Virus record (IMG/VR): IMGVR_UViG_3300042922_001182
Span: 62,001-126,000 of that record
Direction: 5' to 3' (one strand)
DNA: 64,000 bases
Shown: positions 1-64,000 of the stretch, piece after piece
How positions within the stretch are numbered: the stretch's first letter is position 1
How the letters are laid out: the number at the start of each line of letters is the position of its first letter
Notes under the pieces: generated by a model
Database searches by the model: none
What the model was told of the DNA's origin: nothing
The model's input: only the letters and a program-made list of their open reading frames with translations
Program-made: the position numbers and the translations under genes

Positions 1-296
1 CCCAGGACGGCCGCTCCAAGCGCACGCCCATCACGGAGTACCCCGTGCAGGAGCGCGGCGGCTTCGGCCGCATCGCCACCCAGCTCCAGGAGAACGACCT
101 CCTGATCAAGGCGCTCATCGTCAAGGAGGAGGACATCATGTTCATTAGCTCCGAGAAGATGGCCCGCGTCCCCGCAGAAGAGATCAAGATCTACCTGCGT
201 CCCACCTACGGCATCAAGGCGGTCAGCCTGGACGAGGGCGCGTACCTCGTCGACGTGGTCCGCATCGACGCCGATGAGACCTCGGAAGAGGTCTAG
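1..296 (+). CDS. gyrA: DNA gyrase/topoisomerase II subunit A, C-terminal beta-pinwheel (5' partial)
   Basis: The frame is open from the window edge and reads DGRSKRTPITEYPVQERGGFG and RPTYGIKAVSL, matching GyrA CTD blade repeats (GKRT..EYP.Q.RGGKG; R.T.GV..I.L). Confidence 0.8.
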   Translation, partial: QDGRSKRTPITEYPVQERGGFGRIATQLQENDLLIKALIVKEEDIMFISSEKMARVPAEEIKIYLRPTYGIKAVSLDEGAYLVDVVRIDADETSEEV

Positions 297-381
297 CGAG
301 ACAACTGAACAGACGCCGGGAGACCGGCTGTACGGAGCCGGGGGTGCGAGCCCCCGGCCTACCAAGAAAGGAACAACGACA

Positions 382-1020
382 ATGCCGTCTGAGCACAGGA
401 GGCTCTCTGCCAGGGAGATCGGAGAGGGGATCGAGGTCCAGCGTTTGCGGGTCTACGGCCTCTACAACCACCAGGGCGCGATCCCTCCTGAAACGTCGAA
501 GAAGATCCACGAGGACCTGAAGGGGCTCTTCCCGACCACCAAGGTCAAGAGCTTCTCCACCCTCGGTTCCGCTGACAAGATGAAGTACCTGGAGTGGCTG
601 AAGGAACAGCCCTCGTCCGGGGAAGAAGACAAGGGAAAGGAAGCGCAAGAGATGACCCAGAACAAGGGGCAGGAGTCCGGAGAGGTCACGGTGGTCCCCA
701 ACGACCGCTCCAAGGTGATCGTCATCCTGGGCACGGAGCTGGCCGAGCGACGGGAAGAGGTGAACTCCCTCCGTCTCATGCTCAAGGAGCGTGACTCGGA
801 GATCGGCTACATGTCGACCCAGATCGTCCAGAAGCTCAAGGAGGACAACGAGTACAAGGACCTCCTCATCGAGGAGCAGAAGGCCGAGATCGAGGCCCTC
901 AAGGAGAAGCTGAAGGAGTTCGAGCAGGTTCCCTCCCCCAAGTTGGACAAGGAGGAGAAGGAAGTGCTTGAAAAATTGCAGTTCAGGGTTGAAGGGGGTG
1001 GTACCGCATCGGCCGCTTGA
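382..1020 (+). CDS. Coiled-coil protein, paralog of the N-terminal part of 1543..2379
   Basis: RBS AAAGGAA before ATG382; shares RLRVYG...K(V/L)KS(F/Y)..L...Y..WL..QP with 1543..2379; E/K-rich heptads. Confidence 0.75.
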   Translation: MPSEHRRLSAREIGEGIEVQRLRVYGLYNHQGAIPPETSKKIHEDLKGLFPTTKVKSFSTLGSADKMKYLEWLKEQPSSGEEDKGKEAQEMTQNKGQESGEVTVVPNDRSKVIVILGTELAERREEVNSLRLMLKERDSEIGYMSTQIVQKLKEDNEYKDLLIEEQKAEIEALKEKLKEFEQVPSPKLDKEEKEVLEKLQFRVEGGGTASAA

Positions 1021-1453
1021 CCCGGCGGCACTATCACTGTCCACGACCTGCGGAATCAGCGACGGAGCCCGCAAGACGAACCGCAAGATCGAGACCTTCT
1101 CCGTCTCGAAGAAGGCCCTGACGGCTATGGACGATGCCGAGAAGCGGCTTGCGGCCGTGTTCGGCCAGGACGCCGCCGATGAGATGATGGACGAGATCCT
1201 GCGTTGCATGAAGGACACCAACATGAAGGACCACAACGCGGTCAGGAAGGCGTTCCGCCTCTGCGCGGACGTGTTCATCAACCCCCGTGTCGGCGTGGCG
1301 CTCCGACGGGAGTCCTCCCTGTACCACACCCTGGGCGGTACCCACTACTACAAGAAGGACCCGATCCGGATCGTCTACCGTGCCAACGGCCCGGTGGTGA
1401 CCCTGGTCAAGGTGGGCATGCGGAACGACGTCTACGAAGACGTGGCTATGTAG
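968..1453 (+). CDS. RelE/ParE-like domain protein (true start uncertain; possibly a frameshifted continuation of 382..1020)
   Basis: C-terminus IRIVYRANGPVVTLVKVGMRNDVY fits the RelE pattern RI.Y....V..+.+G.R.DVY and aligns with the C-terminal half of 1543..2379. Confidence 0.6.
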   Translation: MKNCSSGLKGVVPHRPLDPAALSLSTTCGISDGARKTNRKIETFSVSKKALTAMDDAEKRLAAVFGQDAADEMMDEILRCMKDTNMKDHNAVRKAFRLCADVFINPRVGVALRRESSLYHTLGGTHYYKKDPIRIVYRANGPVVTLVKVGMRNDVYEDVAM

Positions 1454-1462
1454 TAATCAGCT

Positions 1463-1471
1463 ACATATTAT
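1463..1471 (+). promoter_or_regulatory. Early-type phage promoter motif ACATATTAT
   Basis: AT-rich intergenic motif repeated at 11564, 16793 and 35905; followed by a hairpin at 1478-1507. Confidence 0.55.
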
Positions 1472-1542
1472 TCACTTGTCGGAAGGGGGCTCACGCCCTC
1501 TTCCGGCGTCAGCTAAAGACTTACCGGAACACGAGGTCCCCG

Positions 1543-2379
1543 ATGAACATCGAAAACGAGAGGCTCAGGGTCTACGGGCCCGACTTCCAGCGTGACAAGG
1601 GCGTCCGACGCCAGATGATGCTGGACATGCAGCAGAACGTCGAAGGCGCCAAGGCACTGAAGAGCTACGGCAACCTCACATTCAAGCGGTTGAACGACTA
1701 CTACCGCTGGCTCCAGGCGCAGCCCGACTTCGGGACGCCCAAGGAGCCGCCCGCTCCGCCCCTTCGGCTCTCCGCCATCCGGAGGGCAAGCCGGGCCCGT
1801 CGGGGGGCCGCCCTGACCGCCACTCTCCGCGAGGAGGTGGCCCAGCTCAAGGGGGAGATCAACACCCTGCTCGACGACGTGGAGATCCGCGACATGGAGA
1901 TCGAGGAGCTGAAGGACAACTTGGTCGCAATCCAGGCCGAGCTGGTCCAGCACCAGATGACCACCAACGGGAACACCCACCAGGTCAGCCACCGCCTGGC
2001 CGTCTCCATCTCCAAGGCCCCGCGCCTCCTGGTCGGGCAAGCCGAGATGCTGGCCGCCGACCTAGTGGCCGCCTTCCAAGGGGACGAGGAGCGGGCTGCC
2101 GACGTCCTGGACAACATCATCGAGCGCTCCACCGAGAAGCTCAGGGATCACCAGTGGCAGCAGGAGGCTATGAGCCTCTGCATGGAGGTCTTCATGAACC
2201 CCTACACGGCCGGGAAGAAGCTAGGGCTCCCCTGCGAGCTGCACGACGTCACCGGCGCAACCCACACTGCGGACAGGCGCAAGATACGGGCCCTCTACAG
2301 CATCCACGAGGGCGTTCCCAACTTCCGCCGGATAGGCTTCCGCAAGGACGTCTACCGTGGAACGCAACACACCAACTGA
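1543..2379 (+). CDS. N-terminal RLRVYG domain + coiled coil + C-terminal RelE/ParE-like domain
   Basis: RBS GAGGT before ATG1543; C-terminus KIRALYSIHEGVPNFRRIGFRKDVY. Confidence 0.65.
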   Translation: MNIENERLRVYGPDFQRDKGVRRQMMLDMQQNVEGAKALKSYGNLTFKRLNDYYRWLQAQPDFGTPKEPPAPPLRLSAIRRASRARRGAALTATLREEVAQLKGEINTLLDDVEIRDMEIEELKDNLVAIQAELVQHQMTTNGNTHQVSHRLAVSISKAPRLLVGQAEMLAADLVAAFQGDEERAADVLDNIIERSTEKLRDHQWQQEAMSLCMEVFMNPYTAGKKLGLPCELHDVTGATHTADRRKIRALYSIHEGVPNFRRIGFRKDVYRGTQHTN

Positions 2380-2389
2380 GGAGTTTCAA

Positions 2390-2986
2390 ATGGACAAGAG
2401 GTTCTTCATCAGCTCTATCTATCACGACAGCCTACGCAACATCGAGGTCGGGACCGAGGTCATGTGCCCCGTCGGCATGAACCGCGCCACCGTCGCCGGG
2501 CGCATCCAGGTCGAGAACGCCGTCCAGTGGGGCAACATGGCCGAGTTCCTCGCCACCGCCCCCCAACACATCGCGGTCGATGGGACGGACAGCGACTTCC
2601 ACGAGGTCACCATGGTCGGCAGCATATGGTATGCCCTGCGGGTCGGCAACCAGTGGATGGGGAGCGACCTGCTCGTCCATGCCAGCGCCGTCCGCCTGCT
2701 CGTGGACCCAGTTCTTGGGCTCGGGGACAAGGTTTCCTGGAACTCCGAGGACCTGGGCCTCAGCGTGGACGACCTGGGGATGGTGTCGGCCATCATGGAC
2801 CTGCTGAGGGCCCCGGACTACCACAGGGTCCGCCTGGCCCTGGCCAAGTACCTCGGACCGGCCTTCAGCGCCGAGTCCATCCGCCAGATGATGTTCAAGG
2901 ACCGCTACTGGTACCTCGTTGAGCACCAACAGGGCAAGCACTTCTACGCCGAGAGCACGCTCTCCCGCGAACCGATGTTCTACTAG
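2390..2986 (+). CDS. Hypothetical protein
   Basis: GAGGAG RBS, GC3-biased codons. Confidence 0.75.
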   Translation: MDKRFFISSIYHDSLRNIEVGTEVMCPVGMNRATVAGRIQVENAVQWGNMAEFLATAPQHIAVDGTDSDFHEVTMVGSIWYALRVGNQWMGSDLLVHASAVRLLVDPVLGLGDKVSWNSEDLGLSVDDLGMVSAIMDLLRAPDYHRVRLALAKYLGPAFSAESIRQMMFKDRYWYLVEHQQGKHFYAESTLSREPMFY

Positions 2987-2998
2987 GAGAATACGAAC

Positions 2999-3328
2999 TT
3001 GGAAGAGAAAGACTTTCGCTACTCCCCCGATTCCGACTTCAAGCGGCTTAAGGGAAGCCTGGAGCTGCACGTACTCGGAAAATCCAAGGAGATCCACATC
3101 GTCACGGTCTCTGACCAGGACGGCTTCCAGTTCCTCGTCACCTGCGAGGCCGGACAGGTCCGACCTGGCGCCCTCGTGGAGATGGAGGGGACCTTCGGCG
3201 TCTGCGCCGACCTCTACATCGTCGAGTCCACCCCCACCGGAATCACCCTGCCCAACGGCATCACCGTCCACACCACCGAGGCCCAGAACAGGTCCGGCGC
3301 GTGGGACGAGATGCTCACCGGCGACTAG
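2999..3328 (+). CDS. Hypothetical protein
   Basis: AGGAG RBS with TTG start; codon bias. Confidence 0.7.
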   Translation: MEEKDFRYSPDSDFKRLKGSLELHVLGKSKEIHIVTVSDQDGFQFLVTCEAGQVRPGALVEMEGTFGVCADLYIVESTPTGITLPNGITVHTTEAQNRSGAWDEMLTGD

Positions 3329-3357
3329 CCACTACTAAGAGAAAGGAAACACGAACA

Positions 3358-4017
3358 ATGTCGCGCAAAACCTACATCGGCTTCTTCATCGCCCTCTTCA
3401 TCACCCTCTTCTGCGATGCCTCCTTCGCCTGGACCGGTGCGCCCCCGCAGAAGGCCAAGCCCGACTATGAGTCCGTCACGTCCAACCCCATCCAGTCGCA
3501 GGTGGGTGGCCTGGTCATGCAGGCCTCCGACACCGACATGATCTACACGGCCGCCGACTACGCCTTCTCCAAGGTGGGCAAGCAGGGCACCCCCGAGCAG
3601 TTCGCCAAGGAGTACGCCAAGGCCAAGGCCCACCTGACGGCGGTCGCCTTCAGCGCGGCCTTCGTCGTCGCGATGGCCGAGGAGGAGAAGCCCACGGACC
3701 CCACGTCCACCGTCTACGCCCAGGCCATGCGGAACGGGATCTCGTCGGTCGCCGACGCCATGTCCGACATGTACGACGACTCCAGCGAGATCCTGGCCCT
3801 GAAGCGCCAGAAGCCGTCCGACAAGTTCGTCGAGCGCTACAACAAGGCGCGTATCGCCAAGAACCGCGCCTGGGAGACCACGGGCGTCCAGCCCCAGGCG
3901 ATGGCCGGTAGCCACATGTACGCCCGCGTCTACGCCGCCATCCTGGAGGACTACACGAAGGCGTACTACGACGGCGGCCTCCGGGTAGCGAAGATCATGC
4001 TCAAGCGCGGGTACTAG
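3358..4017 (+). CDS. Putative secreted protein with signal peptide
   Basis: MSRKTYIGFFIALFITLFCDASFA-W has a basic N-region, hydrophobic core and small-residue cleavage site; AAAGGAA RBS. Confidence 0.7.
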   Translation: MSRKTYIGFFIALFITLFCDASFAWTGAPPQKAKPDYESVTSNPIQSQVGGLVMQASDTDMIYTAADYAFSKVGKQGTPEQFAKEYAKAKAHLTAVAFSAAFVVAMAEEEKPTDPTSTVYAQAMRNGISSVADAMSDMYDDSSEILALKRQKPSDKFVERYNKARIAKNRAWETTGVQPQAMAGSHMYARVYAAILEDYTKAYYDGGLRVAKIMLKRGY

Positions 4018-4018
4018 G

Positions 4019-4834
4019 TTGAGGACGCTTGAGAGCGTATTCGCCGGGCACAAGGGCCACGGGGGTCTGTACGACGCCGGTAAGCTCACAGAGGAGGAGA
4101 TGGAGTCGTCGGAGCTCTGCGAGGCCCTCTGGCGCATGGCCGAGATCTCCAAGGCCGCCGTGCGCCTCTACTCCTCGGACGCCGGTCAGAAGGACCTGAT
4201 CGATGCCTTCCAGGTGTTCGCCTCGGACTCCTGGGAGGTATCCATGGCCATGAAGCGCAACCTCCTACGCTCGTACTTCCACCGCATCAGGGCCGAGAAG
4301 ACGCCGGACCCGGCGAGGGTCCTCTTCGACAGGGTGCCGTTGGAGTTCGACGACGGGTACGCGGTCTACCCGGCGGTCAACATCGACGACCTCCAGCTGC
4401 TCGGCAGCAAGTACGTCAAGCGTCCCAGGATGTTCACCAGGTTCTCGTCGGAGCTAGAGGCCATCCCCGACACCCACCTCGTCCTGGCCGAGCCCCTCGA
4501 CGAGGAGGAGCAGGAGATCCTGACGGAGGCCGAGCGGATCGCCGAGTCAGGAACGTCCATGGCGCTCGTGGCCTTCGGCCCCCCTGGGAAGGGGCGGGAG
4601 GAAGTGATCACGATATCGGTATCCAACCTGATGGACTCCAGACAGAGGCTGGAAGAGTCGTACGACCGTTGCAAGCAGATCCTATCATGGGAGATCGCCT
4701 CCCGGCTCCACCTCGGACGGGACCCCGTAGGGGTCGGCGACCTTGAGGACGGAAGGCACGCGCTGGTGTGCCGGTGCACCGTCGAATCAAAGGGACTGAC
4801 CTTCACTGCAAAGAGGAAGGTTATCGACTTCTAA
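4019..4834 (+). CDS. Hypothetical protein
   Basis: Long ORF abutting the upstream gene; start uncertain. Confidence 0.65.
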   Translation: MRTLESVFAGHKGHGGLYDAGKLTEEEMESSELCEALWRMAEISKAAVRLYSSDAGQKDLIDAFQVFASDSWEVSMAMKRNLLRSYFHRIRAEKTPDPARVLFDRVPLEFDDGYAVYPAVNIDDLQLLGSKYVKRPRMFTRFSSELEAIPDTHLVLAEPLDEEEQEILTEAERIAESGTSMALVAFGPPGKGREEVITISVSNLMDSRQRLEESYDRCKQILSWEIASRLHLGRDPVGVGDLEDGRHALVCRCTVESKGLTFTAKRKVIDF

Positions 4835-4835
4835 G

Positions 4836-4891
4836 GGACCAGCCACGCCGAGAGGCGAGGCTGGTCCGCTTGGTTCGCCCTTGATTTTTTT
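4836..4891 (+). terminator. Probable intrinsic terminator
   Basis: GGACCAGCC...GGCTGGTCC hairpin with a T-run at 4885-4891. Confidence 0.45.
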
Positions 4892-4914
4892 CTGCGTTCC
4901 CTGACAGCCTGGCA

Positions 4915-4926
4915 AACAATCCGATA
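4915..4926 (+). promoter_or_regulatory. AR9-type late promoter AACA-atccga-TA
   Basis: Exact AACA-N6-TA about 30 nt upstream of ATG4957. Confidence 0.65.
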
Positions 4927-4956
4927 TATTCGGAGAGAAATGGAGGCCCGAAGGGA

Positions 4957-6132
4957 ATGGCTTCAAAGGAAGGGGCGAACGCCCTAAAGGAAATAGGGGG
5001 GCCGCTGTCGGCCTCCCTCGCCAACAAGGACAACAGCGCCAGACTGAAGCAGGCGGTTAGGTCGTACGTGGACGCGCACTCCAAGGTGCTCTTGGCGTCC
5101 CACCCGGGTAACCGCCTCTACTTCAGGGAGGCCGACGAGGACGCGCTCTTCAAGGCTGCGGGAGTCAGCCGCGAGGACGTGGACCTGGTCATCAAGAGGT
5201 ACAAGCTGGCCGACAGCACCTGGAGGATCCTCAACAGGGCCTTCTACTGGGCTGGGGCGCTGGCCGTCAGGCACTACCTGGTGTCCAAGGACGAGGAGGG
5301 GGCGCAGCACGCGCTCATCTACCTCGTCCTTCCCATGTACGCGTCTCTCCAGTTCAAGTACTGGAAGCACGAGCCCTCGGGCCACCTGGAGGCCGTGATG
5401 GAGTACACGGTCAACAACCTGAGCAACAAGTTCAAGCTCAAGGAGATGCGGACGATCATCGCCACCCTCCAGTACACCGCCAACTCGACGCTGGAGAAGT
5501 ACAAGGACGGCATCATCAAGGGCGACGACGAGGAGCTCCGCTACTTCCTGTCGCAGCTCTGGATCCGCATCAACGGGTTCCTCCAGAGCGTCGCCAACGA
5601 GTTCTACTCTAACGTGGAGAAGGGCAACCACCTCTACATCGAGAAGGAGCCCGGCGAGGACAGCTTCCGCGAGGTCGACAACGTGTCGATGCTCGTGGCC
5701 AGGCTCTCCGAGTCCAGCTTCAACAGGGCGGTGACCGGCGGCGTGGACACCAGGACGGCCACCGCCGCTTCCACCATCTCCGGGGTCAGCACCTCGGCGA
5801 TCAGGTCGGCGCTGGAGAAGATCAACAGCGAGAAGTCGGCGGAGGTCAAGGAACTGATCACGCTGACCCTCCAGATGTACTTCTCCGACGGCAAGCGGCA
5901 ACCGGACACCGTGGGGACCAACCAGTTCTTGGTGGAGTCCATCAAGAACCTGACCAAGAGCAACACGAAGGAGGAGGCCGTCCTTAGGACAAAGGACATC
6001 CTCGACGACATGCTGCTCACGACGAGCGAGAAGTACAACTCCTCCGAGAGACCGGCCACCAGGGCCAACTTCCGGAAGGCCATCTACATCTACTACGTCA
6101 TTCTGATCCAGCAGACCTACATGGGGAACTAG
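4957..6132 (+). CDS. Jumbo-phage late protein of unknown function (helical)
   Basis: 391-aa ORF with strong codon bias; first gene after a late-type promoter. Confidence 0.75.
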   Translation: MASKEGANALKEIGGPLSASLANKDNSARLKQAVRSYVDAHSKVLLASHPGNRLYFREADEDALFKAAGVSREDVDLVIKRYKLADSTWRILNRAFYWAGALAVRHYLVSKDEEGAQHALIYLVLPMYASLQFKYWKHEPSGHLEAVMEYTVNNLSNKFKLKEMRTIIATLQYTANSTLEKYKDGIIKGDDEELRYFLSQLWIRINGFLQSVANEFYSNVEKGNHLYIEKEPGEDSFREVDNVSMLVARLSESSFNRAVTGGVDTRTATAASTISGVSTSAIRSALEKINSEKSAEVKELITLTLQMYFSDGKRQPDTVGTNQFLVESIKNLTKSNTKEEAVLRTKDILDDMLLTTSEKYNSSERPATRANFRKAIYIYYVILIQQTYMGN

Positions 6133-6146
6133 AAGGAGGTGAGCCC

Positions 6147-6695
6147 GTGGAGCAACAGAGGAAAGTCGGGACGACCCGCTTGGATCGCCTCGAAGAGCTG
6201 ATGGAACTCGACAGGAAGGGCGCTCTGCCGCCCGTCCAGCGGCTCCCTCCCGTCCCCAAGGCCCCCGAGCTGCCGCCCAGCAAGAGGGACCAGGCGAAGG
6301 CGGTGGCCCGCAAGCGGACCGCCCCCGACCCCGTCGCGGGGGTCAAGCGGGCCCCCGTGGCCTCGACCGCGAGGCTCCACGAGCCCCCGAAGGCGCCGAA
6401 GCCGGTCGAGGTACTCAAGGAAGAGATCAAGCAGACACCGGAGCCCCCTCCGCTTGAGGTCAAGCTGAGCAAGCAGCCCCAAGCTGGGGACGAGATCGAG
6501 TTCGTCGCGTCGCCGATGTCCCCCGGGATGCCGTTCCGCATCTACCAGGGAATCATCACCAAGGTGGGCGACGGCGGTCTGGCCAACGTCACGCTGGAGC
6601 ACCCCAGCGGCCCGTGCAGCCTGACAGCGGTGAAGCACCTGGGAGAGGAAACATGGCCCACCTTGCACAGGTGGCGTTTGAAAGAAGGAGACTGA
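6147..6695 (+). CDS. Hypothetical protein (Pro/Lys-rich N-terminus, small beta-rich C-terminal domain)
   Basis: AAGGAGGT RBS, GTG start. Confidence 0.75.
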   Translation: MEQQRKVGTTRLDRLEELMELDRKGALPPVQRLPPVPKAPELPPSKRDQAKAVARKRTAPDPVAGVKRAPVASTARLHEPPKAPKPVEVLKEEIKQTPEPPPLEVKLSKQPQAGDEIEFVASPMSPGMPFRIYQGIITKVGDGGLANVTLEHPSGPCSLTAVKHLGEETWPTLHRWRLKEGD

Positions 6696-6697
6696 TC

Positions 6698-7243
6698 ATG
6701 TTCTTGGAGAACGCACGCCGCATCGACCCTACGGCCTACAAGTACCCGCTCATCATGGAGGCCAGGCCGCTCATCGACCGCCTCCTGGAGAGCGCCGACC
6801 CCACCGCCCAGCTCGTCCTCACCGAGGCCGAGCAGGACAAGGTCGTCGAAGAGGGCAAGAATTGGCTCGAAGAGAGCAAGCGCATGCTGGAGCTGAAGAA
6901 GGCGCAACACGCCACGGCGTCGGACCTGGCCAAGGTGCACGCCCAGTGGACCGCCGGGATCTACATCGTCAGCCTGCTCGTCGGCTTCCTGGGCTTCCCC
7001 CTGGTGCTCGTTACCGGCTACGTCGGCATCCTCCTCTTCGCCGTCATCAGCACCCTGCTGTCGATCGCCTTCTGGATCAACGCTGTCCTTGCGGTCGGAA
7101 ACTTCGCCGCCAGCGTATCGATCAAGAAGCAGATGGAGCAGGAGCTGGACAAGCTGGAGGGCATCCGCAGCCGCTCCTCCGACCGAAAGGTCAAAGAGAA
7201 GATCGATGACCTCATCACCCGCGTCCGTCGAGACATGGACTAG
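6698..7243 (+). CDS. Membrane protein, paralog of 7258..7818
   Basis: AAGGAG RBS; long hydrophobic segment; shares MFL...VLTE.E...W..E...G+YI...K+K..IDD with its neighbour. Confidence 0.75.
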   Translation: MFLENARRIDPTAYKYPLIMEARPLIDRLLESADPTAQLVLTEAEQDKVVEEGKNWLEESKRMLELKKAQHATASDLAKVHAQWTAGIYIVSLLVGFLGFPLVLVTGYVGILLFAVISTLLSIAFWINAVLAVGNFAASVSIKKQMEQELDKLEGIRSRSSDRKVKEKIDDLITRVRRDMD

Positions 7244-7257
7244 GAAAGGAAGAGAAG

Positions 7258-7818
7258 ATGTTCCTCAGCGAGTACCAGAACAGACCCCAAGGTCCCGTCA
7301 GGAGGTCCCTGGCGGACTACCCCACCCTGAGGGAGGCGACCGGTCTGGTAGAGAGGGCCCTACAGGGTGACTTCGACGCCGCCGAGATCGTCCTCACCGA
7401 GGAGGAAAAGGCGAACAGCCTGGCGGAGGCCAAGCGATGGGTCGACGAAGTCCAGGAGTTCGTACGCCAGAAGGACCGCAAGATCCGCAGCGAGTCGGAG
7501 GCCTCCAAGGCCATCGCCTGGATCGGCTCCGGCGTCTACATCTTCGGCCTTCTCATGATGATCGCCGCTCCCCTCAGCCTGGCGATCGGGCTCCTCGGCC
7601 TGCTCGCATCCCTGGTGGGCGTGGTCGTGATGTTCATCAGCGCCGGTAAGGCCGACAACGCCCGCAGGATGTCGATCCAGCTCCGGGAGGAGGGCCGCAA
7701 GCTCCGCCGCATGCGCGACAAGGCCAAGGACCAGAAGCTCAAGGACCAGATCGACGACGTCCTCGACAAGATCGACCAGAACAACGACGAGATCCTGGAC
7801 GCCACCAGGGGAGGTTAA
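7258..7818 (+). CDS. Membrane protein, paralog of 6698..7243
   Basis: Two TM-length hydrophobic helices; shared motifs as above. Confidence 0.75.
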   Translation: MFLSEYQNRPQGPVRRSLADYPTLREATGLVERALQGDFDAAEIVLTEEEKANSLAEAKRWVDEVQEFVRQKDRKIRSESEASKAIAWIGSGVYIFGLLMMIAAPLSLAIGLLGLLASLVGVVVMFISAGKADNARRMSIQLREEGRKLRRMRDKAKDQKLKDQIDDVLDKIDQNNDEILDATRGG

Positions 7819-7820
7819 AC

Positions 7821-8084
7821 GTGAACAGCAAGAGATTCCTCGAACTGGCCGAGGCCGTCGCGCCCGAGAGGGACCGGCAGGTCCTCCTCGAAAGCCGCAC
7901 CCCCTTCGGCACCGGGAGCAAGAGGGAGCTGATGTCCGCCATCGCGACGTTCTCCTCGCTCCCCCTGGAGCACCGGTCCTCCCGCCTCCGGGAGATCGAG
8001 GAGTCCGCCTCGGCCCTCGGCGTGGACCTGGAGAGGTACCACAGCCACCTGTCCATGGAGGTGAACATTGAACGCCAAGCGTAA
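7821..8084 (+). CDS. Hypothetical protein
   Basis: GGAGGT RBS, GTG start, codon bias. Confidence 0.65.
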   Translation: MNSKRFLELAEAVAPERDRQVLLESRTPFGTGSKRELMSAIATFSSLPLEHRSSRLREIEESASALGVDLERYHSHLSMEVNIERQA

Positions 8085-8799
8085 GAAGTACCAGGACCTC
8101 GTCGTCGAGACGATGAAGAGGCTGGACAAGAGCGGCGCCAACGCCAAGAAGTACGCGGAGATGTTCGCCAAGATGGACGACAAGCAGTTCGACTCCTACG
8201 TCAAGGCGTTCGCCAGGGACGAGGACGCGAACTTCTTCATCGAGGTCATCCCGTTCGAGACGGAGCCGACCCTGAAGATGATCGCGGCGACCGCCGAGTG
8301 GCTGGGCGTGCCCCTTGAGGAGTACGTCTTCTTCCGCCACGAGGACCCGGACGGCGACCCCGTGCGGACCTCCGTGAGGGTGCCCGTGGGCTACCTCAAC
8401 CTCAAGCGCCTCCAGCAGATCCTCAGCAAGAAGAACACCATGTCGCTCGACATCGACAAGCGCGACATGCTCGTCAACCAGGTGACCGGCGACGACAAGA
8501 TCGCCCGCATCTCTAACGTCGAGAACTACGCGCTGAGCGTCATGGGGGCCGACGAGGGCCTCAAGGAATTCCTCGGGCCCAGGTCGGACGACGGCCAGAT
8601 GAAGAGGCAGATGTACAGCGACATCTCCACCAAGGGGTACTCGCAGCTCCAGAACCTCTCCAGCAACCCGGAGGACTCGCAGGCCCTCTCCACCGTGGAC
8701 GTCTTCTTCGCGGGAGCGGGGCTCAAGACGGACCTCATCACCAAGGGCATGGCCTTCCCCAGGACCATGCGCAACATGAGCAAGAGAAAGGACGTGTAA
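8068..8799 (+). CDS. RNA polymerase beta subunit C-terminal fragment (probably virion RNAP)
   Basis: VPVGYLNLKRLQQ...ARISNVENYALSVMGA...LKEFLGPRSDD...MY aligns with RpoB VTVGYMYMLKL...RFGEMEVWALEAYGA...LQEMLTVKSDD...MY. The small size and late-operon position fit the virion enzyme. Confidence 0.75.
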   Translation: MNAKRKKYQDLVVETMKRLDKSGANAKKYAEMFAKMDDKQFDSYVKAFARDEDANFFIEVIPFETEPTLKMIAATAEWLGVPLEEYVFFRHEDPDGDPVRTSVRVPVGYLNLKRLQQILSKKNTMSLDIDKRDMLVNQVTGDDKIARISNVENYALSVMGADEGLKEFLGPRSDDGQMKRQMYSDISTKGYSQLQNLSSNPEDSQALSTVDVFFAGAGLKTDLITKGMAFPRTMRNMSKRKDV

Positions 8800-8800
8800 C

Positions 8801-8935
8801 ATGGAAAGCAACGACAAGAAGAAGGACGAGCCCAAGAAGGCCCCCAAGGCCGCCGACGGCCGGGTCCTCATCACCGAGGACGCCACCCTCACGGCGTTCG
8901 GCCTCCAGGACGCCACCACGGCCGCCGTGCAGTAG
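8801..8935 (+). CDS. Small protein, 44 aa (MESNDKKKDEPKK...VLITED...)
   Basis: AAAGGA RBS, GC3 codons; below the ORF-track cutoff. Confidence 0.6.
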   Translation: MESNDKKKDEPKKAPKAADGRVLITEDATLTAFGLQDATTAAVQ

Positions 8936-8948
8936 AGCCGAAGCGAAC

Positions 8949-9001
8949 AAAAAAGACGATCAGCAGCCCCTTACTCCGCCGTTGGAGTAAGGGGCTGCTG
9001 A
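8949..9001. terminator. Perfect 18-bp hairpin with A-run; terminator oriented for the minus strand
   Basis: TCAGCAGCCCCTTACTCC / GGAGTAAGGGGCTGCTGA; A6 at 8949-8954. Confidence 0.65.
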
Positions 9002-9058
9002 CCGGTTAAGACGGAAAGAGAGAAAGAAAGAACGCTCCGAGTGGCTCTCGCAGCATAC

Positions 9059-9070
9059 CATTGTAGTGTT
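9059..9070 (-). promoter_or_regulatory. Late-type promoter AACA-ctacaa-TG facing the 8960-9001 hairpin
   Basis: Reverse-complement match to AACA-N6-TG. Confidence 0.45.
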
Positions 9071-9187
9071 CCTTGACAATTCTCCAGGAAACGTAGAGAA
9101 TGAATCAGATAAGGTCTTGAATGTTGATTGAGATATTCAGCTAAATGTCAAGGAAAATCTTAAAGATTTAGCCATAAAACTGAAAGT

Positions 9188-9199
9188 AACATTGGATTG
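9188..9199 (+). promoter_or_regulatory. Late-type promoter AACA-ttggat-TG
   Basis: Motif match, but in an AT-rich island where chance matches are more likely. Confidence 0.35.
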
Positions 9200-9306
9200 A
9201 ACTTCGTTGAGAAACCTAGAGAGAATGTAATAAGAACCTAAAAAGACCTGGAAACGCGCACGCGAGAGCGCCAACGGGCGCACCGAGAGCAACACGGGAG
9301 GACGAG

Positions 9307-10254
9307 TTGCCTGAGATCACCACCATGTACAACACCTACGCCGCGAGCATCATCAAGTTCCGGCGGAAGCTGGAGCAGATATCGACGAGGCTCGACCAGG
9401 CCATGGATGTCGAGATCAACAAGAGCGTCTTCGAAACCCCGCTGACCGATAGGGCGAAGGAGGTATGTCTAGCCTTTGGCGAAGAAATCAAGGAGACCCT
9501 ATCTCACTACTTCGCCGCCTACCTGGCCCAGGGGGCCAGCCCTTACGTCTACATTTCCTACAACACCTCTACATGCGGGACAAGGATCGTCCTCCCCGAG
9601 TGGTTCCACTCCTTCGAGAACCTGGTGTTCAACAAGGACAAGGGCCTCTGGATGGTGGACGTGAACTGCTTCCCGAAGCCCTTCTTCCTGTCTTCCACCC
9701 GTAAGGACATCCTGGGAATGGGCATCAAGGAGCTGCACGCGCCCCACGCCTTCCAGGAGAATCACAGGGTCTTCACTACCTACGAGGAAGCCTTGAGCTT
9801 CAGTCGGAAGCTAACCGAACAGGCCCTGAAGGATACGGGGAAGGTCATCTGCGACCTCCGGCAGCACGCCTACGTGCTGAGCCTGCTCAGCCCCCTCCGG
9901 ACCTTCAACGAGGCCGAGGTCCTGGTCGATAGGCAGCGGAAACTAAACGAGAAAATCCGGGGCAAACAAGGTCATGTGTGGTTCGTCGACGACAACGGCG
10001 CAGTGTGCGCTGCGTCCTGCAGCCACGTCTCCGTCAACAGGCGCAAGGGCCTGGGTAAGCTCTACTCCTACCGGGTGAATGGCCTGGGCTGGGTGGACGC
10101 CTCCAAGCTCTACTGCGAACAGCACGAGGCTATGCAGGACTTGGTCGGAAGGAAGGCCAAGGAGCTCGAACACCTGGAGATGCAGATCGCTCTCCGGAAG
10201 AGGGAGCTCGACAGCACCAACCCCCCGGACAACGGGTCCCCCGCCGGATCCTAG
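9307..10254 (+). CDS. Hypothetical protein
   Basis: GGGAGG RBS, TTG start, 315-aa ORF. Confidence 0.7.
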   Translation: MPEITTMYNTYAASIIKFRRKLEQISTRLDQAMDVEINKSVFETPLTDRAKEVCLAFGEEIKETLSHYFAAYLAQGASPYVYISYNTSTCGTRIVLPEWFHSFENLVFNKDKGLWMVDVNCFPKPFFLSSTRKDILGMGIKELHAPHAFQENHRVFTTYEEALSFSRKLTEQALKDTGKVICDLRQHAYVLSLLSPLRTFNEAEVLVDRQRKLNEKIRGKQGHVWFVDDNGAVCAASCSHVSVNRRKGLGKLYSYRVNGLGWVDASKLYCEQHEAMQDLVGRKAKELEHLEMQIALRKRELDSTNPPDNGSPAGS

Positions 10255-10278
10255 TCAACAGAAAGGAAAACCTACACC

Positions 10279-11484
10279 ATGCTCATGGGACTTTTCCGCA
10301 AGGAAGCCGCGAAGGAAGCCCTCGGTCGCGAGACGCGTCACCCGACGTACGCCACCGGCTTCCACGGCATGGACTACCGCAACGGCTACATCGACGACCA
10401 GGGCTACGTCCAGGCCGGTCTCGACGGTGGTCGCATCCTGACCCTGGTCGGCAACTCCGGCACGGGTAAGTCGACCTTCGGCATGCAGATCGCCGCCAAC
10501 ATGGTCAAGCCGTTCGAGAACGGCATCATCCTCCACTACGACTTCGAGCGAGCCACCAACAAGGAGCGCTTCCGCAAGATCTCCGGCTGGAGCAAGGCCG
10601 AGGTCGAGGCCAAGTACCAGCACCTCAACACCGAGATCTACGCCGAGACCGTCTTCTCCGCGATCCGCAAGACCGCCGACCTGAAGCTGGCCAACTTCGA
10701 CAAGCTGAAGGTCGCCATCAAGTGGGACGAGAGCGGCAAGGAGATCGAGTGGGGCCTGCCTCCGACCGTCATCTTCGTCGACTCGCTGGCGCTGATGATG
10801 CCCAAGAAGATCACCGAGGAGGAGGAGCTGTCCGGCTCGATGTCGGCCTCGGCCGTCGCCAAGGTGAACACCGCCGTCCTGAAGCGCTGCATGAGCCCCC
10901 TGCAGGACGGCAACATCTTCCTGATCATCATCAACCACATCAACAAGAAGATCGAGATCAACCCGATGATCAAGACGCAGGCCGACGTCAACTACCTGAA
11001 GCAGGACGAGAGCCTGCCGGGCGGCAAGGCGGCGGTCTACCTCGCCAACTACCTCATCAAGCTCGTGGCCTCCAAGAAGCTGAAGAAGGAGGAGGAGCTG
11101 GGCGTGGACGGCTTCCTGGTGACCGGCGAGCTCATCAAGAGCCGCTCGAACGCCGCCGGTAAGACATTCGTGCTGGTCTTCGATCAGGCCAACGGCATGA
11201 ACGCTGACCTGTCGGCCTACGTGGCCCTCAAGGACGCCAAGAAGATCGGCGGCGCCGGTCGCAGCTGGTACCTGGAGAACATGCCCGAGGTCAAGTTCGC
11301 GCAGAAGGACTTCCTGGAGAAGCTGAACAGCGTCCCCGGGATGCGCGACAAGTTCGACGAGCTCTGCTTCAACCACTTCTCGGACATGATCCCCGCCGAG
11401 GACGACTACGAGGACCAGCCCGACCTGTCCTCGTTGCAGGAGCACTTCGAAGAGGGCGACGACGGCGAGATCCCGGACGCCTAG
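10279..11484 (+). CDS. RecA/UvsX-like recombinase
   Basis: Walker A GNSGTGKST, HYDFE, Walker B VIFVDSLA, IIINHI, LPGGKA..Y, IKSR. Confidence 0.85.
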   Translation: MLMGLFRKEAAKEALGRETRHPTYATGFHGMDYRNGYIDDQGYVQAGLDGGRILTLVGNSGTGKSTFGMQIAANMVKPFENGIILHYDFERATNKERFRKISGWSKAEVEAKYQHLNTEIYAETVFSAIRKTADLKLANFDKLKVAIKWDESGKEIEWGLPPTVIFVDSLALMMPKKITEEEELSGSMSASAVAKVNTAVLKRCMSPLQDGNIFLIIINHINKKIEINPMIKTQADVNYLKQDESLPGGKAAVYLANYLIKLVASKKLKKEEELGVDGFLVTGELIKSRSNAAGKTFVLVFDQANGMNADLSAYVALKDAKKIGGAGRSWYLENMPEVKFAQKDFLEKLNSVPGMRDKFDELCFNHFSDMIPAEDDYEDQPDLSSLQEHFEEGDDGEIPDA

Positions 11485-11513
11485 GTAGGGCTCCCGGCGC
11501 AAGCAACCAAGGG

Positions 11514-11542
11514 GTTTGCGCCGGGCCCTTCCGGGGTATGAT
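11514..11542 (+). promoter_or_regulatory. GTTTG-N15-GGGTATGAT element (SigB/SigF-like; overlaps a -10 TATGAT)
   Basis: Same geometry as 21710-21738. Confidence 0.5.
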
Positions 11543-11563
11543 AAGGGGCGGGCCCGCGTCAAG

Positions 11564-11573
11564 CACATATTAT
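11564..11573 (+). promoter_or_regulatory. Early-type motif CACATATTAT
   Basis: Exact copy of 16793 and 35905. Confidence 0.55.
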
Positions 11574-11652
11574 GAATCGGGACTACAACCGCCGGGAAAC
11601 CCTGGCAAGACCCGGCAGACAGCTAAACGTTTACAGAAAGGAAGGCTTAGCC

Positions 11653-13590
11653 TTGCACGACAGGATCGACATCGAGGCCTACCGCAACACCGACCGCTTC
11701 CTTGGGGAGGAGGTCCTCTTCCCCTTCGTGAGGAGCACCGACGGCTCGCGAGAGCTGATGGCCTCGTCCCAGGTCCACCAGGCGCTCGTCCTGACCAACG
11801 GTGAGTTCCCCCGCGTCTTCACCGGGTACGAGAACCAGGTGGGGAAGTACAGCTCCGCCTACCTCCGCGCCGAGCAGGAGCTCAAGATTCTCGAAGTCAT
11901 CGGGAAGAACCCGTACAACGCGCTCATCGTCTACGAGGACGAGGAGGGGACCATCGGCGTCATCTGGCGGAAGGAGTGCGAGAGCCTCTCCGAGCACTTC
12001 GGCTACCAGTACGACAACACCTACTTGGACGGGAAGTGGGAGGGCGACACGATCGCCAAGGGGGACGTCATCCGGCGGGGGACCGCCTACGACGAGGAGA
12101 TGAACTTCTCCTTCGGAACCAACCTCAGGGCGGTCTACATCCCCTGGGACGGAATGACCTTCGAGGACGCTATCGTCATCAGCGAGAGCACGTCCAAGAA
12201 GCTTGAGACCTCCTTGGTGGAGGTCGTCACGATCAACATGAACACCAACGACCTGGCCCTCAACCTCTACGGGGACGAGGATCCCAGCGGCTACAAGTCG
12301 TTCCCCGACATCGGCGAGGAGGTCAAGAACGGCATCCTCATGGCCCGTCGCCGCATCAACTACGAGTCCGCCCTTGTGGACCTGAGCACCAACCTCCTGA
12401 CCCAGGTCAACCCCAGTCGGGACACGGTGTTCTACTGCAACGGCACCGTGGTGGACATCGAGATCTTCAACAACGACGACGTCAACCGCCTGGAGAAGTA
12501 CGACTACAACGCCCAGATGCTCAAGTACCTGGCCGTGAACATGGAGTTCTACCGCGACGTGGACAGGGTCCTCGGCGCGTACATCAACGGCGGTCGCTCC
12601 TACACGGAGGACGCCGCCGCCGCCTACCGCCGCGCCCGGGACATCTGCAAGGATGGCGAGGAGCGCATCCGCTGGCGGCAGAACAAGAACGACTTCGAGT
12701 CCTACGTCATCCGGTTCACCCTGCTGCACAAGACCACGGCCAAGCCCGGGTCGAAGCTGGCGAACCGCTACGGCGGCAAGGGCGTCATCTCGCTCATCCT
12801 CCCCGACGACCAGATGCCGGTCAACGAGCACGGCGAGCGGGCCGAGATCATCCTCAGCCCTCTTGGCGTCACCAACCGCCTCAACCCGTCCCAGCTGATC
12901 GAGCAGGAGCTCAACTTCGTGGCGGACCACATCATGCGGGAGGCCAGGAAGGCGCCCGACACCATGACGGCGTGGGGTCTAATCCAGGACCTGCTCATCC
13001 AGGTCAGCCCCACCCAGGCGTCGGCCATGGCCAGCCACCTGTACAAGGAGGACATGGAGAGCTTCGTCAAGTCCATCCTGGACGACAAGCTCTACATCCA
13101 CCAGGCGCCGTTCTGGGGGAACCTGGACCTCGGCGGCCTGATCGAGCTGTACACCAAATACCCGTGGATCAAGCCCTACAAGATGAGCTGCTCCGAGAAG
13201 CCGCTGATCATGGGCGACATCTACTTCATGCTCCTGAAGCACGAGCCGATGACGAAGTTCTCGGTTCGCTCCACCAGCACCGTGAGCAACCGTGGCACCC
13301 CCTCCAAGAGCAGCCGCTACAAGGAGCACCAGCAGCCGTTCAGCCACACGCCGATCAAGATCGGCGAGATGGAGACCTTCAACATGTTCGCCACCGGCAA
13401 CTTCGAGGAGGTCCTCCGCATGCTCAACCTCTACTCCTCCAACCCGGGGGACAGAGAGCACCTCGCAAATGTTCTCCTCAAGACGAACATCTTCGACAGC
13501 AAGCAGGTAGATTCGCTCGGCGGCGAATCCAGCGTCAAGTCTATCATGGACGTACTGCTCACCAGCGCCGGTCTCCGGCTTACCGATTAG
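11653..13590 (+). CDS. RNA polymerase beta subunit, C-terminal half (probably non-virion RNAP)
   Basis: DGSRELMASSQVHQA, GMTFEDAIVISE, GSKLANRYGGKGVIS, IILSPLGVTNRLNPSQL, IKIGEME. The TTG11653 start is preferred (AAGGAAGG RBS) because ATG11572 lies inside the promoter motif. Confidence 0.9.
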   Translation: MHDRIDIEAYRNTDRFLGEEVLFPFVRSTDGSRELMASSQVHQALVLTNGEFPRVFTGYENQVGKYSSAYLRAEQELKILEVIGKNPYNALIVYEDEEGTIGVIWRKECESLSEHFGYQYDNTYLDGKWEGDTIAKGDVIRRGTAYDEEMNFSFGTNLRAVYIPWDGMTFEDAIVISESTSKKLETSLVEVVTINMNTNDLALNLYGDEDPSGYKSFPDIGEEVKNGILMARRRINYESALVDLSTNLLTQVNPSRDTVFYCNGTVVDIEIFNNDDVNRLEKYDYNAQMLKYLAVNMEFYRDVDRVLGAYINGGRSYTEDAAAAYRRARDICKDGEERIRWRQNKNDFESYVIRFTLLHKTTAKPGSKLANRYGGKGVISLILPDDQMPVNEHGERAEIILSPLGVTNRLNPSQLIEQELNFVADHIMREARKAPDTMTAWGLIQDLLIQVSPTQASAMASHLYKEDMESFVKSILDDKLYIHQAPFWGNLDLGGLIELYTKYPWIKPYKMSCSEKPLIMGDIYFMLLKHEPMTKFSVRSTSTVSNRGTPSKSSRYKEHQQPFSHTPIKIGEMETFNMFATGNFEEVLRMLNLYSSNPGDREHLANVLLKTNIFDSKQVDSLGGESSVKSIMDVLLTSAGLRLTD

Positions 13591-13603
13591 GAAAGAGAGA
13601 AAA

Positions 13604-14614
13604 ATGACCAAGAAGGCCTTCACCACCGTATTCCTCCCCGTCCGTCCCACGCTGGACGCGGCGGTCGCCTCGTACATCCTTTCCACCGAGCTGGCCGCCA
13701 CCGTCTGCAAGATGGTCGTCGTGCCCATCGGCAGCCCGCCGTTCGACCTGACGGACGGCCAGGCCTCTTTCCAGATCGTCAGCAGCAACCGTCGCGGCGA
13801 CTCGATGAAGTTCGTCCACCCCAAGGAGGGCGGCTCCGGCACCATGACCGAGAACGTCCTGGAGCTCCTGGACAAGGAGTCCCGGGCCAAGTACGCCCGG
13901 GTGACCAAGCTCGTCACCGAGGCGGCCCGAAAGCAGCGCGGCGGCGAGAGCCTGGCGACCATCGCGGCCCTCTATGACGCGATGACCGTCTACGGCTCGC
14001 CCGGGGAGGACACCTACGAGGTCATCACCCGCTTCTGGTCCATCCTGGGCTCCTTCGTCCAGGGCGAGGTGCGCCGCATGAAGGCCGAGAAGGACCTGAT
14101 CTCGAAGGTCGTCGATCGCCGGGAGACCGTCAAGTACAAGGGCGCGAACATCCGCATCGCCCGCATCTCCAAGCAGATCAACAACCGCGAGCTCGGCGCC
14201 ATCCTGTCGAAGTTCGACATGGTGGTCTACCAGGTTCGCAACGTCGCCCACGCCCTCAACAGCTACAACAAGGCCCCGGTGAAGGTGTCCATGAAGGACA
14301 TCGCCTCCAAGAAGCCGAACAGCGGTTGGTTCGTGAACGACCACGACACGATGATCAAGACCGAGGGCACCAAGACCAGCGTCTCCGAGCTCTTCGACCA
14401 CGTCATCCTGTCGCTCGGCGGCACCGTGAAGCGCAAGGAGAGGCAGGCCCCGGAGCCGAAGGTCATCGCCGTCGAGGAGATCACCCTCAGCCTCGAACCG
14501 ACCGACGACGTTTCCTTCAAGGCGTCCTCGGTCGTCGTGGAGGGTGAGCTCGTGGTGAAGGGCGACGTGACCGTCACCGCCCCGACCATCGACCTCCAGC
14601 CCACCGAGGCCTAG
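13604..14614 (+). CDS. Hypothetical protein
   Basis: Purine-rich RBS, strong codon bias. Confidence 0.75.
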   Translation: MTKKAFTTVFLPVRPTLDAAVASYILSTELAATVCKMVVVPIGSPPFDLTDGQASFQIVSSNRRGDSMKFVHPKEGGSGTMTENVLELLDKESRAKYARVTKLVTEAARKQRGGESLATIAALYDAMTVYGSPGEDTYEVITRFWSILGSFVQGEVRRMKAEKDLISKVVDRRETVKYKGANIRIARISKQINNRELGAILSKFDMVVYQVRNVAHALNSYNKAPVKVSMKDIASKKPNSGWFVNDHDTMIKTEGTKTSVSELFDHVILSLGGTVKRKERQAPEPKVIAVEEITLSLEPTDDVSFKASSVVVEGELVVKGDVTVTAPTIDLQPTEA

Positions 14615-14624
14615 TCCAACACAC

Positions 14625-14652
14625 GACCGGAAGCGCAACCGCGCTTCCGGTC
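14625..14652. terminator. Intergenic hairpin
   Basis: GACCGGAAGCGC / GCGCTTCCGGTC. Confidence 0.45.
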
Positions 14653-14677
14653 TCAGCCTTCTAAGAGAGGATTCCAA

Positions 14678-16786
14678 GTGTCCGATATCAGAATCGACAT
14701 CCGCCATGCCGCCATGGAGGCCATCGAGAACGGCACCCTGAAGGACAAGCCGACCCTGGCCAAGAGGCTCGGCGAGTTCTTGGAGCACTGCTCCGACGTC
14801 TACTACAACACCGGGGCCAAGGTCGTGTCCGACTGCGAGTACGACACCCTCCGGGACGGCCTCCGGGAGGCCACCAGGTCCAGCCTCCCCGTCGGGGCCA
14901 CCCCCCGCTCCGGCATGCTGACGGAGGAGCACGACTTCCCCGAGCTGGTCGGGACCCTGGACAAGCGAAACGTCGTATTCGGTGAGAAGAGCTTCCACGA
15001 GTGGCTGTTCAAGGCCATGACACGCGCCGGTGTGTCCAGGGCCCGTATGGCGGGTAGCCTCAAGCGGGACGGGAACAGCGCCGTGGTCACCTACCTCCGT
15101 GGCACCCCGGTCTCGGCGGTGACTCGCGGCAAGGACGGGAAGGGCGTGGACGTGCTCCACCTCCTCCCCAAGCACCGGATCTCCAACCCCTTCGCGGGGG
15201 ACTCCAAGCTCGGCATCAAGTACGAGATCATCATGCGGTACACCAAGCTCGACGCCCTCAACGAGGAGACCGGGCGCGGGTACGTCAGCCCCCGCAGCGT
15301 CGTCAGCGGGCTCCTGGGGAGCAAGGAGGCCTCCGAGGCGGCCCCCTACCTCTCCCTGGCCCCCCTGGACTACAAGCTGGAGGAGGGCGCGTATACGGAC
15401 GACAGGGGCGACCGGCTCGAAGTCCTGCACACCAACTCCATCGGCATCGAGGGCTGCGACGTCCTGCCCCTGGAGATGCTGGTCTTCGAGGGCGACGCCC
15501 AGGAGATCAGCGAGCAGCTCCAGTTCTGGTACGACGAGTGCATCAAGACCCGCCAGGACCTCGACTTCATGGTCGACGGCCTGGTGCTGGAGTTCCTTGA
15601 CGAGGACGTGCGGGAGGAGCTTGGCTGGACCGAGGACGGCTCCGAGCCACGCTGGGCCATGGCGCTCAAGTTCCCCTACATGGAGCAGACCACCAGGGCC
15701 CGTCGCTTCTTCCTGGAGATCGGGAACCTGGGCCGGGCCACCCCCATGGTGGAGTTCGACCCGGTGTACTTCAACGGCGCCAAGCAGACCAAGTGCTCGT
15801 TGGCCAACTGGAACCGCTGGGACAAGCTCGCCCCCATCGGGATCGGCACGGAGGGCCTGATCGAGTACCGCAACGACACGCTGTCGTACTTCGTCAAGCT
15901 CGACCTGGCGAGCAACGACCTCGTCGAGCCCTTCAAGTTCGAGGAGCGGTGCCCCTCGTGCGACACCCTGTTCTACTTCACGCACAACAAGGAAGGCGAG
16001 AGGGTGTTCGCCTACTGCACCAACTCCCACTGCCCCTCCGTCGTCGTCGGCAAGACGGTCAACTTCCTTGAGAAGATGGACGTCAAGCTGGTGAAGGAGT
16101 CGACGCTCAGGAAGCTGTACGACCACCACATGCTTCCGGCTGGCATCGAGAGCCTGTTCTCCCTCGACTACGAGGAGGTGGCGGTGCTCAACGGCCTCGG
16201 CAAGAAGTCGGCCGACGTCATCCGGCAGGCCGTGGAATCCATGAAGGGCTGCTGGGACTGGCAGCTCCTGGGGTCCCTCGGCATCGACAGCATCGGCAGG
16301 ACGCTGGCCAAGCGCCTGATGAAGGTCTACGACCTCTACGACCTGCTGGAGCTGATGAACGCCGAGGACAGCGCCGACGGCACCGAGAGGGCGTTCGTCC
16401 GCACCATCACCGCGACGGTCGAGGGCTTCGCCGAGAGCAAGAGCCAGAAGCTCTACGACGGCATCAACATCAACTGGGACCTGATCGTCTTCCTGTACGA
16501 GGCCCTGGAGCCGAAGACCTACCGGGACGAGCTGTCCAAGGCCAAGACCTCCGGTCCCAGCCTCAACCTGGTGGTGACCGGCTCGCTGAAGAACTGGTCC
16601 AGCCGCGACGAGCTGAAGGACAAGCTGGACCTCCTGGGCCACAAGATGTCCGACACGGTCAGCGCCAAGACCTCCTACCTCGTCACCAACACCCCCCACT
16701 CCGGGACCGGCAAGAACAAGAAGGCCCAGGAGCTCAAGGTCCCCATCATCACCGAGGACGAGCTGATGGCGATGCTCAACCTCTAG
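14678..16786 (+). CDS. ligA: NAD-dependent DNA ligase
   Basis: YY..G..V.SD.EYD, adenylation motif K.DG (LKRDG), TRGKDG.G.DV, DGLVLE, RWAMALKF, Zn finger CPSC...CTNSHC, HhH, C-terminal BRCT (VVTG..VSAKTSYLV). Confidence 0.93.
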   Translation: MSDIRIDIRHAAMEAIENGTLKDKPTLAKRLGEFLEHCSDVYYNTGAKVVSDCEYDTLRDGLREATRSSLPVGATPRSGMLTEEHDFPELVGTLDKRNVVFGEKSFHEWLFKAMTRAGVSRARMAGSLKRDGNSAVVTYLRGTPVSAVTRGKDGKGVDVLHLLPKHRISNPFAGDSKLGIKYEIIMRYTKLDALNEETGRGYVSPRSVVSGLLGSKEASEAAPYLSLAPLDYKLEEGAYTDDRGDRLEVLHTNSIGIEGCDVLPLEMLVFEGDAQEISEQLQFWYDECIKTRQDLDFMVDGLVLEFLDEDVREELGWTEDGSEPRWAMALKFPYMEQTTRARRFFLEIGNLGRATPMVEFDPVYFNGAKQTKCSLANWNRWDKLAPIGIGTEGLIEYRNDTLSYFVKLDLASNDLVEPFKFEERCPSCDTLFYFTHNKEGERVFAYCTNSHCPSVVVGKTVNFLEKMDVKLVKESTLRKLYDHHMLPAGIESLFSLDYEEVAVLNGLGKKSADVIRQAVESMKGCWDWQLLGSLGIDSIGRTLAKRLMKVYDLYDLLELMNAEDSADGTERAFVRTITATVEGFAESKSQKLYDGININWDLIVFLYEALEPKTYRDELSKAKTSGPSLNLVVTGSLKNWSSRDELKDKLDLLGHKMSDTVSAKTSYLVTNTPHSGTGKNKKAQELKVPIITEDELMAMLNL

Positions 16787-16792
16787 CACGAT

Positions 16793-16802
16793 CACATATT
16801 AT
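16793..16802 (+). promoter_or_regulatory. Early-type motif CACATATTAT overlapping hairpin 16799-16832
   Basis: Exact motif; TTATCCGAAAGACGC / GCGTCTTTCGGATAA inverted repeat. Confidence 0.55.
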
Positions 16803-16864
16803 CCGAAAGACGCGTGTGCGTCTTTCGGATAACTAACTTTTCTCTCTCGAAAGGAGATACGCGG

Positions 16865-17119
16865 ATGAAGAAGAACGACATCACCATGGCCTTCAAGCAT
16901 GTCAAGAGCGTGGTCGACCCCACCATCACCTACGAGGTCTCCCATTCCAAGAGCTCCCACGCCCCCGGGGCCAAGACCTTCATCAGCATCGACCCCGTCG
17001 AGCACATCGGCACCGACAAGGCAGCGCAGGCCCACATCGGCTCCGAGGTGGGGACCGGCGTCTACCTGGAGGACCTCCCGGCCGTGCTGGAGGCCGTCAA
17101 GTACGTCAGCGACGTCTAG
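16865..17119 (+). CDS. Hypothetical protein
   Basis: AAGGAG RBS. Confidence 0.7.
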   Translation: MKKNDITMAFKHVKSVVDPTITYEVSHSKSSHAPGAKTFISIDPVEHIGTDKAAQAHIGSEVGTGVYLEDLPAVLEAVKYVSDV

Positions 17120-17129
17120 GCGGTCGGGG

Positions 17130-17657
17130 ATGCACGGCCGATACGAGAACCTCCACTACTTCGAAGACTACCACGTCACCAAGGGGTTCTTCGACAGAGA
17201 GCCCATTTCCAAGAGCAGGAGCAAGAGATTGAAGACCAAGAAGAACAACGAGAAGAAGGCCAAGCGGGGGCAGCAACGGATCCGCCTCCCCGAGGGGGTC
17301 AGCGAGGAGAAGATGCGCGAGAAGCTCAGTGATTTCGTCTTCCATGCCCTGGGCCTGGAGCCGGGCGTCTACAACGTCGGCTCAGCGACGGCCCACGTCA
17401 AGGGTACCCCCGCCACCTGCTACGTCCGCGTGAAGCCCACCTGGTCCAGCGAGAGCAGCAAGATGTCGACCATCATCGTGACCCCCGAGTTCGCCGTCCT
17501 CTGCGAGACCGACAACTGGATCGACCTCGGTTGGCATGAGATCGGCAGCCGGTTCTACTACAAGAGCCTCAGCGAGCTGGAGGCCTGGCTCAGGGACCAG
17601 GTCCGCATGCCCGTGTCCCCCGCCTGGAAGGACAAGCTCCTTCCCATCGAGTCCTAA
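17130..17657 (+). CDS. Hypothetical protein (basic N-terminus)
   Basis: Codon bias from ATG17130. Confidence 0.65.
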   Translation: MHGRYENLHYFEDYHVTKGFFDREPISKSRSKRLKTKKNNEKKAKRGQQRIRLPEGVSEEKMREKLSDFVFHALGLEPGVYNVGSATAHVKGTPATCYVRVKPTWSSESSKMSTIIVTPEFAVLCETDNWIDLGWHEIGSRFYYKSLSELEAWLRDQVRMPVSPAWKDKLLPIES

Positions 17658-17666
17658 GGAGGGACC

Positions 17667-18236
17667 ATGCAAGAGAGAAACATCTACAGGGACCGAGACC
17701 TGGTCAAGTGCTGGCTCGACGCCGACGCCATCCTGTCGGGGGCTTCCAACCCGACGGCGGTGGCCCTGACCCTCCACCTGATGCTGTCGGCGCTCACCCA
17801 GCGTATCGGGGGCACCAAGAAGGCGGGGAAGTACGCCCCCGCCCTGGCCGTCCTGGCCCACCTCGACTACCTGATGACCGGCGAGTTCGCCTCCGGGGCG
17901 AAGGAGAGGGCCATCAACGAGGTCTGCCAGCTGATGACCTTCAGGAGCCAGCTGCTCACGCAGGGCAAGGACACCGACGACTACAACATCGAGTTCGGGG
18001 CGGACGGGAGCTACTGGCTCCTCTGGGACGGTGAGGTCGTCACCCTGGGGCAGGAGATGGCCGTCTACAACAGCCGACAAGAGCAAACCGGGACGGGCCT
18101 CGTCACCGGTTTCTCCTACGGGTACGCGACCGACTGGGACATCCCGTCGGAGCTCCGCTTCTGCGTCCTGGTCGGCCAGGTCCCCGTCGACATCACCCGC
18201 GTCAAGCCCATCAACCTCATCACGGAGAAGCGATGA
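17667..18236 (+). CDS. Hypothetical protein
   Basis: AAGGAGG RBS. Confidence 0.75.
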   Translation: MQERNIYRDRDLVKCWLDADAILSGASNPTAVALTLHLMLSALTQRIGGTKKAGKYAPALAVLAHLDYLMTGEFASGAKERAINEVCQLMTFRSQLLTQGKDTDDYNIEFGADGSYWLLWDGEVVTLGQEMAVYNSRQEQTGTGLVTGFSYGYATDWDIPSELRFCVLVGQVPVDITRVKPINLITEKR

Positions 18237-18418
18237 CCACCAACAACAGCGCAGATCGGGCCCGGGAGGCCGTATCCAAGACCGGCCACGCCACGTACCA
18301 AGGCCAGCCCATCCGGGAGTCCGTCGACGGGGGCTACCACGCTGGCCACAACCAGCGTTGGGTCCCCTGCCTGGACTCCGCCCTCTCTCACATCGAAGGG
18401 AGCAACAATGACCGATAA
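18233..18418 (+). CDS. Small hypothetical protein
   Basis: ATGA overlap with the upstream gene. Confidence 0.55.
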   Translation: MTTNNSADRAREAVSKTGHATYQGQPIRESVDGGYHAGHNQRWVPCLDSALSHIEGSNNDR

Positions 18419-19958
18419 GCAAGTTCTCTACCGCCTCGGTAGCACGCACGTCTCCACGTTCGGGTACCGCGTCGACGGCATCGGCCAGATCCTGGCGTTC
18501 TACGCCAAGGGACTGGACTCCAGCGGCGCGGTGGGCAACCAGCCCCTCGGTTACCTGTACGAGAAGCTGGACCCCGAGGTCAAGCTCTCCTCTATCCTGT
18601 TCGGCCGCTGCGACCCCTCCTTCACCGAGGAGAACGTCTACGAGGACGTGGTCAACGAGGGGCGAAAGCTGGCCTTCCTCCTGAACCCGTCGACCCGCCT
18701 CGCGGAGGCCCTGGCCTCGCTAGGGATCATCTACCTCAGCGAGGCCGACATGAGGTGGAAGTTCCCCAGGGGGAACTGGACCGACTGGTTCGTGGCGGAC
18801 ATCGCCCTGTGGAGCCCCATCCTCGACAAGCTGGAGGCGGACGAAGAGAAAACCATCTGCTTCAACTTCTCCTACGAGGGGGTCAATCACCGGGGGGAGG
18901 ACGGCTGGAGGTCCGCGATCCTCCACAGGGAGGCCCTCATCGAGCTCGCCACCAAGCACATCCGCTCCACCCTCCTCCAGGCAGCTGTGTGGGCCATGAG
19001 CGAAGGCACGTTCTCCGTCGCTGAGGAAGAGACGGCGGAACCCGCCAAGGAAGAGGAGGTCGAGGTGACGCTCTCACACGTCACTATCAGCCGAGCCATC
19101 GGGCTGCGGTACGCTGGTCGCTACCCCTCTGCATCGGACGCCCCCGCCCTTGTGATGCTACCGGGTGCCAACCGGCAGATCGTGTTCTCGCTGAGCTCCG
19201 TCCGGGAGGCCTTCTCCGACCCGCGAGGTCTCTGCAACGAGAGGATCTTCCGTCAGGTCCTCCGAGCAGGGATCATCGTCGACTTCCTCAGCAATGCCTT
19301 GTACGACGTTGAGGAGCTCGTCAAGGCAGAGGGGGCCGTGGTCGACGACCCCGAGGCGGGTGTGAAGGACGTCTTCGTCCTGGACTGCGCGTCCAGCGAG
19401 GACGAGCTCCACAACAACATGGTGGGCGTCATCACCGAGCTCGCCAGGGTGCGTCCCCGTGGCGCCACCCTGGACGATCCACCGGACGGCATCATCCGCT
19501 CCGACGACCCCGTGCCGGAGGACTTCTACGAGGAGTGGACCAGTGGGAGCACCCCCAGGAAGGCGCTCGCCGACTTCACCAGCCTTCTCCGGGATGACTG
19601 GGCCGAGAAGGAGCAGCCCTGCGGGTACGTCGATAGCTCCCTCGTGGAGGCGGCCCTGTCCAGGCAGGCTCTGTGGTACAGCGACGAGCCCATCACGAGG
19701 GAGATGTGCGAGGACCCTCGTGACTGGGACGAGATGCTCCGCCGGAACGAAACGAGGAAATCGGGAGACTACATCTCCTTCTGGTTCTCCATCGAGTTCA
19801 AGATGGTCTACCTCACCGCCGAGGCCTACCGGGCTTGGAGGCTGGGCGAGGTCGTGTTCGGCAACTTCCCCACGTTCACCGTCGAGGAGGCCGAGTCGAT
19901 CTACGAGCAGCGCTCCGGGGAGGCCGAGCTGGCCGACCGGGCAGAGGGCGAGGAGTAG
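18408..19958 (+). CDS. Acidic hypothetical protein, 516 aa
   Basis: AAGGGAG RBS, long ORF. Confidence 0.75.
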   Translation: MTDKQVLYRLGSTHVSTFGYRVDGIGQILAFYAKGLDSSGAVGNQPLGYLYEKLDPEVKLSSILFGRCDPSFTEENVYEDVVNEGRKLAFLLNPSTRLAEALASLGIIYLSEADMRWKFPRGNWTDWFVADIALWSPILDKLEADEEKTICFNFSYEGVNHRGEDGWRSAILHREALIELATKHIRSTLLQAAVWAMSEGTFSVAEEETAEPAKEEEVEVTLSHVTISRAIGLRYAGRYPSASDAPALVMLPGANRQIVFSLSSVREAFSDPRGLCNERIFRQVLRAGIIVDFLSNALYDVEELVKAEGAVVDDPEAGVKDVFVLDCASSEDELHNNMVGVITELARVRPRGATLDDPPDGIIRSDDPVPEDFYEEWTSGSTPRKALADFTSLLRDDWAEKEQPCGYVDSSLVEAALSRQALWYSDEPITREMCEDPRDWDEMLRRNETRKSGDYISFWFSIEFKMVYLTAEAYRAWRLGEVVFGNFPTFTVEEAESIYEQRSGEAELADRAEGEE

Positions 19959-19961
19959 GCC

Positions 19962-20651
19962 GTGGGCAGGGCCTTCTTCGCCTCCGAGGAGGACTGGGAC
20001 AGGATCCGCATAGCCCTCAAGGTGAAGAAGGTCGCCCACGGCATCCTGGCATGGCACCGGGAGCAAGGCAGGCATCACCTGCCTTGGCGGACGGAGAGGA
20101 CCCCCTACAGGGTCCTCACCTCCGAGTTCTTCCTGGGGAGGACGAGGGCCGAGCAGGTGGCCCCCGTCTTCCTCGCCATCCAGGAGAGATGGGCGGACCT
20201 TTCTTCTTTGGCCGCAGCCGACGCGGACGAGCTGAGGGAGGTGATACGACCGCTGGGGCTCATCGGAAGGGCCGACAGGCTGATCGCCACCGCCAACATG
20301 CTCCTGGAGCACCACGGCGGGATACCCGAGACCTGGCAGGAGCTCATCCAGTTCCCGGGTATGGGGCCCTACATCTCGGCGGCCACGGCCTGCTTCGCCT
20401 TCGGGCAGGAGGTCACCATCATCGACGCCAACGTCCTCAGGGTGTACCAGAGGATCTACGCGTCGGACCTGGAGGACGGGACGGTCACCCTGGGCTACCT
20501 GATCGAGGCCCACCCCCTCTACGCCCCGAGCTACGACGAGTGGAACTACGCCATCATCGACTTCGGCGGCCTGGTGTGCAAGGCCCGGGGTGCCAAGCAC
20601 GACCTGTGCCCCCTCACCGATGTCTGCGACCACTTCCAGATTAACCAGTGA
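19962..20651 (+). CDS. HhH-GPD DNA glycosylase (MIG T:G/U:G-mismatch-like rather than full MutY)
   Basis: LPWR...PYRVLTSE..L.RT, HhH LIQFPGMGPY, DANVLRV, Fe-S loop C-X6-H-X2-C-X5-C; no C-terminal 8-oxoG domain. Confidence 0.85.
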   Translation: MGRAFFASEEDWDRIRIALKVKKVAHGILAWHREQGRHHLPWRTERTPYRVLTSEFFLGRTRAEQVAPVFLAIQERWADLSSLAAADADELREVIRPLGLIGRADRLIATANMLLEHHGGIPETWQELIQFPGMGPYISAATACFAFGQEVTIIDANVLRVYQRIYASDLEDGTVTLGYLIEAHPLYAPSYDEWNYAIIDFGGLVCKARGAKHDLCPLTDVCDHFQINQ

Positions 20652-20662
20652 GGGGGCCTGCG

Positions 20663-20674
20663 AACAAACCCCTA
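20663..20674 (+). promoter_or_regulatory. Late-type promoter AACA-aacccc-TA
   Basis: Exact motif about 30 nt before ATG20706. Confidence 0.55.
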
Positions 20675-20705
20675 AGCAACGCAACTCGAACACAAGGAGA
20701 CCCGT

Positions 20706-21125
20706 ATGGAACTCAAGCGTGATAAGATCATCCTCCTGGAGCTCGACGAGAACGAGCTGACGGAGGTCGACAAGAAGAACGGCGTGCAGAAGGGCAAGGG
20801 CTATCGGGTCCACGCCGTGTACGACGGCAGCAGCAACCCGATCGCCACCTACGACGGCAAGCTGAACCGGACCGACCTGGACGCCCTGGAGAAGCTCCCC
20901 GAGGACACCGTCGTCGTCCTGGTGAGCGGTGTCCGGAACCCCGACCCCGACCCGTTCGTCTGGAGGCGCTACTCGCTCTCCGGCAGCTTCATCAAGAACG
21001 ACGGCGGTCAGATCCAGTTCGCCGGTCTGGTCAACGGTCGCGAGTGCGACGAGGCCGAGACCGCGTACCTGGACTTCGTCTTCCCCCGTTACCGCGCTCG
21101 GGCCTTCGCCCCCGCCAAGAGCTAG
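20706..21125 (+). CDS. Hypothetical protein
   Basis: AAGGAG RBS. Confidence 0.75.
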   Translation: MELKRDKIILLELDENELTEVDKKNGVQKGKGYRVHAVYDGSSNPIATYDGKLNRTDLDALEKLPEDTVVVLVSGVRNPDPDPFVWRRYSLSGSFIKNDGGQIQFAGLVNGRECDEAETAYLDFVFPRYRARAFAPAKS

Positions 21126-21131
21126 CCAAGT

Positions 21132-21200
21132 GCCCCATCCCTCGCCTGAGGGATGGGGCAAATGAAGAGAGCGATGGGCCGCTCGGGTCCATCGCTCTCT
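21132..21200. terminator. Two hairpins between convergent genes
   Basis: GCCCCATCCCTC/GAGGGATGGGGC and AGAGAGCGATGG/CCATCGCTCTCT. Confidence 0.55.
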
Positions 21201-21214
21201 GGTCTTGTTGTAGC

Positions 21215-21517
21215 TTACGCCTTCGCGGCGGGCTCGGCCTTGCGGCCGTTGACTTCGTCCTTCAGGCCCTTACCGGCCGAGAAGTACACCTGCTTGTGGG
21301 CGGCGATGTCGATCGCCTCGCCGGTGCGGGGGTTGTGGCCCTTCTTGGCTTCCACGTCGCGGGTCTTCAGGGTGCCGAAGTTGGTCAGCACGACGGTGCC
21401 GTCCTTCTGGAGGCCCGTGGTCAGACCCTTCAGGAGGCTGTCGACCACCAGGCCGGCGTCCTTCTTGGTCATGCTCAGGTCATCGGCGACGAAATCCACG
21501 AGATCGGTCTTGGTCAT
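21215..21517 (-). CDS. hup: HU family DNA-binding protein
   Basis: MTKTDLVDFVA...FGT...GHNPRTGEAIDI...FSAGKGLKD. Confidence 0.93.
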   Translation of the reverse strand: MTKTDLVDFVADDLSMTKKDAGLVVDSLLKGLTTGLQKDGTVVLTNFGTLKTRDVEAKKGHNPRTGEAIDIAAHKQVYFSAGKGLKDEVNGRKAEPAAKA

Positions 21518-21557
21518 TGTCTTTCTTCCTTTCGTTTGGCCCATAAGGGCACAGCTC

Positions 21558-21571
21558 AACATCGAATTGTT
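21558..21571. promoter_or_regulatory. Quasi-palindrome matching AACA-N6-TG on both strands
   Basis: CAACATCGAATTGTTG; the minus copy points to HU and the plus copy towards RNAP beta-N. Confidence 0.5.
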
Positions 21572-21709
21572 GTGTGGCGGGGGGTGGAAAACCCCCACCG
21601 CAGCGAGGGGCCGGGGATTAAGTCCTTACTACTGCGCCGTGATGGAAGCAAATATGATGGAGATGTCATTCGGCGCTCCGGCTTTTTGCCTGGCTCTGGG
21701 TCCCAAAGC

Positions 21710-21738
21710 GTTTGGGCCCGTTCAACTTCGGGTATAAT
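21710..21738 (+). promoter_or_regulatory. GTTTG-N15-GGGTATAAT element (SigB/SigF-like; overlaps a perfect TATAAT)
   Basis: Same geometry as 11514-11542. Confidence 0.5.
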
Positions 21739-21806
21739 GGAAATGCGGGGGCGCCCCCGCGAGAGGCCCAATCGGGCCGGAGGAACATGAAAGAGGTACC
21801 AAACGG

Positions 21807-23225
21807 ATGAAGAAATTCCTGAGCGAATTCTCTCCCGGTGAGCCCTTCAACGAGGAGTTCATCTTCGCCAAGGACAACGACGACGTGCTTGCCTACGTGG
21901 ACGACGTGGCGGCCACCCTCAACGTGATCGAGGGCGTCGAATACCTGGGGAGCGAGCTGATCGCCGACGAGACGGAGCTACGGCCCCGTCAGGAGGACGG
22001 CAAGCAGTGGATGAGCCTCGACGAGAGCCGCCTCGACATCATTAGGATGCAGTGGCGTATCACGAAGGGGGAGGAAACCGAGGTGATCACCCAGGAGGTG
22101 CTCTACCCCAAGCTCATCGACCACCACTACTACCTGATCAACGGGGTGAAGTGCTACCCCATCTACCAGATCGTGGACTCGGAGTGCTTCAAGACCTCCA
22201 GGTCGGTGACGCTCAAGACGATGGTCATGCCCATCATCCTGCGCCACGAGCCGGAGGAGTTCGAGGACATGGAGGGGAACGTCTACAACGCCCACTCCTA
22301 CAAGCTCCACCTGTTCCACTACAAGATCAACTACCTGCTCTACTACCTCTCCAAGAAGGGGTTCGAGCAGACCATCGAGTACATGGGCTGGGACGCCTAC
22401 CACCTGGGGCTGCTGGACGCCGAAGAGGCGAGCGGCATCGACCAGGAGGTCTACCGCCTGTTCAAGGTCTCCGGGACCAGCGTGCTGTACGCCTCCAAGG
22501 AGATGCTGCAGGACCGCAACGGGCTCGACATGGTGGCGTCGCTGCTGGACGTGCTGGAGGGCAAGACCCGCCCCGAGAAGGCGGCGGAGATCGAGTACTG
22601 GAAGCGCAAGCTCGGCTCGGTGTTCACCAAGAACACCGTCAACTACGTCGAGAAGGCCGAGAGCATCAGCATCTCCTTCGAGCGCATCATCGGAAGCCGC
22701 GAGCACAAGGTGCTCCGGATCGACGACGAGGACAAGAAGGACACCTACAGCGTCGTGCGCTGGATGGTGAGGAACTACGAGGAGCTGCACCGCCAGGACA
22801 ACATGGACCTGCGCCACAAGCGCATCCGCCTGCACGAGTACCAGCTCTACCCGCTCCTGACTAAGCTGTCGACCGGCCTGTACCGGGCCCTCAACACCAA
22901 GGACCCCAAGTTCAACGACCTGAAGCAGATCCTGCGCGTCGGCCCCGGCCACGTCATCAAGCGCCTGCTCAACAACGACCTGCTGCGGTACAGCAGCGCC
23001 GTCAACGGCATGGACCTCTTCAACAGCGCGTTGAAGTTCTCCTTCCGTGGCCCGCAATCGCTGGCCGACGGCGGTAAGACGATCTCGACCAAGTACCGGG
23101 GCATCCACCCCAGCTACATCGGTCGGATCGCGCTCAACACCAGCTCGAACGGCGACCCCGGCATGGGTGGCACGTTCTGCCCGTTCATCCAGCCCCACGG
23201 CCAGTACTTCACCAAGGAGAGATAA
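21807..23225 (+). CDS. RNA polymerase beta subunit, N-terminal half (probably non-virion RNAP)
   Basis: YPKL....YYLINGVK..PIYQI, DNMDLRHKRIR..E, and KFSFRGP...YRGIHPSYIGRI....SSNGDPG match RpoB (R.VHPTHYGR.CP..TPEG...G). Confidence 0.88.
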   Translation: MKKFLSEFSPGEPFNEEFIFAKDNDDVLAYVDDVAATLNVIEGVEYLGSELIADETELRPRQEDGKQWMSLDESRLDIIRMQWRITKGEETEVITQEVLYPKLIDHHYYLINGVKCYPIYQIVDSECFKTSRSVTLKTMVMPIILRHEPEEFEDMEGNVYNAHSYKLHLFHYKINYLLYYLSKKGFEQTIEYMGWDAYHLGLLDAEEASGIDQEVYRLFKVSGTSVLYASKEMLQDRNGLDMVASLLDVLEGKTRPEKAAEIEYWKRKLGSVFTKNTVNYVEKAESISISFERIIGSREHKVLRIDDEDKKDTYSVVRWMVRNYEELHRQDNMDLRHKRIRLHEYQLYPLLTKLSTGLYRALNTKDPKFNDLKQILRVGPGHVIKRLLNNDLLRYSSAVNGMDLFNSALKFSFRGPQSLADGGKTISTKYRGIHPSYIGRIALNTSSNGDPGMGGTFCPFIQPHGQYFTKER

Positions 23226-23227
23226 GG

Positions 23228-23620
23228 GTGCCCGCTTCCACTTTGACTTCCCCCGCCAAGAAGACCCGCGTCAAGGGTCCCCGACCCACGCCGGGTCAGA
23301 ACAAGCGTCGCGGCGAGTTCCTCACCTCGGTCCAGAAGGACTGCGTCGAGCGCATGGGCCAGTGCAACGGCTGCCCCAACAACATCATGTCCTCCACCCC
23401 CTGCATGGTCAGGTTCTCCGCTGCGGTGAGGGACACCGTCGGCGCCACCGCCGAGCAGGAGAGGGCGGCCAAGAGCACCCAGAAGTACATGGAGAACAAC
23501 CCTGCCAGGCGGAATGTTACCTGCCCGAAGTGCAGCAGGTCGTGGACCACGACCCGTGCGCTTGCGGAGGTCTGCCCCGACTGCGTCAAGGATATCCGTC
23601 TGTTGAGCGGGAGGAAATAG
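23228..23620 (+). CDS. Cys-rich putative Zn-binding protein
   Basis: C..C pairs (CNGC, CPKC, CPDC). Confidence 0.65.
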   Translation: MPASTLTSPAKKTRVKGPRPTPGQNKRRGEFLTSVQKDCVERMGQCNGCPNNIMSSTPCMVRFSAAVRDTVGATAEQERAAKSTQKYMENNPARRNVTCPKCSRSWTTTRALAEVCPDCVKDIRLLSGRK

Positions 23621-23621
23621 A

Positions 23622-23927
23622 ATGTCAACGCAACTAGTCGCTGCCTTCTCGCAGCTGCCCACCGTCACCCAGGTCTCCCTCGTCCTCACGACGGGGGCGG
23701 TCGTCCTGCTCGCCCTGCTGATCGTCCTGGCCCTGGTCCTGAAGTCGATCGCCAAGGACGCCACCCTGCGCGAGCAGGCCAGCGCCGGGATCGACATCGC
23801 CCAGTCCGTCCTCATGGTCGCCAACGGGGCTGCGGCCGAGGAGCTGGAGGCCCGCAGCAGGGTCCCCGCTAGGAGGAAGATCGCGGTCTTCCCCGGGAAG
23901 GAAGGGAACGATGAAGAGACGACCTGA
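23622..23927 (+). CDS. Small membrane protein
   Basis: N-terminal TM helix; GGAGG RBS. Confidence 0.65.
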   Translation: MSTQLVAAFSQLPTVTQVSLVLTTGAVVLLALLIVLALVLKSIAKDATLREQASAGIDIAQSVLMVANGAAAEELEARSRVPARRKIAVFPGKEGNDEETT

Positions 23928-24252
23928 GACGCTTCTCATGCGGTTCACCCTCCGCCTCGGCCGGTGGAAGGGGGTCCGCGTCTACAAGCTCCTCTACATC
24001 GTGGACGCCGACAGGGTGATCTACCGGCGGGAGGAGCCGTCCTTCCTCCCCTTCCTCACCCGGGTCGAGGAGGAGCAGTTCAAGACCAACCGGGACTCCT
24101 CCGTCCGCATCTTCCGGCAGATAAGGGACCGCCTGGAGGAGTGCGGCTTCGACGTCTCGATGATCGAGGACCTACGACCCGAGTTCTTCGACGAGCCGGT
24201 CGAGGAGGCCAGCGTCGTTAGCAAGAAGCCCAAGGGGTTCCTCCTCCCGTAG
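23911..24252 (+). CDS. Hypothetical protein
   Basis: Overlapping ORF with codon bias. Confidence 0.65.
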   Translation: MKRRPETLLMRFTLRLGRWKGVRVYKLLYIVDADRVIYRREEPSFLPFLTRVEEEQFKTNRDSSVRIFRQIRDRLEECGFDVSMIEDLRPEFFDEPVEEASVVSKKPKGFLLP

Positions 24253-24259
24253 CAACGAG

Positions 24260-24297
24260 AAGAACGGAAACGGCACGCGCCGTTTCCGTTCTTTTTT
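24260..24297. terminator. Bidirectional intrinsic terminator
   Basis: 14-bp stem AGAACGGAAACGGC/GCCGTTTCCGTTCT plus T-run between convergent genes. Confidence 0.75.
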
Positions 24298-24994
24298 ATC
24301 CGATGTAGAGCTTCCTGACCTTGGGGGTCCTGAGGACGTTCCCCCGCCACCGCTCCAAGAGCTCGTCCCTCTTGCTCTCGGCGTCCGAGTAGGAGTCGAG
24401 GTTGAGGTCGATGCTCCCGAAGGGGGAGTTGATGCTGGCGAACTTGGACCTGACCTGGTAGATGGCGTCCTTCACGTCGAGGACGCAAAGCTTCAGGAAC
24501 TCCTCTCGCATGTTCTCGGGGATGGTCGCCATGTGGCTGGGGTGGTGGACCTTCACCTCGAACAGGATGGTCCCGGGCGCCAGGACCTTCGGATGGATTT
24601 CCACCTGGTTGGGGGCGTGCCACTCGAACGTCAGCGGGTGCTCGTTGAACGACCCCAGGTCCGCCATCATCTGGCGGGTGAAGGGGTCCTCCGTAGCGTA
24701 GGCCGGGTTCGGGGTGAGGCCGCCCATGCCGCTGGTGTAGTCGGTCAGCATCTTGGCCACGCCGACCACGCGGAGATCCGTCTTCAGGTAGTAGAGGCCC
24801 TGCCGACCCGGCACGGCATCGGCCACCGTGTCCACCGTCAGGCGGATCCGGTGGGGGAAGTAGGTGCTGAAGGTCGGGATGCTGACCTGCTTCACGATGT
24901 CCAGCAGGGAGCCAGTGGCGAGCTCGATCAGGTTGCTGGACGCGCCGATCTTGAGCTCGATGTACCTCAGGACGTCGGTGGGACTCAGGGACAT
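24296..24994 (-). CDS. Neck/head-completion protein (T4 gp13-like)
   Basis: N-terminal LRYIELKIGA...IEL and C-terminal KFASINSPFGSIDLN...AESKRDELLE resemble gp13 termini; adjacent to the protease. Confidence 0.55.
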   Translation of the reverse strand: MSLSPTDVLRYIELKIGASSNLIELATGSLLDIVKQVSIPTFSTYFPHRIRLTVDTVADAVPGRQGLYYLKTDLRVVGVAKMLTDYTSGMGGLTPNPAYATEDPFTRQMMADLGSFNEHPLTFEWHAPNQVEIHPKVLAPGTILFEVKVHHPSHMATIPENMREEFLKLCVLDVKDAIYQVRSKFASINSPFGSIDLNLDSYSDAESKRDELLERWRGNVLRTPKVRKLYIG

Positions 24995-24997
24995 AGA

Positions 24998-25819
24998 CTA
25001 CCTCCCACCGAGCAAGAAGCCGCGCAGCTCCTTCTGGATGTGCTCCTCGACGCGCACGTTGGCCGTGACGTTCTGGCCGTCCGTGATGGTGACGAAGCGG
25101 CAGTCCTCCGACAGCTTCGCGCCGAAGGTGGGGATCTCGAACTGGTCCGAGATGTCCCGGAGGTTCTGGCTGCTGCTCTTGATGAAGTCCATGACGGCGC
25201 TCTCCATCACGGGGATGATGAGGCCCTCGGTCATGATCTTCTTGTCGAAGGCGTCGTACAGGCTGGAGCCCTCGTTGAGGGTCTTCTGCATGTAGGCGTT
25301 GTCGTGCGAGGGGTGGATCACCCAGTCGTACGCCAGGATGTTCAAGGGGGACTTGATCTCCAGGTAGTCCTTCTTCTGCTCGGTGATGGGGCCGATGCCG
25401 CGCATCGAGAACGCCACCTTGGAGCCCTGGCGGATCAGGCCGCCGAAGTCCTTGCCGACGGCGGTCATGGCGGACTCCACGATGCCCTTGATGACGGTGC
25501 CCTCCATCCAGGCCCTCGTCACGATGTGCGAGATCCTGGTGTGGTCGATGGAGAGCTGGCGCTGCATGTCGGAGCTGATCGGGTGACCGGCCTCGCCGTA
25601 CCAGGTCTTCGTCTTGACGCGCTCGATGACGTAGGGGGCCTTCAGCGCCTCGTTCAGGGTCTTCGAACCGTACAAGCGCTTGTTGCGATTGGCACGGTCG
25701 GCGTCCTGGAGGAACGTCTCGATGGCGACGAACTCCTTCTGCTCGCTGATGATGGTGGGCTTGTACTCCTGCTCCGCCGCCTCGGAGATGATCAGGTAGC
25801 CCTTGTTGCTGGTATCCAT
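24998..25819 (-). CDS. Prohead core protease (T4 gp21-like)
   Basis: LQDADRANRNKRLY, YGEAGHP, ISH, FSMRGIG, YDWVIHPS. Confidence 0.88.
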   Translation of the reverse strand: MDTSNKGYLIISEAAEQEYKPTIISEQKEFVAIETFLQDADRANRNKRLYGSKTLNEALKAPYVIERVKTKTWYGEAGHPISSDMQRQLSIDHTRISHIVTRAWMEGTVIKGIVESAMTAVGKDFGGLIRQGSKVAFSMRGIGPITEQKKDYLEIKSPLNILAYDWVIHPSHDNAYMQKTLNEGSSLYDAFDKKIMTEGLIIPVMESAVMDFIKSSSQNLRDISDQFEIPTFGAKLSEDCRFVTITDGQNVTANVRVEEHIQKELRGFLLGGR

Positions 25820-25854
25820 ATGCTGCCTCTCCCTTAGTCTCGCTAGATCTTCCT

Positions 25855-25866
25855 TATACTATTGTT
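25855..25866 (-). promoter_or_regulatory. Late promoter AACA-atagta-TA
   Basis: Exact motif about 35 nt upstream of the protease. Confidence 0.65.
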
Positions 25867-25899
25867 GGAGGATGAAAGCGAATCTACCGTAAACCCGTA

Positions 25900-25909
25900 C
25901 ACACATTAT
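25900..25909 (+). promoter_or_regulatory. Early-type motif variant CACACATTAT
   Basis: One mismatch to CACATATTAT; divergent from the late promoter. Confidence 0.4.
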
Positions 25910-25913
25910 CTTC

Positions 25914-26258
25914 ATGACCAAACCACTTGTTAGCAAGGAAGGAAGGAACCTTTTGCTGAAAGCTGTTGAACCCATGATCACCAAGATGATCGACATCGCG
26001 ATGGCCAACCTCGACGTCAACAACGGGTTGAGCGTCTTCAACCAGGCCTATAACCTGGTGCAGGACCTCATCCGGTTCCTCGACAGCGACCCCAGGTGGG
26101 CCGCCACCATCATCATGACGATTCGCTCCTTGACGTACAAGGGCTACGACATGAACAAGAGCCAGGCCTTCGAGGACCTCAAGACGGAGGCCTACCTCAT
26201 CCAGCAGGTACTGCACAACACCATGAGCGCCGGTCTGGCGCTGTCCCCCACCCGCTAG
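25914..26258 (+). CDS. Hypothetical protein (start may be TTG25953)
   Basis: Codon bias; AAGGAAGG RBS upstream of TTG25953. Confidence 0.65.
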   Translation: MTKPLVSKEGRNLLLKAVEPMITKMIDIAMANLDVNNGLSVFNQAYNLVQDLIRFLDSDPRWAATIIMTIRSLTYKGYDMNKSQAFEDLKTEAYLIQQVLHNTMSAGLALSPTR

Positions 26259-26276
26259 AGCAGAAGGAAGAGTCCC

Positions 26277-26348
26277 ATGATTCGCATCCAACCCCACTAC
26301 GTCATCCGTCGCAAGGGCGGCCTCATCATCCGCACCGGCGGCAAGTAG
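26277..26348 (+). CDS. 23-aa basic micropeptide MIRINPHYVIRRKGGLIIRTGGK
   Basis: GAAGGAAG RBS, mostly C/G-ending codons, followed by a terminator. Confidence 0.5.
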   Translation: MIRIQPHYVIRRKGGLIIRTGGK

Positions 26349-26355
26349 GAAGAGG

Positions 26356-26381
26356 AGAGGGGCACGCGCCCCTCTTTTTTT
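26356..26381 (+). terminator. Intrinsic terminator
   Basis: AGAGGGGC/GCCCCTCT plus T-run. Confidence 0.75.
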
Positions 26382-26442
26382 ATTAGGGGGACGCGGGCCC
26401 TCAACACCCACTTGTACGACACCCACACGCTAGGAGAGGACA

Positions 26443-26934
26443 ATGGAGAAAATCGACACCGTCAGCATCACCGCTGACCTGACCGCAATCGGCTTGGAGG
26501 AATTCGAGCGCATGGTGAAGTGGGTGAGGGAGAAGCACCCGGACGCCAGGCTCGTCCACTCTTTCCCCGAGCAGGTGAAGGGCCTCCTCTCCAAGCGGGA
26601 GAACGCCCGCAAGACCAAGACCAAGGTGAAGATCGACTTCAGCAAGGAGTCCGATAGCCCCGACGACCCCACCAGGGTGGGCCAGGTGCTTGAGCGCCAC
26701 TTCCCCATGGGTCGGCAGTTCCCCGGCGAGCTCAAGGGCCGCCAGCCCTACTTCTCCAACACCTACGGCGTGGCCTTCCGCGCCACCATGACGAACTACA
26801 TGAGGCAGACCGGTGGCACCGCCTACTTCGTCAGCCCCTTCGACAGCTCCCCCGACTGCCTGGACGAGTTCTCCCGACTTGAAGCCGCTGGCGTCAAGGT
26901 CCAGGTGATCGTGCCGGGGCTCATCCCCCAATAG
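26443..26934 (+). CDS. Hypothetical protein
   Basis: GAGGA RBS. Confidence 0.7.
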   Translation: MEKIDTVSITADLTAIGLEEFERMVKWVREKHPDARLVHSFPEQVKGLLSKRENARKTKTKVKIDFSKESDSPDDPTRVGQVLERHFPMGRQFPGELKGRQPYFSNTYGVAFRATMTNYMRQTGGTAYFVSPFDSSPDCLDEFSRLEAAGVKVQVIVPGLIPQ

Positions 26935-26944
26935 GAGACAGACA

Positions 26945-29662
26945 TTGAGGATCGACTACCTTAAGCTGGAGAACTACGCCGGTATCGCGCACGGCACGGG
27001 CTTGACCGAGATCGAGCTGGACTTCTCCGCTGGCAACCGCTTCATCATGCTGGTGGGCAAGAACGGCAGCGGCAAGACGACGATCCTGTCGGCCTTCCAC
27101 CCCTTCGCCGGTACCTACGACAGCCGCCCGACGCCCATCACCCCCGGCAAGGAGGGCCGCAAGGTCGTCCGTATCAGCCACGACGGCTCCACCTACGAGG
27201 TCCAGCACTTTTACGGCAAGCGTGCCGTCAAGTCCTTCATCTCCAAGGACGGCGTCGAGCTGAACGAGAACGGCGGCGTGACGACCTTCAAGGATCTCGT
27301 GCTGACCGAGCTGGGCCTGGACGAGGACTACTTCAAGATCGGCCGCATCGGCTCCAACGTCTCCAGCTTCACCGACCTCACCACCGCGAAGCGCAAGGAG
27401 TTCATCTCGAACTTCCTGCCGGAGATCGACGACTACCTCACCTGTCACAAGAACGCCAACGCCCGCTTCAACCTGGTGAAGAAGGAGGTCGCTACCATCA
27501 GCGACCAGCTCAAGCGCATCGACACTCTGGAAGCCCTCCAGTCGCTGCTTGAGGCAGATACCGGTCGTCTGACCGCCTTCGAGACCGACATCCAAGCGGC
27601 GTCGGAGGAGAAGGCCAGGAACCACGGCAGGTCCCAGCAGATCTCGGCGGACATGGTGCCTCTTCGTGCTGCGTCAGCCGACTTCGTCGCCTACGCCAAG
27701 GTCCACGCCAAGGCCAGCGCCACCGTGAGCGCCCTGGGCGCCAAGCACCCCAAGCTGGCCGCTCTGTCGGTCGCCGAGGTGCGCTCCATGCTGGCCGCGA
27801 CCAACGAGGCCCAAGCCGCTACCGTGGCGACCTTGGACAGCGTGAAGGTCAGGCTGCAGGACGCGCTGGTCGAGTCGGCCCGCAGGGTCAACGCCAAGAA
27901 GTCGAAGAAGGACCAGCTAGCCAAGCTAGGTCGGACCGACGAGACGGCGGAGGAGATCGATCAGCTCGTCGCCTCCCTTAGCGAGCGCGTCGCCTACGCC
28001 GCTTCCGAGCTTGCCGCCCTGAAGGCCAAGGGCTTCCCCGATCTGTCGGGGATTCCCTCCAAAGACGTGCTCACAGCGAAGGGCCTTCTCAAGGAGCTCA
28101 GCGACTACCTGCTCCTCACCCTGAGGGGCGACGGAGGTCAGGATGTCCGTAGCTTCTTCGTGGTGGAGCTGGAATCGGGAACGCTCAGCGCGGCCTCCAT
28201 CGCCTCGATGGTCCACGAGTCCCGGGAGGCTTCCAAGGCCGCGATCGCTAAGTGCGTTGCCATCAGGGAGGAGATCGCTGGTCTGAAGGGAAACCTCGGA
28301 CAGCTCGAAATCCTCAAGAAGCGCCCCGCCGAGTGCCGGATGGACCACTGCGCCTTCATAAGCAACGCCCTCCAGTACAAGGACCTCCCCCTGACCATCA
28401 AGGGCAAGGAGATCGAGCTCCAGAGGGCCGAGGAAGCGGCGGCCTCCTTAGGGGATGACCTTGAGAGCTGTCTGGGCATGCAGAAGATCTACGAGGCCTT
28501 CAAGCAGTACGCCCTTCGCGCCTCCAAGTACGACATGCTTCAGCGCATCCCCGGTCTCTACGAGAGCCTGTCGACCGCCAAGGCGATCGCCGGTCTCCTC
28601 TGGAAGCCGGAGGCCGAGATCGAGGACTACCTCGACCTGGGCCGGGCCCACCGTGCGGCCGTCCTGGCCGAGGCCCTCGCCGAGTCGGAGGAGAAGGTCA
28701 AGATCGCCAAGGAGAGGCTGGAGATGGTCCGCTCCCAGCAGGACACCATCGACAGCATCCGGAACGAGCTGAAGGACCTGGAAACCTCCTGCACGGAGGC
28801 CGACCAGCTAGCGGACCAGCTTGCCGAGGAGGAGAAGGCCCTCGTCGACAAGCACGCCAAGGCTACCCTCCGCATCGAGGTCCTAGGCACCTTCCTGAGC
28901 GCCATGGAGGAGATGCAGACGACCACCAGCACCTTGGCCGCGCTGGAATCCGACAACAACCGCTTCAGCGACCTCTCGGCGCAGCTGAAGCTCGCCACGT
29001 CGGAGGCCGAAAAGGCCGAGAAGAGGGCCGCCGATCTGACCAGGGAAAAGGCCCCGCTGGTGAAGCGCATCGACGACGTGAAGCTTCGGATCGCCAAGAG
29101 GGAGGAGCTGGAGCAGCGCATCGCTTCCCTTGAGGACTCCTACAAGACCCTTGACCTGATCCGGCGATCCCTGGACCCCGCCAAGGGCATCCCGCTGTTC
29201 TTCATCGACGGATACCTGAAGCGCACCAAGCGCATCTGCAACGAGCTGCTGTCGCTGGCCTACGGCGACCGCTTCCGGGTCAGCGACTTCGTCATCAGCG
29301 ACAAGGAGTTCAAGATCCAGGTCCGCAAGCAGGACGCTGGGATCCTAGACGACGTCCTCCACGCCTCCCAGGGCGAAAGGGCGCTGGTCACGATCAGCCT
29401 CTCCCTGGCGCTCATCGAGCAGGCCATCTCCAAGTACAACATCCTGTGCCTGGACGAGATGGACGGCCCGCTGGACGCCGACAACCGCTCGGCCTTCGTC
29501 GAGATGCTGGACACCCAGGCCCGCAAGCTGGGCATCGAGCAGGTCCTGCTCATCTCCCACAACGAGAACTTCTTCGGACAGCCCATCGACCTGGTGCTGC
29601 TGGACGGAGCCAACGTAGACGCCACTTCGGTCCCGGACGCCCGGGTCGTATTCGGAGGATAG
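26945..29662 (+). CDS. SbcC/Rad50-like SMC ATPase (T4 gp46-like)
   Basis: Walker A GKNGSGKTT, long coiled coil with central C....C hook-like motif, signature ASQGE, Walker B/D-loop LCLDEMDGPLD, LISH. Confidence 0.9.
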   Translation: MRIDYLKLENYAGIAHGTGLTEIELDFSAGNRFIMLVGKNGSGKTTILSAFHPFAGTYDSRPTPITPGKEGRKVVRISHDGSTYEVQHFYGKRAVKSFISKDGVELNENGGVTTFKDLVLTELGLDEDYFKIGRIGSNVSSFTDLTTAKRKEFISNFLPEIDDYLTCHKNANARFNLVKKEVATISDQLKRIDTLEALQSLLEADTGRLTAFETDIQAASEEKARNHGRSQQISADMVPLRAASADFVAYAKVHAKASATVSALGAKHPKLAALSVAEVRSMLAATNEAQAATVATLDSVKVRLQDALVESARRVNAKKSKKDQLAKLGRTDETAEEIDQLVASLSERVAYAASELAALKAKGFPDLSGIPSKDVLTAKGLLKELSDYLLLTLRGDGGQDVRSFFVVELESGTLSAASIASMVHESREASKAAIAKCVAIREEIAGLKGNLGQLEILKKRPAECRMDHCAFISNALQYKDLPLTIKGKEIELQRAEEAAASLGDDLESCLGMQKIYEAFKQYALRASKYDMLQRIPGLYESLSTAKAIAGLLWKPEAEIEDYLDLGRAHRAAVLAEALAESEEKVKIAKERLEMVRSQQDTIDSIRNELKDLETSCTEADQLADQLAEEEKALVDKHAKATLRIEVLGTFLSAMEEMQTTTSTLAALESDNNRFSDLSAQLKLATSEAEKAEKRAADLTREKAPLVKRIDDVKLRIAKREELEQRIASLEDSYKTLDLIRRSLDPAKGIPLFFIDGYLKRTKRICNELLSLAYGDRFRVSDFVISDKEFKIQVRKQDAGILDDVLHASQGERALVTISLSLALIEQAISKYNILCLDEMDGPLDADNRSAFVEMLDTQARKLGIEQVLLISHNENFFGQPIDLVLLDGANVDATSVPDARVVFGG

Positions 29663-29669
29663 ACTTCAA

Positions 29670-30257
29670 ATGGAACAGAGCAACGTCGGATTCTACTGCC
29701 GCCAGTGCGGCACCCGCTGGGAGACCAAGGAGCAGGCCGAGGCCTGCTCTACGACCCCCGTCATCCCCTTCGGCACAAAGTACGTGACTACCCGCCAGGC
29801 CCAGGTCAAGCACGTCCTCCTGAGGGTGAAGGGCATCCGTGGCACCGGCTGCTGCCAGACGCTCGTCCTGAGCATGCCCACCACGTTCGTCGAGGAGATG
29901 CGCGGCCTCACCAAGTTCCGCCACGGCTCCTGGAAGCAGAACTGCGAGGAGTACAGCGTCAGCCGCACGACGAAGACCCACCCGGACGACATCATCCCGG
30001 TGACCGAGTCCATGCTCCTCGCACGGGCGTCCCACATCAACTCCGCCATCGCCAGGCTTGAGAACGTTATCAAGACCCTCCGCCGCATCCAGGCCTTCTA
30101 CAAGACCGTCTTCGAGAACGGCGAGTACGCCGCCCCGAGCGAGGACAAGAAGCTGGCGAACTCGTACAGCAAGGAGCTGGATAAGCTGGGATGGAAGCGC
30201 AAGCAGCAGCCCGACGCGGCGACCCAGGTCTCCGGGGAGACGGGGCCTAACGCGTAA
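29670..30257 (+). CDS. Hypothetical protein with N-terminal Zn ribbon
   Basis: FYCRQCG....KEQAEAC. Confidence 0.7.
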   Translation: MEQSNVGFYCRQCGTRWETKEQAEACSTTPVIPFGTKYVTTRQAQVKHVLLRVKGIRGTGCCQTLVLSMPTTFVEEMRGLTKFRHGSWKQNCEEYSVSRTTKTHPDDIIPVTESMLLARASHINSAIARLENVIKTLRRIQAFYKTVFENGEYAAPSEDKKLANSYSKELDKLGWKRKQQPDAATQVSGETGPNA

Positions 30258-30268
30258 AAGGGCCCGCC

Positions 30269-30280
30269 AACACCATGATA
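30269..30280 (+). promoter_or_regulatory. Late-type promoter AACA-ccatga-TA upstream of the tRNA
   Basis: Exact motif. Confidence 0.55.
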
Positions 30281-30321
30281 CGCCGGGGCTGGTGATGCCA
30301 ATCCACCCGCCCCGGTTCCAA

Positions 30322-30395
30322 GCCTTCGTAGCTCAGCTGGACAGAGCGGGTCCGTCCTAAGGACAAGGTCGGGGGTTCGAATCCCTCCGGGGGCG
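30322..30395 (+). tRNA. tRNA-Arg (anticodon CCT), CCA not encoded
   Basis: Acceptor GCCTTCG/CGGGGGC, D-arm GCTC/GAGC, anticodon loop GT-CCT-AA, T-loop GGTTCGAATCC. Confidence 0.88.
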
Positions 30396-30438
30396 CTCGC
30401 CGAAAGGCGCTAACGGCAAAGAGAAGGAGAGAAGCAAC

Positions 30439-30789
30439 ATGGATCGTCAGGAACGCGTTGCCCAAGTGGCCGCGCAGGTCGCCGCCGAGAAGAAGCAGGG
30501 CCTCACGGAGCGGGCCGTTCTCGCCACGCTAGGCGCCATTGTCGTCAGGACGAGCATCGCCAAGCTGCCGGATCAGGAAACCCGCGTGGTTTGGCAGGCA
30601 GCATACCCCGGGGTCAAGATCCTCTGCAACGAGGCGAACCGCCACATGGACGACCTGCTCGGCCACGGCGAGACGCCGGACGCAGCGGTGGCGGACCTGC
30701 TTGACGAGGCCACCCGCTTCGAGGGCAAGCTCTACTACATGACCTCCCCCGTCAGCCTGGCTGGCAAGGTCGCCGAGATCAGGGGCTAG
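30439..30789 (+). CDS. Hypothetical protein
   Basis: AAGGAG RBS. Confidence 0.7.
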   Translation: MDRQERVAQVAAQVAAEKKQGLTERAVLATLGAIVVRTSIAKLPDQETRVVWQAAYPGVKILCNEANRHMDDLLGHGETPDAAVADLLDEATRFEGKLYYMTSPVSLAGKVAEIRG

Positions 30790-30792
30790 GCC

Positions 30793-30930
30793 GTGGGCAG
30801 GGAGAAGATCGTCATCGTGGGGAAGTCCCTGCTGCTGGGTGCCGCCGTGGCCTTCGCCATCGGCGTCCCCGCCATGATCATCGCCTCGGCGAAGCCGCCA
30901 TCGGACGGCCCGGCGTTCGACAGGCGCTAG
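30793..30930 (+). CDS. Small membrane peptide, 45 aa
   Basis: GTG start, hydrophobic helix, GC3 codons. Confidence 0.45.
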   Translation: MGREKIVIVGKSLLLGAAVAFAIGVPAMIIASAKPPSDGPAFDRR

Positions 30931-30954
30931 ACAACTTTCTACGAGCGGGGGAAT

Positions 30955-30999
30955 AACGCAGAAGCGGCTAAGGCGTAGTGCCTTAGCCGCTTCTGCGTT
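30955..30999. terminator. Perfect 20-bp hairpin between convergent genes
   Basis: AACGCAGAAGCGGCTAAGGC/GCCTTAGCCGCTTCTGCGTT. Confidence 0.7.
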
Positions 31000-31007
31000 T
31001 CTTCCCT

Positions 31008-31733
31008 TTAGTCCCGAACGGGGAGGACGTCGCCGTCCTGGTCGACCCAGCCGACCGCCGTCCTGGTCACGACCACCCCACCCAGGTCGTAGCCAGCCAG
31101 CGTCTCGCCGGTCAGAGAGTCGACGACCCTCGGGACCCCTGTGCTGCTGCACACGAGCAACGGTTCGCCAGGAGCCTCCGGGGCCCGGTCGTCGCCGGTG
31201 CCACTCTCGCTGGTACTTCCGCTGCTCTTTCCTACCTCGCCCTCTTCCGGCTCCTCCTCCGTGGGGATCTCCGAGAAGCGCGCCAACAGGGCGTCCTCCG
31301 GGTCCACGTCGGCGGAGACGGTCGCAGCCCTGGACGTCGGGGCGGCGATGGACGTGTTGCTCGTCTTCGCCGCCTCCATGATCTTGTCGAAGAGCTGGAG
31401 GGCCGTTGCGCCCGCGTCCTCGCTCTCCTTGACCTTGAGGTCCTTGATCTTCATGTCCTGCTGGGTCTTCTTTAGGGCCACCAGCTCCTTGACCATGGAC
31501 AGCTTGGCGTTCTTGGTGGAGGTCATGACCTCCAGCATCCTGGCGATGCTGCCGGGCGTCGCGCCACGGCGATCCGCGAGGAGGCGGTCCAGGACCGTCT
31601 TTCCACTGTCGAACATACCGTCCAGGTCGTCGAGCTCTTTGATGAGCAGGTCCCGCTCGTAGCGGAACGGATCCGCCTCATCGTACGGGTAGCCGTTGTC
31701 GGGCGGGGAGCCCGCGTTCGCGTCCTGCGTCAT
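31008..31733 (-). CDS. Late coiled-coil protein of unknown function
   Basis: AGGGAGG RBS before ATG31733; preceded by a late promoter. Confidence 0.75.
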   Translation of the reverse strand: MTQDANAGSPPDNGYPYDEADPFRYERDLLIKELDDLDGMFDSGKTVLDRLLADRRGATPGSIARMLEVMTSTKNAKLSMVKELVALKKTQQDMKIKDLKVKESEDAGATALQLFDKIMEAAKTSNTSIAAPTSRAATVSADVDPEDALLARFSEIPTEEEPEEGEVGKSSGSTSESGTGDDRAPEAPGEPLLVCSSTGVPRVVDSLTGETLAGYDLGGVVVTRTAVGWVDQDGDVLPVRD

Positions 31734-31773
31734 GGCGTCTCCCTCCCTTTCTCGGATCGCCTGCTGATCCACT

Positions 31774-31785
31774 TATGATAGTGTT
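31774..31785 (-). promoter_or_regulatory. Late promoter AACA-ctatca-TA
   Basis: Exact motif. Confidence 0.6.
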
Positions 31786-31797
31786 AACGGTTTTGTC

Positions 31798-31807
31798 CAC
31801 ATATCAT
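31798..31807 (+). promoter_or_regulatory. Early-type motif variant CACATATCAT
   Basis: One mismatch; back-to-back with the late promoter. Confidence 0.45.
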
Positions 31808-31846
31808 CCTATCGCACCAGGAAAAGGTCGCGTAAAGGAGAAAGAC

Positions 31847-32410
31847 GTGCATCAACAGATCCATGACATCAGCGGCCTTGAGACCGCCATCAGACTTCAG
31901 CGCGGGACGGAGTACCAACTCGCACCCGGCCAGGAGTTCCAGGGGATGGGCGCAGAGCTCAGGGTCTCCCACATCCCCCTCGGGAGGGCGTGCGGCGCCT
32001 CCTTCGAGGCGACCCCGAGGCAGTTGATCGAGACGAGCTTCCGCTGCCCGGGTTGCGACCCCATGAACGAGGAGTACGGCACCGACATCATCCGTGGGGT
32101 GCTCGACGAGGCGGGGGTGGGTTACACCGAGGGGGCCTTCTTCGAGGGCCTGGTGGGAGAGGACGGGGGAGACCTCGGGTTCGACTTCGAGGTGGAGATC
32201 CCCGGCAGGGAGGACCCCCTCTACATCGCCTTCGCGCCCTCCTACTGCTTCATCAACCACGACCGCATGACCCAGGACTACCAGACACTCAGGGGGTTCG
32301 CCTTCGAGTACGAGATGGACTTCCTGGAGTTCACCTACCAGCAGGAGCCCGCAGGGATCCGCAAGGAGCTCCAGGAGGAGCTAGCCAAGAGATTGACGCC
32401 CGCTCAGTAG
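31847..32410 (+). CDS. Degenerate Vsr/DUF559-like endonuclease-fold protein with Zn motif, acidic
   Basis: H....CG..F...P..L.....CP.C, then I...L...G..Y.....F......L.FDF.V; AAGGAG RBS with GTG start. Confidence 0.5.
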   Translation: MHQQIHDISGLETAIRLQRGTEYQLAPGQEFQGMGAELRVSHIPLGRACGASFEATPRQLIETSFRCPGCDPMNEEYGTDIIRGVLDEAGVGYTEGAFFEGLVGEDGGDLGFDFEVEIPGREDPLYIAFAPSYCFINHDRMTQDYQTLRGFAFEYEMDFLEFTYQQEPAGIRKELQEELAKRLTPAQ

Positions 32411-32416
32411 AGCGAG

Positions 32417-32444
32417 AGGGGGGACGAGTTCCCCCCATTTTTTT
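32417..32444 (+). terminator. Intrinsic terminator
   Basis: GGGGGGA.../TCCCCCC plus T-run. Confidence 0.55.
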
Positions 32445-32454
32445 GGAGGAACCA

Positions 32455-33627
32455 ATGAACGCCAAGGAATCCCCCACCGTCCCCCTGCACCTGGTGCTCG
32501 CCATGGTCGGCGGCAACCACGACGACCGAGCGCGGATCCTCTCCTCGGCCCCTATCTTCCTGGACTACGGCACAGTCTCGGGTCTGGAGGAGCTGGCCAA
32601 GGCCCTCGACTTCATGGGCCAGAAGTCCGACCGCTGGAGGAAGGCCCAGTACTTCGCCAAGATGGAGTTCCTGCGCCTCGGCGGCTGGCGCTTCCTGGAC
32701 CGATACGGCGACCCGTCGTCGTACGGCGCGATGGCAAAGATGGTCTTCCTCGACGACTGCCCTGAGTACGAGCTATTCGAGAAGCTGGTCTCCAACCCCT
32801 ACGCCCCCATGATCTCGGAGCAGGCCTACCGGCAGCTGCTGGAGGAGCTGGACCGGCCCCAGCAGCGGATCGCCTACCCCGAGATCCCCCTCCCCGAGGG
32901 CTACGTCGTCGTCAAGGCCCCCGCCTTCGAGGAGGACCCCCGAGACATGATCAGCCCCGGGGGCTACGAGGAGGCACTGACGAAGGCCGGTATGGAGACG
33001 GTCGTTCTGGAGGAGACCGTGGCCCAGGTGGAGCCCACCCCTCTGGCCGTCGTCTTCCCGCCCAGGAACCCCGAGCTGGACCGGAACCCCCCTCCGTCAC
33101 CCTACCACACGGCGTCCCCGGAGCCCGTCGTCTCCACCGCCACCACCATCTTCCGCTCCAGCCAGAAGATCGTGCTCGACGGCGAGTGGTGGGTGGAGGC
33201 CAACCCCAACATCACCGCAGGCGAGTTCCTCAAGAAGACGCATCCCGATAACACCCGCGTCCTGGTCGAGGTGCTCCGCGACGGAAGCCAGGTCGCCGTC
33301 CACAGGGACGACCGGATCTTCTTCCACAGCAACGTGTTCCGGGTCTTCCGGCTCTACGAGCAGGAGAACGGTGAGCCCAAGAAGATCGCACCCGCCGTGT
33401 TCATGTACGGTCTGGATGGCGAGATGGTCGTTGCCTCAAAGCGGATCATGACTGCCGAAGAGATCCTGAAGGACAACGGCTGGGATCCGGAGCTGTTCTA
33501 CCTCGTCGAGCTACTGGGCAGCAGCCAGCAGGAGAGCTACGAGAACAAGAACGGCACCGAGTTCGACTTCGCCCTGCCGGACCACAGGCGCCTCGTCGCC
33601 GTCTACTGTGGTTCTACCGCCAACTAG
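32455..33627 (+). CDS. Protein with C-terminal tandem multi-ubiquitin-like (beta-grasp) domains
   Basis: Two repeats, IVLDGE...ITAGEFLK...LVEV and YGLDGE...MTAEEILKDNGWDPELFYLVEL.G...ESY...RLVAVYCG; GGAGG RBS. Confidence 0.6.
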   Translation: MNAKESPTVPLHLVLAMVGGNHDDRARILSSAPIFLDYGTVSGLEELAKALDFMGQKSDRWRKAQYFAKMEFLRLGGWRFLDRYGDPSSYGAMAKMVFLDDCPEYELFEKLVSNPYAPMISEQAYRQLLEELDRPQQRIAYPEIPLPEGYVVVKAPAFEEDPRDMISPGGYEEALTKAGMETVVLEETVAQVEPTPLAVVFPPRNPELDRNPPPSPYHTASPEPVVSTATTIFRSSQKIVLDGEWWVEANPNITAGEFLKKTHPDNTRVLVEVLRDGSQVAVHRDDRIFFHSNVFRVFRLYEQENGEPKKIAPAVFMYGLDGEMVVASKRIMTAEEILKDNGWDPELFYLVELLGSSQQESYENKNGTEFDFALPDHRRLVAVYCGSTAN

Positions 33628-33637
33628 GAAGGACACC

Positions 33638-34168
33638 ATGAAAGCTTACGTCACCATAGGTCTCCCCGGATCGGGGAAGACCACGTTCGTCAACGAGTTC
33701 CTGCCCAACGCGGTGAACCTGAACCTGGATGACTACCGGGCGATGGTGGGCACCGGGCCCCACGACATGCAGGCCTCCAGGGAGGCCGCCGCACGGCGGG
33801 ACCTGGACCTCCGGGTCGCCGCCTCGGAGGGCCGGGACGTCGCCATCAGCGACACCAACATGAGCAAGAAGTACAGGCTCCCGCTGATCCACATGCTCCG
33901 GGGTCTGGGCTACGAGGTGATCTTCGTGCTGTTCGACGTCGGGTGCGCAGTCTGCTGCACCCGGCAGTCCGATAGGCCGGTTGAACAGCAAGTGCCGTAC
34001 GAGGCCATCAGGAGCATGGACAAGCGCTTCTTCGAAGACGGCGCTTTCAGCACCGACGAGTACGACCGAATCATCAACATCGTCCCTTCCTACTCAGGGA
34101 GGCTGTTCGACAGCAAGCCTCCTACCATAACGATGAGGAGCGGCGGCTTCCCGTGGTGCGTCACATGA
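33638..34168 (+). CDS. P-loop polynucleotide-kinase-like protein (AAA_33)
   Basis: IGLPGSGKTT, LDDYR, ISDTN, R...R....VP.EAI..M. Confidence 0.8.
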   Translation: MKAYVTIGLPGSGKTTFVNEFLPNAVNLNLDDYRAMVGTGPHDMQASREAAARRDLDLRVAASEGRDVAISDTNMSKKYRLPLIHMLRGLGYEVIFVLFDVGCAVCCTRQSDRPVEQQVPYEAIRSMDKRFFEDGAFSTDEYDRIINIVPSYSGRLFDSKPPTITMRSGGFPWCVT

Positions 34169-34848
34169 CGGACGACAAAGGGCTGGACTTCCAGCAGGCG
34201 CAGAAGCGCCGGGTTGCCGACACGGTGATGAAGGAGCTGGGGCTCAACGCGGAGGACCTCGCCGCCGTGGCCGAGACGGCGCCGAAGGAGATCCGCGACG
34301 CCTTCTACGACTGCCTCCAGCGCAACGCGATGTACAAGAGCATCGGCAGGCAGCGGGCGGCGGAGGAGGAGGCGAGCGGGACCCCTGGCGACAGGTGCTG
34401 CAACGTGGTGTGCCCCAGCTTCAAGCAGAGCGAGTTCGAGGTGGAGACCCCCACCGAGGGCGGCTGCATCCGCATCTCTTGCACCGGGAAGCAGAACTAC
34501 TGCACGGGAGGCGTCGACAGGGCGCAGGGCTGCACCCACAGGATGAAGGAGATGCCCCCGAGCGACCCGTTCCGCTCCGACATCCCCTCCCACCAGGAGG
34601 CGGTCAACATGCTCATGCGGGCGGGTCTCCTGGAGCCGGACGAGTTCGGCCACTTCAACGGCACCGACCTCGCCCACAGGGCGGCGACGCGCTCCCTGTG
34701 GTGGGCCTATGTCGATCTCCTTGCAGAGACGGGTAAGATCCCCATCATCAACTGGACGGATGAAGACGGCGTGCAGCTCCCCGACAGGGGGGCCGTGGCC
34801 CAAGCCGCCAAGCACCACCTTTTCGGGGGCGAGACCCCCGCCAGCTAG
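34165..34848 (+). CDS. Cys-rich hypothetical protein
   Basis: ATGA overlap; cluster of Cys/His. Confidence 0.7.
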   Translation: MTDDKGLDFQQAQKRRVADTVMKELGLNAEDLAAVAETAPKEIRDAFYDCLQRNAMYKSIGRQRAAEEEASGTPGDRCCNVVCPSFKQSEFEVETPTEGGCIRISCTGKQNYCTGGVDRAQGCTHRMKEMPPSDPFRSDIPSHQEAVNMLMRAGLLEPDEFGHFNGTDLAHRAATRSLWWAYVDLLAETGKIPIINWTDEDGVQLPDRGAVAQAAKHHLFGGETPAS

Positions 34849-34852
34849 AAAC

Positions 34853-34885
34853 GCCGGAAACCGTCCCACCCGGACGGTTTCCGGC
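34853..34885. terminator. 14-bp hairpin
   Basis: GCCGGAAACCGTCC/GGACGGTTTCCGGC. Confidence 0.55.
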
Positions 34886-35056
34886 ACAAACCCCCGCTTG
34901 CCCACTTGCGTTTCGCCACGTTCGCGGCCCCAAAACCTCCGTTTCGGCCGGTGCGGGCCCCCTCCGGCCCCGCCATACTTGGGGCCGTGGACCTGAGGAA
35001 ACGCCCCGGCGGGGTCCACCGGGAGAGAGACCGGGGCAGGAGAAAGGAGGCCACGA

Positions 35057-35830
35057 ATGGCCACTCGACGCAAGAGCATGAACACCTGGCAGGGCACCGG
35101 CTGGGAGCAGGAAGCCGGTCAAGACCCGACTCGACGGGGCGCCCCGGCGGCAAGGGCCCGAGGCGGCATGGACGAGTTCCTGTCGCACGAGGCCCCGCAG
35201 GAGGAGCTGGACAAGCTCGCCCAGGCGGGCGTCTCCCGCGAGGACGTGGACAGCCGCGTCTTCGCCCAGGAGCAGGGCGGTGGCGGCGGCGGCGGCTACA
35301 TGGCCGAGGCCGTCCAGACCGGCCCGCGCCCGCTCCCCGGCCGCACCGGCCAGGTCCAGCAGCGGCGCCAGGCCGTCCCCGGCCCCGTGACCTGGGTGCC
35401 CGAGGAGCAGGCGGCTCAGTACGAGGAGGAGTACGAGGAGCAGGAGCGCCCGCGCCTCGCCGGTCGAGTCCGCGCCACCGGCCCGGTGGCGATCGGCCCG
35501 CACGGCGAGGAGGTCCACGTCCCGGTGATGCGCGGCCTGCCCATGCGCACCTACAGCGAGCAGCCCCGAGTGGCCGTCCAGCTGTTCGAGGACGAGGAGC
35601 TCCAGTTCGACTACGAGCACGGCAAGCGCGTCTCGATCCCCATCACCGGCCGGTTCTACAACATGATCGGCAAGATGGGCGGCGAGATCCGCAAGCAGCA
35701 GCTCGGCCCCGAGGGCTACAGCCGCATGGGCAAGATGGGCGGCGACAAGGTGGCCCGGATGTACCGGGCGGCTCAGCAGGCCGAGCGCCAGCGCATCGAG
35801 GCGGCCCGCAGCGGCCGGAGGACGAGGTAG
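35057..35830 (+). CDS. Hydrophilic protein with C-terminal GsiB/Em (LEA_5, KGG-repeat) motif
   Basis: FYNMIGKMGGEIRKQQLGPEGYSRMGKMGG resembles the Em/GsiB 20-mer GGETRKEQLG.EGY.EMGRKGG; AAAGGAGG RBS. Confidence 0.7.
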   Translation: MATRRKSMNTWQGTGWEQEAGQDPTRRGAPAARARGGMDEFLSHEAPQEELDKLAQAGVSREDVDSRVFAQEQGGGGGGGYMAEAVQTGPRPLPGRTGQVQQRRQAVPGPVTWVPEEQAAQYEEEYEEQERPRLAGRVRATGPVAIGPHGEEVHVPVMRGLPMRTYSEQPRVAVQLFEDEELQFDYEHGKRVSIPITGRFYNMIGKMGGEIRKQQLGPEGYSRMGKMGGDKVARMYRAAQQAERQRIEAARSGRRTR

Positions 35831-35869
35831 AGGAAGGGGGCGAGACACCAACCTAACCCGCTGCGCAGT

Positions 35870-35900
35870 GGGGGGACGGCAGGGATGCCGTCCCCCTTTT
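35870..35900 (+). terminator. Intrinsic terminator
   Basis: GGGGGACGGCA/TGCCGTCCCCC plus TTTT. Confidence 0.7.
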
Positions 35901-35904
35901 CACG

Positions 35905-35914
35905 CACATATTAT
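35905..35914 (+). promoter_or_regulatory. Early-type motif CACATATTAT heading the accessory gene array
   Basis: Exact motif immediately after a terminator. Confidence 0.6.
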
Positions 35915-35959
35915 GCCCTTGACAACGGTTTGCTGACTACGGAAAGAGGTATTTCCAAC

Positions 35960-36205
35960 ATGGTGATCATCAACGGAAACAAGAGCGTCTACGACAAGGA
36001 CGCCCTCCTGGCGCTCTACTTCGCGATCGCCCGTGGCGACTACATCCTCGTGGATACCACCAAGATGCTGTACGCCAACGGCCAAGGGTTCTCCACCGTC
36101 GACGAAGGGGTTTCTACGATCCTGCTCGATGCCAAGGCGACCGCCCGCCGTGTCGCCAACATCGTCGAGGAGCGGGCCAAGGATCTCATCAAGGAGAAGG
36201 ACTAG
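35960..36205 (+). CDS. Hypothetical protein
   Basis: AGAGGT RBS. Confidence 0.7.
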   Translation: MVIINGNKSVYDKDALLALYFAIARGDYILVDTTKMLYANGQGFSTVDEGVSTILLDAKATARRVANIVEERAKDLIKEKD

Positions 36206-36206
36206 C

Positions 36207-36563
36207 ATGGATAAAGAGAAGCGTCTCTCTGAGCTCGTGTCCCGCTGGAAGTTCATCGCCGCACTCCAGAAGGAGATGCGGGACACCATCACCGCCCGTA
36301 TCGCGACGGAGGATGATGCGCGAATCAAGGTGCTGCAGCTGCCGCCGGGGAGCTACCGCGTCTACAAGGACATCATGCTCCACAAGCTGGGTCTGAACAT
36401 CACCACCGGCTCCGCCGAGGCCATGCTCCGGATCGGCGACATCGCCGTGAACGGCATCCCCATCGTCGAGCGCCAGGACTGGGTCGATGTCCACGCCGGT
36501 GGCATCGTGGTGATCACGGTGCAGAATACGGACTTCATCATCCAAGGCGTAAAAGCCACGTAA
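36207..36563 (+). CDS. Putative S4-like RNA-binding domain protein
   Basis: LHKLGL..T...A..ML..G.IAVNG......D.V...G.VVIT resembles S4. Confidence 0.4.
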   Translation: MDKEKRLSELVSRWKFIAALQKEMRDTITARIATEDDARIKVLQLPPGSYRVYKDIMLHKLGLNITTGSAEAMLRIGDIAVNGIPIVERQDWVDVHAGGIVVITVQNTDFIIQGVKAT

Positions 36564-36582
36564 AGGAAAGGAAACAGAACAC

Positions 36583-37014
36583 ATGGGAATCACACTGCTC
36601 CGGGAGGCCATCGAGCCCCACATCAAGGAGGTGGAGGAGTCGCACGCCGCAGTCATCAAGGAGAACGACGTCGACGGCCCCGGCGAGATGGAGCCGGACG
36701 CCTTCGACCACGTCAACCTGGTGATGGCGATGTTCGAGTTCGTGCCCCAGGACGTCCGCGACGAGCTGGACAAGCTCCCCGGTCGGGCCTTCGAGGACGA
36801 CAAGCCGCGAATCGGCCAATGGGGGACCATCGATCTCAGTGAGAACACCGTCGAGGCCGTCTTCGCCAAGTACTTCGGCGTCCCCCTGGACCTCATGCTC
36901 GGGCTGGAGCTCATCTCCCGGGTGGCGGAGCTCACCCCGGACCCCGTCTCCGAGATCGAGCACGTACGGCAGTACCTCGACCTCTACGAGCGGCTCCACC
37001 CTCAGTACAAATAG
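36583..37014 (+). CDS. Acidic hypothetical protein
   Basis: AAGGAAAGG RBS. Confidence 0.7.
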   Translation: MGITLLREAIEPHIKEVEESHAAVIKENDVDGPGEMEPDAFDHVNLVMAMFEFVPQDVRDELDKLPGRAFEDDKPRIGQWGTIDLSENTVEAVFAKYFGVPLDLMLGLELISRVAELTPDPVSEIEHVRQYLDLYERLHPQYK

Positions 37015-37026
37015 GAGGAATGAACC

Positions 37027-37404
37027 TTGATCATCAACCCCACCTACAGGCAGAAGAAGCCCGCGAACGCCGTCGTTGCGATCATGCGGGTCGAGAAGAA
37101 GGCGACCAAGAACGTCATCGTCTTCTTCCCCGAGTTACCCTTCGGCACGGATGAGAACGGGTACGTCCTGTGCAAGGCGTTCAACGCCACGACCGGGACC
37201 TGGTTCGGCGCCCACTACAAGCAGTGGCTCAGCCGCACCGAGACCGCCGACGAGGAACAGCGCAACCAGGCCGACGCAGCTCTGCTCCTCAGCGGGTTCA
37301 CCTCCCCTATGTGGTGGGTCATCGCCACCAACCACATGCACCCCCGAAACCTGATCGCCAACTGGAACGAGGAGCAGAGGCGCTCCCAGGCCAAGGGGGA
37401 GTAG
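37027..37404 (+). CDS. Hypothetical protein
   Basis: AGGAGG RBS with TTG start. Confidence 0.7.
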   Translation: MIINPTYRQKKPANAVVAIMRVEKKATKNVIVFFPELPFGTDENGYVLCKAFNATTGTWFGAHYKQWLSRTETADEEQRNQADAALLLSGFTSPMWWVIATNHMHPRNLIANWNEEQRRSQAKGE

Positions 37405-37408
37405 GCCC

Positions 37409-37636
37409 GTGGACATGCCGATGAGGGTCGAGGCCACCTTCGACCCCGCAGACCCCGCCGACCTGAGCCCCCACGCCCCGGCCGTGGGCGAGCGCCACAC
37501 CTTCGCCCGCTACCGGGTCGCGGAGGAGGGCCCTTACGCTGGGCAGTGGACCTGGACGCACGTCCGCAGCGACGGCACCGGGGGCACCTGGGTGCCTGAG
37601 TGCGACCTGAAGGACATCAAGGAGGTGTCGAAGTGA
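37409..37636 (+). CDS. Small SH3-like hypothetical protein
   Basis: Codon bias; WVPECDLK end. Confidence 0.55.
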   Translation: MDMPMRVEATFDPADPADLSPHAPAVGERHTFARYRVAEEGPYAGQWTWTHVRSDGTGGTWVPECDLKDIKEVSK

Positions 37637-38232
37637 AGAACGGACCAGTGACGAGGGAGGACCCCAAGGAGAAGGACCCCCTCATCAGATCAAGGGCCCC
37701 TATCATCAGCGTCGTGACGGTCGATTCTGGTCGAGAGGCCACTGAGATCCTCGACAAGGGCGATATCATCCAGTCCATCGGCGTCCCCGAGGCGAAGATG
37801 CTCAAATTCGTCAAGAGGGGCGATTGGATAGTCCTGAACGTCCGGGGCCACGGCGTGGTCATGGCCGGGAAGGTCACCCACGACGGGGACCCGGAGAGCG
37901 CCTCCTGGTGCTACGCCGGGACGGTGTCGCTGGACATCCAGGACGACCTGATGACCCCGGAGGAGCTGGGGCCGATCCTGGAGGGGAACGCCGCCAAGGG
38001 GCTCTTCGACATCGCCGCCAGGGGGCGGTACGGCCGCTTCTCGCTGCCGGACGACGCCCCGAGGTTCGTCGAGCTAATCGGACACACATCATTCATGCGG
38101 GAGGACATCGTCCGCGCCCTCATGAAGCGCTTGGACGCCGCTATCCGGGTCAAGGAGACCCCGGAGGAGAAGAAGCAGCGGATCCAGTCCCAGTTCTCCC
38201 ACCTGAAGAAGAAAGAAAGGAACGACCAATGA
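37633..38232 (+). CDS. Hypothetical protein
   Basis: GGAGGT RBS, GTGA overlap. Confidence 0.7.
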   Translation: MKNGPVTREDPKEKDPLIRSRAPIISVVTVDSGREATEILDKGDIIQSIGVPEAKMLKFVKRGDWIVLNVRGHGVVMAGKVTHDGDPESASWCYAGTVSLDIQDDLMTPEELGPILEGNAAKGLFDIAARGRYGRFSLPDDAPRFVELIGHTSFMREDIVRALMKRLDAAIRVKETPEEKKQRIQSQFSHLKKKERNDQ

Positions 38233-38867
38233 TTCGAGTCACGACTCCCGAGGCGGCCATCGCCATCGCGGAGCAGAACGCCCCCGGTAGCCGGTACGAC
38301 GTCATCCTCAGGGCCGTCGCCGCCCGCCTGGAGGAGCTGAAGGACGCCTTCGCCTCCGAGGGGGTCGAGTACGACCCCGAGGAGCACGGGGCCGTCAAGG
38401 TCATGGACCACCCCGACGACTTCGACAAGGAAGAGGAGGGCGGCGCTGCCCCCGTCTCGCAGCGCATCTTCGAATCCATCACCTGGCATCCCGATCCCAT
38501 CGGGGTCGGCGGTTACTGGCAGCTGATTCAGCTCGGTGACGGCGACGCCTCCGAGACCTACATCGTCCCCAAGGGGCACCTCTACGCGGACGACGAGAAG
38601 TGGCTGGAGGAGCAGGTCCCCTCCGTCGAGCTGGCCTTAACGAACGGAGGCCCCTTGGTCGACAAGCTCTGCGACAAGTTCCGCGATAGTTCCTTCGAGA
38701 CCTTCAGCCAGGGGTTCGCCGAGGAGTACAACCACCTCGCCGAGTACAACCGGGACATGGAGCTCCCCCGCGACGAAGCGTCTTACATGGCGCTCGCAAC
38801 CCCCATCTACGAGAGCCTGAAGAAGGAGCTCTACCCCAACTTGGAGGCCGACACCGATGGCGACTAA
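38229..38867 (+). CDS. Acidic hypothetical protein
   Basis: ATGA overlap, AAAGG RBS. Confidence 0.7.
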   Translation: MIRVTTPEAAIAIAEQNAPGSRYDVILRAVAARLEELKDAFASEGVEYDPEEHGAVKVMDHPDDFDKEEEGGAAPVSQRIFESITWHPDPIGVGGYWQLIQLGDGDASETYIVPKGHLYADDEKWLEEQVPSVELALTNGGPLVDKLCDKFRDSSFETFSQGFAEEYNHLAEYNRDMELPRDEASYMALATPIYESLKKELYPNLEADTDGD

Positions 38868-39261
38868 CGAGCCCCGCATCCAGCTCCAGTGGGGCTACAA
38901 CGGCGCCACCCCCGAGGGCGTCACCGCCGCCTGGGGCGTCCGGGCTGTCGTCGAGGACCGCTGGGTCTCGATGGGCGGTTGCCGCCAGAGCAACGTCGGC
39001 CCCAAGGAGGAGGTCGACGCCATCATCAAGCTGCTGAACTCCGGCGTGAACGCCGAGTGGCTGGCCCGCGCCAACGGCCTCCTCCAGGACAACGAGATCC
39101 ACCCCGCCCGGGAGCGTCAGGTCGTCCTGTACGCCAACGACGTCTCCCGCCTGGTGGTGGTGGGCAACACCAACGCCAGCCACGGCTACCTGTACGTGTC
39201 GGCCTTCTTCGACCACGACAACAAGACCGGGTGGCTTGACCGCGAGCACCCGATCGCCTAG
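38857..39261 (+). CDS. Hypothetical protein
   Basis: GGAGG RBS. Confidence 0.7.
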   Translation: MATNEPRIQLQWGYNGATPEGVTAAWGVRAVVEDRWVSMGGCRQSNVGPKEEVDAIIKLLNSGVNAEWLARANGLLQDNEIHPARERQVVLYANDVSRLVVVGNTNASHGYLYVSAFFDHDNKTGWLDREHPIA

Positions 39262-39277
39262 CTAGAGGAGAGACACC

Positions 39278-39640
39278 TTGGACAACAACGGCATCCCCTG
39301 CACCGTCGGCCAGCCCCAGATCGAGGGCAGCGTCGACCATCTCTCGGAGGGCATCACTAAGGAGCAGGTCGACCTCGTCTTCCAGACGGTCGAGCGGGCC
39401 CTCATCGAGGAGGTCGGCGACGACATCGTCAACTCCAAGATGAGCGCCATCGTCGACGTTGCCGGGAGCGAGGTCACGGTGACCCTCACCCTCAACCAGG
39501 TCGGCAACTGGGGGATCCCCAACACCGACGACGGCCTGGCCCAGATCTTCCGCGACGTCAAGGGCATGGCCCGTAGCCTCAAGGAGGGCGAGAGCCACAA
39601 CGACAACCTCAAGCGACTCCGTCCCGGCGAGTTCGCCTAG
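39278..39640 (+). CDS. Hypothetical protein
   Basis: GAGGAG RBS with TTG start. Confidence 0.7.
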   Translation: MDNNGIPCTVGQPQIEGSVDHLSEGITKEQVDLVFQTVERALIEEVGDDIVNSKMSAIVDVAGSEVTVTLTLNQVGNWGIPNTDDGLAQIFRDVKGMARSLKEGESHNDNLKRLRPGEFA

Positions 39641-39651
39641 GCAAACCCAGC

Positions 39652-39688
39652 AAAGGCCCTGTGAGAGATCGCAGGGCCTTTTATTTTG
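39652..39688 (+). terminator. Intrinsic terminator
   Basis: AAAGGCCCTG/CAGGGCCTTT plus T-rich tail. Confidence 0.7.
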
Positions 39689-39701
39689 TAAGGAGACCAG
39701 C

Positions 39702-40172
39702 GTGTCCAAAGAAAAACTCGCCGACCTCATCAAGAAGAATGAAGAGCTTGGTAGCGTACACTGCGTCGCCCTCAATGAGGATAAGAATGTCCTTCAGAGC
39801 GTTCTAATTGGAGAGGAATACCACTCCAGGGACGTCACGGGGATCCTGCATGACGGCCCCCTTCCCGACCTGCAGGACGCCTTCTTCGTTAGCGACGGGG
39901 GGAAGCTCTACGAGCTGCAGTACGTCATCGTCGGGAAGCTGGTGGAGGTCGCCCACCCCACCTCCACCACCTGCCCCTACCACGGCGTGGTCTGCCGCGA
40001 GTGCGGGGAGCACGTCAGCGTCTTCCACGCCGGAAACGAGTGGAAGGAGCTGCTCAACGAGCGCATCCAAGAGCACGTCGACGGAGACCACCCAGACCTC
40101 AAGCGGGACTACCCCGACCTGGTGGTCGAGTCCCTGCTCACCCCCCTCCCCACCTACAAGCCGTTCGGCTAG
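39702..40172 (+). CDS. Hypothetical protein with Cys/His metal-binding motif
   Basis: CPYH...CRECG. Confidence 0.7.
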   Translation: MSKEKLADLIKKNEELGSVHCVALNEDKNVLQSVLIGEEYHSRDVTGILHDGPLPDLQDAFFVSDGGKLYELQYVIVGKLVEVAHPTSTTCPYHGVVCRECGEHVSVFHAGNEWKELLNERIQEHVDGDHPDLKRDYPDLVVESLLTPLPTYKPFG

Positions 40173-40184
40173 GAGAAGGAAGTC

Positions 40185-40985
40185 ATGAGCAAAGAGATCC
40201 ACAGCGACAAGCTGGCCACCAAGGAGAAGATCGTCAACTGCGTCCTCCTCGGCGGCGGCTGTATCACCAACCTCCCCCAGGTCGACCCCGAGACCGGGCT
40301 CTACCGCGTGGCGGCCTGGGACGGGAAGCTCGATTGGTACGCCGACCTCACGGCTGAGGAGTGGCGCGAGACCGACTCGATCATCACCGGCTACCTGCTC
40401 CTGGAGCGGGTCAAGCGGGAGCACCCCGGCTTCATCTTCGAGATCGAGCAGGACATCGACGAGCACTTCGTCTGGGAGGGAGAGGCTAACGATCCCCGGC
40501 TAGATGGGGACGGCCAGTTCTACGACATCCTGGTCTACGCCAAGGCCATCGTCGACGGCGAGTTCGTGACCGGCGAGGCGGTCCTGGGGAGCACCTACAT
40601 GGACTACGGCCAGCCCCTCGGGGACGTCAACGGCTACCTGGAGCAGCTTCTCAAGGACGCGGTCGAGGACCTGATGGCGAATCTGGAGAGGAAGGGGGTT
40701 CAGGTCTTTCTCGGCCACACGGTATACGCCGAGTGGCCGAGCTACGACCAGTTCCGGGCCGCCCGGGATCGGTTCTACGAGAGCCCCATCGAGCCGTATA
40801 CCGGCCTCCTTTGGGCCCCTCCCGGGAAGAGCTCCCTCTCCATGAGGTCCACCACGCCGATGGCGTGGGAGCAGGCGGAGGCCCTGGCGCGGACCATCAA
40901 GTCGGCTCACCCGCCGAGCCACCTCCAGATCAGCACCCACGCCACCACCGTTTCCAAGGAGATCATCATCAATGGGAAAGGCTAA
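40185..40985 (+). CDS. Acidic hypothetical protein
   Basis: AGGAGAAGG RBS. Confidence 0.7.
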   Translation: MSKEIHSDKLATKEKIVNCVLLGGGCITNLPQVDPETGLYRVAAWDGKLDWYADLTAEEWRETDSIITGYLLLERVKREHPGFIFEIEQDIDEHFVWEGEANDPRLDGDGQFYDILVYAKAIVDGEFVTGEAVLGSTYMDYGQPLGDVNGYLEQLLKDAVEDLMANLERKGVQVFLGHTVYAEWPSYDQFRAARDRFYESPIEPYTGLLWAPPGKSSLSMRSTTPMAWEQAEALARTIKSAHPPSHLQISTHATTVSKEIIINGKG

Positions 40986-42231
40986 CCGGGACAAGATCCG
41001 CAAGCTCCCCTTCGAGTCGAAGGAGAAGATCCCCCTCCTTGTGGAGGAGGCCGAGTCCGTCCTCAAGGTCGTCGAGTCCGTCTTCGGGCCCTTCGCCCGC
41101 AGCGCGGCCTCCTACGAGGGGATGGACGACACCGAGGCCATCACCATCCCCATCAGCGATGGCCCCCTCCAGGGCAACATGCGCCTATGGTTCTGCAGCC
41201 GGGCGGGTCGGTTCGGCGACGAGAAGCACCCCGACCTGTTCGAGGTCTTCATCGACGACGGGTACCCCTACCGGGAGGCGTCGGAGACCATGGGCTTCGC
41301 CGACACCAAGGGGCCCATCGACGACGACGCCCCGTTCTACGATCGTGGCGTGACGCTTCGGGTGCCTCTCAAGAACCCGAAGCATGCCGCCAAGGTCTTG
41401 GAGCGCCTCATGGAGGTCATCAAGGCGTCGGGGGTCCACCCGGAGCTGCTCGACAACTCCCCGGAGAGGGCCCTGGAGTTCTACCGGAGGGACCCCGTGT
41501 CCTACGAGGTCCGGGCGCTCATGCCGCTGGTGGACCACTCCAAGCAGAGCTACGGATGGGGCCTGGACATCGAGGCCATCGCCTCGGTCCTGTTGGAGGC
41601 GGGCCTCCCCACCCACTACGAGCACAAGTATCCCAAGGCATTCTCCATCCCTCCCGGATTGGAGAATCGCAAGAAGCTGGTCAAGCGCAGCTGGATCACC
41701 GTCCGCATCGACAATGACATCAGGGCCAGGGATCTGGCGAAGGGCCTGGTGGAGATCGGGGCCGTCCAGGTCCACCTCACCATCAAGAGGGTCACCGTCT
41801 CCAACGACCGCCTCTACCCGGAGGACATGAAGGGGGACCACTACGCCTTCACTTCGGAGGAGGTCCCGGTTGAGGTCAAGGTCATCGAGTTCGGCATCCA
41901 CCGCCAGATGGCGTTCGCCGCCGACGGTGAGGGCATCAGCGCCTACGGCAACATGTACCGCAGCGAGGCGGACCACGAGGACGGGAAGGACTTCGAGCCA
42001 TCGGGCTGGGACGGCTTCGGCTTCCTGGCGGAATGGTGGGACCCCTGGCGGGACCGCGAGATTTCCGGCAGAGACATCATCGCCATGTTCGACGCCGGGC
42101 TGAAGGAGCGAATCCGATCCGGGGATCTGCGCGTCTACTGGCGTGAGGATTACGAAGAGGACAGCGCGACGCTGGTGGATCCGAACGACCCGGAGCGCAT
42201 GTACAGCATCGCCGACGACAACGACACCTAG
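40972..42231 (+). CDS. Hypothetical protein, 419 aa
   Basis: AAGGAG RBS, codon bias. Confidence 0.75.
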   Translation: MGKANRDKIRKLPFESKEKIPLLVEEAESVLKVVESVFGPFARSAASYEGMDDTEAITIPISDGPLQGNMRLWFCSRAGRFGDEKHPDLFEVFIDDGYPYREASETMGFADTKGPIDDDAPFYDRGVTLRVPLKNPKHAAKVLERLMEVIKASGVHPELLDNSPERALEFYRRDPVSYEVRALMPLVDHSKQSYGWGLDIEAIASVLLEAGLPTHYEHKYPKAFSIPPGLENRKKLVKRSWITVRIDNDIRARDLAKGLVEIGAVQVHLTIKRVTVSNDRLYPEDMKGDHYAFTSEEVPVEVKVIEFGIHRQMAFAADGEGISAYGNMYRSEADHEDGKDFEPSGWDGFGFLAEWWDPWRDREISGRDIIAMFDAGLKERIRSGDLRVYWREDYEEDSATLVDPNDPERMYSIADDNDT

Positions 42232-42266
42232 GCGGCTCGTCCGCATATCCGGTAAGGGGTGGGGGG

Positions 42267-42278
42267 AACACGACCGTA
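42267..42278 (+). promoter_or_regulatory. Late-type promoter AACA-cgaccg-TA
   Basis: Exact motif inside a G/C-rich inverted repeat. Confidence 0.45.
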
Positions 42279-42321
42279 TGTGAGCCCCCCTACCCCCAAT
42301 CTCAGAAGGGACATCAGCGAA

Positions 42322-42846
42322 ATGCGCTACACCGATCAGCCCAAGACCGTCGTCACCGACATCAACGCGGGCAAGGCCTACATCATCTCCGGTCGCACCT
42401 TCTTCGTGCTCGCCTCCAACTTCCGCAAGGAGTCCGAGGGCGAGGACGGCCCCATCTACAGCGTCCTCGCCGACCTGAAGGGCGCGGTTACCGTCGTCTC
42501 CGCAGCCGACCTCTACGCCCTGGAGCGGGCCCCCGAGCAGGACAAGAACGAGGGCGGCTTCATCGTGGTCCACGGCCCGGACTCCGGCTGGCGCTACAAG
42601 CACTTCAAGGGCGGTCAGTACCGCGTCGTCAGCTCCAAGGTGGAGGCCCTGGTGGACGGCGAGGTCGTCACCTACGTCGCCTACGAGGCCCACATCAACC
42701 CCTCCCAGCACACCCGCTGGCTGCGCCCCTACGAGTCCTTCTTCGGCGACGTCCGCATCGACAGGAAGACCCTCCAGAGCGTCCCGGACGACGCGCCCCA
42801 GGATGGCACCGTCATCGTCCACCGCTTCGACCTGGTGAGCCGCTGA
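42322..42846 (+). CDS. DUF1653-like domain protein
   Basis: YKHFKGGQYRVV...V.Y.A......W.RPY.SF. Confidence 0.65.
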   Translation: MRYTDQPKTVVTDINAGKAYIISGRTFFVLASNFRKESEGEDGPIYSVLADLKGAVTVVSAADLYALERAPEQDKNEGGFIVVHGPDSGWRYKHFKGGQYRVVSSKVEALVDGEVVTYVAYEAHINPSQHTRWLRPYESFFGDVRIDRKTLQSVPDDAPQDGTVIVHRFDLVSR

Positions 42847-43289
42847 TGGGGTACCAACCTCGCGGGGAATGGCATCCGCGCATCGACCCTCAGCTTCTCG
42901 CCATCGCCGTCGTCCTGAGCGTCATCCTCGGCATCGCGGCCTACTTCATCACCAACCACCTGACGTCGAAGGTCGTCATGGAGGTGGTGGCCGTCGTCGA
43001 CTGGAGGAACTACAAGCCCGAGTGGTACGAGAGCACCACCCGGGCGGTCACCTCCACCACCTACGTCCCCGACGGCAAGGGAGGGACCAAGGCGGTCAGC
43101 ACGACCACCTACGTCCCCGACACGATCTACCACCAGCCGGAGTACCAGGTCCACTTCGCGTGGAGGAGCTTCGGCTACCTGGAGACCTACTACGACCCGT
43201 CCTACGGCGGGTGGCAGGAGGACCAGGAGCGAGACATGGTGATCAGGGAGGGCGGGCTGCGGCGCGACCACTACCTGGCACCCGAATAG
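42846..43289 (+). CDS. Membrane-anchored protein
   Basis: N-terminal TM; internal TTYVPD duplication. Confidence 0.65.
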   Translation: MGYQPRGEWHPRIDPQLLAIAVVLSVILGIAAYFITNHLTSKVVMEVVAVVDWRNYKPEWYESTTRAVTSTTYVPDGKGGTKAVSTTTYVPDTIYHQPEYQVHFAWRSFGYLETYYDPSYGGWQEDQERDMVIREGGLRRDHYLAPE

Positions 43290-43305
43290 AGAAAGGAAAG
43301 AGACC

Positions 43306-44322
43306 TTGAGCAACTTCAACGAGGACCAGTACGTCCGCGTCCAGAGCACCGGCAAGTTCGGGATCGTTCAGCGCGTTGACCCCAAGGACAAGACCCCCGA
43401 CGGCAGGAACGTCCTTCTGGCGTCCCCCAATCGCGGGGAGTCCATGTTCTACGCCCCCGAGGAGGACCTGGCGATCGTGGACCGCGTCATGCTGGTCAAC
43501 CTCATCGAGCAGCTGACCAACACCGTCGAGCGCCTCCCCTTCACCATCCTGGGCGACATGGCGGGCGTCCTCACCTACGACATGCCCCTCAAGGGCGTGG
43601 AGAAGGGCAAGGTCGTCATCGTGGCGTCCTCCGGCGACGCCGTGGAGGTCCTGGACCTGAACTGGACCCCCGGCGCCCCGGTCAAGAACAACGTCAAGGT
43701 CGGCCTCGGCGAGGACGAGTACTGGATCGACGCGGACCAGCTGGTCCCCTCCACGGAGGAGAACATCCGGGAGGCCATCCGGATCAAGCAGAAGTCCCTC
43801 TGGACCCTGCGCTCCCTCGCCGCCAACCTGGGGCAGGAGCCCGCGCTGGCCGAGGAGGAGGGCCTGCGGCACGTCGGCCTGCACGTCAGCGGGACCGGCG
43901 AGATCATGGACATCCTCATGTACGAGTCGTACGAGGAGGCCCGGGACAACCTGCTGGACACCGTCGAGAGCGCCACCGGCTTCCACCCCAAGCGGGGCGA
44001 GACCCTGTCCATGTGGCGCCTGGACGACAGCGGCTCTGCCACCCAGATGCCCCTGCCCCTCGACGAGGAGTTCCTGACCCACGCGGCCAGGTACCACAAC
44101 ACCCAGGTCCCCACCGTCAACCGCATGGTCCACTACCACGCCTACGGCACCCCCGGCGGCGAGTACAAGAGCGTCCCCCGGGCGGCCGTCATCACCGACG
44201 TCATCGACCCGGACCTCGTGGGCCTCGCCATCCTCAACCCCACCGGCCAGTTCTTCAACCCCCGCGTCCCCTACAGCGCGGAGCCGAAGCCCGGCCACTG
44301 GTCCTGGCCCCCTCGGGCCTAG
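43306..44322 (+). CDS. Multi-domain hypothetical protein with SH3-like modules
   Basis: C-terminal PTVNRMVHY...RAAVITDV...VGLAILNPTG.FFN...W.WPPR is a module common in phage small proteins. Confidence 0.65.
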   Translation: MSNFNEDQYVRVQSTGKFGIVQRVDPKDKTPDGRNVLLASPNRGESMFYAPEEDLAIVDRVMLVNLIEQLTNTVERLPFTILGDMAGVLTYDMPLKGVEKGKVVIVASSGDAVEVLDLNWTPGAPVKNNVKVGLGEDEYWIDADQLVPSTEENIREAIRIKQKSLWTLRSLAANLGQEPALAEEEGLRHVGLHVSGTGEIMDILMYESYEEARDNLLDTVESATGFHPKRGETLSMWRLDDSGSATQMPLPLDEEFLTHAARYHNTQVPTVNRMVHYHAYGTPGGEYKSVPRAAVITDVIDPDLVGLAILNPTGQFFNPRVPYSAEPKPGHWSWPPRA

Positions 44323-44329
44323 CCCCTCT

Positions 44330-44361
44330 GGGGTCCCTCCGGGGGCCCCTTTCTTTTTTTT
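44330..44361 (+). terminator. Intrinsic terminator
   Basis: GGGGTCCC/GGGGCCCC plus T-run. Confidence 0.65.
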
Positions 44362-44373
44362 CGGAGGTAGTTC

Positions 44374-44652
44374 ATGAGAGACAAGGAGAGGCTGGCGCAC
44401 GTCGAGGCCAGGATGGCGGAGATCCGAGACCTGGGGGACTCCAAGAGCTTCGAGGTCTGGACCAAGGAGTTCCGCCGACAGCTGGAGGAGGAGATGTCCG
44501 AGCTGCTCAAGAGCATCTGGCTTTCCGCCTTCCCCGAGGACGCCGACAGGTTCTTCTCGGTGACCGTCCACACCACGAGCCTGCTCTACCGGGAGTACAA
44601 GGTCGAGCTGCCGGGCTGGGTGTCGGCGGCCCTGAGGGGGGTGGAGCTGTGA
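44374..44652 (+). CDS. Hypothetical protein
   Basis: GGAGGT RBS. Confidence 0.7.
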   Translation: MRDKERLAHVEARMAEIRDLGDSKSFEVWTKEFRRQLEEEMSELLKSIWLSAFPEDADRFFSVTVHTTSLLYREYKVELPGWVSAALRGVEL

Positions 44653-45077
44653 TGGAGCCCTGGTTCGTCACGGGCCTCTGGAACGTCTTCAAGGACAAGG
44701 AGGACCCCAAGAGGGGCGTCATCACGGGCGCCATCGAGAGCGTCGTGATGAAGGAGATGACCAGACGGCACTTCCGCTACTCGGAGGAGAAGCCGGGGGG
44801 CATCACCGTCACCGAGGGCACCGTCCCCGACGACGTGGCGGAGGAGGTCTACGAGGCCTGCCTGGTCCGCATGGGCGAGCTCCGGACGGAGGACGAGCCC
44901 TACCGGGAGATCCCGGAGAACGAGGACGACGACGAGGCCACCGCAGAGGTGCGCCTGCTGCTGAGCGACATCATCAACGACATGATGAACGCCAGCGACA
45001 TCCAGACCGTATCCTGCTTCGTCCGTGCGGACGCGAAGAGGATCGAGCTGGTCAACCTGGAGGTGAAGGTCAAGTGA
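44652..45077 (+). CDS. Acidic hypothetical protein
   Basis: TGATG overlap. Confidence 0.7.
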   Translation: MEPWFVTGLWNVFKDKEDPKRGVITGAIESVVMKEMTRRHFRYSEEKPGGITVTEGTVPDDVAEEVYEACLVRMGELRTEDEPYREIPENEDDDEATAEVRLLLSDIINDMMNASDIQTVSCFVRADAKRIELVNLEVKVK

Positions 45078-45949
45078 TCAAGCGAATCAACGTCATGCGG
45101 GCCATCGAGGACCGCGTCAACGAGCCCCTGAAGGGCTTCGGGGTGCGCATCCTGTTCAAGGAGGCCACCGCCACTGGCTGGTACTCCGGCGCCATCGTCG
45201 ACGGCGAGGGCCGGTTGCTCTCTACGTGGTACTCCGGCTCCTCCTCCGGCCAGGACAGCCTCATCTCGGGGCACGCCAACCTCTCCAGCGCCAAGTTCGT
45301 CCTCGCCGAGTTCCTGCTGGACGACGCGTGGGCCCAGGAGCTCATCCGGGAGCACAGCTACGAGGTCCCCGAGCCCGTGGAGGAGGGCGAGGAACCCGTC
45401 TGGTGGTTCCGCCACGACTCCTGCGACGTCTTCGTGACCTCCAAGCAGCCCCACTCCGGTTCGGTCAGGGGCGTCATCAGGAGCATCAAGGACCCCGACC
45501 AGGACCCCCCGATCGCCACCTTCAGCGTGGACAACTGGGACCCGGGCAGGGACCTCTTCGCCTGGGCCTTCTCCTTCGAGCGGTCCAGCTCCATGCACGG
45601 CCGCCTCAAGGACTCCATCCAGAACAGGTGGAGGAACGAGCTCGTCAGCTACAAGCACCACCACAGCGCCCACAGCTGCACCGTGCGCTTCGCCGAGGCG
45701 GTCAACAAGCTCCCAGGGATCATGGCCGTCTACGCCGCCCGCTACCTCGTCGGCTGGGACTCCCCCAAGGAGAGCGTCCGCGTCGGCGTCCTGATCGGGG
45801 AGGGCCACGAGACCCACCAGGACGTCATCAGGCTCTACCACAAGGCACGGAGCGAGTCCCCGGGGTACGACCTCCACGTCAACCTGGACGTCTACAGCGA
45901 GGACGCCGAGGCGACCCTGGCCAAGATGCCGGGCATGATGAAGCTCTAG
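45074..45949 (+). CDS. Hypothetical protein
   Basis: GTGA overlap, codon bias. Confidence 0.7.
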   Translation: MIKRINVMRAIEDRVNEPLKGFGVRILFKEATATGWYSGAIVDGEGRLLSTWYSGSSSGQDSLISGHANLSSAKFVLAEFLLDDAWAQELIREHSYEVPEPVEEGEEPVWWFRHDSCDVFVTSKQPHSGSVRGVIRSIKDPDQDPPIATFSVDNWDPGRDLFAWAFSFERSSSMHGRLKDSIQNRWRNELVSYKHHHSAHSCTVRFAEAVNKLPGIMAVYAARYLVGWDSPKESVRVGVLIGEGHETHQDVIRLYHKARSESPGYDLHVNLDVYSEDAEATLAKMPGMMKL

Positions 45950-46029
45950 GCGGTTCCCCCTCCCCCCTCGCCCCTCCCCTTAGGGGGCGGGGGAACACCC
46001 CAACGCAGAACCAGGAGGTAAACGAACGC

Positions 46030-47823
46030 ATGCTAGACAAGATGCCCGCTGGGGGCAACTACCAGCTCCTCAACGTCATGTACGCCAAGCCCGGCCCCGA
46101 GATCGGGTGGGACAAGGACCACGTCGTCCTGGTCTACCGGGACGAGGACACCAACGAGAAGAGGGTCCAGGTCATCGACGACCCGAAGTTCACCTGGCAC
46201 ATCAACAGGGAGGACACCTGGCTGAAGACCCCCGTGCGGGCGGTCCAGCCCCAGGACGTGGACGCCATCACCAGCCTCTACAGGGACCGCTTCCGCGACA
46301 TGGCGGAGGAGCTGGACTTGATGGCCTTCTACAACGAGAAGCGCAAGTCGGGCAACCGCTACCTGTGGAACCAGCTCCACCTCAACTACAACGTCCACGG
46401 CACCGACACGGACATCCGGGACTACTTCATCGCCCAGTTCCTCGACAGGTACCCCTACGAGGGCAAGCTCAACAAGCTGACCAAGGGCTACTACGACATC
46501 GAGGTCAACCAGAACGACTTCGACGGCACCTTCCCGGATGAGCACTACGCCCCCTGCCCGATCGACCTCATCACTGTCTTCTTCGACCAGGACATGACGT
46601 GCCACACGTTCGCCCTGGTGTTCGAGGACAACCCCCAGATGATGGCCCTGGACGAGGACGCGTTCAACGCCAAGACCGTGGAGCGCATCAGGGCCGAGAC
46701 CGGGGACACCATCACGAGCGAGATCCACTGGCACTACGACGAACTGGAGATGATCAAGGCGTTCTTCGACCTCGTGGACGAGAAGGCCCCCGACTACATG
46801 CTCGCCTGGAACGCCAAGTTCGACCTGCTGACGCTGATCAACCGCATCAACCAGCTGGGCGCCCGCATGAGCACGGACGACATCGTCAGGGTCCTGGGCA
46901 TCACCGAGAGGCAGGCCTCCGGCAAGGACCGCATCACCCCGGCCGACATCATGTGCTCCAAGAGGATCCCCATCCAGATCCCCCCGTACTTCAAGGAGGA
47001 CACGCGCACCCAGGAGCACGCCGACAAGAACGAGATGTTCGACTGCTCCTCCATGGCCATCTGGATCGACCAGCTCATCGCATACGCCCAGCTCCGCAAG
47101 GTGTCGGGCAAGAAGGACAGCTACGCCCTGAACGCCATCGCCGAGGACGAGCTGAAGGCCAAGAAGGACGTGATGCCCCCCGGGGCCAACATCCGCAACA
47201 TCAACCTGGTGGACTACGAGGCGTTCGTGTCGTACAACATCAACGACGTGATCCTCCTCTACCGCCTGGAGAAGAAGAACAAGGACATGGAGCAGCTGCA
47301 CAACCTCGGCCTGATGACGCAGACCCGCGTCCAGAGGGCTATGGCGAAGACCGTCTGCCTCAAGAACTTCTTCTCCAAGTTCTGCAAGATCCAGGGCTGG
47401 ATCATGTCGAACAACCGCAACCAGACGTACGGCAAGGAGGGCCCGCCCTCCGACAAGTTCCTGGGCGCGTTCGTGGCCGACCCCAACATGAACATGCCCG
47501 CAGGGGCGGACATGGGGAACGGCAGGCGCTCCCGCTACCTGTTCGAGAACGTCATCGACATGGACCTCTCGTCCCTGTACCCGTCCATCATCCTGGCGTG
47601 CAACATCGACGTCGGCACCCAGATGGGCAAGCTGCTCTTCGACACCTACGACCACGTCGCGGCGGACGGGACCCGCTTCACGATGGAGACGGAGGAGTCC
47701 AAGGAGAGGGCGGCGTCGTTCTGCGACAGCATGGCCTCCAGGGACATGGCGGCCATCGGCAACAAGTACTTCGGCCTCCCGAGCGTGGAGGACATGGTCA
47801 AGGAGGTGGCTCTGTGTCTGTGA
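46030..47823 (+). CDS. Family B DNA polymerase, N-terminal subunit (3'-5' exonuclease + motif A) of a split polymerase
   Basis: ExoI YYDIEV, ExoII AWNAKFDL, SYALNAIA, ExoIII YNINDV, GAFVADP, motif A DMDLSSLYPSII; ends before motifs B/C; AGGAGGT RBS. Confidence 0.9.
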   Translation: MLDKMPAGGNYQLLNVMYAKPGPEIGWDKDHVVLVYRDEDTNEKRVQVIDDPKFTWHINREDTWLKTPVRAVQPQDVDAITSLYRDRFRDMAEELDLMAFYNEKRKSGNRYLWNQLHLNYNVHGTDTDIRDYFIAQFLDRYPYEGKLNKLTKGYYDIEVNQNDFDGTFPDEHYAPCPIDLITVFFDQDMTCHTFALVFEDNPQMMALDEDAFNAKTVERIRAETGDTITSEIHWHYDELEMIKAFFDLVDEKAPDYMLAWNAKFDLLTLINRINQLGARMSTDDIVRVLGITERQASGKDRITPADIMCSKRIPIQIPPYFKEDTRTQEHADKNEMFDCSSMAIWIDQLIAYAQLRKVSGKKDSYALNAIAEDELKAKKDVMPPGANIRNINLVDYEAFVSYNINDVILLYRLEKKNKDMEQLHNLGLMTQTRVQRAMAKTVCLKNFFSKFCKIQGWIMSNNRNQTYGKEGPPSDKFLGAFVADPNMNMPAGADMGNGRRSRYLFENVIDMDLSSLYPSIILACNIDVGTQMGKLLFDTYDHVAADGTRFTMETEESKERAASFCDSMASRDMAAIGNKYFGLPSVEDMVKEVALCL

Positions 47824-48260
47824 TTCACAAGAAGGGTCTGCACAAGGTGGGGCTAGAAAGGCCCCCCTTGGACATCCCGAAGGCGATCGCCCTGCTGGAC
47901 GAGCTCAGGACGACGCTGATCAAGCTCGGCTACAACGTCGAGCACAAGGCGAGCGACACCTACCTGTGGCTGGTCCTGTACGAGAAGGACGACAAGGCCC
48001 CCGTCTCCAGGGTCTATGCCCACAGCAGGGCCCTCCAGGTCGAGCGCTGCACCGGGGAGGGCGACCCGGGCCCGTTCATCGACCGGGCGGGCGAGGTCAT
48101 CTTCGATCAGATCGACGACCCGGAGGCCGTGGACGACTACGGCTGGATCCCGGTGGCCCAGGTCGAGAACGGCCGCCTCCCCTTCGAGGAGTGCCTGGAC
48201 ATCCTGGTGGACCTCCTGACCCGTGGTGCGCAGAAGCGCGCCTCCTGGAGGGCCAGGTGA
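47814..48260 (+). CDS. Hypothetical protein
   Basis: AAGGAGGT RBS with GTG start. Confidence 0.65.
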   Translation: MSVIHKKGLHKVGLERPPLDIPKAIALLDELRTTLIKLGYNVEHKASDTYLWLVLYEKDDKAPVSRVYAHSRALQVERCTGEGDPGPFIDRAGEVIFDQIDDPEAVDDYGWIPVAQVENGRLPFEECLDILVDLLTRGAQKRASWRAR

Positions 48261-48640
48261 TGGTGAGGCACAACGGCTCCGAAGGCGGTAGGAGGTTCGC
48301 GGAGAGCTTCATGGAGGCCTCCCAGAACATCCACGCCCGCATGTCCCAGGAGGCGGTCTGGCTGGCGGGCTTCCGCCGCCTGGCCGCCGTCCACGACAAC
48401 AACGGCTGGGTGGACCGCGAGCGCAAGACCATCAAGGTCCTGGCCGACCCCCGGCTCAACCGGGGCGTCAGGGTGGGCTCCCTGGTGGCCCTCATGGACC
48501 CCTACCTCAACGGCGAGTTCCAGCTGGTGGAGATCACGGCCATCGACCACCCCGGCCAGAGGCACAACGACTCCGCCTACGGCCTGCACTACCGGCACGT
48601 CGGACCGAAGATGAAGGTCCCCCAGGAGGCGTACCAGTGA
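48260..48640 (+). CDS. Hypothetical protein
   Basis: TGATG overlap. Confidence 0.65.
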   Translation: MVRHNGSEGGRRFAESFMEASQNIHARMSQEAVWLAGFRRLAAVHDNNGWVDRERKTIKVLADPRLNRGVRVGSLVALMDPYLNGEFQLVEITAIDHPGQRHNDSAYGLHYRHVGPKMKVPQEAYQ

Positions 48641-48834
48641 AGAGCCTCTTCGCAAAGAACCTCAACTACACCAGGCAGGGCCTGAAGTTCAGGTCGGAGG
48701 TCCAGGAGGTCGCCGAGATGCTGGCCCAAAAGATCGAGGAGAGGGGCTACGACCCCCACCACGCGGCGGAGGTCCTCTCCCTGGAAGTACTGACGGCTTA
48801 CAAGGCCATCGCGGATAGCAAGAAAGGTAGCTAG
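48637..48834 (+). CDS. Small hypothetical protein
   Basis: AGGAGG RBS, GTGA overlap. Confidence 0.6.
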   Translation: MKSLFAKNLNYTRQGLKFRSEVQEVAEMLAQKIEERGYDPHHAAEVLSLEVLTAYKAIADSKKGS

Positions 48835-48840
48835 AGCACT

Positions 48841-49263
48841 ATGAACTTCGACCCCAAGGCCCAGCAGGAGGCCGTCGCCCTCGTCAAGGCCCTCTCCGAC
48901 AAGCTCGGCGTGGCCGCAGACCAGGCCTACAAGCACGTCTACGGCCAGATCATCGCGGAGGGCGTCAGCGCCCTGATGCTCAGCCTCGCCGTCATCGCCA
49001 TAGCCTTCGCCCTCTCCCACGACGCCGCCCGCAAGGCCACCTGGGCCTACGGCGAGTGGCGCGAGGCCAAGAGCAAGGACACCAGCTACGGCGAGGGCGA
49101 CGGTATGTTCATGATCTGCCTGCTCTGGAGTGGCGTGGCGATCGCCTGCGGCATCACCCTCGTCTGCCAGCTCTACGAGTTCGCCGCTGCGCTCAGGACG
49201 CTCTCCAACGCCGAGTATCACACCCTGCAGCGCATCCTGTGGCTCGTGGGGCAGCTGCGATGA
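48841..49263 (+). CDS. Membrane protein (2 TM)
   Basis: Two hydrophobic segments; N.EY..L..I end. Confidence 0.7.
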   Translation: MNFDPKAQQEAVALVKALSDKLGVAADQAYKHVYGQIIAEGVSALMLSLAVIAIAFALSHDAARKATWAYGEWREAKSKDTSYGEGDGMFMICLLWSGVAIACGITLVCQLYEFAAALRTLSNAEYHTLQRILWLVGQLR

Positions 49264-49823
49264 GCGAGCAGTACTGGCCGCCCAAGGAGGCGCGGAACAC
49301 GGAGACGGCCCCCATCCGGGTCTTCGTCAACCCCGGTAGCACCCGCATCGGCTACGAGATCTACCCGGACGAGGTGGCCGCCCTCCCCTCCGACGCCAGG
49401 GAGGACCTGGCCAAGCTCCTGGAGACCATGGCGCAGCACGTCCGGGGCGTCGACACCGGGCTGATCGACAGCGTCCGCGAGCCCGAGAGCCTGGAGGACT
49501 GCCGCAAGGCCCTCCACGATGCCCTGGCCGGTCACCCGGCCAACATCACCGTCCAGCAGCGCTCCGACCTCGTCGAGGGGACGCTCAAGCGCGTCGAGCG
49601 GCTCGACAAGCCCTCCCTGCCCCCCGGCACGAGGGTCCTGGCCGGGATGCGCAGGTACACCGCCATCATCGCGCCCGGGGACCCCATCGACTGGCTTCCG
49701 GGCAAGGTTCTCAGGAAGACCTACTTCGACAAGTTCGCCAACAGCAACCACTACGAGGTGGAGCTGGACACCGGCGACATCGTGAGGGTCGACGACAACA
49801 TGATCAAGAAAGAAAAGGTGTAG
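49260..49823 (+). CDS. Hypothetical protein with C-terminal SH3/Tudor-like module
   Basis: ATGA overlap; W.PGKV...YEVELDTG. Confidence 0.65.
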   Translation: MSEQYWPPKEARNTETAPIRVFVNPGSTRIGYEIYPDEVAALPSDAREDLAKLLETMAQHVRGVDTGLIDSVREPESLEDCRKALHDALAGHPANITVQQRSDLVEGTLKRVERLDKPSLPPGTRVLAGMRRYTAIIAPGDPIDWLPGKVLRKTYFDKFANSNHYEVELDTGDIVRVDDNMIKKEKV

Positions 49824-49826
49824 CCC

Positions 49827-50342
49827 ATGCTACGAGACCGCATCAGGGCCTTCTTCGACAGGCTCTTCGGGTACGAGATCATCCTCGGCGACGTCGACCC
49901 CAAGGAGATCGAGCAGAGCAACGGGGAGCTGCACGCCAACGCCCACCTGGCGATCGCCATCGAGGAGGTCTCCAAGGCCTACTCGGACCTCCCCACCGAC
50001 CACCCCGGCGAGCGCCCCCTCCGCAGGGCCCTGGAGCACCTGGGCGGCGTCGCGGGGCGGCCCCTTATGGGCCCCCACCGGGAGTACGTGCCACAGGGCA
50101 ACCTGGGGTGCCCCGAGCTGGTGGAGGCCGGGTCCCGGTTCACCTACGTCAAGGCCGTCAGGGACGCCGCCCGCCTCGCGCACATGGAGAAGTACGCGGC
50201 GGAGCAGGGCATTTGCCCCTCCTGCCATCGGATCGCCATGTGGTGCCCGTGCAAGAAGTTCCACACCCCCGGTAATACCCCGGAGTGCTTCCTCGACGGC
50301 GTCGACTGCATGGTCTGCAACCAGGGTAAGCACTTCAAATAG
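49827..50342 (+). CDS. Hypothetical protein with Cys-rich C-terminus
   Basis: CPSC..WCPC...C...C..C. Confidence 0.65.
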   Translation: MLRDRIRAFFDRLFGYEIILGDVDPKEIEQSNGELHANAHLAIAIEEVSKAYSDLPTDHPGERPLRRALEHLGGVAGRPLMGPHREYVPQGNLGCPELVEAGSRFTYVKAVRDAARLAHMEKYAAEQGICPSCHRIAMWCPCKKFHTPGNTPECFLDGVDCMVCNQGKHFK

Positions 50343-50355
50343 GAGGTTTCAAACG

Positions 50356-50649
50356 ATGCCGAACTGGACCGACGAGTCCTACGCCACCCTGGGCAAGGTG
50401 ATCGTCCTCGCCATCGCCTGCATCCTGGCGTCGGGCCTCTGGATGGTGGCGGTCAACAGGCTGGCCCAGGCCCTGGGCTGGACCTTCGCGCTGGCGTCCT
50501 ACGCCCTCAAGAGCAACCTCGTCGGCGGCGAGCGCGGGGCCGGGGACGAGTACTACTGCGCCATCTGCGACGAGTGGCGGAAGAAGCCCGAGAGGGTACC
50601 GAGGAACGCCGACGGCGACTACGCCGACCTGAACAACGAGGAGGAGTAG
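50356..50649 (+). CDS. Small membrane protein
   Basis: AGGAGGT RBS, TM helix. Confidence 0.65.
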   Translation: MPNWTDESYATLGKVIVLAIACILASGLWMVAVNRLAQALGWTFALASYALKSNLVGGERGAGDEYYCAICDEWRKKPERVPRNADGDYADLNNEEE

Positions 50650-50847
50650 GTGACCAACCACGACATCAACACCTGCCCCCTCTGCTCCGAGACCTTCGTG
50701 CGGCCCCACGACCCCGAGACCTGCGGTGGGTGCCTGGACCCGAGGGCCCAGTGCGTCACCATCGTCCTGGAGTGCGGTACCGTCTACCCGTTCGACCAGG
50801 GTCTCCTGGATCGGCTCAAGAGGAGGGTCGAGAATGCAGGTCTTTAG
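50650..50847 (+). CDS. Small Zn-ribbon protein
   Basis: CPLC...CGGC. Confidence 0.6.
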   Translation: MTNHDINTCPLCSETFVRPHDPETCGGCLDPRAQCVTIVLECGTVYPFDQGLLDRLKRRVENAGL

Positions 50848-51031
50848 CGGGGAGCAGGAAGCCAAGAACTTCAGCACCGCCGTCCGCATCGCGTCCCGCC
50901 TCCGGGAGGTCCGCGAGTCCAAGGCCCGCAGCATGGAGCACCACGACGCCAAGACGGCCAAGCACCTTCTGGACACCGGGATGCCCGAGGCCCAGGTGGA
51001 CGCTATCCTCATGGCCATCGTCATCGGCTAG
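50834..51031 (+). CDS. Small hypothetical protein
   Basis: AGGAGG RBS. Confidence 0.6.
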   Translation: MQVFSGEQEAKNFSTAVRIASRLREVRESKARSMEHHDAKTAKHLLDTGMPEAQVDAILMAIVIG

Positions 51032-51096
51032 CAGATCTCAAGGCCCTTCTCGGAGACCCCGGGAAGGGCCCTCCCTAACCCCCCAAACCCCCCGGC

Positions 51097-51108
51097 AACA
51101 CCCCGCTA
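51097..51108 (+). promoter_or_regulatory. Late-type promoter AACA-ccccgc-TA
   Basis: Exact motif after hairpin 51042-51070. Confidence 0.5.
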
Positions 51109-51128
51109 GGCACGAGGAGGGCCACGAG

Positions 51129-51305
51129 ATGAAAAAGGACGACGTCCGCTTTGTCCTGACGGGCCAAGGCGGTTCATACGGCCACGCGGCCGACCTGCAC
51201 TCGAACCAGACCTGCGAGGTGTGCTCCGGCCCCGCCCCGCACGGCTCGACCGTGTGCGGTCCCAAGTGCGCCGAGGAGCAGTACGAGAGGGAGAACCAGA
51301 GGTGA
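51129..51305 (+). CDS. Small Zn-finger protein
   Basis: GAGGAGG RBS; CEVC...CGPKC. Confidence 0.6.
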   Translation: MKKDDVRFVLTGQGGSYGHAADLHSNQTCEVCSGPAPHGSTVCGPKCAEEQYERENQR

Positions 51306-52075
51306 GGTACGACGCGGACATCGCCAAGGAGGTCCTCAAGGCCCTCCACGACATCAACCAGGGGCTCAAGAACGCCCCGGACGGCTGGAAGTCCTGGTAC
51401 CTCCAGCAGGGCCAGGGCATCACGGCCATGAAGACGGAGAGCGGCGGGCTGTTCGGGGTCTCCCGGGCCACCCTGTACCAGGAGGCCGAGGGGCCGCTGG
51501 CCGCCAAGAAGCCGAAGGAGAGCAGGGCGATCTCCATGCTCACGTCGGAGGACTTCCAGTTCGGCCAGGACGGCGAGCTGTTCCTGGAGGTCCACTGCAA
51601 GGAGTTCTACGCCTTCTGGGACAACCACCGCAACGACCTGGAGGGCCTGGAGCTCACCCTGGAGGGGGCGGTCTTCCACACCACCGTCCCGGGGGTGACC
51701 CTGGGGCTCGCGGCCTCCGAGGGACCGGCCGACCTGGGGCGGGTGATCGACCTGCTGGCGGACCTCTACGAGCTTCCCGAGACTAGGTTCTCAGTAGGGG
51801 CCGAGGTCTACGAGGCCGTCAAGGGATCCGATGGCGCGGTCGACCTGTACCTGGACTCCGCCCGTGGGACAGTGACCCTCGAAAACGATCCGGACCACGT
51901 AGACGCGGTTCGGGTAAGCAGCAAGTTCCTGGTCGGCTGGGGCGCCAAGGGCGTCAAGAGCGTCCTGCTCACCGACCTCCCCGCGCCGGTTGCCGGGGCC
52001 CGCATAGCCACCCTTGAGTGCCTGGGGAAGACCGCGTCCTTCGCGACGTCGTTCCCCGTGGTGCCGATGAGGTAG
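51302..52075 (+). CDS. Hypothetical protein
   Basis: GTGA overlap, codon bias. Confidence 0.7.
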   Translation: MRYDADIAKEVLKALHDINQGLKNAPDGWKSWYLQQGQGITAMKTESGGLFGVSRATLYQEAEGPLAAKKPKESRAISMLTSEDFQFGQDGELFLEVHCKEFYAFWDNHRNDLEGLELTLEGAVFHTTVPGVTLGLAASEGPADLGRVIDLLADLYELPETRFSVGAEVYEAVKGSDGAVDLYLDSARGTVTLENDPDHVDAVRVSSKFLVGWGAKGVKSVLLTDLPAPVAGARIATLECLGKTASFATSFPVVPMR

Positions 52076-52084
52076 GGGGACGAC

Positions 52085-52195
52085 GTGACCGCCTACGACT
52101 GGACCCTGGTCGGCGCCCTGGCCGCCGTGGTGCTCCCCCTCCCCCTGGGCCTGCTGGCCCTCGGGCTCACCCCCACAGAGAGGAAGACGAAGTGA
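52085..52195 (+). CDS. Small membrane peptide, 36 aa
   Basis: AGGGGG RBS, GTG start, TM helix. Confidence 0.45.
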   Translation: MTAYDWTLVGALAAVVLPLPLGLLALGLTPTERKTK

Positions 52196-52683
52196 CCGAC
52201 GACAACGAGACCAACAGGGCCCCGCGCCCCGGGTTCACCCCGCCCACGGGGCCCGCCGACCCGTTCCGGAACCTGCCCGAGAGGCTGAGGCCGCCCGGCG
52301 ACGACCACCTGCGGCACACGCCCAGGCTGTTCCAGGACCCCGAGCTGTTCCCGGCGGCGCAGAGGTCGCCCTCCCTCGGCGACCACGACGGCGACCTGGA
52401 GGAGACCTACGAGGTCTGCGACGACGACCCGGCGCTGGTGCTGAGCATCGTCAAGGGCGGCCGGCCCCAGACGGCGCTCATCGTCGAGCAGGACGGCACG
52501 TTCCGGTTCTGCCCGAACGGCTACAGCGAGGCCGTTAGGGTCTCCCCCGACGGCACCTTCCTGGTGAACGGCGAGGAGGTCACCTGCGACAGCGACCTGT
52601 ACGCGGGGTTCGCCAGGATGTTCAAGGGGCTGTACGACGGCGGCACGCCCGTCAGGCTGATCACGGAAGAGGAGGCAGAGTAG
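52192..52683 (+). CDS. Hypothetical protein
   Basis: GTGA overlap. Confidence 0.65.
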   Translation: MTDDNETNRAPRPGFTPPTGPADPFRNLPERLRPPGDDHLRHTPRLFQDPELFPAAQRSPSLGDHDGDLEETYEVCDDDPALVLSIVKGGRPQTALIVEQDGTFRFCPNGYSEAVRVSPDGTFLVNGEEVTCDSDLYAGFARMFKGLYDGGTPVRLITEEEAE

Positions 52684-53073
52684 ATGTTCGTCGACAAGAA
52701 GAGGCTGAACTACCCCGGGGACGCGCTGGCGGAGGCCTCGCAGGACCTGAACCGCAACCTGGAGAGGATGGCCGAGGTCATGGCGTCCGTGCGGCAGCAC
52801 GAGGAGGAGCTGAGGCGCCTGCAGGGGATCAAGGAGATGGTGGAGCGCGACATCGCGTCCTCCCGGGCGGCCCTCCTGGAGGTGGCCGGTGCCGAGCTGG
52901 CCCTCGCCGCGAGGCAGAGGGAAGAGGAGGCCCGCGAGCCCCTGGGGGACTTCCTGACCGAGGTAAAGTCCGAGAGGGCCGACCCCTCCCTGGAGGAGCT
53001 GAGCTCCCGGCTGCGCGGCGACCAGCCCGAAGACTACAACGTGACGCTCCGCAGCGGCGTACACTTCCAATAG
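52684..53073 (+). CDS. Coiled-coil hypothetical protein
   Basis: GAGGAGG RBS. Confidence 0.7.
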   Translation: MFVDKKRLNYPGDALAEASQDLNRNLERMAEVMASVRQHEEELRRLQGIKEMVERDIASSRAALLEVAGAELALAARQREEEAREPLGDFLTEVKSERADPSLEELSSRLRGDQPEDYNVTLRSGVHFQ

Positions 53074-53084
53074 AGAGAAGAGAC

Positions 53085-53873
53085 ATGACCGAAACGCACA
53101 ACCCCATCACCCCCATCGCCTCCTGCTACGTCCACCGCGACGGCAGGTTCCTGATGCAGCTCCACGCCAAGGAGGGCGTGTGGTTCCCGCCGGGGGGCAA
53201 GATCGACACCAAGGCCAACGAGCTGCCCTACGAGGCCGCCGCCCGCGAGACCCTGGAGGAGACCGGCATCAGCGTCTTCCTCCCCGACCCCACCGTCATG
53301 GACGGCAACACGGTCGACCTGCCCCTCCCCGTCGCCATGCAGACGGAGACCTACATGGGCAAGGACGGCGTGGAGCGGGTGTACCTGAACCACGTCTTCG
53401 TGGCCGAGTGCCCCGAGGGCGCGGAGTACAGCGGCAACCAGGAGAGCCTGGACCACGGCTGGTTCACCCCCGCCGAGATGATGCTCCTGCCCAAGTTCCC
53501 CCTCGCCATCCAGAAGCGGGCCGCGTCCATGCTGGTCTTCGTCGAGACGATGAAGTCGGCGGGCATGTGGCCCTACAACAGGCCCAAGACGCTCCTGGAG
53601 GTCTTCGCGGAGCAGACGGTCCCGTACCAGCCGCTCCCCGAGGGCGGCCTGGGCCGGATCGCCAGCAACATCCTGAAGAGCGTGGGCGAGGAGTCGGACG
53701 AGTTCGAGATCCCCAGGGCCTGGACCGAGGGAGGCGAGCACCGCTTGGACATCGACCGCATTTCACAGACCTTCCACGTACCCTCGGAGATGATCCGATC
53801 CGACGAGGAAACCAAGAACTTCATCGGCGCGACCGAGCACGTCGTCCCGATGACCTTCAAGGACCGTGCTTAG
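53085..53873 (+). CDS. Nudix hydrolase
   Basis: WFPPGGK.......E...EAAARETLEETGI Nudix box. Confidence 0.85.
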   Translation: MTETHNPITPIASCYVHRDGRFLMQLHAKEGVWFPPGGKIDTKANELPYEAAARETLEETGISVFLPDPTVMDGNTVDLPLPVAMQTETYMGKDGVERVYLNHVFVAECPEGAEYSGNQESLDHGWFTPAEMMLLPKFPLAIQKRAASMLVFVETMKSAGMWPYNRPKTLLEVFAEQTVPYQPLPEGGLGRIASNILKSVGEESDEFEIPRAWTEGGEHRLDIDRISQTFHVPSEMIRSDEETKNFIGATEHVVPMTFKDRA

Positions 53874-54243
53874 GATCTACACCGGGGAGGTGGGCAAGTA
53901 CCGGGGGCCCCACGGGCTCGACGTCACCGCCAGGAGCGGAGACCCGGTGTTCGCCCCCTCCTGGGAGATCGTCATGGGCAGCAAGTCCAGGAGGATCACC
54001 AGGGAGCGGTACATAGCGGAGTACGAACGCCTCCTGAGGGGGCAGTTCAAGGCCAACCTGGGGCGGGTGGAGGAGGTCCTCTCCCAGCCCTCGGTCGTCC
54101 TCCTCTGCTACTGCGACTGGAGGAAGGAGTTCTGCCACAGGCGCCATCTGGCGACGGTGCTCAAGCGCTTGGCGGACAGGGTCGGCATCGGAGCCGAGAT
54201 CATGGGGGAGGTCTCAAGGACCAACAGGCCCCCGGAGGAATGA
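53866..54243 (+). CDS. DUF488-like protein
   Basis: FAPSW...Y...Y...VVLLCYC....FCHRRHLA. Confidence 0.6.
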   Translation: MLRIYTGEVGKYRGPHGLDVTARSGDPVFAPSWEIVMGSKSRRITRERYIAEYERLLRGQFKANLGRVEEVLSQPSVVLLCYCDWRKEFCHRRHLATVLKRLADRVGIGAEIMGEVSRTNRPPEE

Positions 54244-54461
54244 CGATTGCACCACGCTATGGTGAGGCTCCCCAACCGGGAGGAGATGCGGCTCCTGGAG
54301 GAGTACACCGGCCTCAAGAGCATCCTGATCAGGGTGGGGGACTTCGCGTCCTGCGGGGTCGTGATGGCCCTATGGGAGCTGGCCCGCATGTGGCTGGGCT
54401 AGAGCCGATTCGGTGGGAAGGGGCCTCGCGGCTCCTTCCCGCCTCCCTCTTACCACGGTAG

Positions 54462-54473
54462 AACAACCACATA
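54462..54473 (+). promoter_or_regulatory. Late promoter AACA-accaca-TA
   Basis: Exact motif about 45 nt upstream of the portal gene. Confidence 0.65.
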
Positions 54474-54517
54474 TCCTAAAGACAGCAACGCGGCGAGGCC
54501 GCTAGGAGGCGAAGCAG

Positions 54518-56887
54518 ATGGCAGAGAAAGACGAGGGCAAGGGTCTCCTTGCCCAGCTCAGGAGCATCGGGGCGTACACCACTGGCCTGATGTTCGGCAG
54601 CAGCGAGGAGCGACGCGCCGAGGACAGGGCCAAGAGGGCCGACGTCAAGGACCTGGTGGCCCGGGTCAGCTCCAGGTACCAGAGCACCACCGGCCCGGAC
54701 GTGGTGGAGTTCCTCGCCCAGGCCGAGCTCCAGGCCGACGACGACAAGGGGAAGGGCGGCAAGAAGAAGAGCGGCAAGAAGCTCCTTGAGATCAACAGCA
54801 TCGTCGAGGGGGCCGACCAGAAGATCCTGAGCAACATGATGTTCATGGAGATGGACCGCATCACCGGCTACGACACGTACGCCATGATCCACAAGTACAT
54901 CCCGCAGCTCTCGGACGCCATCAAGAACTACCGGGACAGCATCCTCTCCCCGGACGACTTCACCAAGGACACCTTCACCGTCCACTACGAGGCGTCGGAG
55001 GTCGAGGCCGTGAAGCTCGCCGTCGAGAGGCTGGACCAGATCACCGAGCGCTACGGCCTGGAGGAGAAGAGCAAGAAGATCATCGACGACACCCTGATCC
55101 TCGGCGACCAGTTCGTGGCGACCCTCTCCCTGGATCGGGAGCTGCAGAGGCTGCTGCTCGAAGGCGCTGACCCCAAGAACCTGATGATCCTCTCCAACGA
55201 GCAGATCGGCAGGGACCTCGGCGGCTTCCTGACGGAGTCCGAGTCCGCCCTGACGGAGGAGGAGATCACCGACCTCGGCATCCTGATCGAGGAGGAGGGC
55301 AAGGAGGACCCAGCTCTGAACGAGCTGAACCGTAGCCTCATGCTCATGATCAACGAGAACCTCAGCTTCGGCGACTCGAAGACCATCCTCCGGGAGAAGG
55401 CCGAGACCGAGATGATCATGAACAACGCCACCGGCGGTAGCGCCCTGGAGGCGGCCAAGGAGCGCGAGGCGGCCGAGAAGCAGAAGGCCATCGACGGCTG
55501 GAAGATGGTGAACGGCTCCGTCGTCAAGGTGCTGGACCCCCGGCGGGTCGTCAAGCTCCAGGTGGACGACGTCTGCTACGGCTACTACTACGTGGAGAAG
55601 GCCAGCAACACCGACTTCGGCAAGAAGCCCGCCGGTCGGCACGGGTCCGACGCCTTCACCAGCGCCTTCACCGGGGCCGGGAACGACGAGGCCGCCAAGA
55701 AGACCAAGTCCGACATGGTGGCCGACATCTTCATCAAGCGCATCGGCAAGAGGGTCAACAACGAGCTGTTGGCCAAGAACCCCGAGTTCAAGACGATCAT
55801 GTACAACCTCCTGAAGCAGGGCGCCCTGATGAAGGAGCAGATGAAGATCACCTACCTCCGTCCGGACGAGGTCGAGCACTTCATGATCAACGAGGAGGAC
55901 GGCTACGGCGTCTCCATCTACCGGGACATCCTCTTCACGGCCAAGCTGTACCTGGCGGTGCTGACCACCACGCTCATGAACAAGCTGGTGCGCGGCCCCG
56001 ACAAGCGCGTCTTCTACGTGGAGGTCGGCCTGGACAACGACACCGAGGGCGTCATCCAGCAGTTCATCCGCGACGTCAAGAGCCGCGACATCAAGATGAA
56101 CGACCTGAAGGACATCAACACCATCCTCAACAACGTCGGCATCCACAACGACTACTTCATCCCCATGATCAACAACGAGCGGCCCGTGGACATCGAGACC
56201 ATGTCCGGCTCGGAGGCGACCCTGGACAACGAGTTCCTTGAGTACCTGCGCAAGACCATGATCTCCGGGATCGGCGTCCCCTCCGCGTTCCTCAACTACT
56301 CGGAGGACGTGGAGTTCGCCCGCTCGCTGGCGATGCAGAACGGCCGATTCGTCCGCTCGATCGTCGTCCTCCAGAAGTGCTTCGGCAAGGGCTTCACCCG
56401 GCTCTACCGCACGCTCTACCGCAACGAGTACCCCAGCGAGGCCGAGAAGCGCGAAAGCAAGCCCACTGCGACCCCCAAGACCAAGGGGGAGGGCGAGGGC
56501 AAGCCCGCCCCCTTGCTGCTGGGAGAGGCCGCGCCTAAGCCCAAGGGCAAGGCCGAGGACCGCGCCCAGACCTACGAGATCGAGGCGCGGCTCATCGAGG
56601 TCCGCTTCCCCTCCCCGGCCTCGCTCAACACCACCAACATGACCGAGCAGGTCAACAACAGCCAGACCGTCGTCGACTTCATCGTGGCTACCCTCGCGGG
56701 GGACGACACGCCGGAGGATGCCAAGCGGGAGCTCAAGCTCCAGGTGACCAAGGACCTGGTGACCACGGTCGACTGGGCCAGGTACGAGAACATGGCGAAG
56801 GACGCCAGGATCAAGGCCAAGAGGGACGCCCTCCTCAGCAACGAGGAGGACCCGGCGTCCAAGGGCGGAGGCCTGGCCGACGTCTAA
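54518..56887 (+). CDS. Portal protein (T4 gp20-like, jumbo-phage type)
   Basis: RGPDKRVFYVEVG, DYFIP....PVDIET, EYLRK.MISGIGVP resemble gp20 (RAPERRVFYIDVG, DYWLP, Y..KLY.AL.VP). Confidence 0.8.
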   Translation: MAEKDEGKGLLAQLRSIGAYTTGLMFGSSEERRAEDRAKRADVKDLVARVSSRYQSTTGPDVVEFLAQAELQADDDKGKGGKKKSGKKLLEINSIVEGADQKILSNMMFMEMDRITGYDTYAMIHKYIPQLSDAIKNYRDSILSPDDFTKDTFTVHYEASEVEAVKLAVERLDQITERYGLEEKSKKIIDDTLILGDQFVATLSLDRELQRLLLEGADPKNLMILSNEQIGRDLGGFLTESESALTEEEITDLGILIEEEGKEDPALNELNRSLMLMINENLSFGDSKTILREKAETEMIMNNATGGSALEAAKEREAAEKQKAIDGWKMVNGSVVKVLDPRRVVKLQVDDVCYGYYYVEKASNTDFGKKPAGRHGSDAFTSAFTGAGNDEAAKKTKSDMVADIFIKRIGKRVNNELLAKNPEFKTIMYNLLKQGALMKEQMKITYLRPDEVEHFMINEEDGYGVSIYRDILFTAKLYLAVLTTTLMNKLVRGPDKRVFYVEVGLDNDTEGVIQQFIRDVKSRDIKMNDLKDINTILNNVGIHNDYFIPMINNERPVDIETMSGSEATLDNEFLEYLRKTMISGIGVPSAFLNYSEDVEFARSLAMQNGRFVRSIVVLQKCFGKGFTRLYRTLYRNEYPSEAEKRESKPTATPKTKGEGEGKPAPLLLGEAAPKPKGKAEDRAQTYEIEARLIEVRFPSPASLNTTNMTEQVNNSQTVVDFIVATLAGDDTPEDAKRELKLQVTKDLVTTVDWARYENMAKDARIKAKRDALLSNEEDPASKGGGLADV

Positions 56888-56902
56888 CGAGAAGAGAACG
56901 CA

Positions 56903-56941
56903 AAGACCCGAACCCCATGTGGGGTTCGGGTCTTCTCGTTT
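56903..56941. terminator. Bidirectional terminator between portal and tube genes
   Basis: AAGACCCGAACCCC/GGGGTTCGGGTCTT. Confidence 0.7.
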
Positions 56942-56948
56942 GCTAGCT

Positions 56949-57677
56949 CTAGCGGGTGCTCTTCGAGTTCGGGGTGTAGTCGCCCATGGCGCGGAAGCCG
57001 AACATGGTCGACTTCAGGACCTTCTTGGCGAGGTCTTCCACGGCCTGCGAGGTGTGGAAGTTGCCCTTGAACGGGATGTCGATCTCGACCTGACCGTGGT
57101 CGCCCTTGGAGTAGTTGTGCTGCGCCAGGGCGATCTTGGTCGGGAACACGGACGTGTAGATCGCCGCGAACTCGATGTTGTCGTTGTCGACGTTGTGGGC
57201 GTCGGGACGGGTCTGGATGTAGAGCAGCTCGCCGGTGTGGTGGCGGGCGCCGTACTGGCCGTCGTTGACGTTCACGTAGGTCGCCAGGCCGGTCTCGGGG
57301 TCACGGATGCCGCTGGCCCAGTACTGGAACAGCGAGCGCACCGGCGAGCCGGAGAACTCCTGGAACTTGATCTGGAACTCGGTGTTACCCTTGGTCACAC
57401 CGGCCGCCACCTGGTACTCCTGGGCCGCGAAGCCCGAGGTGACCGCCTCGGTGGTCAGGTCGATGTCCGAGATACCGTCGAAGCCCTGCATGTTGGCCTC
57501 GGTGAACTCCATGGCCTTGGGGAACTTCTTCAGCACCCAGCTAGGCAGCTTGAGCCAGCGGAAGTACGCATAGCCCTTGATCATGGGGTCGTTCGTCATG
57601 TCCTTCCCGGCGAGGTCGAGTGCGCCGAGGAAGGAAGACGGACTCTCGTACTCATTGAAGTTGAATCCGGTCGTCAT
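56949..57677 (-). CDS. Tail tube protein
   Basis: Directly downstream of the sheath; 242 aa; beta-rich E.SGSP....YW..GI.DP and FPT motifs. Confidence 0.7.
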   Translation of the reverse strand: MTTGFNFNEYESPSSFLGALDLAGKDMTNDPMIKGYAYFRWLKLPSWVLKKFPKAMEFTEANMQGFDGISDIDLTTEAVTSGFAAQEYQVAAGVTKGNTEFQIKFQEFSGSPVRSLFQYWASGIRDPETGLATYVNVNDGQYGARHHTGELLYIQTRPDAHNVDNDNIEFAAIYTSVFPTKIALAQHNYSKGDHGQVEIDIPFKGNFHTSQAVEDLAKKVLKSTMFGFRAMGDYTPNSKSTR

Positions 57678-57771
57678 TACTCTCCTCTTTTCTTTTACAG
57701 AAGTGAAGGTGCTCTATTAGGCTCGGTTGAGGCGCCCGACCCCGAGGGGCCGGGCTCCATGGTTTGTTCGC

Positions 57772-60483
57772 TTACTTGACGATGATGTCGTTGACGACAC
57801 GCTCGATCACGTTGTTGAAGACCAGCTCGGTCTTAACACGCGTCACCTTGCGCTTCTTCTCGTAGTCGGAAGCGTACACCGTGCCATTGGCAACCTTGCA
57901 GGCGCGGTTGTCGACCCACTGGGAGAGCTCGCCGTTCACATCCGCCTGGAAGGCGTTGTAGGTCGAGGCGTCGCTGAACTCGAACTGGTAGTTCTCGCCC
58001 ATGCGCTCGATACGGCGGAGGATCCTCAGGAGGACGCGGACGTTGTTCTGGTCCGACAGGGCGGAGACCACCTTCTGCATGGTCAGCTGGGAGCCGATCT
58101 TGGTGGTGGTGTTGTCCTGCTCGGCGTAGTTGATCTGGAGCTTGTACAGCTCCTCCTTCCACGTCTCGGTCGGGTTGAACGACATGCGCTTGAAGCCGTC
58201 GAGGACGCCGCGACGCAGGCCAGCCAGCGGGAACTGGATGCCGTTGGCGGTGTCGTTGGCGGGGATCATGCGCGACAGGAAGTAGGTCATGGTGACCTTG
58301 ATGTCGCCGCCGGTGAACTCCGCGTCCTCGACCACGAAGTCCTGGGTGTAGAGCGAGCCGAAGAAGCTCGACGCCTGCGCCTGGTTCTTGCGGAAGTCGA
58401 CGGCCTTCGCCGCGTTGGGCGTAAAGCCGGTGTCCAGGATCGCCATGTGGTCGCCACGGATGTTCCGGGCCAGCTCCAGCATGGCGGTCTTGACGGGCGT
58501 GGGGTAGTTGGCGTCGATCGTCAGGTCGATCGGGACCAGCTTCTTGTTGGTGACGTTCTGGTCGAGCGTGCCGCTGTACGCGGACACCAGCAGCGAGGTC
58601 GCCGTGGTGGTGCGCAGAGTGGGGTTCGACTCGTCCAGGTCGCCGTCGGTACCGCTACCGAGAGGCGCGAGGTTGTCGATGTTGTAGATGTCGACGCCGT
58701 AGGTGTTGCCGAGCTTGACCGTGGCCTCCGAGCGCGCCTCGGTGAGGACGCCAGCGGCGGCGGTCAGGACGGCGACCTTGTCGGCATCGGACGCCTTCGC
58801 GACGCCGACGGCGGCGGTCAGGACGGTGTCCAGGTGACCGTAGGCCGTCTCCATCGAGGTGATGACGTCGTTGGCAGCATCGACCTTGGCCTCGGTGAGG
58901 TTGGTGTTGATGGCGGCCTGGGCGGCGGTCAGGGCAGCAGCGGCGGCGGAGGTCGCCGTGTTGAGCTTGTTCGCAGCGGACGAGGTCGTCGCGATGGCGT
59001 ACGCAGCCAGGGCCGCATCGGCCGCCGTGATGGCGGTGTCCAGGGTGGTCTCGGTCGCGTCCGCCTCGGTCGAGATAGCCAGCACGGTGGTGCGGACTTC
59101 CTTGGCCAGGGCGACCGCGTCCTTGGCGGCCTGGTGACGGGTCACCGGGTCGGCGCCGACGTTGGCGGCGGTGATGGCAGCCTGGGACGCGGTGACCCGC
59201 GAGGTCAGGCCCAGGGTGGCCATCTCCACGACGTTGGCGGTGCGCGAGGCGGTGGTGTAGCCCTCGATCGCCACCAGAGCCGCGAGGACGGCGACGGTGG
59301 CACCCTGGACGGCGCGGCCCAGGTTGTAGGCCTGAAGCTGCTCGGTGCGCTTGGCGCCCGAAGCGTAGGCCAGGAGGGCCTCGGCAGCGAGCTTCTCGGC
59401 AGCTTCGCCGACGGCGGCGACCATGTCGGCCTTCAGCTTGAGGAAGGTGCCAGCGGTGGTGGGATCGCCCTTCGACGTGGTCAGGGCGGTCTTCAGCGCG
59501 GTGGCCTCGGTGTTGTAGGTACCGGCCTCGACCTTGTCCATCGCGTCTTCGATCGTCGCGATGGCGGTCAGGGCAGCGGCGTGGTCGGACACGCGCACGG
59601 CCTCGTCGGCGTTCACGATCGCGGCGACGGTGGAGCTGGAGACGTCGGCGAGCTTGGTGCCAGCGTGGATGGGATCCTCGCCGTCGACGTCGCGCTCGGT
59701 GACGGTCAGCAGGTCCAGCAGGGCCGGGTCGACGTCCGGGTTGATCGCAGCGCCGAGAGCGTTGTAGGCGTCCTCGTTGTAGAGGAACTCCATCTGCTCG
59801 GAGAAGTTCTCGAACACGTAGTCGATCGTCATCTTCTCGTTCGACTTCGACTTGGCGTCGGGCGAGAACGAGACGAGGAAGGGGCCCTCGACCGGGGTGA
59901 CGGTGCCGGTCTTGGAGACGCGGACAACGCTGGCCTCGTAGACGCGGAAGTCGTTGGTGTTGTCCAGGTCCGTGGTCAGACGGAGCTGCACACCCAGGTC
60001 GTTGTAGCCCTTGCCGCGACCCTTCGGGCGGAACGCGCCCAGCAGGTGGTGCTTGTAGCCGTCCACGGTGTCCGAGTGGACGCGCTTCAGCTCGGCTTCG
60101 AGCGCCTCGTGCGAGGTGTGGTTCACCGGGCTGTACATCAGCACCGGGCGGACCTGCAGCTTGCCGCTCTCCATCTTCGTCTGGACGTCCAGGATGACGT
60201 GAGCGAAACCGGCGTTCTCGGGCATGACGCGGAGGCCGAAGACCTCGCCGCCGGACTGCAGGAAGTTGCGAATGTTGTACATGGCCTGTCCGTGGCGGCG
60301 CATGTTGGGCTTGCCGTAGTGAAACTCGGCCTCGCTGGGGGTGGTAAGCCTGACCAGCGTGTTGTCGGGACCGATGTCCGACGTGAACGCGGTAAGCATC
60401 ACGGTCGACCCCGCCGCAGTCACGAAGATCACCGAGTCGTCGATGATCCGCGAGCTGATACTCGGGTGAAGATACTCTTCCAT
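57772..60483 (-). CDS. Contractile tail sheath protein with Ala/Thr-rich insertion
   Basis: YLHPSISSRIID, GP.N, YG.PN, LRVMPENA; C-terminal DANYP..VK, R.D..AILD, P.AG..RG, LYKLQINY, SALS..NNVRVL; GGAGG RBS before ATG60483. Confidence 0.85.
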   Translation of the reverse strand: MEEYLHPSISSRIIDDSVIFVTAAGSTVMLTAFTSDIGPDNTLVRLTTPSEAEFHYGKPNMRRHGQAMYNIRNFLQSGGEVFGLRVMPENAGFAHVILDVQTKMESGKLQVRPVLMYSPVNHTSHEALEAELKRVHSDTVDGYKHHLLGAFRPKGRGKGYNDLGVQLRLTTDLDNTNDFRVYEASVVRVSKTGTVTPVEGPFLVSFSPDAKSKSNEKMTIDYVFENFSEQMEFLYNEDAYNALGAAINPDVDPALLDLLTVTERDVDGEDPIHAGTKLADVSSSTVAAIVNADEAVRVSDHAAALTAIATIEDAMDKVEAGTYNTEATALKTALTTSKGDPTTAGTFLKLKADMVAAVGEAAEKLAAEALLAYASGAKRTEQLQAYNLGRAVQGATVAVLAALVAIEGYTTASRTANVVEMATLGLTSRVTASQAAITAANVGADPVTRHQAAKDAVALAKEVRTTVLAISTEADATETTLDTAITAADAALAAYAIATTSSAANKLNTATSAAAAALTAAQAAINTNLTEAKVDAANDVITSMETAYGHLDTVLTAAVGVAKASDADKVAVLTAAAGVLTEARSEATVKLGNTYGVDIYNIDNLAPLGSGTDGDLDESNPTLRTTTATSLLVSAYSGTLDQNVTNKKLVPIDLTIDANYPTPVKTAMLELARNIRGDHMAILDTGFTPNAAKAVDFRKNQAQASSFFGSLYTQDFVVEDAEFTGGDIKVTMTYFLSRMIPANDTANGIQFPLAGLRRGVLDGFKRMSFNPTETWKEELYKLQINYAEQDNTTTKIGSQLTMQKVVSALSDQNNVRVLLRILRRIERMGENYQFEFSDASTYNAFQADVNGELSQWVDNRACKVANGTVYASDYEKKRKVTRVKTELVFNNVIERVVNDIIVK

Positions 60484-60566
60484 CCTTTTTTCCTCCACTT
60501 CTGTTAGACGGGTCGCCTAAGGATTCAATCGAGCCATCTCATTGTGAGACCCATGGGAGCACTCTT

Positions 60567-60578
60567 TAATTGAATGTT
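60567..60578 (-). promoter_or_regulatory. Late promoter AACA-ttcaat-TA
   Basis: Exact motif upstream of the sheath gene. Confidence 0.65.
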
Positions 60579-60606
60579 TCAAGGTGATAGGAGGAAAGAG
60601 TACCTT

Positions 60607-61311
60607 TTAGTAGTGGAGCGTTCTCTCGATGGGCGAGGCAACCTCCTTGGCTCCGCTCTTCGTCCTTGCGACAGACGCGATGACGGACTGGTTCATGTCC
60701 TCGAAGCTCAGAGCCGCGAAGTTGGAGCTGAGAGCAGGAAGGCGCTTGAGGTTGACAGCCTTGTACGCCTTGCCATTCGAGCGGCGGTACGGAACGTTCA
60801 GGTTGCTAGCATCCCTGTAAAGCTCTGCGACGATGCTCTCCAAGACGGAGTTGGGGACCTCAAGATTGATCCCGTTGATCTCCATGCAGTCGTTGTAGAG
60901 CTTCATCACCCTCTCGTAGGGGATGGAGGCGGGGAGGTTGCCGCCGTGGAGGAGCTGGATGAACTTCTTGCCCGCATCGACGGACTTGGTGACGTTCAGG
61001 TTCTCCAGGAAGACGTCGCCGCGCTCCATCTGGAAGACGTGGACGGCGGTCTCGCCGGAGCCGGTGGTGTACTTGTCCTGGAAGCTGAGCATCGACTCGA
61101 TGGGCATGGCGAGGAGCTTGCGGGTGCCCTTACCGGCCGACTCCCTGGACGGGAAAACGGTGAACTCGAAGATGAAGAGAGTCCTGATCCTGTCGCCCAC
61201 CCACTCGGCGATGCCGTCCTGGAAGTAGCTCTCGGGGATCATGACCTCGATGTAGGGGGCGGCCACGATGAGGGAATCCTTCTGTTCGGTAAAGATCTTC
61301 TTGAAATCCAT
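60607..61311 (-). CDS. RNA polymerase beta' C-terminal fragment (probably virion RNAP small subunit)
   Basis: LESIVAELYRD...SSNFAALSFEDMNQSVIAS...SPIE aligns with RpoC HIEVIVRQM...ESFISAASFQETTRVLTEA. Confidence 0.6.
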   Translation of the reverse strand: MDFKKIFTEQKDSLIVAAPYIEVMIPESYFQDGIAEWVGDRIRTLFIFEFTVFPSRESAGKGTRKLLAMPIESMLSFQDKYTTGSGETAVHVFQMERGDVFLENLNVTKSVDAGKKFIQLLHGGNLPASIPYERVMKLYNDCMEINGINLEVPNSVLESIVAELYRDASNLNVPYRRSNGKAYKAVNLKRLPALSSNFAALSFEDMNQSVIASVARTKSGAKEVASPIERTLHY

Positions 61312-61368
61312 GCTATTGCCTCCTCGGCTTATGAAACGGGGGAACGCTGTGTGCGTTCCCCCTAATGC

Positions 61369-62043
61369 CTAGAACTTCTTCTCCTCCAGGTAGCCGACCA
61401 GCCCCCGGATGCCCGCCGCCAGCGGCTCGTCCTGCTTGCCCTCGGCGGCCCGGTAGATCCGCTCGATCAGCTCGGAGACGAACAGGGCGTGGTCCTTGAG
61501 CGACTTCGCAACGACGAAGCTGTAGAGGTGCAGGCAGAAGACCGTGGCCTCCACCTGGGCTCTGGCGTGGTCGGCGCCGGGTTGGCTGGAGAGGATCTTC
61601 CTGACCATACCGGCGACCGGACGGAGGTTGCGGAACTGGAACTTGCTACCCCGCATCTTCTCGTACGCCTCGCTGTACATCTTGTTGTTGTGCGCCTTGT
61701 CCTTGTACTTGGCGGTGGAGGCCAGCTGCCCGCCGATCCTGGTGCGCAGGCGCTCCAGCTTGTAGGCGTCCTGGATCTGGGTGAAGACGGCGTTGGTGAC
61801 CTTGCCCTCGGGGGTGGCGACCTCGGCGTTCTCGGCGAGGGACTCGGTCATCATGTCGTAGTTCGCGGAGCCAGGAGCCAGGCTCATGTGCTCCACGTTC
61901 TCTCCGACGATGTCCTCCTTGAACTCCTTGTTGGCCTTCTGGAGGATCTCCTCGAAATCGGCGTTGAAGTTGTCGATCTCCTTGATGAGCTTGGCGTCCT
62001 CCTCATCAGCGGTGAGGAACGCCATCGACGTGTTGTCTTGCAT
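61369..62043 (-). CDS. Hypothetical protein
   Basis: Purine-rich RBS, codon bias. Confidence 0.7.
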   Translation of the reverse strand: MQDNTSMAFLTADEEDAKLIKEIDNFNADFEEILQKANKEFKEDIVGENVEHMSLAPGSANYDMMTESLAENAEVATPEGKVTNAVFTQIQDAYKLERLRTRIGGQLASTAKYKDKAHNNKMYSEAYEKMRGSKFQFRNLRPVAGMVRKILSSQPGADHARAQVEATVFCLHLYSFVVAKSLKDHALFVSELIERIYRAAEGKQDEPLAAGIRGLVGYLEEKKF

Positions 62044-62064
62044 TTTCTCTCTTTCCTTCCTGTG

Positions 62065-62838
62065 TTAGCGGGAGACCAGGGCGATGAAGTCCGCCCGGAC
62101 CTTGACCTGGAGCGACGGGCCGGAGACGTCCGAGATCGAGGGGGAGATGAACTTCTCGCAGAAATCATCACCGGCCAGGAATCCAGACTCGCCCTCCTCG
62201 TCGAAGAGGATGCCCTTCACCATCTGGTAGTTGTCGTTCTCCTCGTCCTGGGCTAGCAGGACCTGGAGGACGTACACCGGGTCGTCGATGGTCCCCGGGA
62301 GATCCCGGAGCACCTCAGCCAGGTGGTAGACGACGATGGCATCCTCCTGGGTCCGGACGGTCTTGCGGACGGTGGACATCATCAGGTCCTTCTTGCTCTC
62401 CTCCGACTTGTAGGCCCCTGCCAGGGCCTTGCGGTTCTCGAAGCAGTAGGACACGAGGAAGCGGGTGAGGTTGTTCCTGTACGAGAGCACGAAGAACTCG
62501 TACAGCTGCCTCGTGACCAATGCCATCGCGGACTCCAGGAGGTAGGTCTCCGGGAGGACGATGTTGAAGGACAGCGAGATCGCATCCAGGACCTTCTTGT
62601 AGCCCTGCTTTCGGGCGGTCCTGAGGTCGTTGAGCATCTCCGAGTCGCCCTCGTTGAGGGCCTTGAGCATGCTGTGGCGCTCCTCGAACTCCCTGAGGAG
62701 GTCGATCGGGCCGCCGGGCCCTCCCAGCTGGCCCACCTGCTCCGTGATGTTGCCCAGGAGGACGTCGTCGGACAGGTAGGCGATGATGTCCTCCCTGTTC
62801 ATGATGCCTGCGGGGCGGTACTCCTCTTTGTCGATCAT
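62065..62838 (-). CDS. Hypothetical protein
   Basis: AAGGAAAGAG RBS, codon bias. Confidence 0.7.
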   Translation of the reverse strand: MIDKEEYRPAGIMNREDIIAYLSDDVLLGNITEQVGQLGGPGGPIDLLREFEERHSMLKALNEGDSEMLNDLRTARKQGYKKVLDAISLSFNIVLPETYLLESAMALVTRQLYEFFVLSYRNNLTRFLVSYCFENRKALAGAYKSEESKKDLMMSTVRKTVRTQEDAIVVYHLAEVLRDLPGTIDDPVYVLQVLLAQDEENDNYQMVKGILFDEEGESGFLAGDDFCEKFISPSISDVSGPSLQVKVRADFIALVSR

Positions 62839-62855
62839 TCTTGTCTCTTTCCTTC

Positions 62856-64000
62856 TTACTCGTTGAGTCCGAATACCTTGCCGAACTTCCTGGCGAGGGC
62901 GCTGCCGTAGCCGTTCCTGGAACGGCGGGCTATCTCCTCCCTCACTATGGAGTCGCCCAGCGATTCCTGGCCGTGTGTCGATGCTCTCTTGTTGGCCTTG
63001 CCGAGCTGGGCGATCTGGCTGAGCGCCTTGCCGTGACCTTCTGTGGTGAGCGACCCGTCTGCGTTCTTCGTGTACTTCACGAACTTGGGAATGTTCTTAC
63101 CGTAGGCCATGCCGTAGCGGACCATCAGGTACGCGAAGAGCACGTCGTCGTGCTCGCCGCTGCGGTGCTCGATCTTGCCGTTCTTCTTGCGTTCCAGGTT
63201 CTTGATCTCGTTGAAGATGTCCTGGACGCGGACGATCTCGGGTTGGTCGTTGACGATGCCGTACAGCACCTCGTTGATCATCTTCTGGCGCGAGGACTGA
63301 TCCGTGTTGATGCCGTAGGTCCTGTCCTGGACGGGACGGGTGGTCTTGGCCGTCGGGGGCTTGACCTTCTTCTCGGCCTCCTTGGTCTTGAGCTCGTAGT
63401 AGACGTTGCGCTCGAAGTGCGTCTTGAGCAGGTTGTCGATGACGCCCTTGCCGTACGAGTTCCGCTCGATGAACATCACGCAGTTGGGCATGAGCGTCGC
63501 CAGCTCGCACAGAAGCTCTGTCAGCTCGGCGGTGTCGATGGCGCTGCTCTTGAAGTGCCCCATCGGTCGCAGGTCCTCCGGGTCGCAGATGACGATGGAG
63601 CTGGGATCTCGCATCAGGCCACCGGCGACGTCCACGCCGATCAGCCACGGCCTCCTCCAGTCGGTGATCTGCTCCACGAAGTTGAAGACGTAGTTGTCCA
63701 GGAGGTAGAGCTTACCGGCCGTGGTGCGGATAACGCCGTCTGCAATGGCGCTGAGCTGTTCCTCCTGGAAGGGGGAGGTGTTCGAGGCGTAGGTCCACTC
63801 CAGCAGGATCTCGCGCTTGACCATAAACATGTCGTTGTTCAGGTTTCGGCACTGCGTCCTGTACCAGCGCTCGCTGCGCCCGAGCTCCTGGTAGCTGAAC
63901 TTGATGTAGACGAAGTCGTTGGTGGAGATCTTGTCGATGTAGGCCTTGACCCTCTCGTGATCCCACTCGTAGAAGATCTCGTCGAAGGGCACCGCCGCCT
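62856..64000 (-). CDS. Terminase large subunit, C-terminal nuclease part (5' partial)
   Basis: REILLEW, LIGVDVAGG...D.S, FIERNSYG, EH..G.HDD...AY; the frame is open to the window edge. Confidence 0.85.
   Translation of the reverse strand, partial: AAVPFDEIFYEWDHERVKAYIDKISTNDFVYIKFSYQELGRSERWYRTQCRNLNNDMFMVKREILLEWTYASNTSPFQEEQLSAIADGVIRTTAGKLYLLDNYVFNFVEQITDWRRPWLIGVDVAGGLMRDPSSIVICDPEDLRPMGHFKSSAIDTAELTELLCELATLMPNCVMFIERNSYGKGVIDNLLKTHFERNVYYELKTKEAEKKVKPPTAKTTRPVQDRTYGINTDQSSRQKMINEVLYGIVNDQPEIVRVQDIFNEIKNLERKKNGKIEHRSGEHDDVLFAYLMVRYGMAYGKNIPKFVKYTKNADGSLTTEGHGKALSQIAQLGKANKRASTHGQESLGDSIVREEIARRSRNGYGSALARKFGKVFGLNE

What the first reader, a model, noticed from the sequence alone, without database searches (positions are those of the whole stretch)
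11514..21738. Both non-virion RNAP beta genes share a GTTTG-N15-GGGTATRAT element resembling host stress-sigma promoters
Seen: 11514-11542 (GTTTGcg...GGGTATGAT) and 21710-21738 (GTTTGgg...GGGTATAAT) have identical spacing, lie 10 kb apart, and each precedes one half of the same enzyme. I did not notice the element in other intergenic gaps. Known: SigB/SigF-type promoters are GTTT.. plus about 14 nt plus GGGTAT; TATAAT/TATGAT is the housekeeping -10; phiKZ/AR9 transcription is described as independent of host RNAP. Inference: a host-sigma input onto the enzyme that commits the phage to late transcription, potentially a stress-triggered exit from a carrier or dormant state.
Basis: partly seen in the sequence, partly recalled or inferred. 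Interest (0 to 1): 0.75.

Follow-up and report, generated by a model that had tools for sequence, protein, structure and literature searches.

The report
SigB-like promoter boxes, jumbo phage
A soil jumbo phage that encodes its own two RNA polymerases also carries five exact copies of a two-box DNA motif resembling a bacterial stress-sigma promoter, two of them before its polymerase beta genes, which hints, without proof, that the host's polymerase may also read a few phage genes.

Summary
GTTTG-N15-GGGTATRAT sits at 11514-11542 and 21710-21738, upstream of the homologues of the AR9 non-virion RNAP beta C-terminal and N-terminal halves.

The conserved core is GTTT-N16-GGGTAT. The 239-kb genome has five exact copies. 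All are intergenic, all point toward the next gene, and all have exactly N16 spacing. Shuffled intergenic DNA gives 0.02 copies. The other three copies precede a GyrB-like gene, a homologue of AR9 RefSeq gp199, and an unknown ORF cluster, so the element is not specific to the nvRNAP. It is absent before the beta' N, beta' C and specificity-subunit operons, in AR9, and in about 80 kb of high-GC relatives.

The phage keeps both AR9 promoter classes: early (vRNAP) CACATATTAT-N6-G and late (nvRNAP) AACA-N6-TA. A canonical early promoter lies 21 nt downstream of site 1. A variant (ATATGAT-N6-G) lies about 50 nt upstream of site 2's GTTT box.

The motif matches SigB/SigF-type consensus in sequence and spacing, and I found no phage sigma. 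My best reading is a third, host-sigma-type promoter class that supplements vRNAP promoters (confidence 0.4). No TSS data exist and the host is unknown. The idea of a stress-triggered exit from dormancy is untested and incomplete.

The parts
11514..11518 (+). -35-like box GTTTG of site 1 (family core GTTT)
11534..11542 (+). -10-like box GGGTATGAT of site 1 (family core GGGTAT, then R-A)
11563..11580 (+). Canonical phage early (vRNAP-type) promoter GCACATATTAT-N6-G, with predicted +1 G at 11580. It starts 21 nt after the end of the -10-like box.
   Evidence: AR9 consensus AAATATATATTAT-(6N)-G in PMC5312081
11653..13590 (+). nvRNAP beta subunit, C-terminal half. The likely true start is TTG 11653, preceded by the RBS AAAGGAAGG. 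The database call from ATG 11572 begins upstream of the predicted early TSS.
   Evidence: (AR9 alignment begins at residue 32 of the 672-aa ORF)
21215..21598 (-). HU-like DNA-binding protein gene, divergent from beta-N. This arrangement is conserved in relatives.
21648..21665 (+). Variant early-type promoter GCAAATATGAT-N6-G, with predicted +1 G at 21665. It is the only intergenic ATATGAT in the genome. ATATGAT-N6-G is the early form in high-GC relatives.
21710..21714 (+). -35-like box GTTTG of site 2
21730..21738 (+). -10-like box GGGTATAAT of site 2
21807..23225 (+). nvRNAP beta subunit, N-terminal half (homologue of the AR9 subunit called gp105 in PMC5312081, RefSeq locus tag gp104)

Best explanation
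The two sites belong to a small third promoter class in an AR9/PBS1-like jumbo phage from a soil metagenome (63.5% GC). Shown: the class is the bipartite motif GTTT(S)-N15-GGGTAT(R)A. It has five exact copies, all intergenic, all on the coding strand of the next gene, and all with the same spacing. They lie 44-162 nt before the start codons of nvRNAP beta-C, nvRNAP beta-N, a GyrB-like gene, a homologue of AR9 RefSeq gp199, and an unknown ORF cluster. Also shown: the phage keeps the two AR9 promoter classes. These are vRNAP early promoters (cCACATATTAT-N6-G) and nvRNAP late promoters (AACA-N6-TA). The third-class boxes sit in early-gene regions: four of the five have an early-type promoter 20-80 nt away, while the copy at 210611 has its nearest one about 590 nt upstream, beyond an intervening gene. 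Inferred: a two-box element with rigid spacing and this sequence is what a sigma-70-family factor of the SigB/SigF group reads. No sigma gene is detectable in the phage. So the most likely reader is host RNA polymerase carrying a SigB/SigF-like sigma. That would add transcription dependent on host state to a few early operons whose main drive is the injected vRNAP.
For: The sites are exact and chance is very unlikely: 5 observed versus 0.022 in shuffles, and none at spacings N8-15 or N18-21. All five are intergenic and co-oriented with the next gene. [quoted passage not shown] No Sigma70_r2 or r4_2 domain is encoded; the only hit is a weak r4-like HTH in a zinc-ribbon ORF. The phage's own two promoter classes are different, single short boxes, and two family members (TATAAG, TATGAA) break the early-promoter core. 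nvRNAP genes here lack AACA late promoters, so a second promoter type could provide the continued expression that AR9 obtains from tandem early plus late promoters.
Against: No transcription start data exist, since no RNA run was listed. The host is unknown, so whether it has a SigB/SigF-type sigma is untested. AR9 and phiKZ-type infections are described as independent of host RNAP. The element is absent from AR9 and from about 80 kb of high-GC relatives. Five of five exact matches with no near-misses is more typical of promoters for a phage-specific factor than of host-sigma regulons. Early promoters nearby already explain expression at most of these loci. If the DNA contains dU, as in AR9, recognition by a host sigma is uncertain; the hints for dU are the AACA late promoters and a 5'(3')-deoxyribonucleotidase homologue.
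Confidence: 0.4

Rival explanations
1. It is a third promoter class read by a phage polymerase, either nvRNAP or vRNAP with an unrecognised phage specificity factor. It would act as a middle or continuous promoter, playing the role that tandem early plus late promoters play at AR9 nvRNAP genes.
For: AR9 places a second promoter in tandem with the early one at four of five nvRNAP genes. Here nvRNAP genes lack AACA late promoters. All five copies are exact with no degenerate variants, as is typical for phage-factor promoters. The infection type is reported to be independent of host RNAP.
Against: Known jumbo-phage RNAP promoters are single short boxes near -10 or the TSS, not -35/-10 pairs. No candidate factor was found. 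The motif coincides with a known bacterial sigma consensus. Only 2 of 5 nvRNAP operons carry it.
Confidence: 0.25
2. It is a housekeeping sigma-A/sigma-70 promoter, with TATRAT as the real -10 box and the GGG a host-specific extension.
For: Three of five copies read TATAAT or TATGAT. Two further TATAAT sites precede the beta' N operon (TTGCGC-N17-TGTTATAAT at genome 1652) and the gp226-like operon (GGGTATAAT at 188441), so 4 of 5 nvRNAP operons have a TATRAT box. The hypergeometric probability is about 4e-6, but the grouping was made after seeing the data.
Against: Two family members read TATAAG and TATGAA, losing the critical last T. Matches to the -35 consensus TTGACA are at most 3 of 6, and the generic sigma-70 scan does not call either site. 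High-GC relatives use TATAAT-N6-G as an early (vRNAP) variant, so the two extra TATAAT sites are ambiguous.
Confidence: 0.1
3. It is not a promoter but an operator for a phage or host DNA-binding protein that tunes nearby early promoters.
For: It lies next to early promoters, and the matches are exact.
Against: The two boxes are unrelated in sequence, neither direct nor inverted repeats. Orientation is strictly co-directional with genes. The distance to the early core varies from about 11 nt downstream to about 590 nt away.
Confidence: 0.1
4. One reading: host stress-sigma input onto the nvRNAP acts as a switch that lets a dormant or carrier-state genome commit to late transcription.
For: It shares the evidence for the best explanation. 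AR9/PBS1 relatives are known from my own background knowledge to persist in carrier states.
Against: Only the two beta halves carry the element. The beta' N, beta' C and specificity-subunit operons do not, so the sigma input alone could not build the enzyme. Three copies serve unrelated genes.
Confidence: 0.07
5. It is a chance resemblance with no function.
For: Only five copies exist, and the motif is not conserved in relatives.
Against: 5 observed versus 0.022 expected, with a single spacing, all intergenic and all co-oriented.
Confidence: 0.03

Closest known systems
SigB/SigF-type (group 3 sigma-70 family) promoters of Firmicutes and Actinobacteria
   Same: GTTT at -35, GGGTAT at -10 with invariant GGG and A at position 5, and 14 nt between hexamers (GTTT-N16-GGG). 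Compare M. smegmatis SigF GTTT-N15/16-GGGTA and S. coelicolor GTTTGC-N14-GGGTAC.
   Different: The motif is on a phage that encodes two multisubunit RNAPs. All five copies are exact rather than degenerate. The host, the sigma and the TSS are all unknown.
AR9 tandem early plus late promoters in front of nvRNAP genes (continuous expression class)
   Same: A second promoter-like element sits next to a vRNAP early promoter upstream of nvRNAP subunit genes. The early and late consensus motifs themselves are conserved here.
   Different: The partner element is not AACA-N6-TA but a bipartite sigma-type motif. It is found at only 2 of 5 nvRNAP operons and at three unrelated operons.
T7-type logic (host RNAP transcribes the phage RNAP gene) and N4 (injected vRNAP first, host RNAP used later)
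   Same: If the best reading is right, host holoenzyme contributes to expression of a phage RNAP. This comparison rests on my own knowledge of those systems.
   Different: T7 has no injected polymerase and depends fully on host sigma-70 early. Here an injected vRNAP and its promoters are present, so any host input would be supplementary.

Membership tests
SigB/SigF-type promoter | -35 box GTTT | tested here: met
   Exact GTTT in all five copies
SigB/SigF-type promoter | -10 box GGG(T/A)A(T/A), with invariant GGG and A at position 5 | tested here: met
   GGGTAT in all five copies; consensus taken
SigB/SigF-type promoter | Spacing of 12-14 nt between hexamers (GTTT-N14-16-GGG) | tested here: met
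   Exactly N16 in 5 of 5, and none at N8-15 or N18-21
SigB/SigF-type promoter | Transcription start about 6-10 nt downstream, dependent on the sigma factor | not testable with these tools
   No RNA run was listed for this genome
SigB/SigF-type promoter | A cognate sigma is available, from the host or the phage | tested here: inconclusive
   No sigma, STAS or SpoIIE domains in the phage. The host is unknown, as the source is a soil metagenome.
AR9-type vRNAP early promoter | Core ATAT(N)AT preceded by CAC, with G(+1) six nt downstream | tested here: not met
   The element has G rather than A at -13 and GGG rather than CAC. Two family members end in TATAAG or TATGAA. Separate genuine early motifs lie beside the sites.
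AR9-type nvRNAP late promoter | AACA-N6-TA about 36-59 nt before the start codon | tested here: not met
   None at either site or at any nvRNAP operon
Housekeeping sigma-70/sigma-A promoter | TTGACA-like -35 box, 16-18 nt spacer, TATAAT-like -10 box with final T | tested here: not met
   The -35 box matches TTGACA at 3 of 6 positions at most, and the consensus scan does not call the sites. The final T is missing in 2 of 5 copies.

The most novel reading that the evidence does not exclude
An AR9-like jumbo phage, a group thought to be transcriptionally autonomous, has wired a handful of early operons (both nvRNAP beta halves, a gyrase subunit and others) to a host general-stress or differentiation sigma (SigB/SigF type). 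Host physiological state would then gate or rescue the phage programme, for example by restarting transcription from a genome whose injected vRNAP has been lost during dormancy.
Probability: 0.12. Interest if true: 0.85.

Novelty: new variant of a known kind. Interest (0 to 1): 0.6.

Why it matters
phiKZ- and AR9-type phages are the standard example of infection that does not need the host RNA polymerase. A statistically solid, sigma-type bipartite promoter class beside vRNAP promoters would be the first sequence-level hint that such a phage also listens to a host sigma factor. If a phage enzyme reads it instead, then a jumbo-phage RNAP can use -35/-10-style promoters. Either outcome can be tested directly with five defined sites. 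As a by-product, the AR9 early and late promoter motifs are shown to be conserved in a 63.5% GC relative, where they stand out cleanly and give a ready promoter map.

Tried and rejected
- **RNA evidence.** The only listed run holding this DNA is a soil metagenome DNA run, and no RNA run was listed. I therefore did not use read laying.
- **Known RNA families or a structured leader.** Rfam finds only a tRNA-Arg in the window and nothing near the other sites. Predicted leaders fold no better than shuffles, with z-scores from +0.1 to -1.6.
- **Phage-encoded sigma or partner-switching proteins.** No Sigma70_r2, r4_2, STAS or SpoIIE domains were found. The only hit is a weak r4-like HTH in a zinc-ribbon ORF at genome 229010-229543.
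- **Generic sigma-70 scan.** It does not call the sites.
- **'TATAAT before 4 of 5 nvRNAP operons'.** This was striking at first. I downgraded it because high-GC relatives use TATAAT-N6-G as an early-promoter variant and because the robust family core is GGGTAT, not TATAAT.
- **Conservation in relatives.** The nearest relatives are only 47-52% identical in protein. Their upstream regions carry early-type motifs but no GTTT-N16-GGGTA. IMG/VR relatives are 24-43% GC and uninformative for this motif, though 12 of 32 show the early motif before beta-N. AR9 shows no enrichment, with 5 matches against 6 in the control.
- **Host inference from GyrB homologues.** It was uninformative.
- **Repeat or mobile-element origin.** The spacers differ apart from short shared runs, such as GCCCTTCCG in two copies.
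Full report
**What the window is.** The window is bases 62001-126000 of a single 238,984-bp contig. It is an IMG/VR virus record with direct terminal repeats, 63.5% GC. The only listed sequencing run that holds it is a soil metagenome DNA run. Its RNA polymerase genes are closest to those of Bacillus phage AR9/PBS1.
- ORF 11572/11653-13590 has Pfam Rpb2_6. It is 42% identical to the AR9 protein annotated as non-virion RNAP beta, C-terminus.
- ORF 21807-23225 is 40% identical to AR9 non-virion RNAP beta, N-terminus.
- The 10-kb separation of the two genes is the same as in AR9.

**The observation.** Both strings are exactly where stated, and they are the only matches in the window even with two mismatches allowed (0.17 expected).

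**The phage's own promoters.** I called genes by GC3 and looked for k-mers enriched in upstream intergenic DNA. The dominant motif is cCACATATTAT.
- ATAT-N-AT occurs 31 times in the genome. Of these, 26 are intergenic, and 21 of those 26 have G exactly six bases downstream.
- This is the AR9 early (vRNAP) promoter, AAATATATATTAT-(6N)-G(+1) (PMC5312081).
- The AR9 late (nvRNAP) motif AACA-N6-TA is also conserved. It appears 29 times in upstream sense orientation against 2.3 expected, is specific to that spacing, and usually lies 36-59 nt before the start codon.

Both AR9 transcription classes are thus present and easy to read in this high-GC genome.

**Early promoters beside the two sites.**
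- A canonical early promoter, GCACATATTAT-N6-G (11563-11580), starts 21 nt after the end of the GGGTATGAT box of site 1. Its predicted start at 11580 lies downstream of the database's ATG at 11572. The AR9 alignment begins at residue 32 of that ORF, so the real start is probably TTG 11653 behind the RBS AAAGGAAGG.
- About 50 nt upstream of site 2's GTTT box (80 nt before its GGGTATAAT box) lies GCAAATATGAT-N6-G (21648-21665). It is the only intergenic ATATGAT in the genome.
- High-GC relatives use ATATGAT-N6-G, ATATCAT-N6-G and TATAAT-N6-G as their early form.
- In relatives the same divergent gap between an HU-like gene and beta-N carries an early-type motif, as do 12 of 32 low-GC IMG/VR relatives.

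The two beta genes therefore need no host promoter to be expressed, as in AR9, where the beta N-terminal subunit gene is an early gene.

**What the element is.** Genome-wide, the full nine-base GGGTATRAT occurs five times, but the sharper definition is the bipartite core GTTT-N16-GGGTAT.

| Genome start | Window start | Downstream gene | Evidence |
|---|---|---|---|
| 53276 | outside | GyrB-like | |
| 73514 | 11514 | nvRNAP beta-C | |
| 83710 | 21710 | nvRNAP beta-N | |
| 156870 | outside | homologue of AR9 RefSeq gp199 | |
| 210611 | outside | ORF cluster with no matches | |

- All five copies are on the + strand, intergenic, and co-oriented with the next gene.
- The spacing histogram is empty from N8 to N15 and from N18 to N21. 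There is a single N17 hit on the minus strand, which is the reverse complement of an early promoter.
- No one-mismatch variants exist at N16.
- Dinucleotide-preserving shuffles of the intergenic DNA give a mean of 0.022 and never more than 1 in 3000 trials.
- The motif was defined from the two in-window sites, so the three extra copies outside the window are an independent confirmation (about 0.13 expected).
- The bases after GGGTAT are AAG, GAT, AAT, AAT and GAA. The shared -10 box is therefore GGGTAT(R)A, not TATAAT.

**Comparison with known promoter types.**
- The motif equals the SigB/SigF-type consensus: B. subtilis SigB GTTTAA-N12-14-GGG(A/T)A(A/T); S. coelicolor SigB-homologue promoters such as GTTTGC-N14-GGGTAC; and M. 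smegmatis SigF GTTT-N15/16-GGGTA.
- It is not an early promoter. It has the wrong bases at -16 to -13, and two copies lack the final T.
- It is not a late promoter, since it has no AACA.
- It is a poor housekeeping promoter. The -35 box matches TTGACA at 3 of 6 positions at most, the generic scan does not call it, and two copies lack the final T.
- Two unrelated boxes at a rigid distance are the signature of a sigma-70-family factor. Known jumbo-phage RNAP promoters are single short boxes.
- The phage encodes no detectable sigma, anti-sigma antagonist or SpoIIE-type phosphatase.

I located the other nvRNAP genes.
- beta' N starts at about genome 2346 and runs to 3736, behind a 210-aa ORF.
- beta' C is at 144915-146873.
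- The specificity subunit (AR9 gp226-like) starts at about 189430 and runs to 190922, behind a 276-aa ORF that is 43% identical to its AR9 neighbour.
- None of these has GTTT-N16-GGGTAT.
- Two of them have a perfect TATAAT box: TTGCGC-N17-TGTTATAAT at 1652, and GGGTATAAT at 188441 with a poor -35 box. These could be early-promoter variants of the TATAAT-N6-G kind seen in relatives.
- beta' C has only an early-type motif.

The element is also absent from AR9 and from the high-GC relatives sampled. The link to the nvRNAP as such is weak. The element is a genuine small regulon-like set that happens to include both beta halves.

**Mechanism.** Shown: a non-random, oriented, bipartite element that matches a bacterial alternative-sigma consensus and sits in early-gene regions, next to vRNAP early promoters at four of its five sites. 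Inferred: host RNAP with a SigB/SigF-like sigma initiates 6-10 nt downstream and adds host-state-dependent transcription to these operons.

My confidence is 0.4, for these reasons:
- There are no start-site data.
- The host is unknown.
- This phage group is described as independent of host RNAP.
- The five-of-five exactness would also suit a phage-specific factor.
- The DNA may contain dU. The hints are the AR9-type AACA promoters and a 5'(3')-deoxyribonucleotidase homologue.

The main rival (0.25) is a phage-RNAP 'middle/continuous' class, which would replace the late promoters that AR9 puts in tandem at its nvRNAP genes. Notably, the nvRNAP genes here lack AACA promoters.

**Verdict.** I classify it as a new variant of a known kind, a sigma-type promoter set in a two-RNAP jumbo phage. 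Interest is 0.6.

Noticed in passing
window 11572-11655: The database gene call for nvRNAP beta-C (672 aa from ATG 11572) starts inside the early promoter and upstream of its predicted +1 at 11580. TTG 11653, behind the RBS AAAGGAAGG, is the likelier start, and homologue alignments begin near residue 28-32.
   Followed up: partly
G000:C1:1652-1657 and 188441-188449 (outside the window): Perfect TATAAT boxes that do not overlap the early motif precede the operons holding nvRNAP beta' N (TTGCGC-N17-TGTTATAAT) and the gp226-like specificity subunit (GGGTATAAT). Together with the two beta sites, 4 of 5 nvRNAP operons have a TATRAT box. It is unclear whether these are sigma-A-like promoters or TATAAT-N6-G early variants.
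   Followed up: partly
G000:C1:188440-188570: A GGGTATAAT box on the + strand faces an early promoter (TGTATATTATACCC) embedded in an 8-bp inverted repeat, with GC-rich hairpins between them. There is no Rfam or tRNA match, and the fold z-score is -2.1.
   Followed up: partly
G000:C1 early promoters at 127805, 140627, 181767, 196778, 197982, 236262: A subclass of early promoters carries an extra upstream box GAAAC(C/T)GAATCTA about 12-15 nt before the core, and TGAC or TGAG just downstream. This may be a separately regulated early subset.
   Followed up: no
window 8936-9306: A 370-nt AT-rich (46% GC) non-coding gap begins with a 20-bp perfect terminator-like hairpin (8957-9004). It contains TTGACA-N17-GAGAAT but no early or late motif.
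   Followed up: no
G000:C1:139672-142240 (minus strand): The family-B DNA polymerase homologue is in two pieces (141032-142240 and 139672-140457), separated by about 570 nt that hold a small plus-strand ORF and an early-type motif. This could be an intron or intein-like insertion, as is common in AR9.
   Followed up: no
G000:C1:137991-138770 (minus strand): A homologue of the AR9 5'(3')-deoxyribonucleotidase (31% identity), together with the conserved AACA late promoters, hints that this phage may also have dU-containing DNA. No Ugi homologue was found by tblastn.
   Followed up: partly
G000:C1:152496-156647 (minus strand): The second beta-like gene, presumably the virion RNAP beta, is a single fused 1383-aa ORF rather than split halves. 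It has an AACA-N6-TA late promoter 46 nt upstream.
   Followed up: partly
window 30322-30396: The genome's only tRNA gene is a single tRNA-Arg(CCT).
   Followed up: no
window 21215-21598 (minus strand): An HU-like DNA-binding protein gene lies divergent from nvRNAP beta-N. This arrangement is conserved in all four high-GC relatives examined.
   Followed up: partly

Follow-up and report, generated by a model that had tools for sequence, protein, structure and literature searches.

The locus lies within a 64,000-nucleotide stretch of DNA (hereafter the window; positions 62,001 to 126,000 of IMG/VR record IMGVR_UViG_3300042922_001182), which forms part of a phage genome of 239 kb with 63.5% GC. 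An open reading frame at window positions 19962–20651 (+) starts with GTG and encodes a protein of 229 residues. It has a GC3 of 0.92, like the rest of the genome, and is matched by the Pfam HhH-GPD profile at 6e-11. A GAGGAG ribosome-binding site at 19950–19955 (+) precedes the start codon by 6 nt and lies inside the end of the upstream gene, so that the two genes are probably translationally coupled.

Upstream is a NAD-dependent DNA ligase gene (14678–16786, +), a homologue of AR9 g095. It is followed by an AR9-type early (virion RNAP) promoter core, CACATATTAT, at 16793–16802 (+). This is the nearest promoter upstream of the glycosylase, and the likely start of a transcription unit covering genes g074 to g079. 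Between them are four co-oriented genes of unknown function (16899–19958, +; 252, 189, 61 and 516 aa). Downstream, a match to the AR9-type late (non-virion RNAP) promoter, AACA-N6-TA, is found at 20663–20674 (+), 43 nt upstream of the next gene, g079 (20706–21125, +; 139 aa), a conserved backbone gene of unknown function. The glycosylase has no such motif of its own. A 15-bp hairpin terminator at 21166–21200 separates g079 from the convergent gene for an HU-like DNA-binding protein (21215–21598, −), which is equivalent to AR9 g103 and serves as the syntenic anchor. The terminator marks the end of the unit. Next comes the N-terminal piece of the non-virion RNA polymerase beta subunit (21807–23225, +), a homologue of AR9 gp105 with 40% identity, in which Arg363 of the uracil pocket is conserved. 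Searches of Pfam, PHROGs and the Atlas gave nothing for g074 to g077 or for g079.

An earlier note, made from the sequence alone, had drawn attention to this gene, to a ligase, a Nudix protein and a kinase, and had proposed that a MIG-like glycosylase may let a uracil-DNA-type phage stay GC-rich. The kinase is a P-loop protein of the polynucleotide-kinase type (33608–34168, +; AAA_33, phrog_505). A Nudix-box pattern search did not find the Nudix protein, although not every gene was scanned with Pfam.

Family placement of the glycosylase

The sequence features described in the earlier note are all present. The protein has SEFFLGRT where MutY has SEVMLQQT, PLGLIGRA where MutY has GLGYYARA, and GMGPY (Tyr137) in the hairpin, and only seven residues follow the last cluster cysteine, so that there is no C-terminal 8-oxoG-recognition (NUDIX-like) domain. 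One correction is needed. Tyr in the HhH does not separate MIG from MutY, because 35 of 42 full-length MutYs in our set also have Tyr, as has been noted for B. stearothermophilus MutY (PMC2714593).

Other positions, not listed in the earlier note, are better discriminators (PMC2714593). The protein has Ala63 where MutY has V45 and Mig.MthI has A50; D-A-N where MutY has D-G-N; and Tyr196 where MutY has Q182 or E188 and Mig.MthI has L187. In the family of short MutY-like proteins 96 of 123 have Ala at the first of these positions, and Tyr, Trp or Leu dominate at position 196, while in the MutYs 32 of 42 have Val and 34 of 42 have Gln or Glu. The catalytic residues Glu55 and Asp155 are intact and, with Tyr137, align with E42, D144 and Y126 of Mig.MthI, the Tyr being the one needed for T/G activity. 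The cluster loop (Cys206, His213, Cys216, Cys222) reads C-x6-H-x2-C-x5-C, keeping the spacing of the Cys-x6-Cys-x2-Cys-x5-Cys [4Fe-4S] loop but with His as the second ligand. This natural variant occurs in 11 of 174 family members. It explains why the best PDB sequence hit is 1KQJ, a mutant of the MutY catalytic domain (reportedly the engineered C199H mutant) that carries His at the aligned position.

In phylogenetic analysis the protein falls outside the true MutY clade, with support of 0.997 from FastTree and an SH-aLRT of 100 from a fast IQ-TREE search, although the small clade to which it belongs sits next to MutY. It scores 216–219 bits against a profile of the short family and 188.5 bits against a MutY profile. 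The short-family profile in turn has Mig.MthI (1KEA) as its best solved match, at 252 bits compared with 225 and 202 for MutYs. The score against the MutY family model TIGR01084 is 141 bits with a cut-off of 286.5, and against PRK10880 it is 117 with a cut-off of 427. The predicted structure (pLDDT 93.4) superimposes on 1KEA with TM scores of 0.81/0.85. The top three reviewed-protein structure matches are the T/U glycosylases of Aeropyrum pernix (Q9YDP0), P. aerophilum (Pa-MIG, Q7LX22) and M. thermautotrophicus (Mig.MthI, P29588), at TM 0.79–0.85. However, fold comparison alone cannot separate MIG from MutY, since TM is about 0.8 to both.

These three enzymes share with the phage protein a single HhH-GPD plus iron-sulfur-cluster domain of about 220 residues, Glu, Asp and Tyr at the catalytic positions, Ala at the V45 position, Arg before the conserved Thr (L-x-R-T), G-L and D-A-N. 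Identity is only 27–29%, and the phage protein differs in Tyr196, in His213 and in Leu40, where Mig.MthI has Phe27.

It might be argued that the gene encodes a truncated MutY, acting on A:G or A:8-oxoG without the 8-oxoG-reading domain. The best pairwise PDB and Foldseek hits are E. coli MutY core fragments, identity to the E. coli and Geobacillus MutY catalytic domains is 30–31%, and the fold, cluster and catalytic dyad are the same. Pairwise, the protein is as close to the E. coli MutY core (105 bits) as to Mig.MthI (89 bits), and databases name many homologues 'A/G-specific adenine glycosylase'. Against this are the tree, the family cut-offs and the change of all five MutY signature elements (LQQT, V45, GY, DGN and Q182/E188). 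V45A and Q182L each reduce the adenine activity of E. coli MutY (PMC2714593). Nor does anything show g079 to be a detached C-terminal domain: it has no Pfam family and no supported Atlas match, it has its own late promoter, and it is conserved in relatives that lack the glycosylase. We therefore consider a truncated MutY improbable.

The closest relatives of the protein sit next to C5-cytosine methyltransferases, as does Mig.MthI. Two sister proteins (P0004 and P0080 in our set) are encoded adjacent to PF00145 genes. This linkage is typical of the family rather than strictly defining, and it is absent here, as there is no PF00145 gene anywhere in the phage. None of the ten best-matching proteins checked lies on a jumbo-phage-sized contig.

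An AR9-like genome

The genome is of the AR9/PBS1 type, although its GC content is 63.5% against 27–28% in the PBS1/PBS2/AR9 system. Of its 259 proteins 67 are syntenic with AR9, and the RNAP beta-N piece hits only AR9-group phages, which include the known dU-DNA phages AR9/PBS1 and phiR1-37. All the pieces of the split virion and non-virion RNA polymerases have AR9 homologues, at 29–44% identity. The 483-residue homologue of gp226 conserves the uracil-selecting Val206, which excludes thymine (PMC9209446). Both AR9 promoter classes are present, early (cACATATTAT) and late (AACA-N6-TA). ATATTAT occurs 21 times, against an estimated expectation of about 3, and 18 of these are intergenic; AACA-N6-TW is 11 times denser in intergenic DNA, with 25 oriented sites. 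Gene g143 is a homologue (31% identity) of AR9 g151, an annotated deoxyribonucleotidase. The PBS1 dTMP phosphatase (Dtm) is a nucleotidase of this kind (PMC12697855), and we infer that AR9 g151 is its counterpart.

No ThyA, ThyX, dUTPase or UDG was found. No dCTP/dCMP deaminase (Dcd) was found either, although the characterised dU-DNA phages encode one (PMC12697855), nor were an RNR or an AP endonuclease. A search for Ugi in the AR9-syntenic gap between HU and beta-N, and genome-wide by tblastn, returned no homologue, only highly acidic small proteins as candidates. Because sequencing reads U as T, the presence of uracil in the DNA is here an inference.

No C5 or N4/N6 methyltransferase and no ThyA-type dCMP methylase was found. 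This bears on an alternative already raised in the earlier note, that the enzyme carries out ordinary T:G repair alongside 5mC methylation. In this reading the phage DNA would be methylated by host Dcm-like or restriction-modification methylases, and the enzyme would correct the T:G left by deaminated 5-methylcytosine, as Mig.MthI and Vsr do for their hosts. The linkage of the sister proteins to methyltransferases and the role of Mig.MthI itself (PMC2714593) fit this reading, the enzyme chemistry would be the same, and host methylation cannot be excluded. The absence of phage methylases weakens it, however, as does the same absence in the second GC-rich phage described below, and we regard it as unlikely.

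Distribution among relatives

Single-protein scans of IMG/VR with the glycosylase and with beta-N found nothing, and alignment-based scans were needed. Among complete or near-complete AR9-like genomes, HhH-GPD genes occur in 2 of 2 GC-rich and 0 of 6 AT-rich ones, and 12 partial AT-rich records also carry none. With only 8 genomes, the one-sided Fisher probability is about 0.04. AR9 itself has no gene matching PF00730. Its g110, annotated as 'N-glycosylase, EndoIII/AlkA family', was considered as a possible orthologue and rejected: BLASTP shows no similarity, a PDB sequence search finds nothing, and PF00730 does not match it.

The second GC-rich phage (IMGVR_UViG_3300046660_000716, here G018), the only other complete GC-rich AR9-like genome that could be searched, carries an unrelated 143-residue enzyme of MBD4 type, predicted to have the same job of removing U or T opposite G. 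This belongs to a different HhH-GPD subfamily, of about 140 residues and without an iron-sulfur cluster, with 23% identity over 115 residues to the protein studied here. G018 also keeps the gp226 Val and lacks ThyA and a C5 methylase. The phage homologues of its MBD4-type gene sit in the nucleotide-modification cluster of Xp12-like phages. Xp12 DNA carries 5mC in place of C.

Two closer GC-rich relatives, L011 and L013 (62% and 67% GC), keep the same backbone locus, including g079, but lack the block formed by the glycosylase and the four genes before it. GC-richness therefore does not depend on the gene, at least at this locus. The reverse reading fits better, namely that high GC makes U:G repair worth having.

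A possible role in repair of deaminated cytosine

On the basis of these observations, we hypothesise that the gene encodes a monofunctional, mismatch-dependent pyrimidine DNA glycosylase of the Mig.MthI type, which should flip out and excise U (and T) lying opposite G, but not U opposite A. This specificity is inferred from family placement and from the methyltransferase linkage of the sister genes. In this view, the phage took the gene from a bacterial or mobile-element module in which such enzymes accompany C5-cytosine methyltransferases, and kept the glycosylase without the methylase. In a phage whose DNA most likely carries U in place of T, Ung-type repair would destroy the genome, and must be blocked or avoided. 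A G-mismatch-specific enzyme would be the one glycosylase chemistry that can still recognise deaminated cytosine (U:G) among normal U:A pairs. The gene is probably transcribed from the early virion-RNAP promoter, so that the enzyme could act on incoming and replicating DNA, with a host AP endonuclease, a polymerase and the phage ligase completing the repair. The benefit would scale with the number of cytosines, which would explain why such enzymes appear in GC-rich members of this phage group only.

We put the probability of this explanation at about 0.5. The gene, its fold, its catalytic residues, its family placement and neighbourhood, the affinity of the phage to AR9 and the distribution among relatives are established by the analysis, whereas the substrate specificity, the presence of U in the DNA, the timing of expression and the biological role are inferred. 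No biochemical data exist for this protein or its near relatives. The observation in the earlier note is confirmed, while its interpretation is supported only in part: a MIG-like enzyme in an AR9/PBS1-type phage is supported, but the claim that the enzyme explains the GC-rich genome is not.

A different role is also conceivable, though unlikely. The gene could have another lesion specificity, or could tell T from U, for example by excising stray thymine so that U-dependent promoters stay active, or by damaging T-containing host or competitor DNA. It lies in a lineage-specific accessory block, position 196 is Tyr rather than Leu, and AR9-type late promoters are inactivated by T at positions −10 and −11 (PMC9209446), so that removing T would have value. 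However, characterised members of the MIG family prefer mismatches (PMC2714593), none is known to cut matched T:A, nothing in the sequence points to loss of mismatch dependence, and the convergent MBD4-type gene in G018 points to G-mismatch repair.

The dU-DNA phages that we could check are AT-rich to moderate in GC, with AR9 at 27–29% and DSS3_VP1 at about 46%. To our knowledge, it has not been asked how such genomes deal with cytosine deamination when uracil is a normal base. The soil lineage of AR9-like phages at 62–67% GC described here, and the two unrelated G:U/G:T-type glycosylases in the two complete GC-rich genomes, make the question testable, and suggest that such phages need this route of repair. 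If the idea holds, it would provide a rule for how modified-base phages keep their sequence stable, a genomic marker for predicting DNA chemistry from metagenomes, and a U:G-specific glycosylase that tolerates U:A and is probably insensitive to Ugi, which would be a useful reagent. More tentatively, phages that replace a pyrimidine throughout their DNA (U for T in AR9-like phages, 5mC for C in Xp12-like phages) may recurrently and independently recruit G-mismatch-specific HhH-GPD glycosylases of MIG or MBD4 type, as the only deamination-repair chemistry compatible with their altered DNA. In the U-DNA lineage, selection for it would appear only once the genome is GC-rich, and these enzymes would then be a predictable companion module of pyrimidine-substituted genomes, and a sequence marker for them.

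The predicted glycosylase and its family

The open reading frame at window 19962-20651 (+) has a GTG start and encodes 229 residues. A GAGGAG ribosome-binding site lies six bases upstream, inside the end of the preceding gene, and the third-position GC content is 0.92, matching the rest of the genome. Pfam assigns an HhH-GPD domain (6e-11). Among the NCBIfam models the protein is nearest to mutY, but it scores 141 bits against a cut-off of 286.5. A search of PDB sequences gave matches to E. coli MutY core fragments (101-106 bits), Geobacillus MutY (about 92-94 bits) and Mig.MthI, 1KEA (89 bits), with much weaker matches to endonuclease III (about 42 bits) and MBD4 (about 25 bits). An AlphaFold model built on 76 relatives is confident (pLDDT 93.4).

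All of the sequence features listed in the earlier note are present, namely L-G-R-T, PLGLIGRA, Tyr137 in the hairpin, and the absence of a C-terminal domain, and the observation is therefore confirmed, although one of these features proves not to discriminate (below). The catalytic Glu55 and Asp155 are intact. The iron-sulfur cluster loop (window 20577-20627, residues 206-222) reads C-x6-H-x2-C-x5-C, so that His213 replaces the second cysteine ligand of the [4Fe-4S] cluster. The top PDB hit, 1KQJ, is a mutant of the MutY catalytic domain (C199H) and carries His at the same aligned position. The same substitution occurs naturally in 11 of 174 relatives, in both short proteins and true MutYs.

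In order to distinguish between MIG and MutY, 174 homologues were collected, to which were added E. coli MutY and Nth and an archaeal-virus homologue. Proteins with a long C-terminal tail, which are the true MutYs, share a signature of LQQT, Val at position 45, G-Y, D-G-N, and Gln or Glu at position 182. The short proteins instead have L-x-[RKQ]-T, Ala, G-L, D-[TAVS]-N, and Tyr, Trp or Leu. The phage protein takes the short-family state at all five positions. The earlier note counted Tyr in the hairpin as a MIG feature, but it does not discriminate, because 35 of 42 MutYs also have it. V45 and Q182 are the published adenine determinants; Mig.MthI has A50 and L187 at these positions, and its substrate order is U/G = T/G > G/G > T/C = U/C > A/G (PMC2714593).

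In phylogenetic trees the MutY clade is strongly supported and excludes the phage protein (FastTree 0.997; IQ-TREE SH-aLRT 100). A profile of 71 short-family proteins finds Mig.MthI as its best solved relative, with 252 bits, against 225 for Geobacillus MutY and 202 for E. coli MutY. The phage protein scores 216-219 bits on a short-family HMM that was built without it, and 188.5 bits on a MutY-clade HMM. Among reviewed proteins with predicted structures, the top three matches are the three thymine/uracil glycosylases of A. pernix, P. aerophilum and M. thermautotrophicus. However, the MutYs follow closely behind, and fold alone cannot separate the two groups.

The nearest relatives are only 37-45% identical to the phage protein. 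Its small sister clade consists of three homologues, P0004, P0080 and P0061 (support 0.88 / aLRT 73). P0004 and P0080 are each encoded directly beside a C5-cytosine methyltransferase (at L015:4525-5616 and L016:3959-5029), in islands that also carry HerA genes and, for P0080 (L016), a NurA gene. These have the appearance of defence or restriction-modification islands with a built-in deamination-repair gene. Mig.MthI sits beside a methyltransferase in the same way. This is the strongest contextual evidence that the subfamily deals with deamination products opposite G. The phage itself has no C5 methyltransferase and no N4/N6 methyltransferase. A PF00730 search of the phage genome finds exactly one gene, which is this one, and which also serves as a positive control for the negative searches.

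An AR9-like phage genome and the organisation of the locus

The window covers bases 62001-126000 of a 238,984-bp IMG/VR genome with direct terminal repeats and 63.5% GC, from a soil metagenome. The RNA polymerase (RNAP) piece next to the glycosylase hits only AR9, PBS1 and other Bacillus relatives, phiR1-37, LPJP1 and the Staphylococcus S6-like phages. AR9/PBS1 and phiR1-37 are documented dU-DNA phages (PMC9209446, PMC12697855). S6 is a dU-DNA phage too. Of our 259 gene calls, 67 have AR9 homologues in conserved order, including all virion and non-virion RNAP pieces, the capsid, portal and sheath proteins, the ligase, and gp226.

Both classes of AR9 promoter motif are found. The early promoter core of AR9, ATATATTAT, reappears here as cACATATTAT, in 21 copies against about 3 expected by our estimate; 18 of these are intergenic, and nearly all point at a downstream gene. 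The late-promoter consensus of AR9, AACA-N6-TA, is 11 times denser in intergenic than in coding DNA. It occurs 25 times in the right orientation, mostly 36-59 nt upstream of start codons and mostly before structural genes.

In AR9, Val206 of gp226 clashes with the methyl group of thymine and makes the promoter uracil-dependent (PMC9209446). The homologue here has Val at exactly position 206, in a conserved helix, and Arg363 of the beta-N RNAP subunit piece is also kept. A distant group of gp226-like proteins (P0226-P0233, 28-30% identity) keeps the YSD-x-x-x-W helix but has Arg or Lys where AR9 has the uracil-selecting Val206, and their promoter-base preference may differ.

The phage has no ThyA, ThyX, dUTPase or UDG. 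It has a homologue of AR9 g151, which is annotated as a 5'(3')-deoxyribonucleotidase. The PBS1 dTMP phosphatase Dtm is a nucleotidase of this kind (PMC12697855), and we infer that g151 is its AR9 counterpart. Three observations count against a complete PBS1-style pathway: searches found no dCMP or dCTP deaminase, no recognisable Ugi, even in the slot between HU and beta-N where AR9 keeps it, and no AP endonuclease. Uracil DNA is therefore likely but unproven. Unlike AR9, the phage also encodes no ribonucleotide reductase homologue detectable by tblastn, and if its DNA holds uracil, the dUTP must come from host enzymes. Outside the window, at bases 34111-34443 (+) of the phage genome (G000:C1), there is a gene for a 110-residue protein with 33 acidic and 4 basic residues. 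This is a candidate DNA mimic, and could stand in for the missing Ugi; it is one of a number of acidic small proteins. The only tRNA gene of the phage, tRNA-Arg(CCT), lies at window 30322-30396, where it is overlapped on the other strand by our ORF call g092, which is probably spurious.

The glycosylase is the fifth gene of a six-gene plus-strand unit, which begins after an early promoter at 16793-16802 and ends at a strong hairpin at 21166-21200. A 15-bp perfect hairpin at 16799-16832 begins inside the early-promoter core, three bases after it starts, and may terminate the ligase gene or regulate the promoter. The NAD-ligase lies just upstream of the unit, and HU and the beta-N RNAP gene lie just downstream, as in AR9. 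The four genes before the glycosylase (g074-g077) have no detectable family. The gene after it (g079) has its own late-type promoter at 20663-20674, and is conserved in relatives that lack the glycosylase, so nothing suggests that it is a detached MutY domain.

Relatives of the phage and their base composition

Protein searches with beta-N found closer, uncultured relatives on JGI contigs of 168-262 kb. These are also GC-rich: L011 (JGI 3300056750 Ga0558064_0000103) at 62% GC, with 52% identity, and L013 (L013/L014, JGI 3300056809/3300056798) at 67% GC, with 50% identity. They share the backbone from the ligase to HU and beta-N, but have neither the glycosylase nor g074-g077 there. None of the ten best-matching glycosylase homologues checked lies on a jumbo-sized contig. 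The enzyme is therefore not what keeps this lineage GC-rich, at least not from this locus.

A wider scan of IMG/VR found 20 AR9-like loci, and 18 of their records were searched with PF00730. All of these are 24-45% GC with the exception of one, G018 (IMGVR_UViG_3300046660_000716, locus L044), which has 259,338 bp, terminal repeats and 64% GC. G018 is the only one of the 18 records with a hit. AR9 itself and a further complete genome of 32% GC also have none. AR9 g110 (L002:37372-38082) is annotated as 'N-glycosylase, endonuclease III/AlkA family', but it matches neither PF00730 nor any PDB sequence, and the annotation could not be reproduced by these searches. The proven dU-DNA roseophage DSS3_VP1, at about 46% GC, has no HhH-GPD gene.

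The G018 gene (L047:1411-1842 (+), equivalent to G018:C1:214863-215294) encodes a protein of 143 residues whose only PDB sequence matches are MBD4 glycosylase domains (about 1e-9). MBD4 removes T, U and 5hmU opposite G (PMC3458566). The G018 protein is 23% identical to the protein studied here and has no iron-sulfur loop. G018 also keeps the gp226 valine and lacks ThyA and a C5 methylase. Its beta-N is only 36% identical to ours, whereas a relative of 29% GC reaches 47%, and the two GC-rich genomes are therefore separate lineages. Uncultured AR9/PBS1-like jumbo phages at 62-67% GC thus fall into at least two separate lineages, with beta-N identity to ours of 50-52% for one and 36% for the other. 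Their GC content is far above that of AR9 (27-29% as measured here) and DSS3_VP1, and above that of all 17 other AR9-like IMG/VR records examined.

Counting complete or near-complete genomes only, HhH-GPD glycosylases occur in 2 of 2 GC-rich and 0 of 6 AT-rich AR9-like phages, giving a one-sided Fisher probability of about 0.04 by our calculation, although the sample is small and leaves the two GC-rich relatives L011 and L013 unresolved.

The phage homologues of the MBD4-like gene are in Xanthomonas phage Xp12 and its relatives, with others in Stenotrophomonas and Janthinobacterium phages and in a cyanophage. Xp12 is the classic phage whose DNA carries 5mC in place of C. In the Xp12-like phages (in Xp12 itself at L049:3378-3860 (+), MT664984.1 46973-47455) the MBD4-like protein is annotated as hypothetical, and its gene sits directly beside the HAD hydrolase, 'thymidylate synthase', dCMP deaminase and DHFR genes of the nucleotide-modification cluster. 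It is therefore a plausible T:G repair enzyme for deaminated 5mC, and represents a second case of a pyrimidine-substituted phage genome paired with a G-mismatch glycosylase.

On the basis of these observations, the enzyme is best described as a MIG-type G-mismatch pyrimidine glycosylase, a new and divergent protein within that family, which was taken from a methyltransferase-linked module and is kept by a GC-rich AR9-like phage. The gene, its family placement and its genomic context come from the analysis itself, while the substrate range, the presence of uracil in the DNA and the early expression are inferred. The interpretation put forward in the earlier note is partly supported. Its functional idea, that the enzyme repairs U:G while sparing U:A in uracil DNA, is the best-supported explanation, and gains independent support from the convergent MBD4-type gene. 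Its further claim, that the enzyme explains the GC-rich genome, is not supported; the more defensible direction is that high GC content creates the need for the enzyme.

What the first reader, a model, noticed from the sequence alone, without database searches (positions are those of the whole stretch)
35057..35830. GsiB/Em (group-1 LEA) stress motif on a long disordered phage protein
Seen: a G/E/Q/R-rich low-complexity protein ending in FYNMIGKMGG-EIRKQQLGPEGYSRMGKMGG, in its own hairpin-bounded unit with neither phage promoter motif (only CATACT at 34974). Known: GsiB is a SigB-regulon desiccation/stress hydrophilin. Inference: together with the SigB-like elements, this points to a phage adapted to persist in stressed, dormant or sporulating hosts.
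Basis: partly seen in the sequence, partly recalled or inferred. Interest (0 to 1): 0.6.

Follow-up and report, generated by a model that had tools for sequence, protein, structure and literature searches.

The report
Jumbo-phage protein with LEA stress motif
A soil jumbo phage encodes a mostly disordered 257-residue protein whose last 60 residues are a real copy of the "group-1 LEA / YciG-GsiB" motif that bacteria, seeds and brine shrimp use in drought-stress proteins; this is rare in phages and suggests, but does not prove, a phage-made stress protectant.

Summary
Window 35057-35830 (+) is a well-supported coding frame: GC3 is 0.94 and the Shine-Dalgarno AAAGGAGG sits 6 nt before the ATG. 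It encodes a 257-aa, very hydrophilic protein (GRAVY -0.97, Gly 13%), flanked by two strong hairpins.

Residues 196-257 are truly homologous to bacterial LEA_5/KGG "general stress protein YciG" proteins. The best phmmer E-value against 1.84 billion proteins is 1.6e-20. Real scores are 40-46 bits against at most 17 bits for 2,500 shuffles. The Pfam LEA_5 score (26-30 bits) is below the 40-bit cut-off because only one complete 20-mer unit is present. Residues 1-195 have no relative anywhere.

The genome is a 239-kb, 63.5% GC, soil-derived distant relative of Bacillus phages AR9/PBS1. The gene lacks the phage's AR9-type early promoter (CACATATTAT-6N-G). It also lacks the SigB/SigF-like GTTT-N14-15-GGGTAT motif found at six other intergenic sites. 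The regulatory link to SigB is therefore not supported for this gene.

LEA_5/KGG proteins are absent from 50,697 isolated phage genomes. Three short ones occur in IMG/VR contigs.

Most likely function, inferred only: a phage hydrophilin or molecular shield. Host, expression timing and activity remain untested.

The parts
34853..34885 (+). Upstream hairpin: 14-bp perfect stem, 5-nt loop, no U tail. It marks the end of the preceding early-promoter-driven gene block (31990-34848).
   Evidence: -29.3 kcal/mol, z -6.78, 0 of 200 shuffles fold as well. Similar tail-less hairpins sit just before early promoters elsewhere in the genome.
34886..35056 (+). 171-nt leader/promoter region with no recognisable promoter. 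It contains CATACT at 34974-34979 and the Shine-Dalgarno AAAGGAGG at 35043-35050, 6 nt before the ATG.
   Evidence: no early-motif or SigB-like match.: fold z -0.95, not significant.: no Rfam family.: no repeat of this region elsewhere in the genome.
35057..35830 (+). CDS of 257 aa (28.6 kDa, pI 8.9), a hydrophilin-like protein. The public gene call starts at Met38 (220 aa), but the upstream ATG has the much better ribosome-binding site.
   Evidence: (codon-position GC 0.75/0.50/0.94).
35057..35641 (+). Residues 1-195: an orphan region predicted to be disordered, with net charge -8, a Gly7 run, P/Q/R-rich and acidic E/Y blocks, and a short predicted beta-hairpin at residues 171-185.
   Evidence: no hit on this part in 1.84e9 proteins; no Atlas look-alike; no paralogue in the phage; pLDDT mostly <50.
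35642..35827 (+). Residues 196-257: the LEA_5/KGG-type module. It consists of a half unit (FYNMIGKMGG), one complete 20-mer (residues 208-227, nt 35678-35737), then GG-DKVARMY and a basic helical cap. Net charge is +10.
   Evidence: predicted helix 198-252.: highest amphipathic helical moment in the protein (0.6). By eye against the alignment consensus, the 20-mer matches at 15 of 20 positions; against the Artemia/plant motif printed in PMC8946055, at 12 of 20.
35870..35901 (+). Downstream intrinsic-terminator-like hairpin (12-bp G+C-rich stem, 4-nt loop) followed by UUUU.
   Evidence: -31.7 kcal/mol, z -3.8.
35905..35921 (+). Boundary marker, not part of the gene: the phage early-promoter motif CACATATTAT-(6N)-G, which starts the next transcription unit.
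   Evidence: about 25 copies genome-wide, nearly all on the + strand and intergenic. It has the same architecture as the AR9 early promoter ...ATATTAT-(6N)-G+1 (PMC5312081).

Best explanation
Shown: the gene encodes a chimeric protein predicted to be intrinsically disordered. An orphan, mildly acidic 195-residue region is followed by a basic 60-residue module. That module is homologous to the C-terminal end of bacterial group-1 LEA (LEA_5)/KGG 'YciG-GsiB' general-stress proteins: half a repeat, one full 20-mer, and the family-typical helical cap.

Inferred: the phage makes this protein in the infected cell as a hydrophilin, or 'molecular shield'. The LEA module would be disordered when hydrated. 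On water loss, crowding or contact with a client (protein or RNA), it would fold into an amphipathic, positively charged helix. The long acidic disordered arm would keep the complex soluble and spaced. Together this would preserve the phage's replication/expression machinery, or the infected soil bacterium itself, through drying or starvation until the infection can finish.

The opposite charges of the two parts (-8 and +10) also make self-association or RNA-driven condensation plausible. Expression is probably from an unrecognised (late-type) promoter or by read-through. It is not driven by the phage early promoter or by the SigB-like promoter class.
For: Homology of residues 196-257 to bona fide LEA_5/KGG proteins:
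- the top hits score 48-92 bits on LEA_5 and also match KGG.
- alignment and shuffle control.
- sources name the closest hits 'general stress protein YciG'.

Physical properties:
- hydrophilin-type composition.
- predicted disorder plus a C-terminal helix.
- strongest amphipathic moment and charge block in the module.
- coding signature, strong ribosome-binding site and own terminators argue for a real, well-translated gene.

Functional precedents from papers:
- Artemia group-1 LEA AfLEA1 goes from disorder to 85% helix on drying, protects LDH, binds RNA and phase-separates with it (PMC8946055).
- A. baumannii ABUW_2433 is a 411-aa protein with a small KGG domain plus a long disordered region. 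Its loss lowers desiccation survival more than 100-fold (bioRxiv 10.1101/2021.08.11.455981; PMC10732645).

Context:
- the sequence comes from a soil metagenome.
- close bacterial relatives of the module are frequent in Lysobacteraceae and Rhodanobacteraceae, and in groups known from general knowledge to form cysts or spores (Myxococcales, Azotobacter, Methylocystis).
- three other viral contigs carry short LEA_5/KGG proteins inside phage gene modules, so phages retain such genes repeatedly.
Against: - Only one complete 20-mer is present, whereas bacterial and eukaryotic members have 2-8. The Pfam LEA_5 score is below the curated cut-off and KGG does not match. The motif reads K-M-G-G rather than K-G-G.
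- No relative of the whole protein exists, so conservation and purifying selection cannot be assessed.
- There are no expression data and no promoter.
- The host is unknown.
- The molecular function of bacterial LEA_5/KGG proteins is itself poorly defined. Reported phenotypes include biofilm, motility and acid tolerance (PMC9262955, PMC7161692).
- A lytic phage that finishes its cycle quickly may have little need for a desiccation protectant.
Confidence: 0.45

Rival explanations
1. Mimic or adaptor. The captured LEA_5 end-piece is used not to protect but to dock onto whatever the host's own YciG/GsiB-type proteins bind, or onto those proteins themselves. The phage-specific disordered arm would then redirect, sequester or sense the host general stress response.
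For: Only the terminal unit plus cap of the bacterial family is kept, and it is fused to a unique 195-aa region. This is typical of domain capture for targeting. Specific partner binding by this type of protein is reported: a YhjH-YciG interaction in Salmonella (title of bioRxiv 10.64898/2026.06.04.730116, listed, paper not read). Another small bacterial hydrophilin, not of this family, also binds kinases: BatR with SrkA and GlpK (bioRxiv 10.1101/2024.04.17.589660).
Against: No partner is known for the LEA_5 20-mer itself. The host and its LEA_5 complement are unknown. No structural or co-evolution evidence is available. No complex test was run because no candidate partner could be named.
Confidence: 0.2
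2. Nucleic-acid-binding or condensate scaffold for the phage's own processes (replication/transcription factories or RNA handling). In this reading the LEA-like helix is simply a basic RNA/DNA-binding helix.
For: The last 62 residues carry net charge +10 and the rest -8, a block polyampholyte. AfLEA1 phase-separates with RNA (PMC8946055). The gene sits among DNA/RNA-metabolism genes: SbcC-like, polynucleotide-kinase-like, DNA polymerase.
Against: There is no nucleic-acid-binding domain match. Neighbourhood in a jumbo phage is weak evidence. AR9-type phages are described as not forming a nucleus-like compartment (PMC7598289).
Confidence: 0.15
3. Virion-internal or ejected protein. A disordered, charged protein would be packaged with the DNA and would stabilise the particle (for example against drying) or act on entry.
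For: Jumbo phages of this group package many proteins, including the virion RNAP (PMC7598289). High charge and disorder are common among packaged internal proteins (general knowledge). The portal-like and sheath genes lie about 20 kb downstream.
Against: No PHROG or structural-protein match. The gene is not within the structural module. No proteomic data exist.
Confidence: 0.1
4. Evolutionary debris. A fragment of a host stress gene was picked up by illegitimate recombination and is translated as the tail of a fast-evolving ORFan with no selected function.
For: It is a singleton with no relatives. The local G+C (68%) is above the genome mean (63.5%). Only a fragment of the bacterial protein is present.
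Against: The frame is intact with phage-typical codon bias (GC3 0.94). The ribosome-binding site is excellent and the gene has dedicated terminators. The motif's invariant positions are all preserved. Other phages keep LEA_5/KGG genes.
Confidence: 0.1

Closest known systems
Bacterial LEA_5/KGG small hydrophilic proteins, annotated 'general stress protein YciG'; the closest representatives are P0003, P0006 and P0007
   Same: The 20-mer unit GG-x-x-RK-x-QLGPEGY-x-x-x-GK-x has all invariant positions preserved. The preceding 'FY-x-x-IGK-GG' half unit and the terminal 'GG-x-[RK]V-...' helical cap are also present. Identity over the module is 50-67%.
   Different: Bacterial members are 55-200 aa, consist almost wholly of 2-6 repeats, and start with a conserved M-[ST]-V-x-E-A-G motif. 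The phage protein has one full unit at the end of a 195-aa unrelated region, uses K-M-G-G, and is phage-borne.
Plant Em / Artemia AfLEA1 group-1 LEA proteins (Pfam LEA_5, PF00477)
   Same: The same Pfam family is hit. By eye, 12 of 20 positions are identical to the group-1 motif printed in PMC8946055. The protein is hydrophilic, Gly-rich and predicted to be disordered, with helical propensity.
   Different: The score is below the family's gathering cut-off, there is a single unit, and there is a large non-LEA part. Stress induction is unknown.
Acinetobacter baumannii ABUW_2433 (KGG-domain hydrophilin needed for desiccation tolerance; per PMC10732645 the DtpA/DtpB hydrophilin class)
   Same: The architecture is a small KGG/LEA-type module plus a long intrinsically disordered region (bioRxiv 10.1101/2021.08.11.455981).
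   Different: The module is N-terminal there and C-terminal here. The disordered part there has AT-hook motifs, and none were seen here. No sequence comparison was run.
Bacillus subtilis GsiB (SigB-dependent general stress protein)
   Same: It belongs to the same broad repeat family: LEA_5 also matches in the B. subtilis control genome.
   Different: GsiB's defining SigB-dependent promoter has no counterpart upstream of the phage gene. The phage unit is of the 'RK-x-QLGPEGY' type found in Proteobacteria and Myxococcota.
Short LEA_5/KGG proteins on IMG/VR viral contigs (L080 42-335, L081 1644-1865, L082 711-1061)
   Same: They are phage-borne members of the same family, located inside replication or packaging modules.
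   Different: They are 73-116 aa all-repeat proteins of the 'V-K-E-K-Y-G-x-E-F-Y' variant, with no long orphan region. They share only 40-50% identity with the focal module.

Membership tests
Pfam LEA_5 (PF00477, group-1 LEA) | Score at or above the curated gathering cut-off (40 bits) | tested here: not met
   26.2 bits for the whole protein, 28 bits in the genome scan, 30.2 bits for residues 190-257 alone.
Pfam LEA_5 (PF00477, group-1 LEA) | Presence of the conserved hydrophilic 20-mer motif | tested here: met
   One complete unit at residues 208-227. All ten invariant alignment columns are kept. phmmer gives 40-46 bits against bona fide members, versus at most 17.2 bits for shuffles.
Pfam LEA_5 (PF00477, group-1 LEA) | Small protein built mainly of tandem motif repeats (2-8 copies) | tested here: not met
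   One full unit plus two partial ones in the last 62 of 257 residues. The first 195 residues are unrelated.
Hydrophilins (operational class) | Gly above 6% and very high hydrophilicity; predicted disorder | tested here: met
   Gly 13.2%, GRAVY -0.97. AlphaFold2 pLDDT is below 50 for 179 of 257 residues. The hydrophilicity index is borderline against the usual threshold of 1.0.
Pfam KGG (PF10685, YciG-type repeat) | Match to the KGG repeat model | tested here: not met
   No KGG hit even at E<=10, although the closest bacterial relatives do hit KGG. The phage has K-M-G-G.
SigB regulon-type general stress gene (GsiB-like regulation) | SigB-type promoter (GTTT-N12-15-GGGTAT) upstream | tested here: not met
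   No match, even relaxed, in 34849-35056, while six such sites exist elsewhere in the genome.
SigB regulon-type general stress gene (GsiB-like regulation) | Induction by stress or starvation | not testable with these tools
   Only one DNA run (soil metagenome) holds the sequence, and there is no RNA run.
AR9-type early gene | Early promoter ...ATATTAT-(6N)-G upstream | tested here: not met
   The best PWM score upstream is -5.3, against >=16 for the 25 genomic sites.
Desiccation/freezing protectant (LEA function) | Protects enzymes or cells on water loss; disorder-to-helix transition | not testable with these tools
   Only predictions are available: helix 198-252 and amphipathic moment 0.6.

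The most novel reading that the evidence does not exclude
This would be the first recognised virus-encoded LEA-type hydrophilin. It would be a new kind of auxiliary gene by which soil phages make the infected cell, or the virion and its contents, tolerate drying or dormancy. The LEA 20-mer would act as the water-loss-responsive element and a phage-specific disordered arm as the shield or condensate former. Together with the SigB/SigF-like promoters elsewhere in the genome, it would point to a jumbo phage whose programme is wired to the host's stress state.
Probability: 0.25. Interest if true: 0.7.

Novelty: new variant of a known kind. Interest (0 to 1): 0.45.

Why it matters
LEA/hydrophilin proteins are a classic but mechanistically unresolved answer to water loss in seeds, brine shrimp and bacteria. 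A phage-borne version would show that viruses also invest in this chemistry. That bears on how phages and infected cells persist in periodically dry soil.

The minimal module (one 20-mer plus cap) fused to an unrelated disordered arm is also a natural 'dissection' of the family. It could be used to test what a single group-1 LEA unit does. If the protein turns out only to bind a host partner, it would instead be a tool for finding what bacterial YciG/GsiB-type proteins interact with.

Tried and rejected
- Whole-protein relatives. The word search found only the phage's own gene call. IMG/VR found none, and tblastn of 50,697 isolated phage genomes found none. PHROGs and NCBIfam gave no family.
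- N-terminal region. There were no hits in 1.84e9 proteins, no Atlas look-alike and no paralogue in the phage. The single-sequence AlphaFold2 model has low confidence (pLDDT 46.6), so no fold search was run on it.
- Synteny. The upstream neighbour's homologues lie in unrelated phage contexts without any LEA motif. Neighbour and RNAP-beta searches of IMG/VR found no close relative of this phage.
- Donor or host from the module. DNA identity of about 86% over about 80 nt to Myxococcales, Methylocystis and Frateuria alike is not diagnostic. The best protein matches are spread over Lysobacteraceae, Rhodanobacteraceae, Myxococcales, Methylocystis and Azotobacter. The host is left unresolved.
- Promoter of the gene. 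There was no sigma-70-like site, no early motif, no SigB-like motif, no AR9 late AACA-(6N)-TA/G match by eye, no repeated element, no Rfam family and no significant leader structure.
- Phage-encoded sigma or partner-switching proteins. No Sigma70_r2, no RsbW-type kinase and no WhiB were found. The single weak Sigma70_r4 hit is just a helix-turn-helix in a Cys-rich 177-aa ORF.
- Expression. Only one soil DNA run holds the sequence.
- Literature. No paper links LEA/hydrophilins to phage genes.
- No complex prediction was attempted because no partner could be named.

Full report
**1. What is at the coordinates**

Window 35057-35830 (+) is an open frame of 257 codons plus a stop. Its codon-position G+C is 0.75/0.50/0.94, the pattern shared by the other genes of this 63.5% G+C genome. 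AAAGGAGG lies 6 nt before the ATG. The public gene call (P0001, 220 aa) starts at Met38, but the upstream ATG has the better ribosome-binding site.

The protein is 28.6 kDa with pI 8.9, Gly 13.2%, Arg 12.1%, Glu 10.9%, Gln 8.9% and GRAVY -0.97. It is the third most hydrophilic ORF of the phage.

A 14-bp hairpin without a U tail (34853-34885; -29.3 kcal/mol, z -6.8) precedes the gene. A 12-bp hairpin followed by UUUU (35870-35901; z -3.8) comes after it.

**2. The motif is real homology, not composition**

- Pfam LEA_5 matches residues 200-248 at E 1.1e-5 and 26.2 bits. That is below the 40-bit cut-off. The C-terminal piece alone gives 30.2 bits.
- KGG, PHROGs and NCBIfam give nothing.
- An exhaustive phmmer search of 1.84 billion representative proteins returned 85 hits at E<=1e-3. 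Apart from the phage's own public gene call (P0001), all fall on residues ~178-257. The best is 1.6e-20 at 67% identity.
- The top hits are bona fide LEA_5 members (48-92 bits) that also hit KGG. Where a source names them, they are 'general stress protein YciG'.
- Five such proteins score 40-46 bits on the real C-terminus. The best of 2,500 shuffles scores 17.2 bits.
- In the alignment the phage keeps every invariant column.

The module reads as a half unit (FYNMIGKMGG), one full 20-mer (residues 208-227), then GG-DKVARMY and a basic helix. The tail parallels the family's terminal 'GG-Q-R-V-R-E-L-I-E-E-G-K' cap. By eye, the 20-mer matches the alignment consensus at 15 of 20 positions. Against the Artemia/plant group-1 motif printed in PMC8946055 it matches at 12 of 20.

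**3. The rest of the protein is an orphan**

No stretch of residues 1-195 finds anything:
- nothing in the 1.84e9-protein search;
- nothing in the Atlas feature search;
- nothing in the phage itself.

AlphaFold2 without an alignment gives pLDDT 46.6. Only short helices (residues 48-68), a small hairpin (171-185) and a long C-terminal helix (198-252; pLDDT up to 79) are predicted. The N-terminal part has net charge -8 and the last 62 residues +10. The module also holds the highest amphipathic helical moment in the protein.

**4. The genome**

The window lies in a 238,984-bp viral record with terminal repeats (a 127-bp exact repeat). The only run that holds the sequence is a soil metagenome.

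It encodes split multisubunit RNAP beta-like subunits, a tail sheath, a portal-like protein, a UvsX-like recombinase, an NAD-dependent ligase, an SbcC-like protein and a DNA polymerase. Its nearest isolated relatives are the Bacillus phages AR9, PBS1 and Internexus. Tail sheath identity is 44-45% and RNAP beta 42%. Yersinia phiR1-37 and Staphylococcus jumbo phages come next. No close relative exists in IMG/VR.

The host is unresolved:
- there is no WhiB;
- the LEA module's nearest bacterial relatives are spread over Lysobacteraceae, Rhodanobacteraceae, Myxococcales, Methylocystis and Azotobacter;
- DNA-level identity (about 86% over about 80 nt) is equal across these groups.

**5. Regulation**

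A motif CACATATTAT followed by six bases and a G occurs about 25 times, nearly always intergenic and on the + strand. It has the architecture of the AR9 early (virion RNAP) promoter AAATATATATTAT-(6N)-G+1 (PMC5312081). One copy sits at 31798, before the gene block that ends at the upstream hairpin. Another sits at 35905, immediately after the focal gene's terminator.

A second class, GTTT[G/C]-N14-15-GGGTAT[A/G]A, occurs at six intergenic sites. By spacing and sequence it looks like SigB/SigF-type promoters (general knowledge).

Neither class is present upstream of the focal gene. The best early-motif PWM score there is -5.3, against >=16 for true sites, and no relaxed bipartite match was found. 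The following were also checked and not found:
- a sigma-70-like site;
- an Rfam element;
- significant leader folding.

Tail-less hairpins also precede early promoters elsewhere. The upstream hairpin therefore probably ends a unit, but read-through cannot be excluded.

The phage has no detectable sigma factor or RsbW-type kinase. Its relatives transcribe largely without host RNAP (PMC5312081, PMC7598289).

**6. How rare in phages**

- Nothing matches in 50,697 isolated phage genomes, either with the phage protein or with a bona fide bacterial member (only a spurious lysin hit at E 0.7).
- There is no PHROG family.
- A pattern-limited scan of 2.9 million IMG/VR contigs found three short LEA_5/KGG proteins, described below.
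- No paper found links LEA/hydrophilins with phage genes.

The three IMG/VR proteins sit in phage contexts:

| Locus | Length | LEA_5 score | Context |
|---|---|---|---|
| L080 | 97 aa | not scanned | beside a 271-aa protein with a P-loop motif (by eye) and a 937-aa ORF; neither was scanned against families |
| L081 | 73 aa | 36.7 bits | between a helicase and a terminase-like gene |
| L082 | 116 aa | 47.6 bits | upstream of a 131-aa ORF with a sub-threshold VRR-NUC match |

**7. Interpretation**

Shown: a real, probably well-translated phage gene whose product is a predicted-disordered chimera ending in one unit plus the cap of a bacterial group-1 LEA/YciG-type protein.

Inferred: it acts as a hydrophilin. 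Two precedents support this:
- AfLEA1 folds to helix on drying, protects LDH and condenses with RNA (PMC8946055).
- A. baumannii ABUW_2433, a KGG module plus a long disordered region, is needed for desiccation survival (bioRxiv 10.1101/2021.08.11.455981; PMC10732645).

The rivals, none excluded, are a targeting or mimic module, a nucleic-acid or condensate scaffold, a virion-internal protein, and debris.

Strictly by Pfam's threshold and by architecture it is not a LEA_5 family member. It is a divergent, minimal, fused derivative.

**8. Verdict**

- The family assignment is correct at the motif level.
- The regulatory and lifestyle inference is not supported for this gene.
- It is a new variant of a known kind, of moderate interest.

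Noticed in passing
window 11564, 16793, 25900, 31798, 35905 (about 25 copies genome-wide): Conserved intergenic motif CACATATTAT-(6N)-G, almost always on the + strand and often just after a hairpin. It has the same architecture as the AR9 early (virion RNAP) promoter ...ATATTAT-(6N)-G+1 (PMC5312081). A subset also has GAATCTA or GAAACTA about 20-25 nt upstream.
   Followed up: partly
window 11514-11539 and 21710-21735; four more sites outside the window (genome 53276, 156870, 188557 on the minus strand, 210611): Bipartite GTTT[G/C]-N14-15-GGGTAT[A/G]A motif, resembling SigB/SigF-type promoters. All six strict sites are intergenic. Two sit before an RNAP beta-like gene and a polymerase-like gene, and two are in tandem with the early motif. 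No phage sigma factor or RsbW-like protein was found. This raises the question of whether a host stress sigma or a phage factor reads them.
   Followed up: partly
whole record (window = bases 62001-126000 of a 238,984-bp virus record): A 63.5% G+C soil jumbo phage whose closest isolated relatives are the low-G+C Bacillus phages AR9/PBS1 (42-45% aa identity in RNAP beta and tail sheath). Papers describe those relatives as having uracil-containing DNA. It has a 127-bp exact terminal repeat and no close relative in IMG/VR. Whether it has dU-DNA and what its host is were not examined.
   Followed up: partly
window 35885-36205: The mechanical ORF's ATG at 35885 lies inside the terminator hairpin of the focal gene. 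The true start of the next gene is more likely the ATG at 35960 (preceded by GAAAGAGG), downstream of the early promoter at 35905.
   Followed up: no
L080 42-335; L081 1644-1865; L082 711-1061: Three IMG/VR viral contigs encode short (73-116 aa) all-repeat LEA_5/KGG-type proteins within phage replication or packaging modules. Such proteins are therefore a rare but recurrent phage cargo.
   Followed up: partly
window 34153-34848: The upstream neighbour (231 aa, no family) has homologues (42-55% identity) on high-G+C (58-74%) metagenomic phage-like contigs and in Salicola phage SCTP-2 (31.7%), always in different gene contexts.
   Followed up: partly
window 30322-30396: tRNA-Arg(CCT) gene, the only tRNA in the window.
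   Followed up: no
genome 229010-229543 (outside the window; L083 1432-1965): A 177-aa Cys-rich ORF with a weak sigma-70 region-4-like helix-turn-helix (19.4 bits). It is not a sigma factor by region 2 and may be a small DNA-binding regulator.
   Followed up: partly
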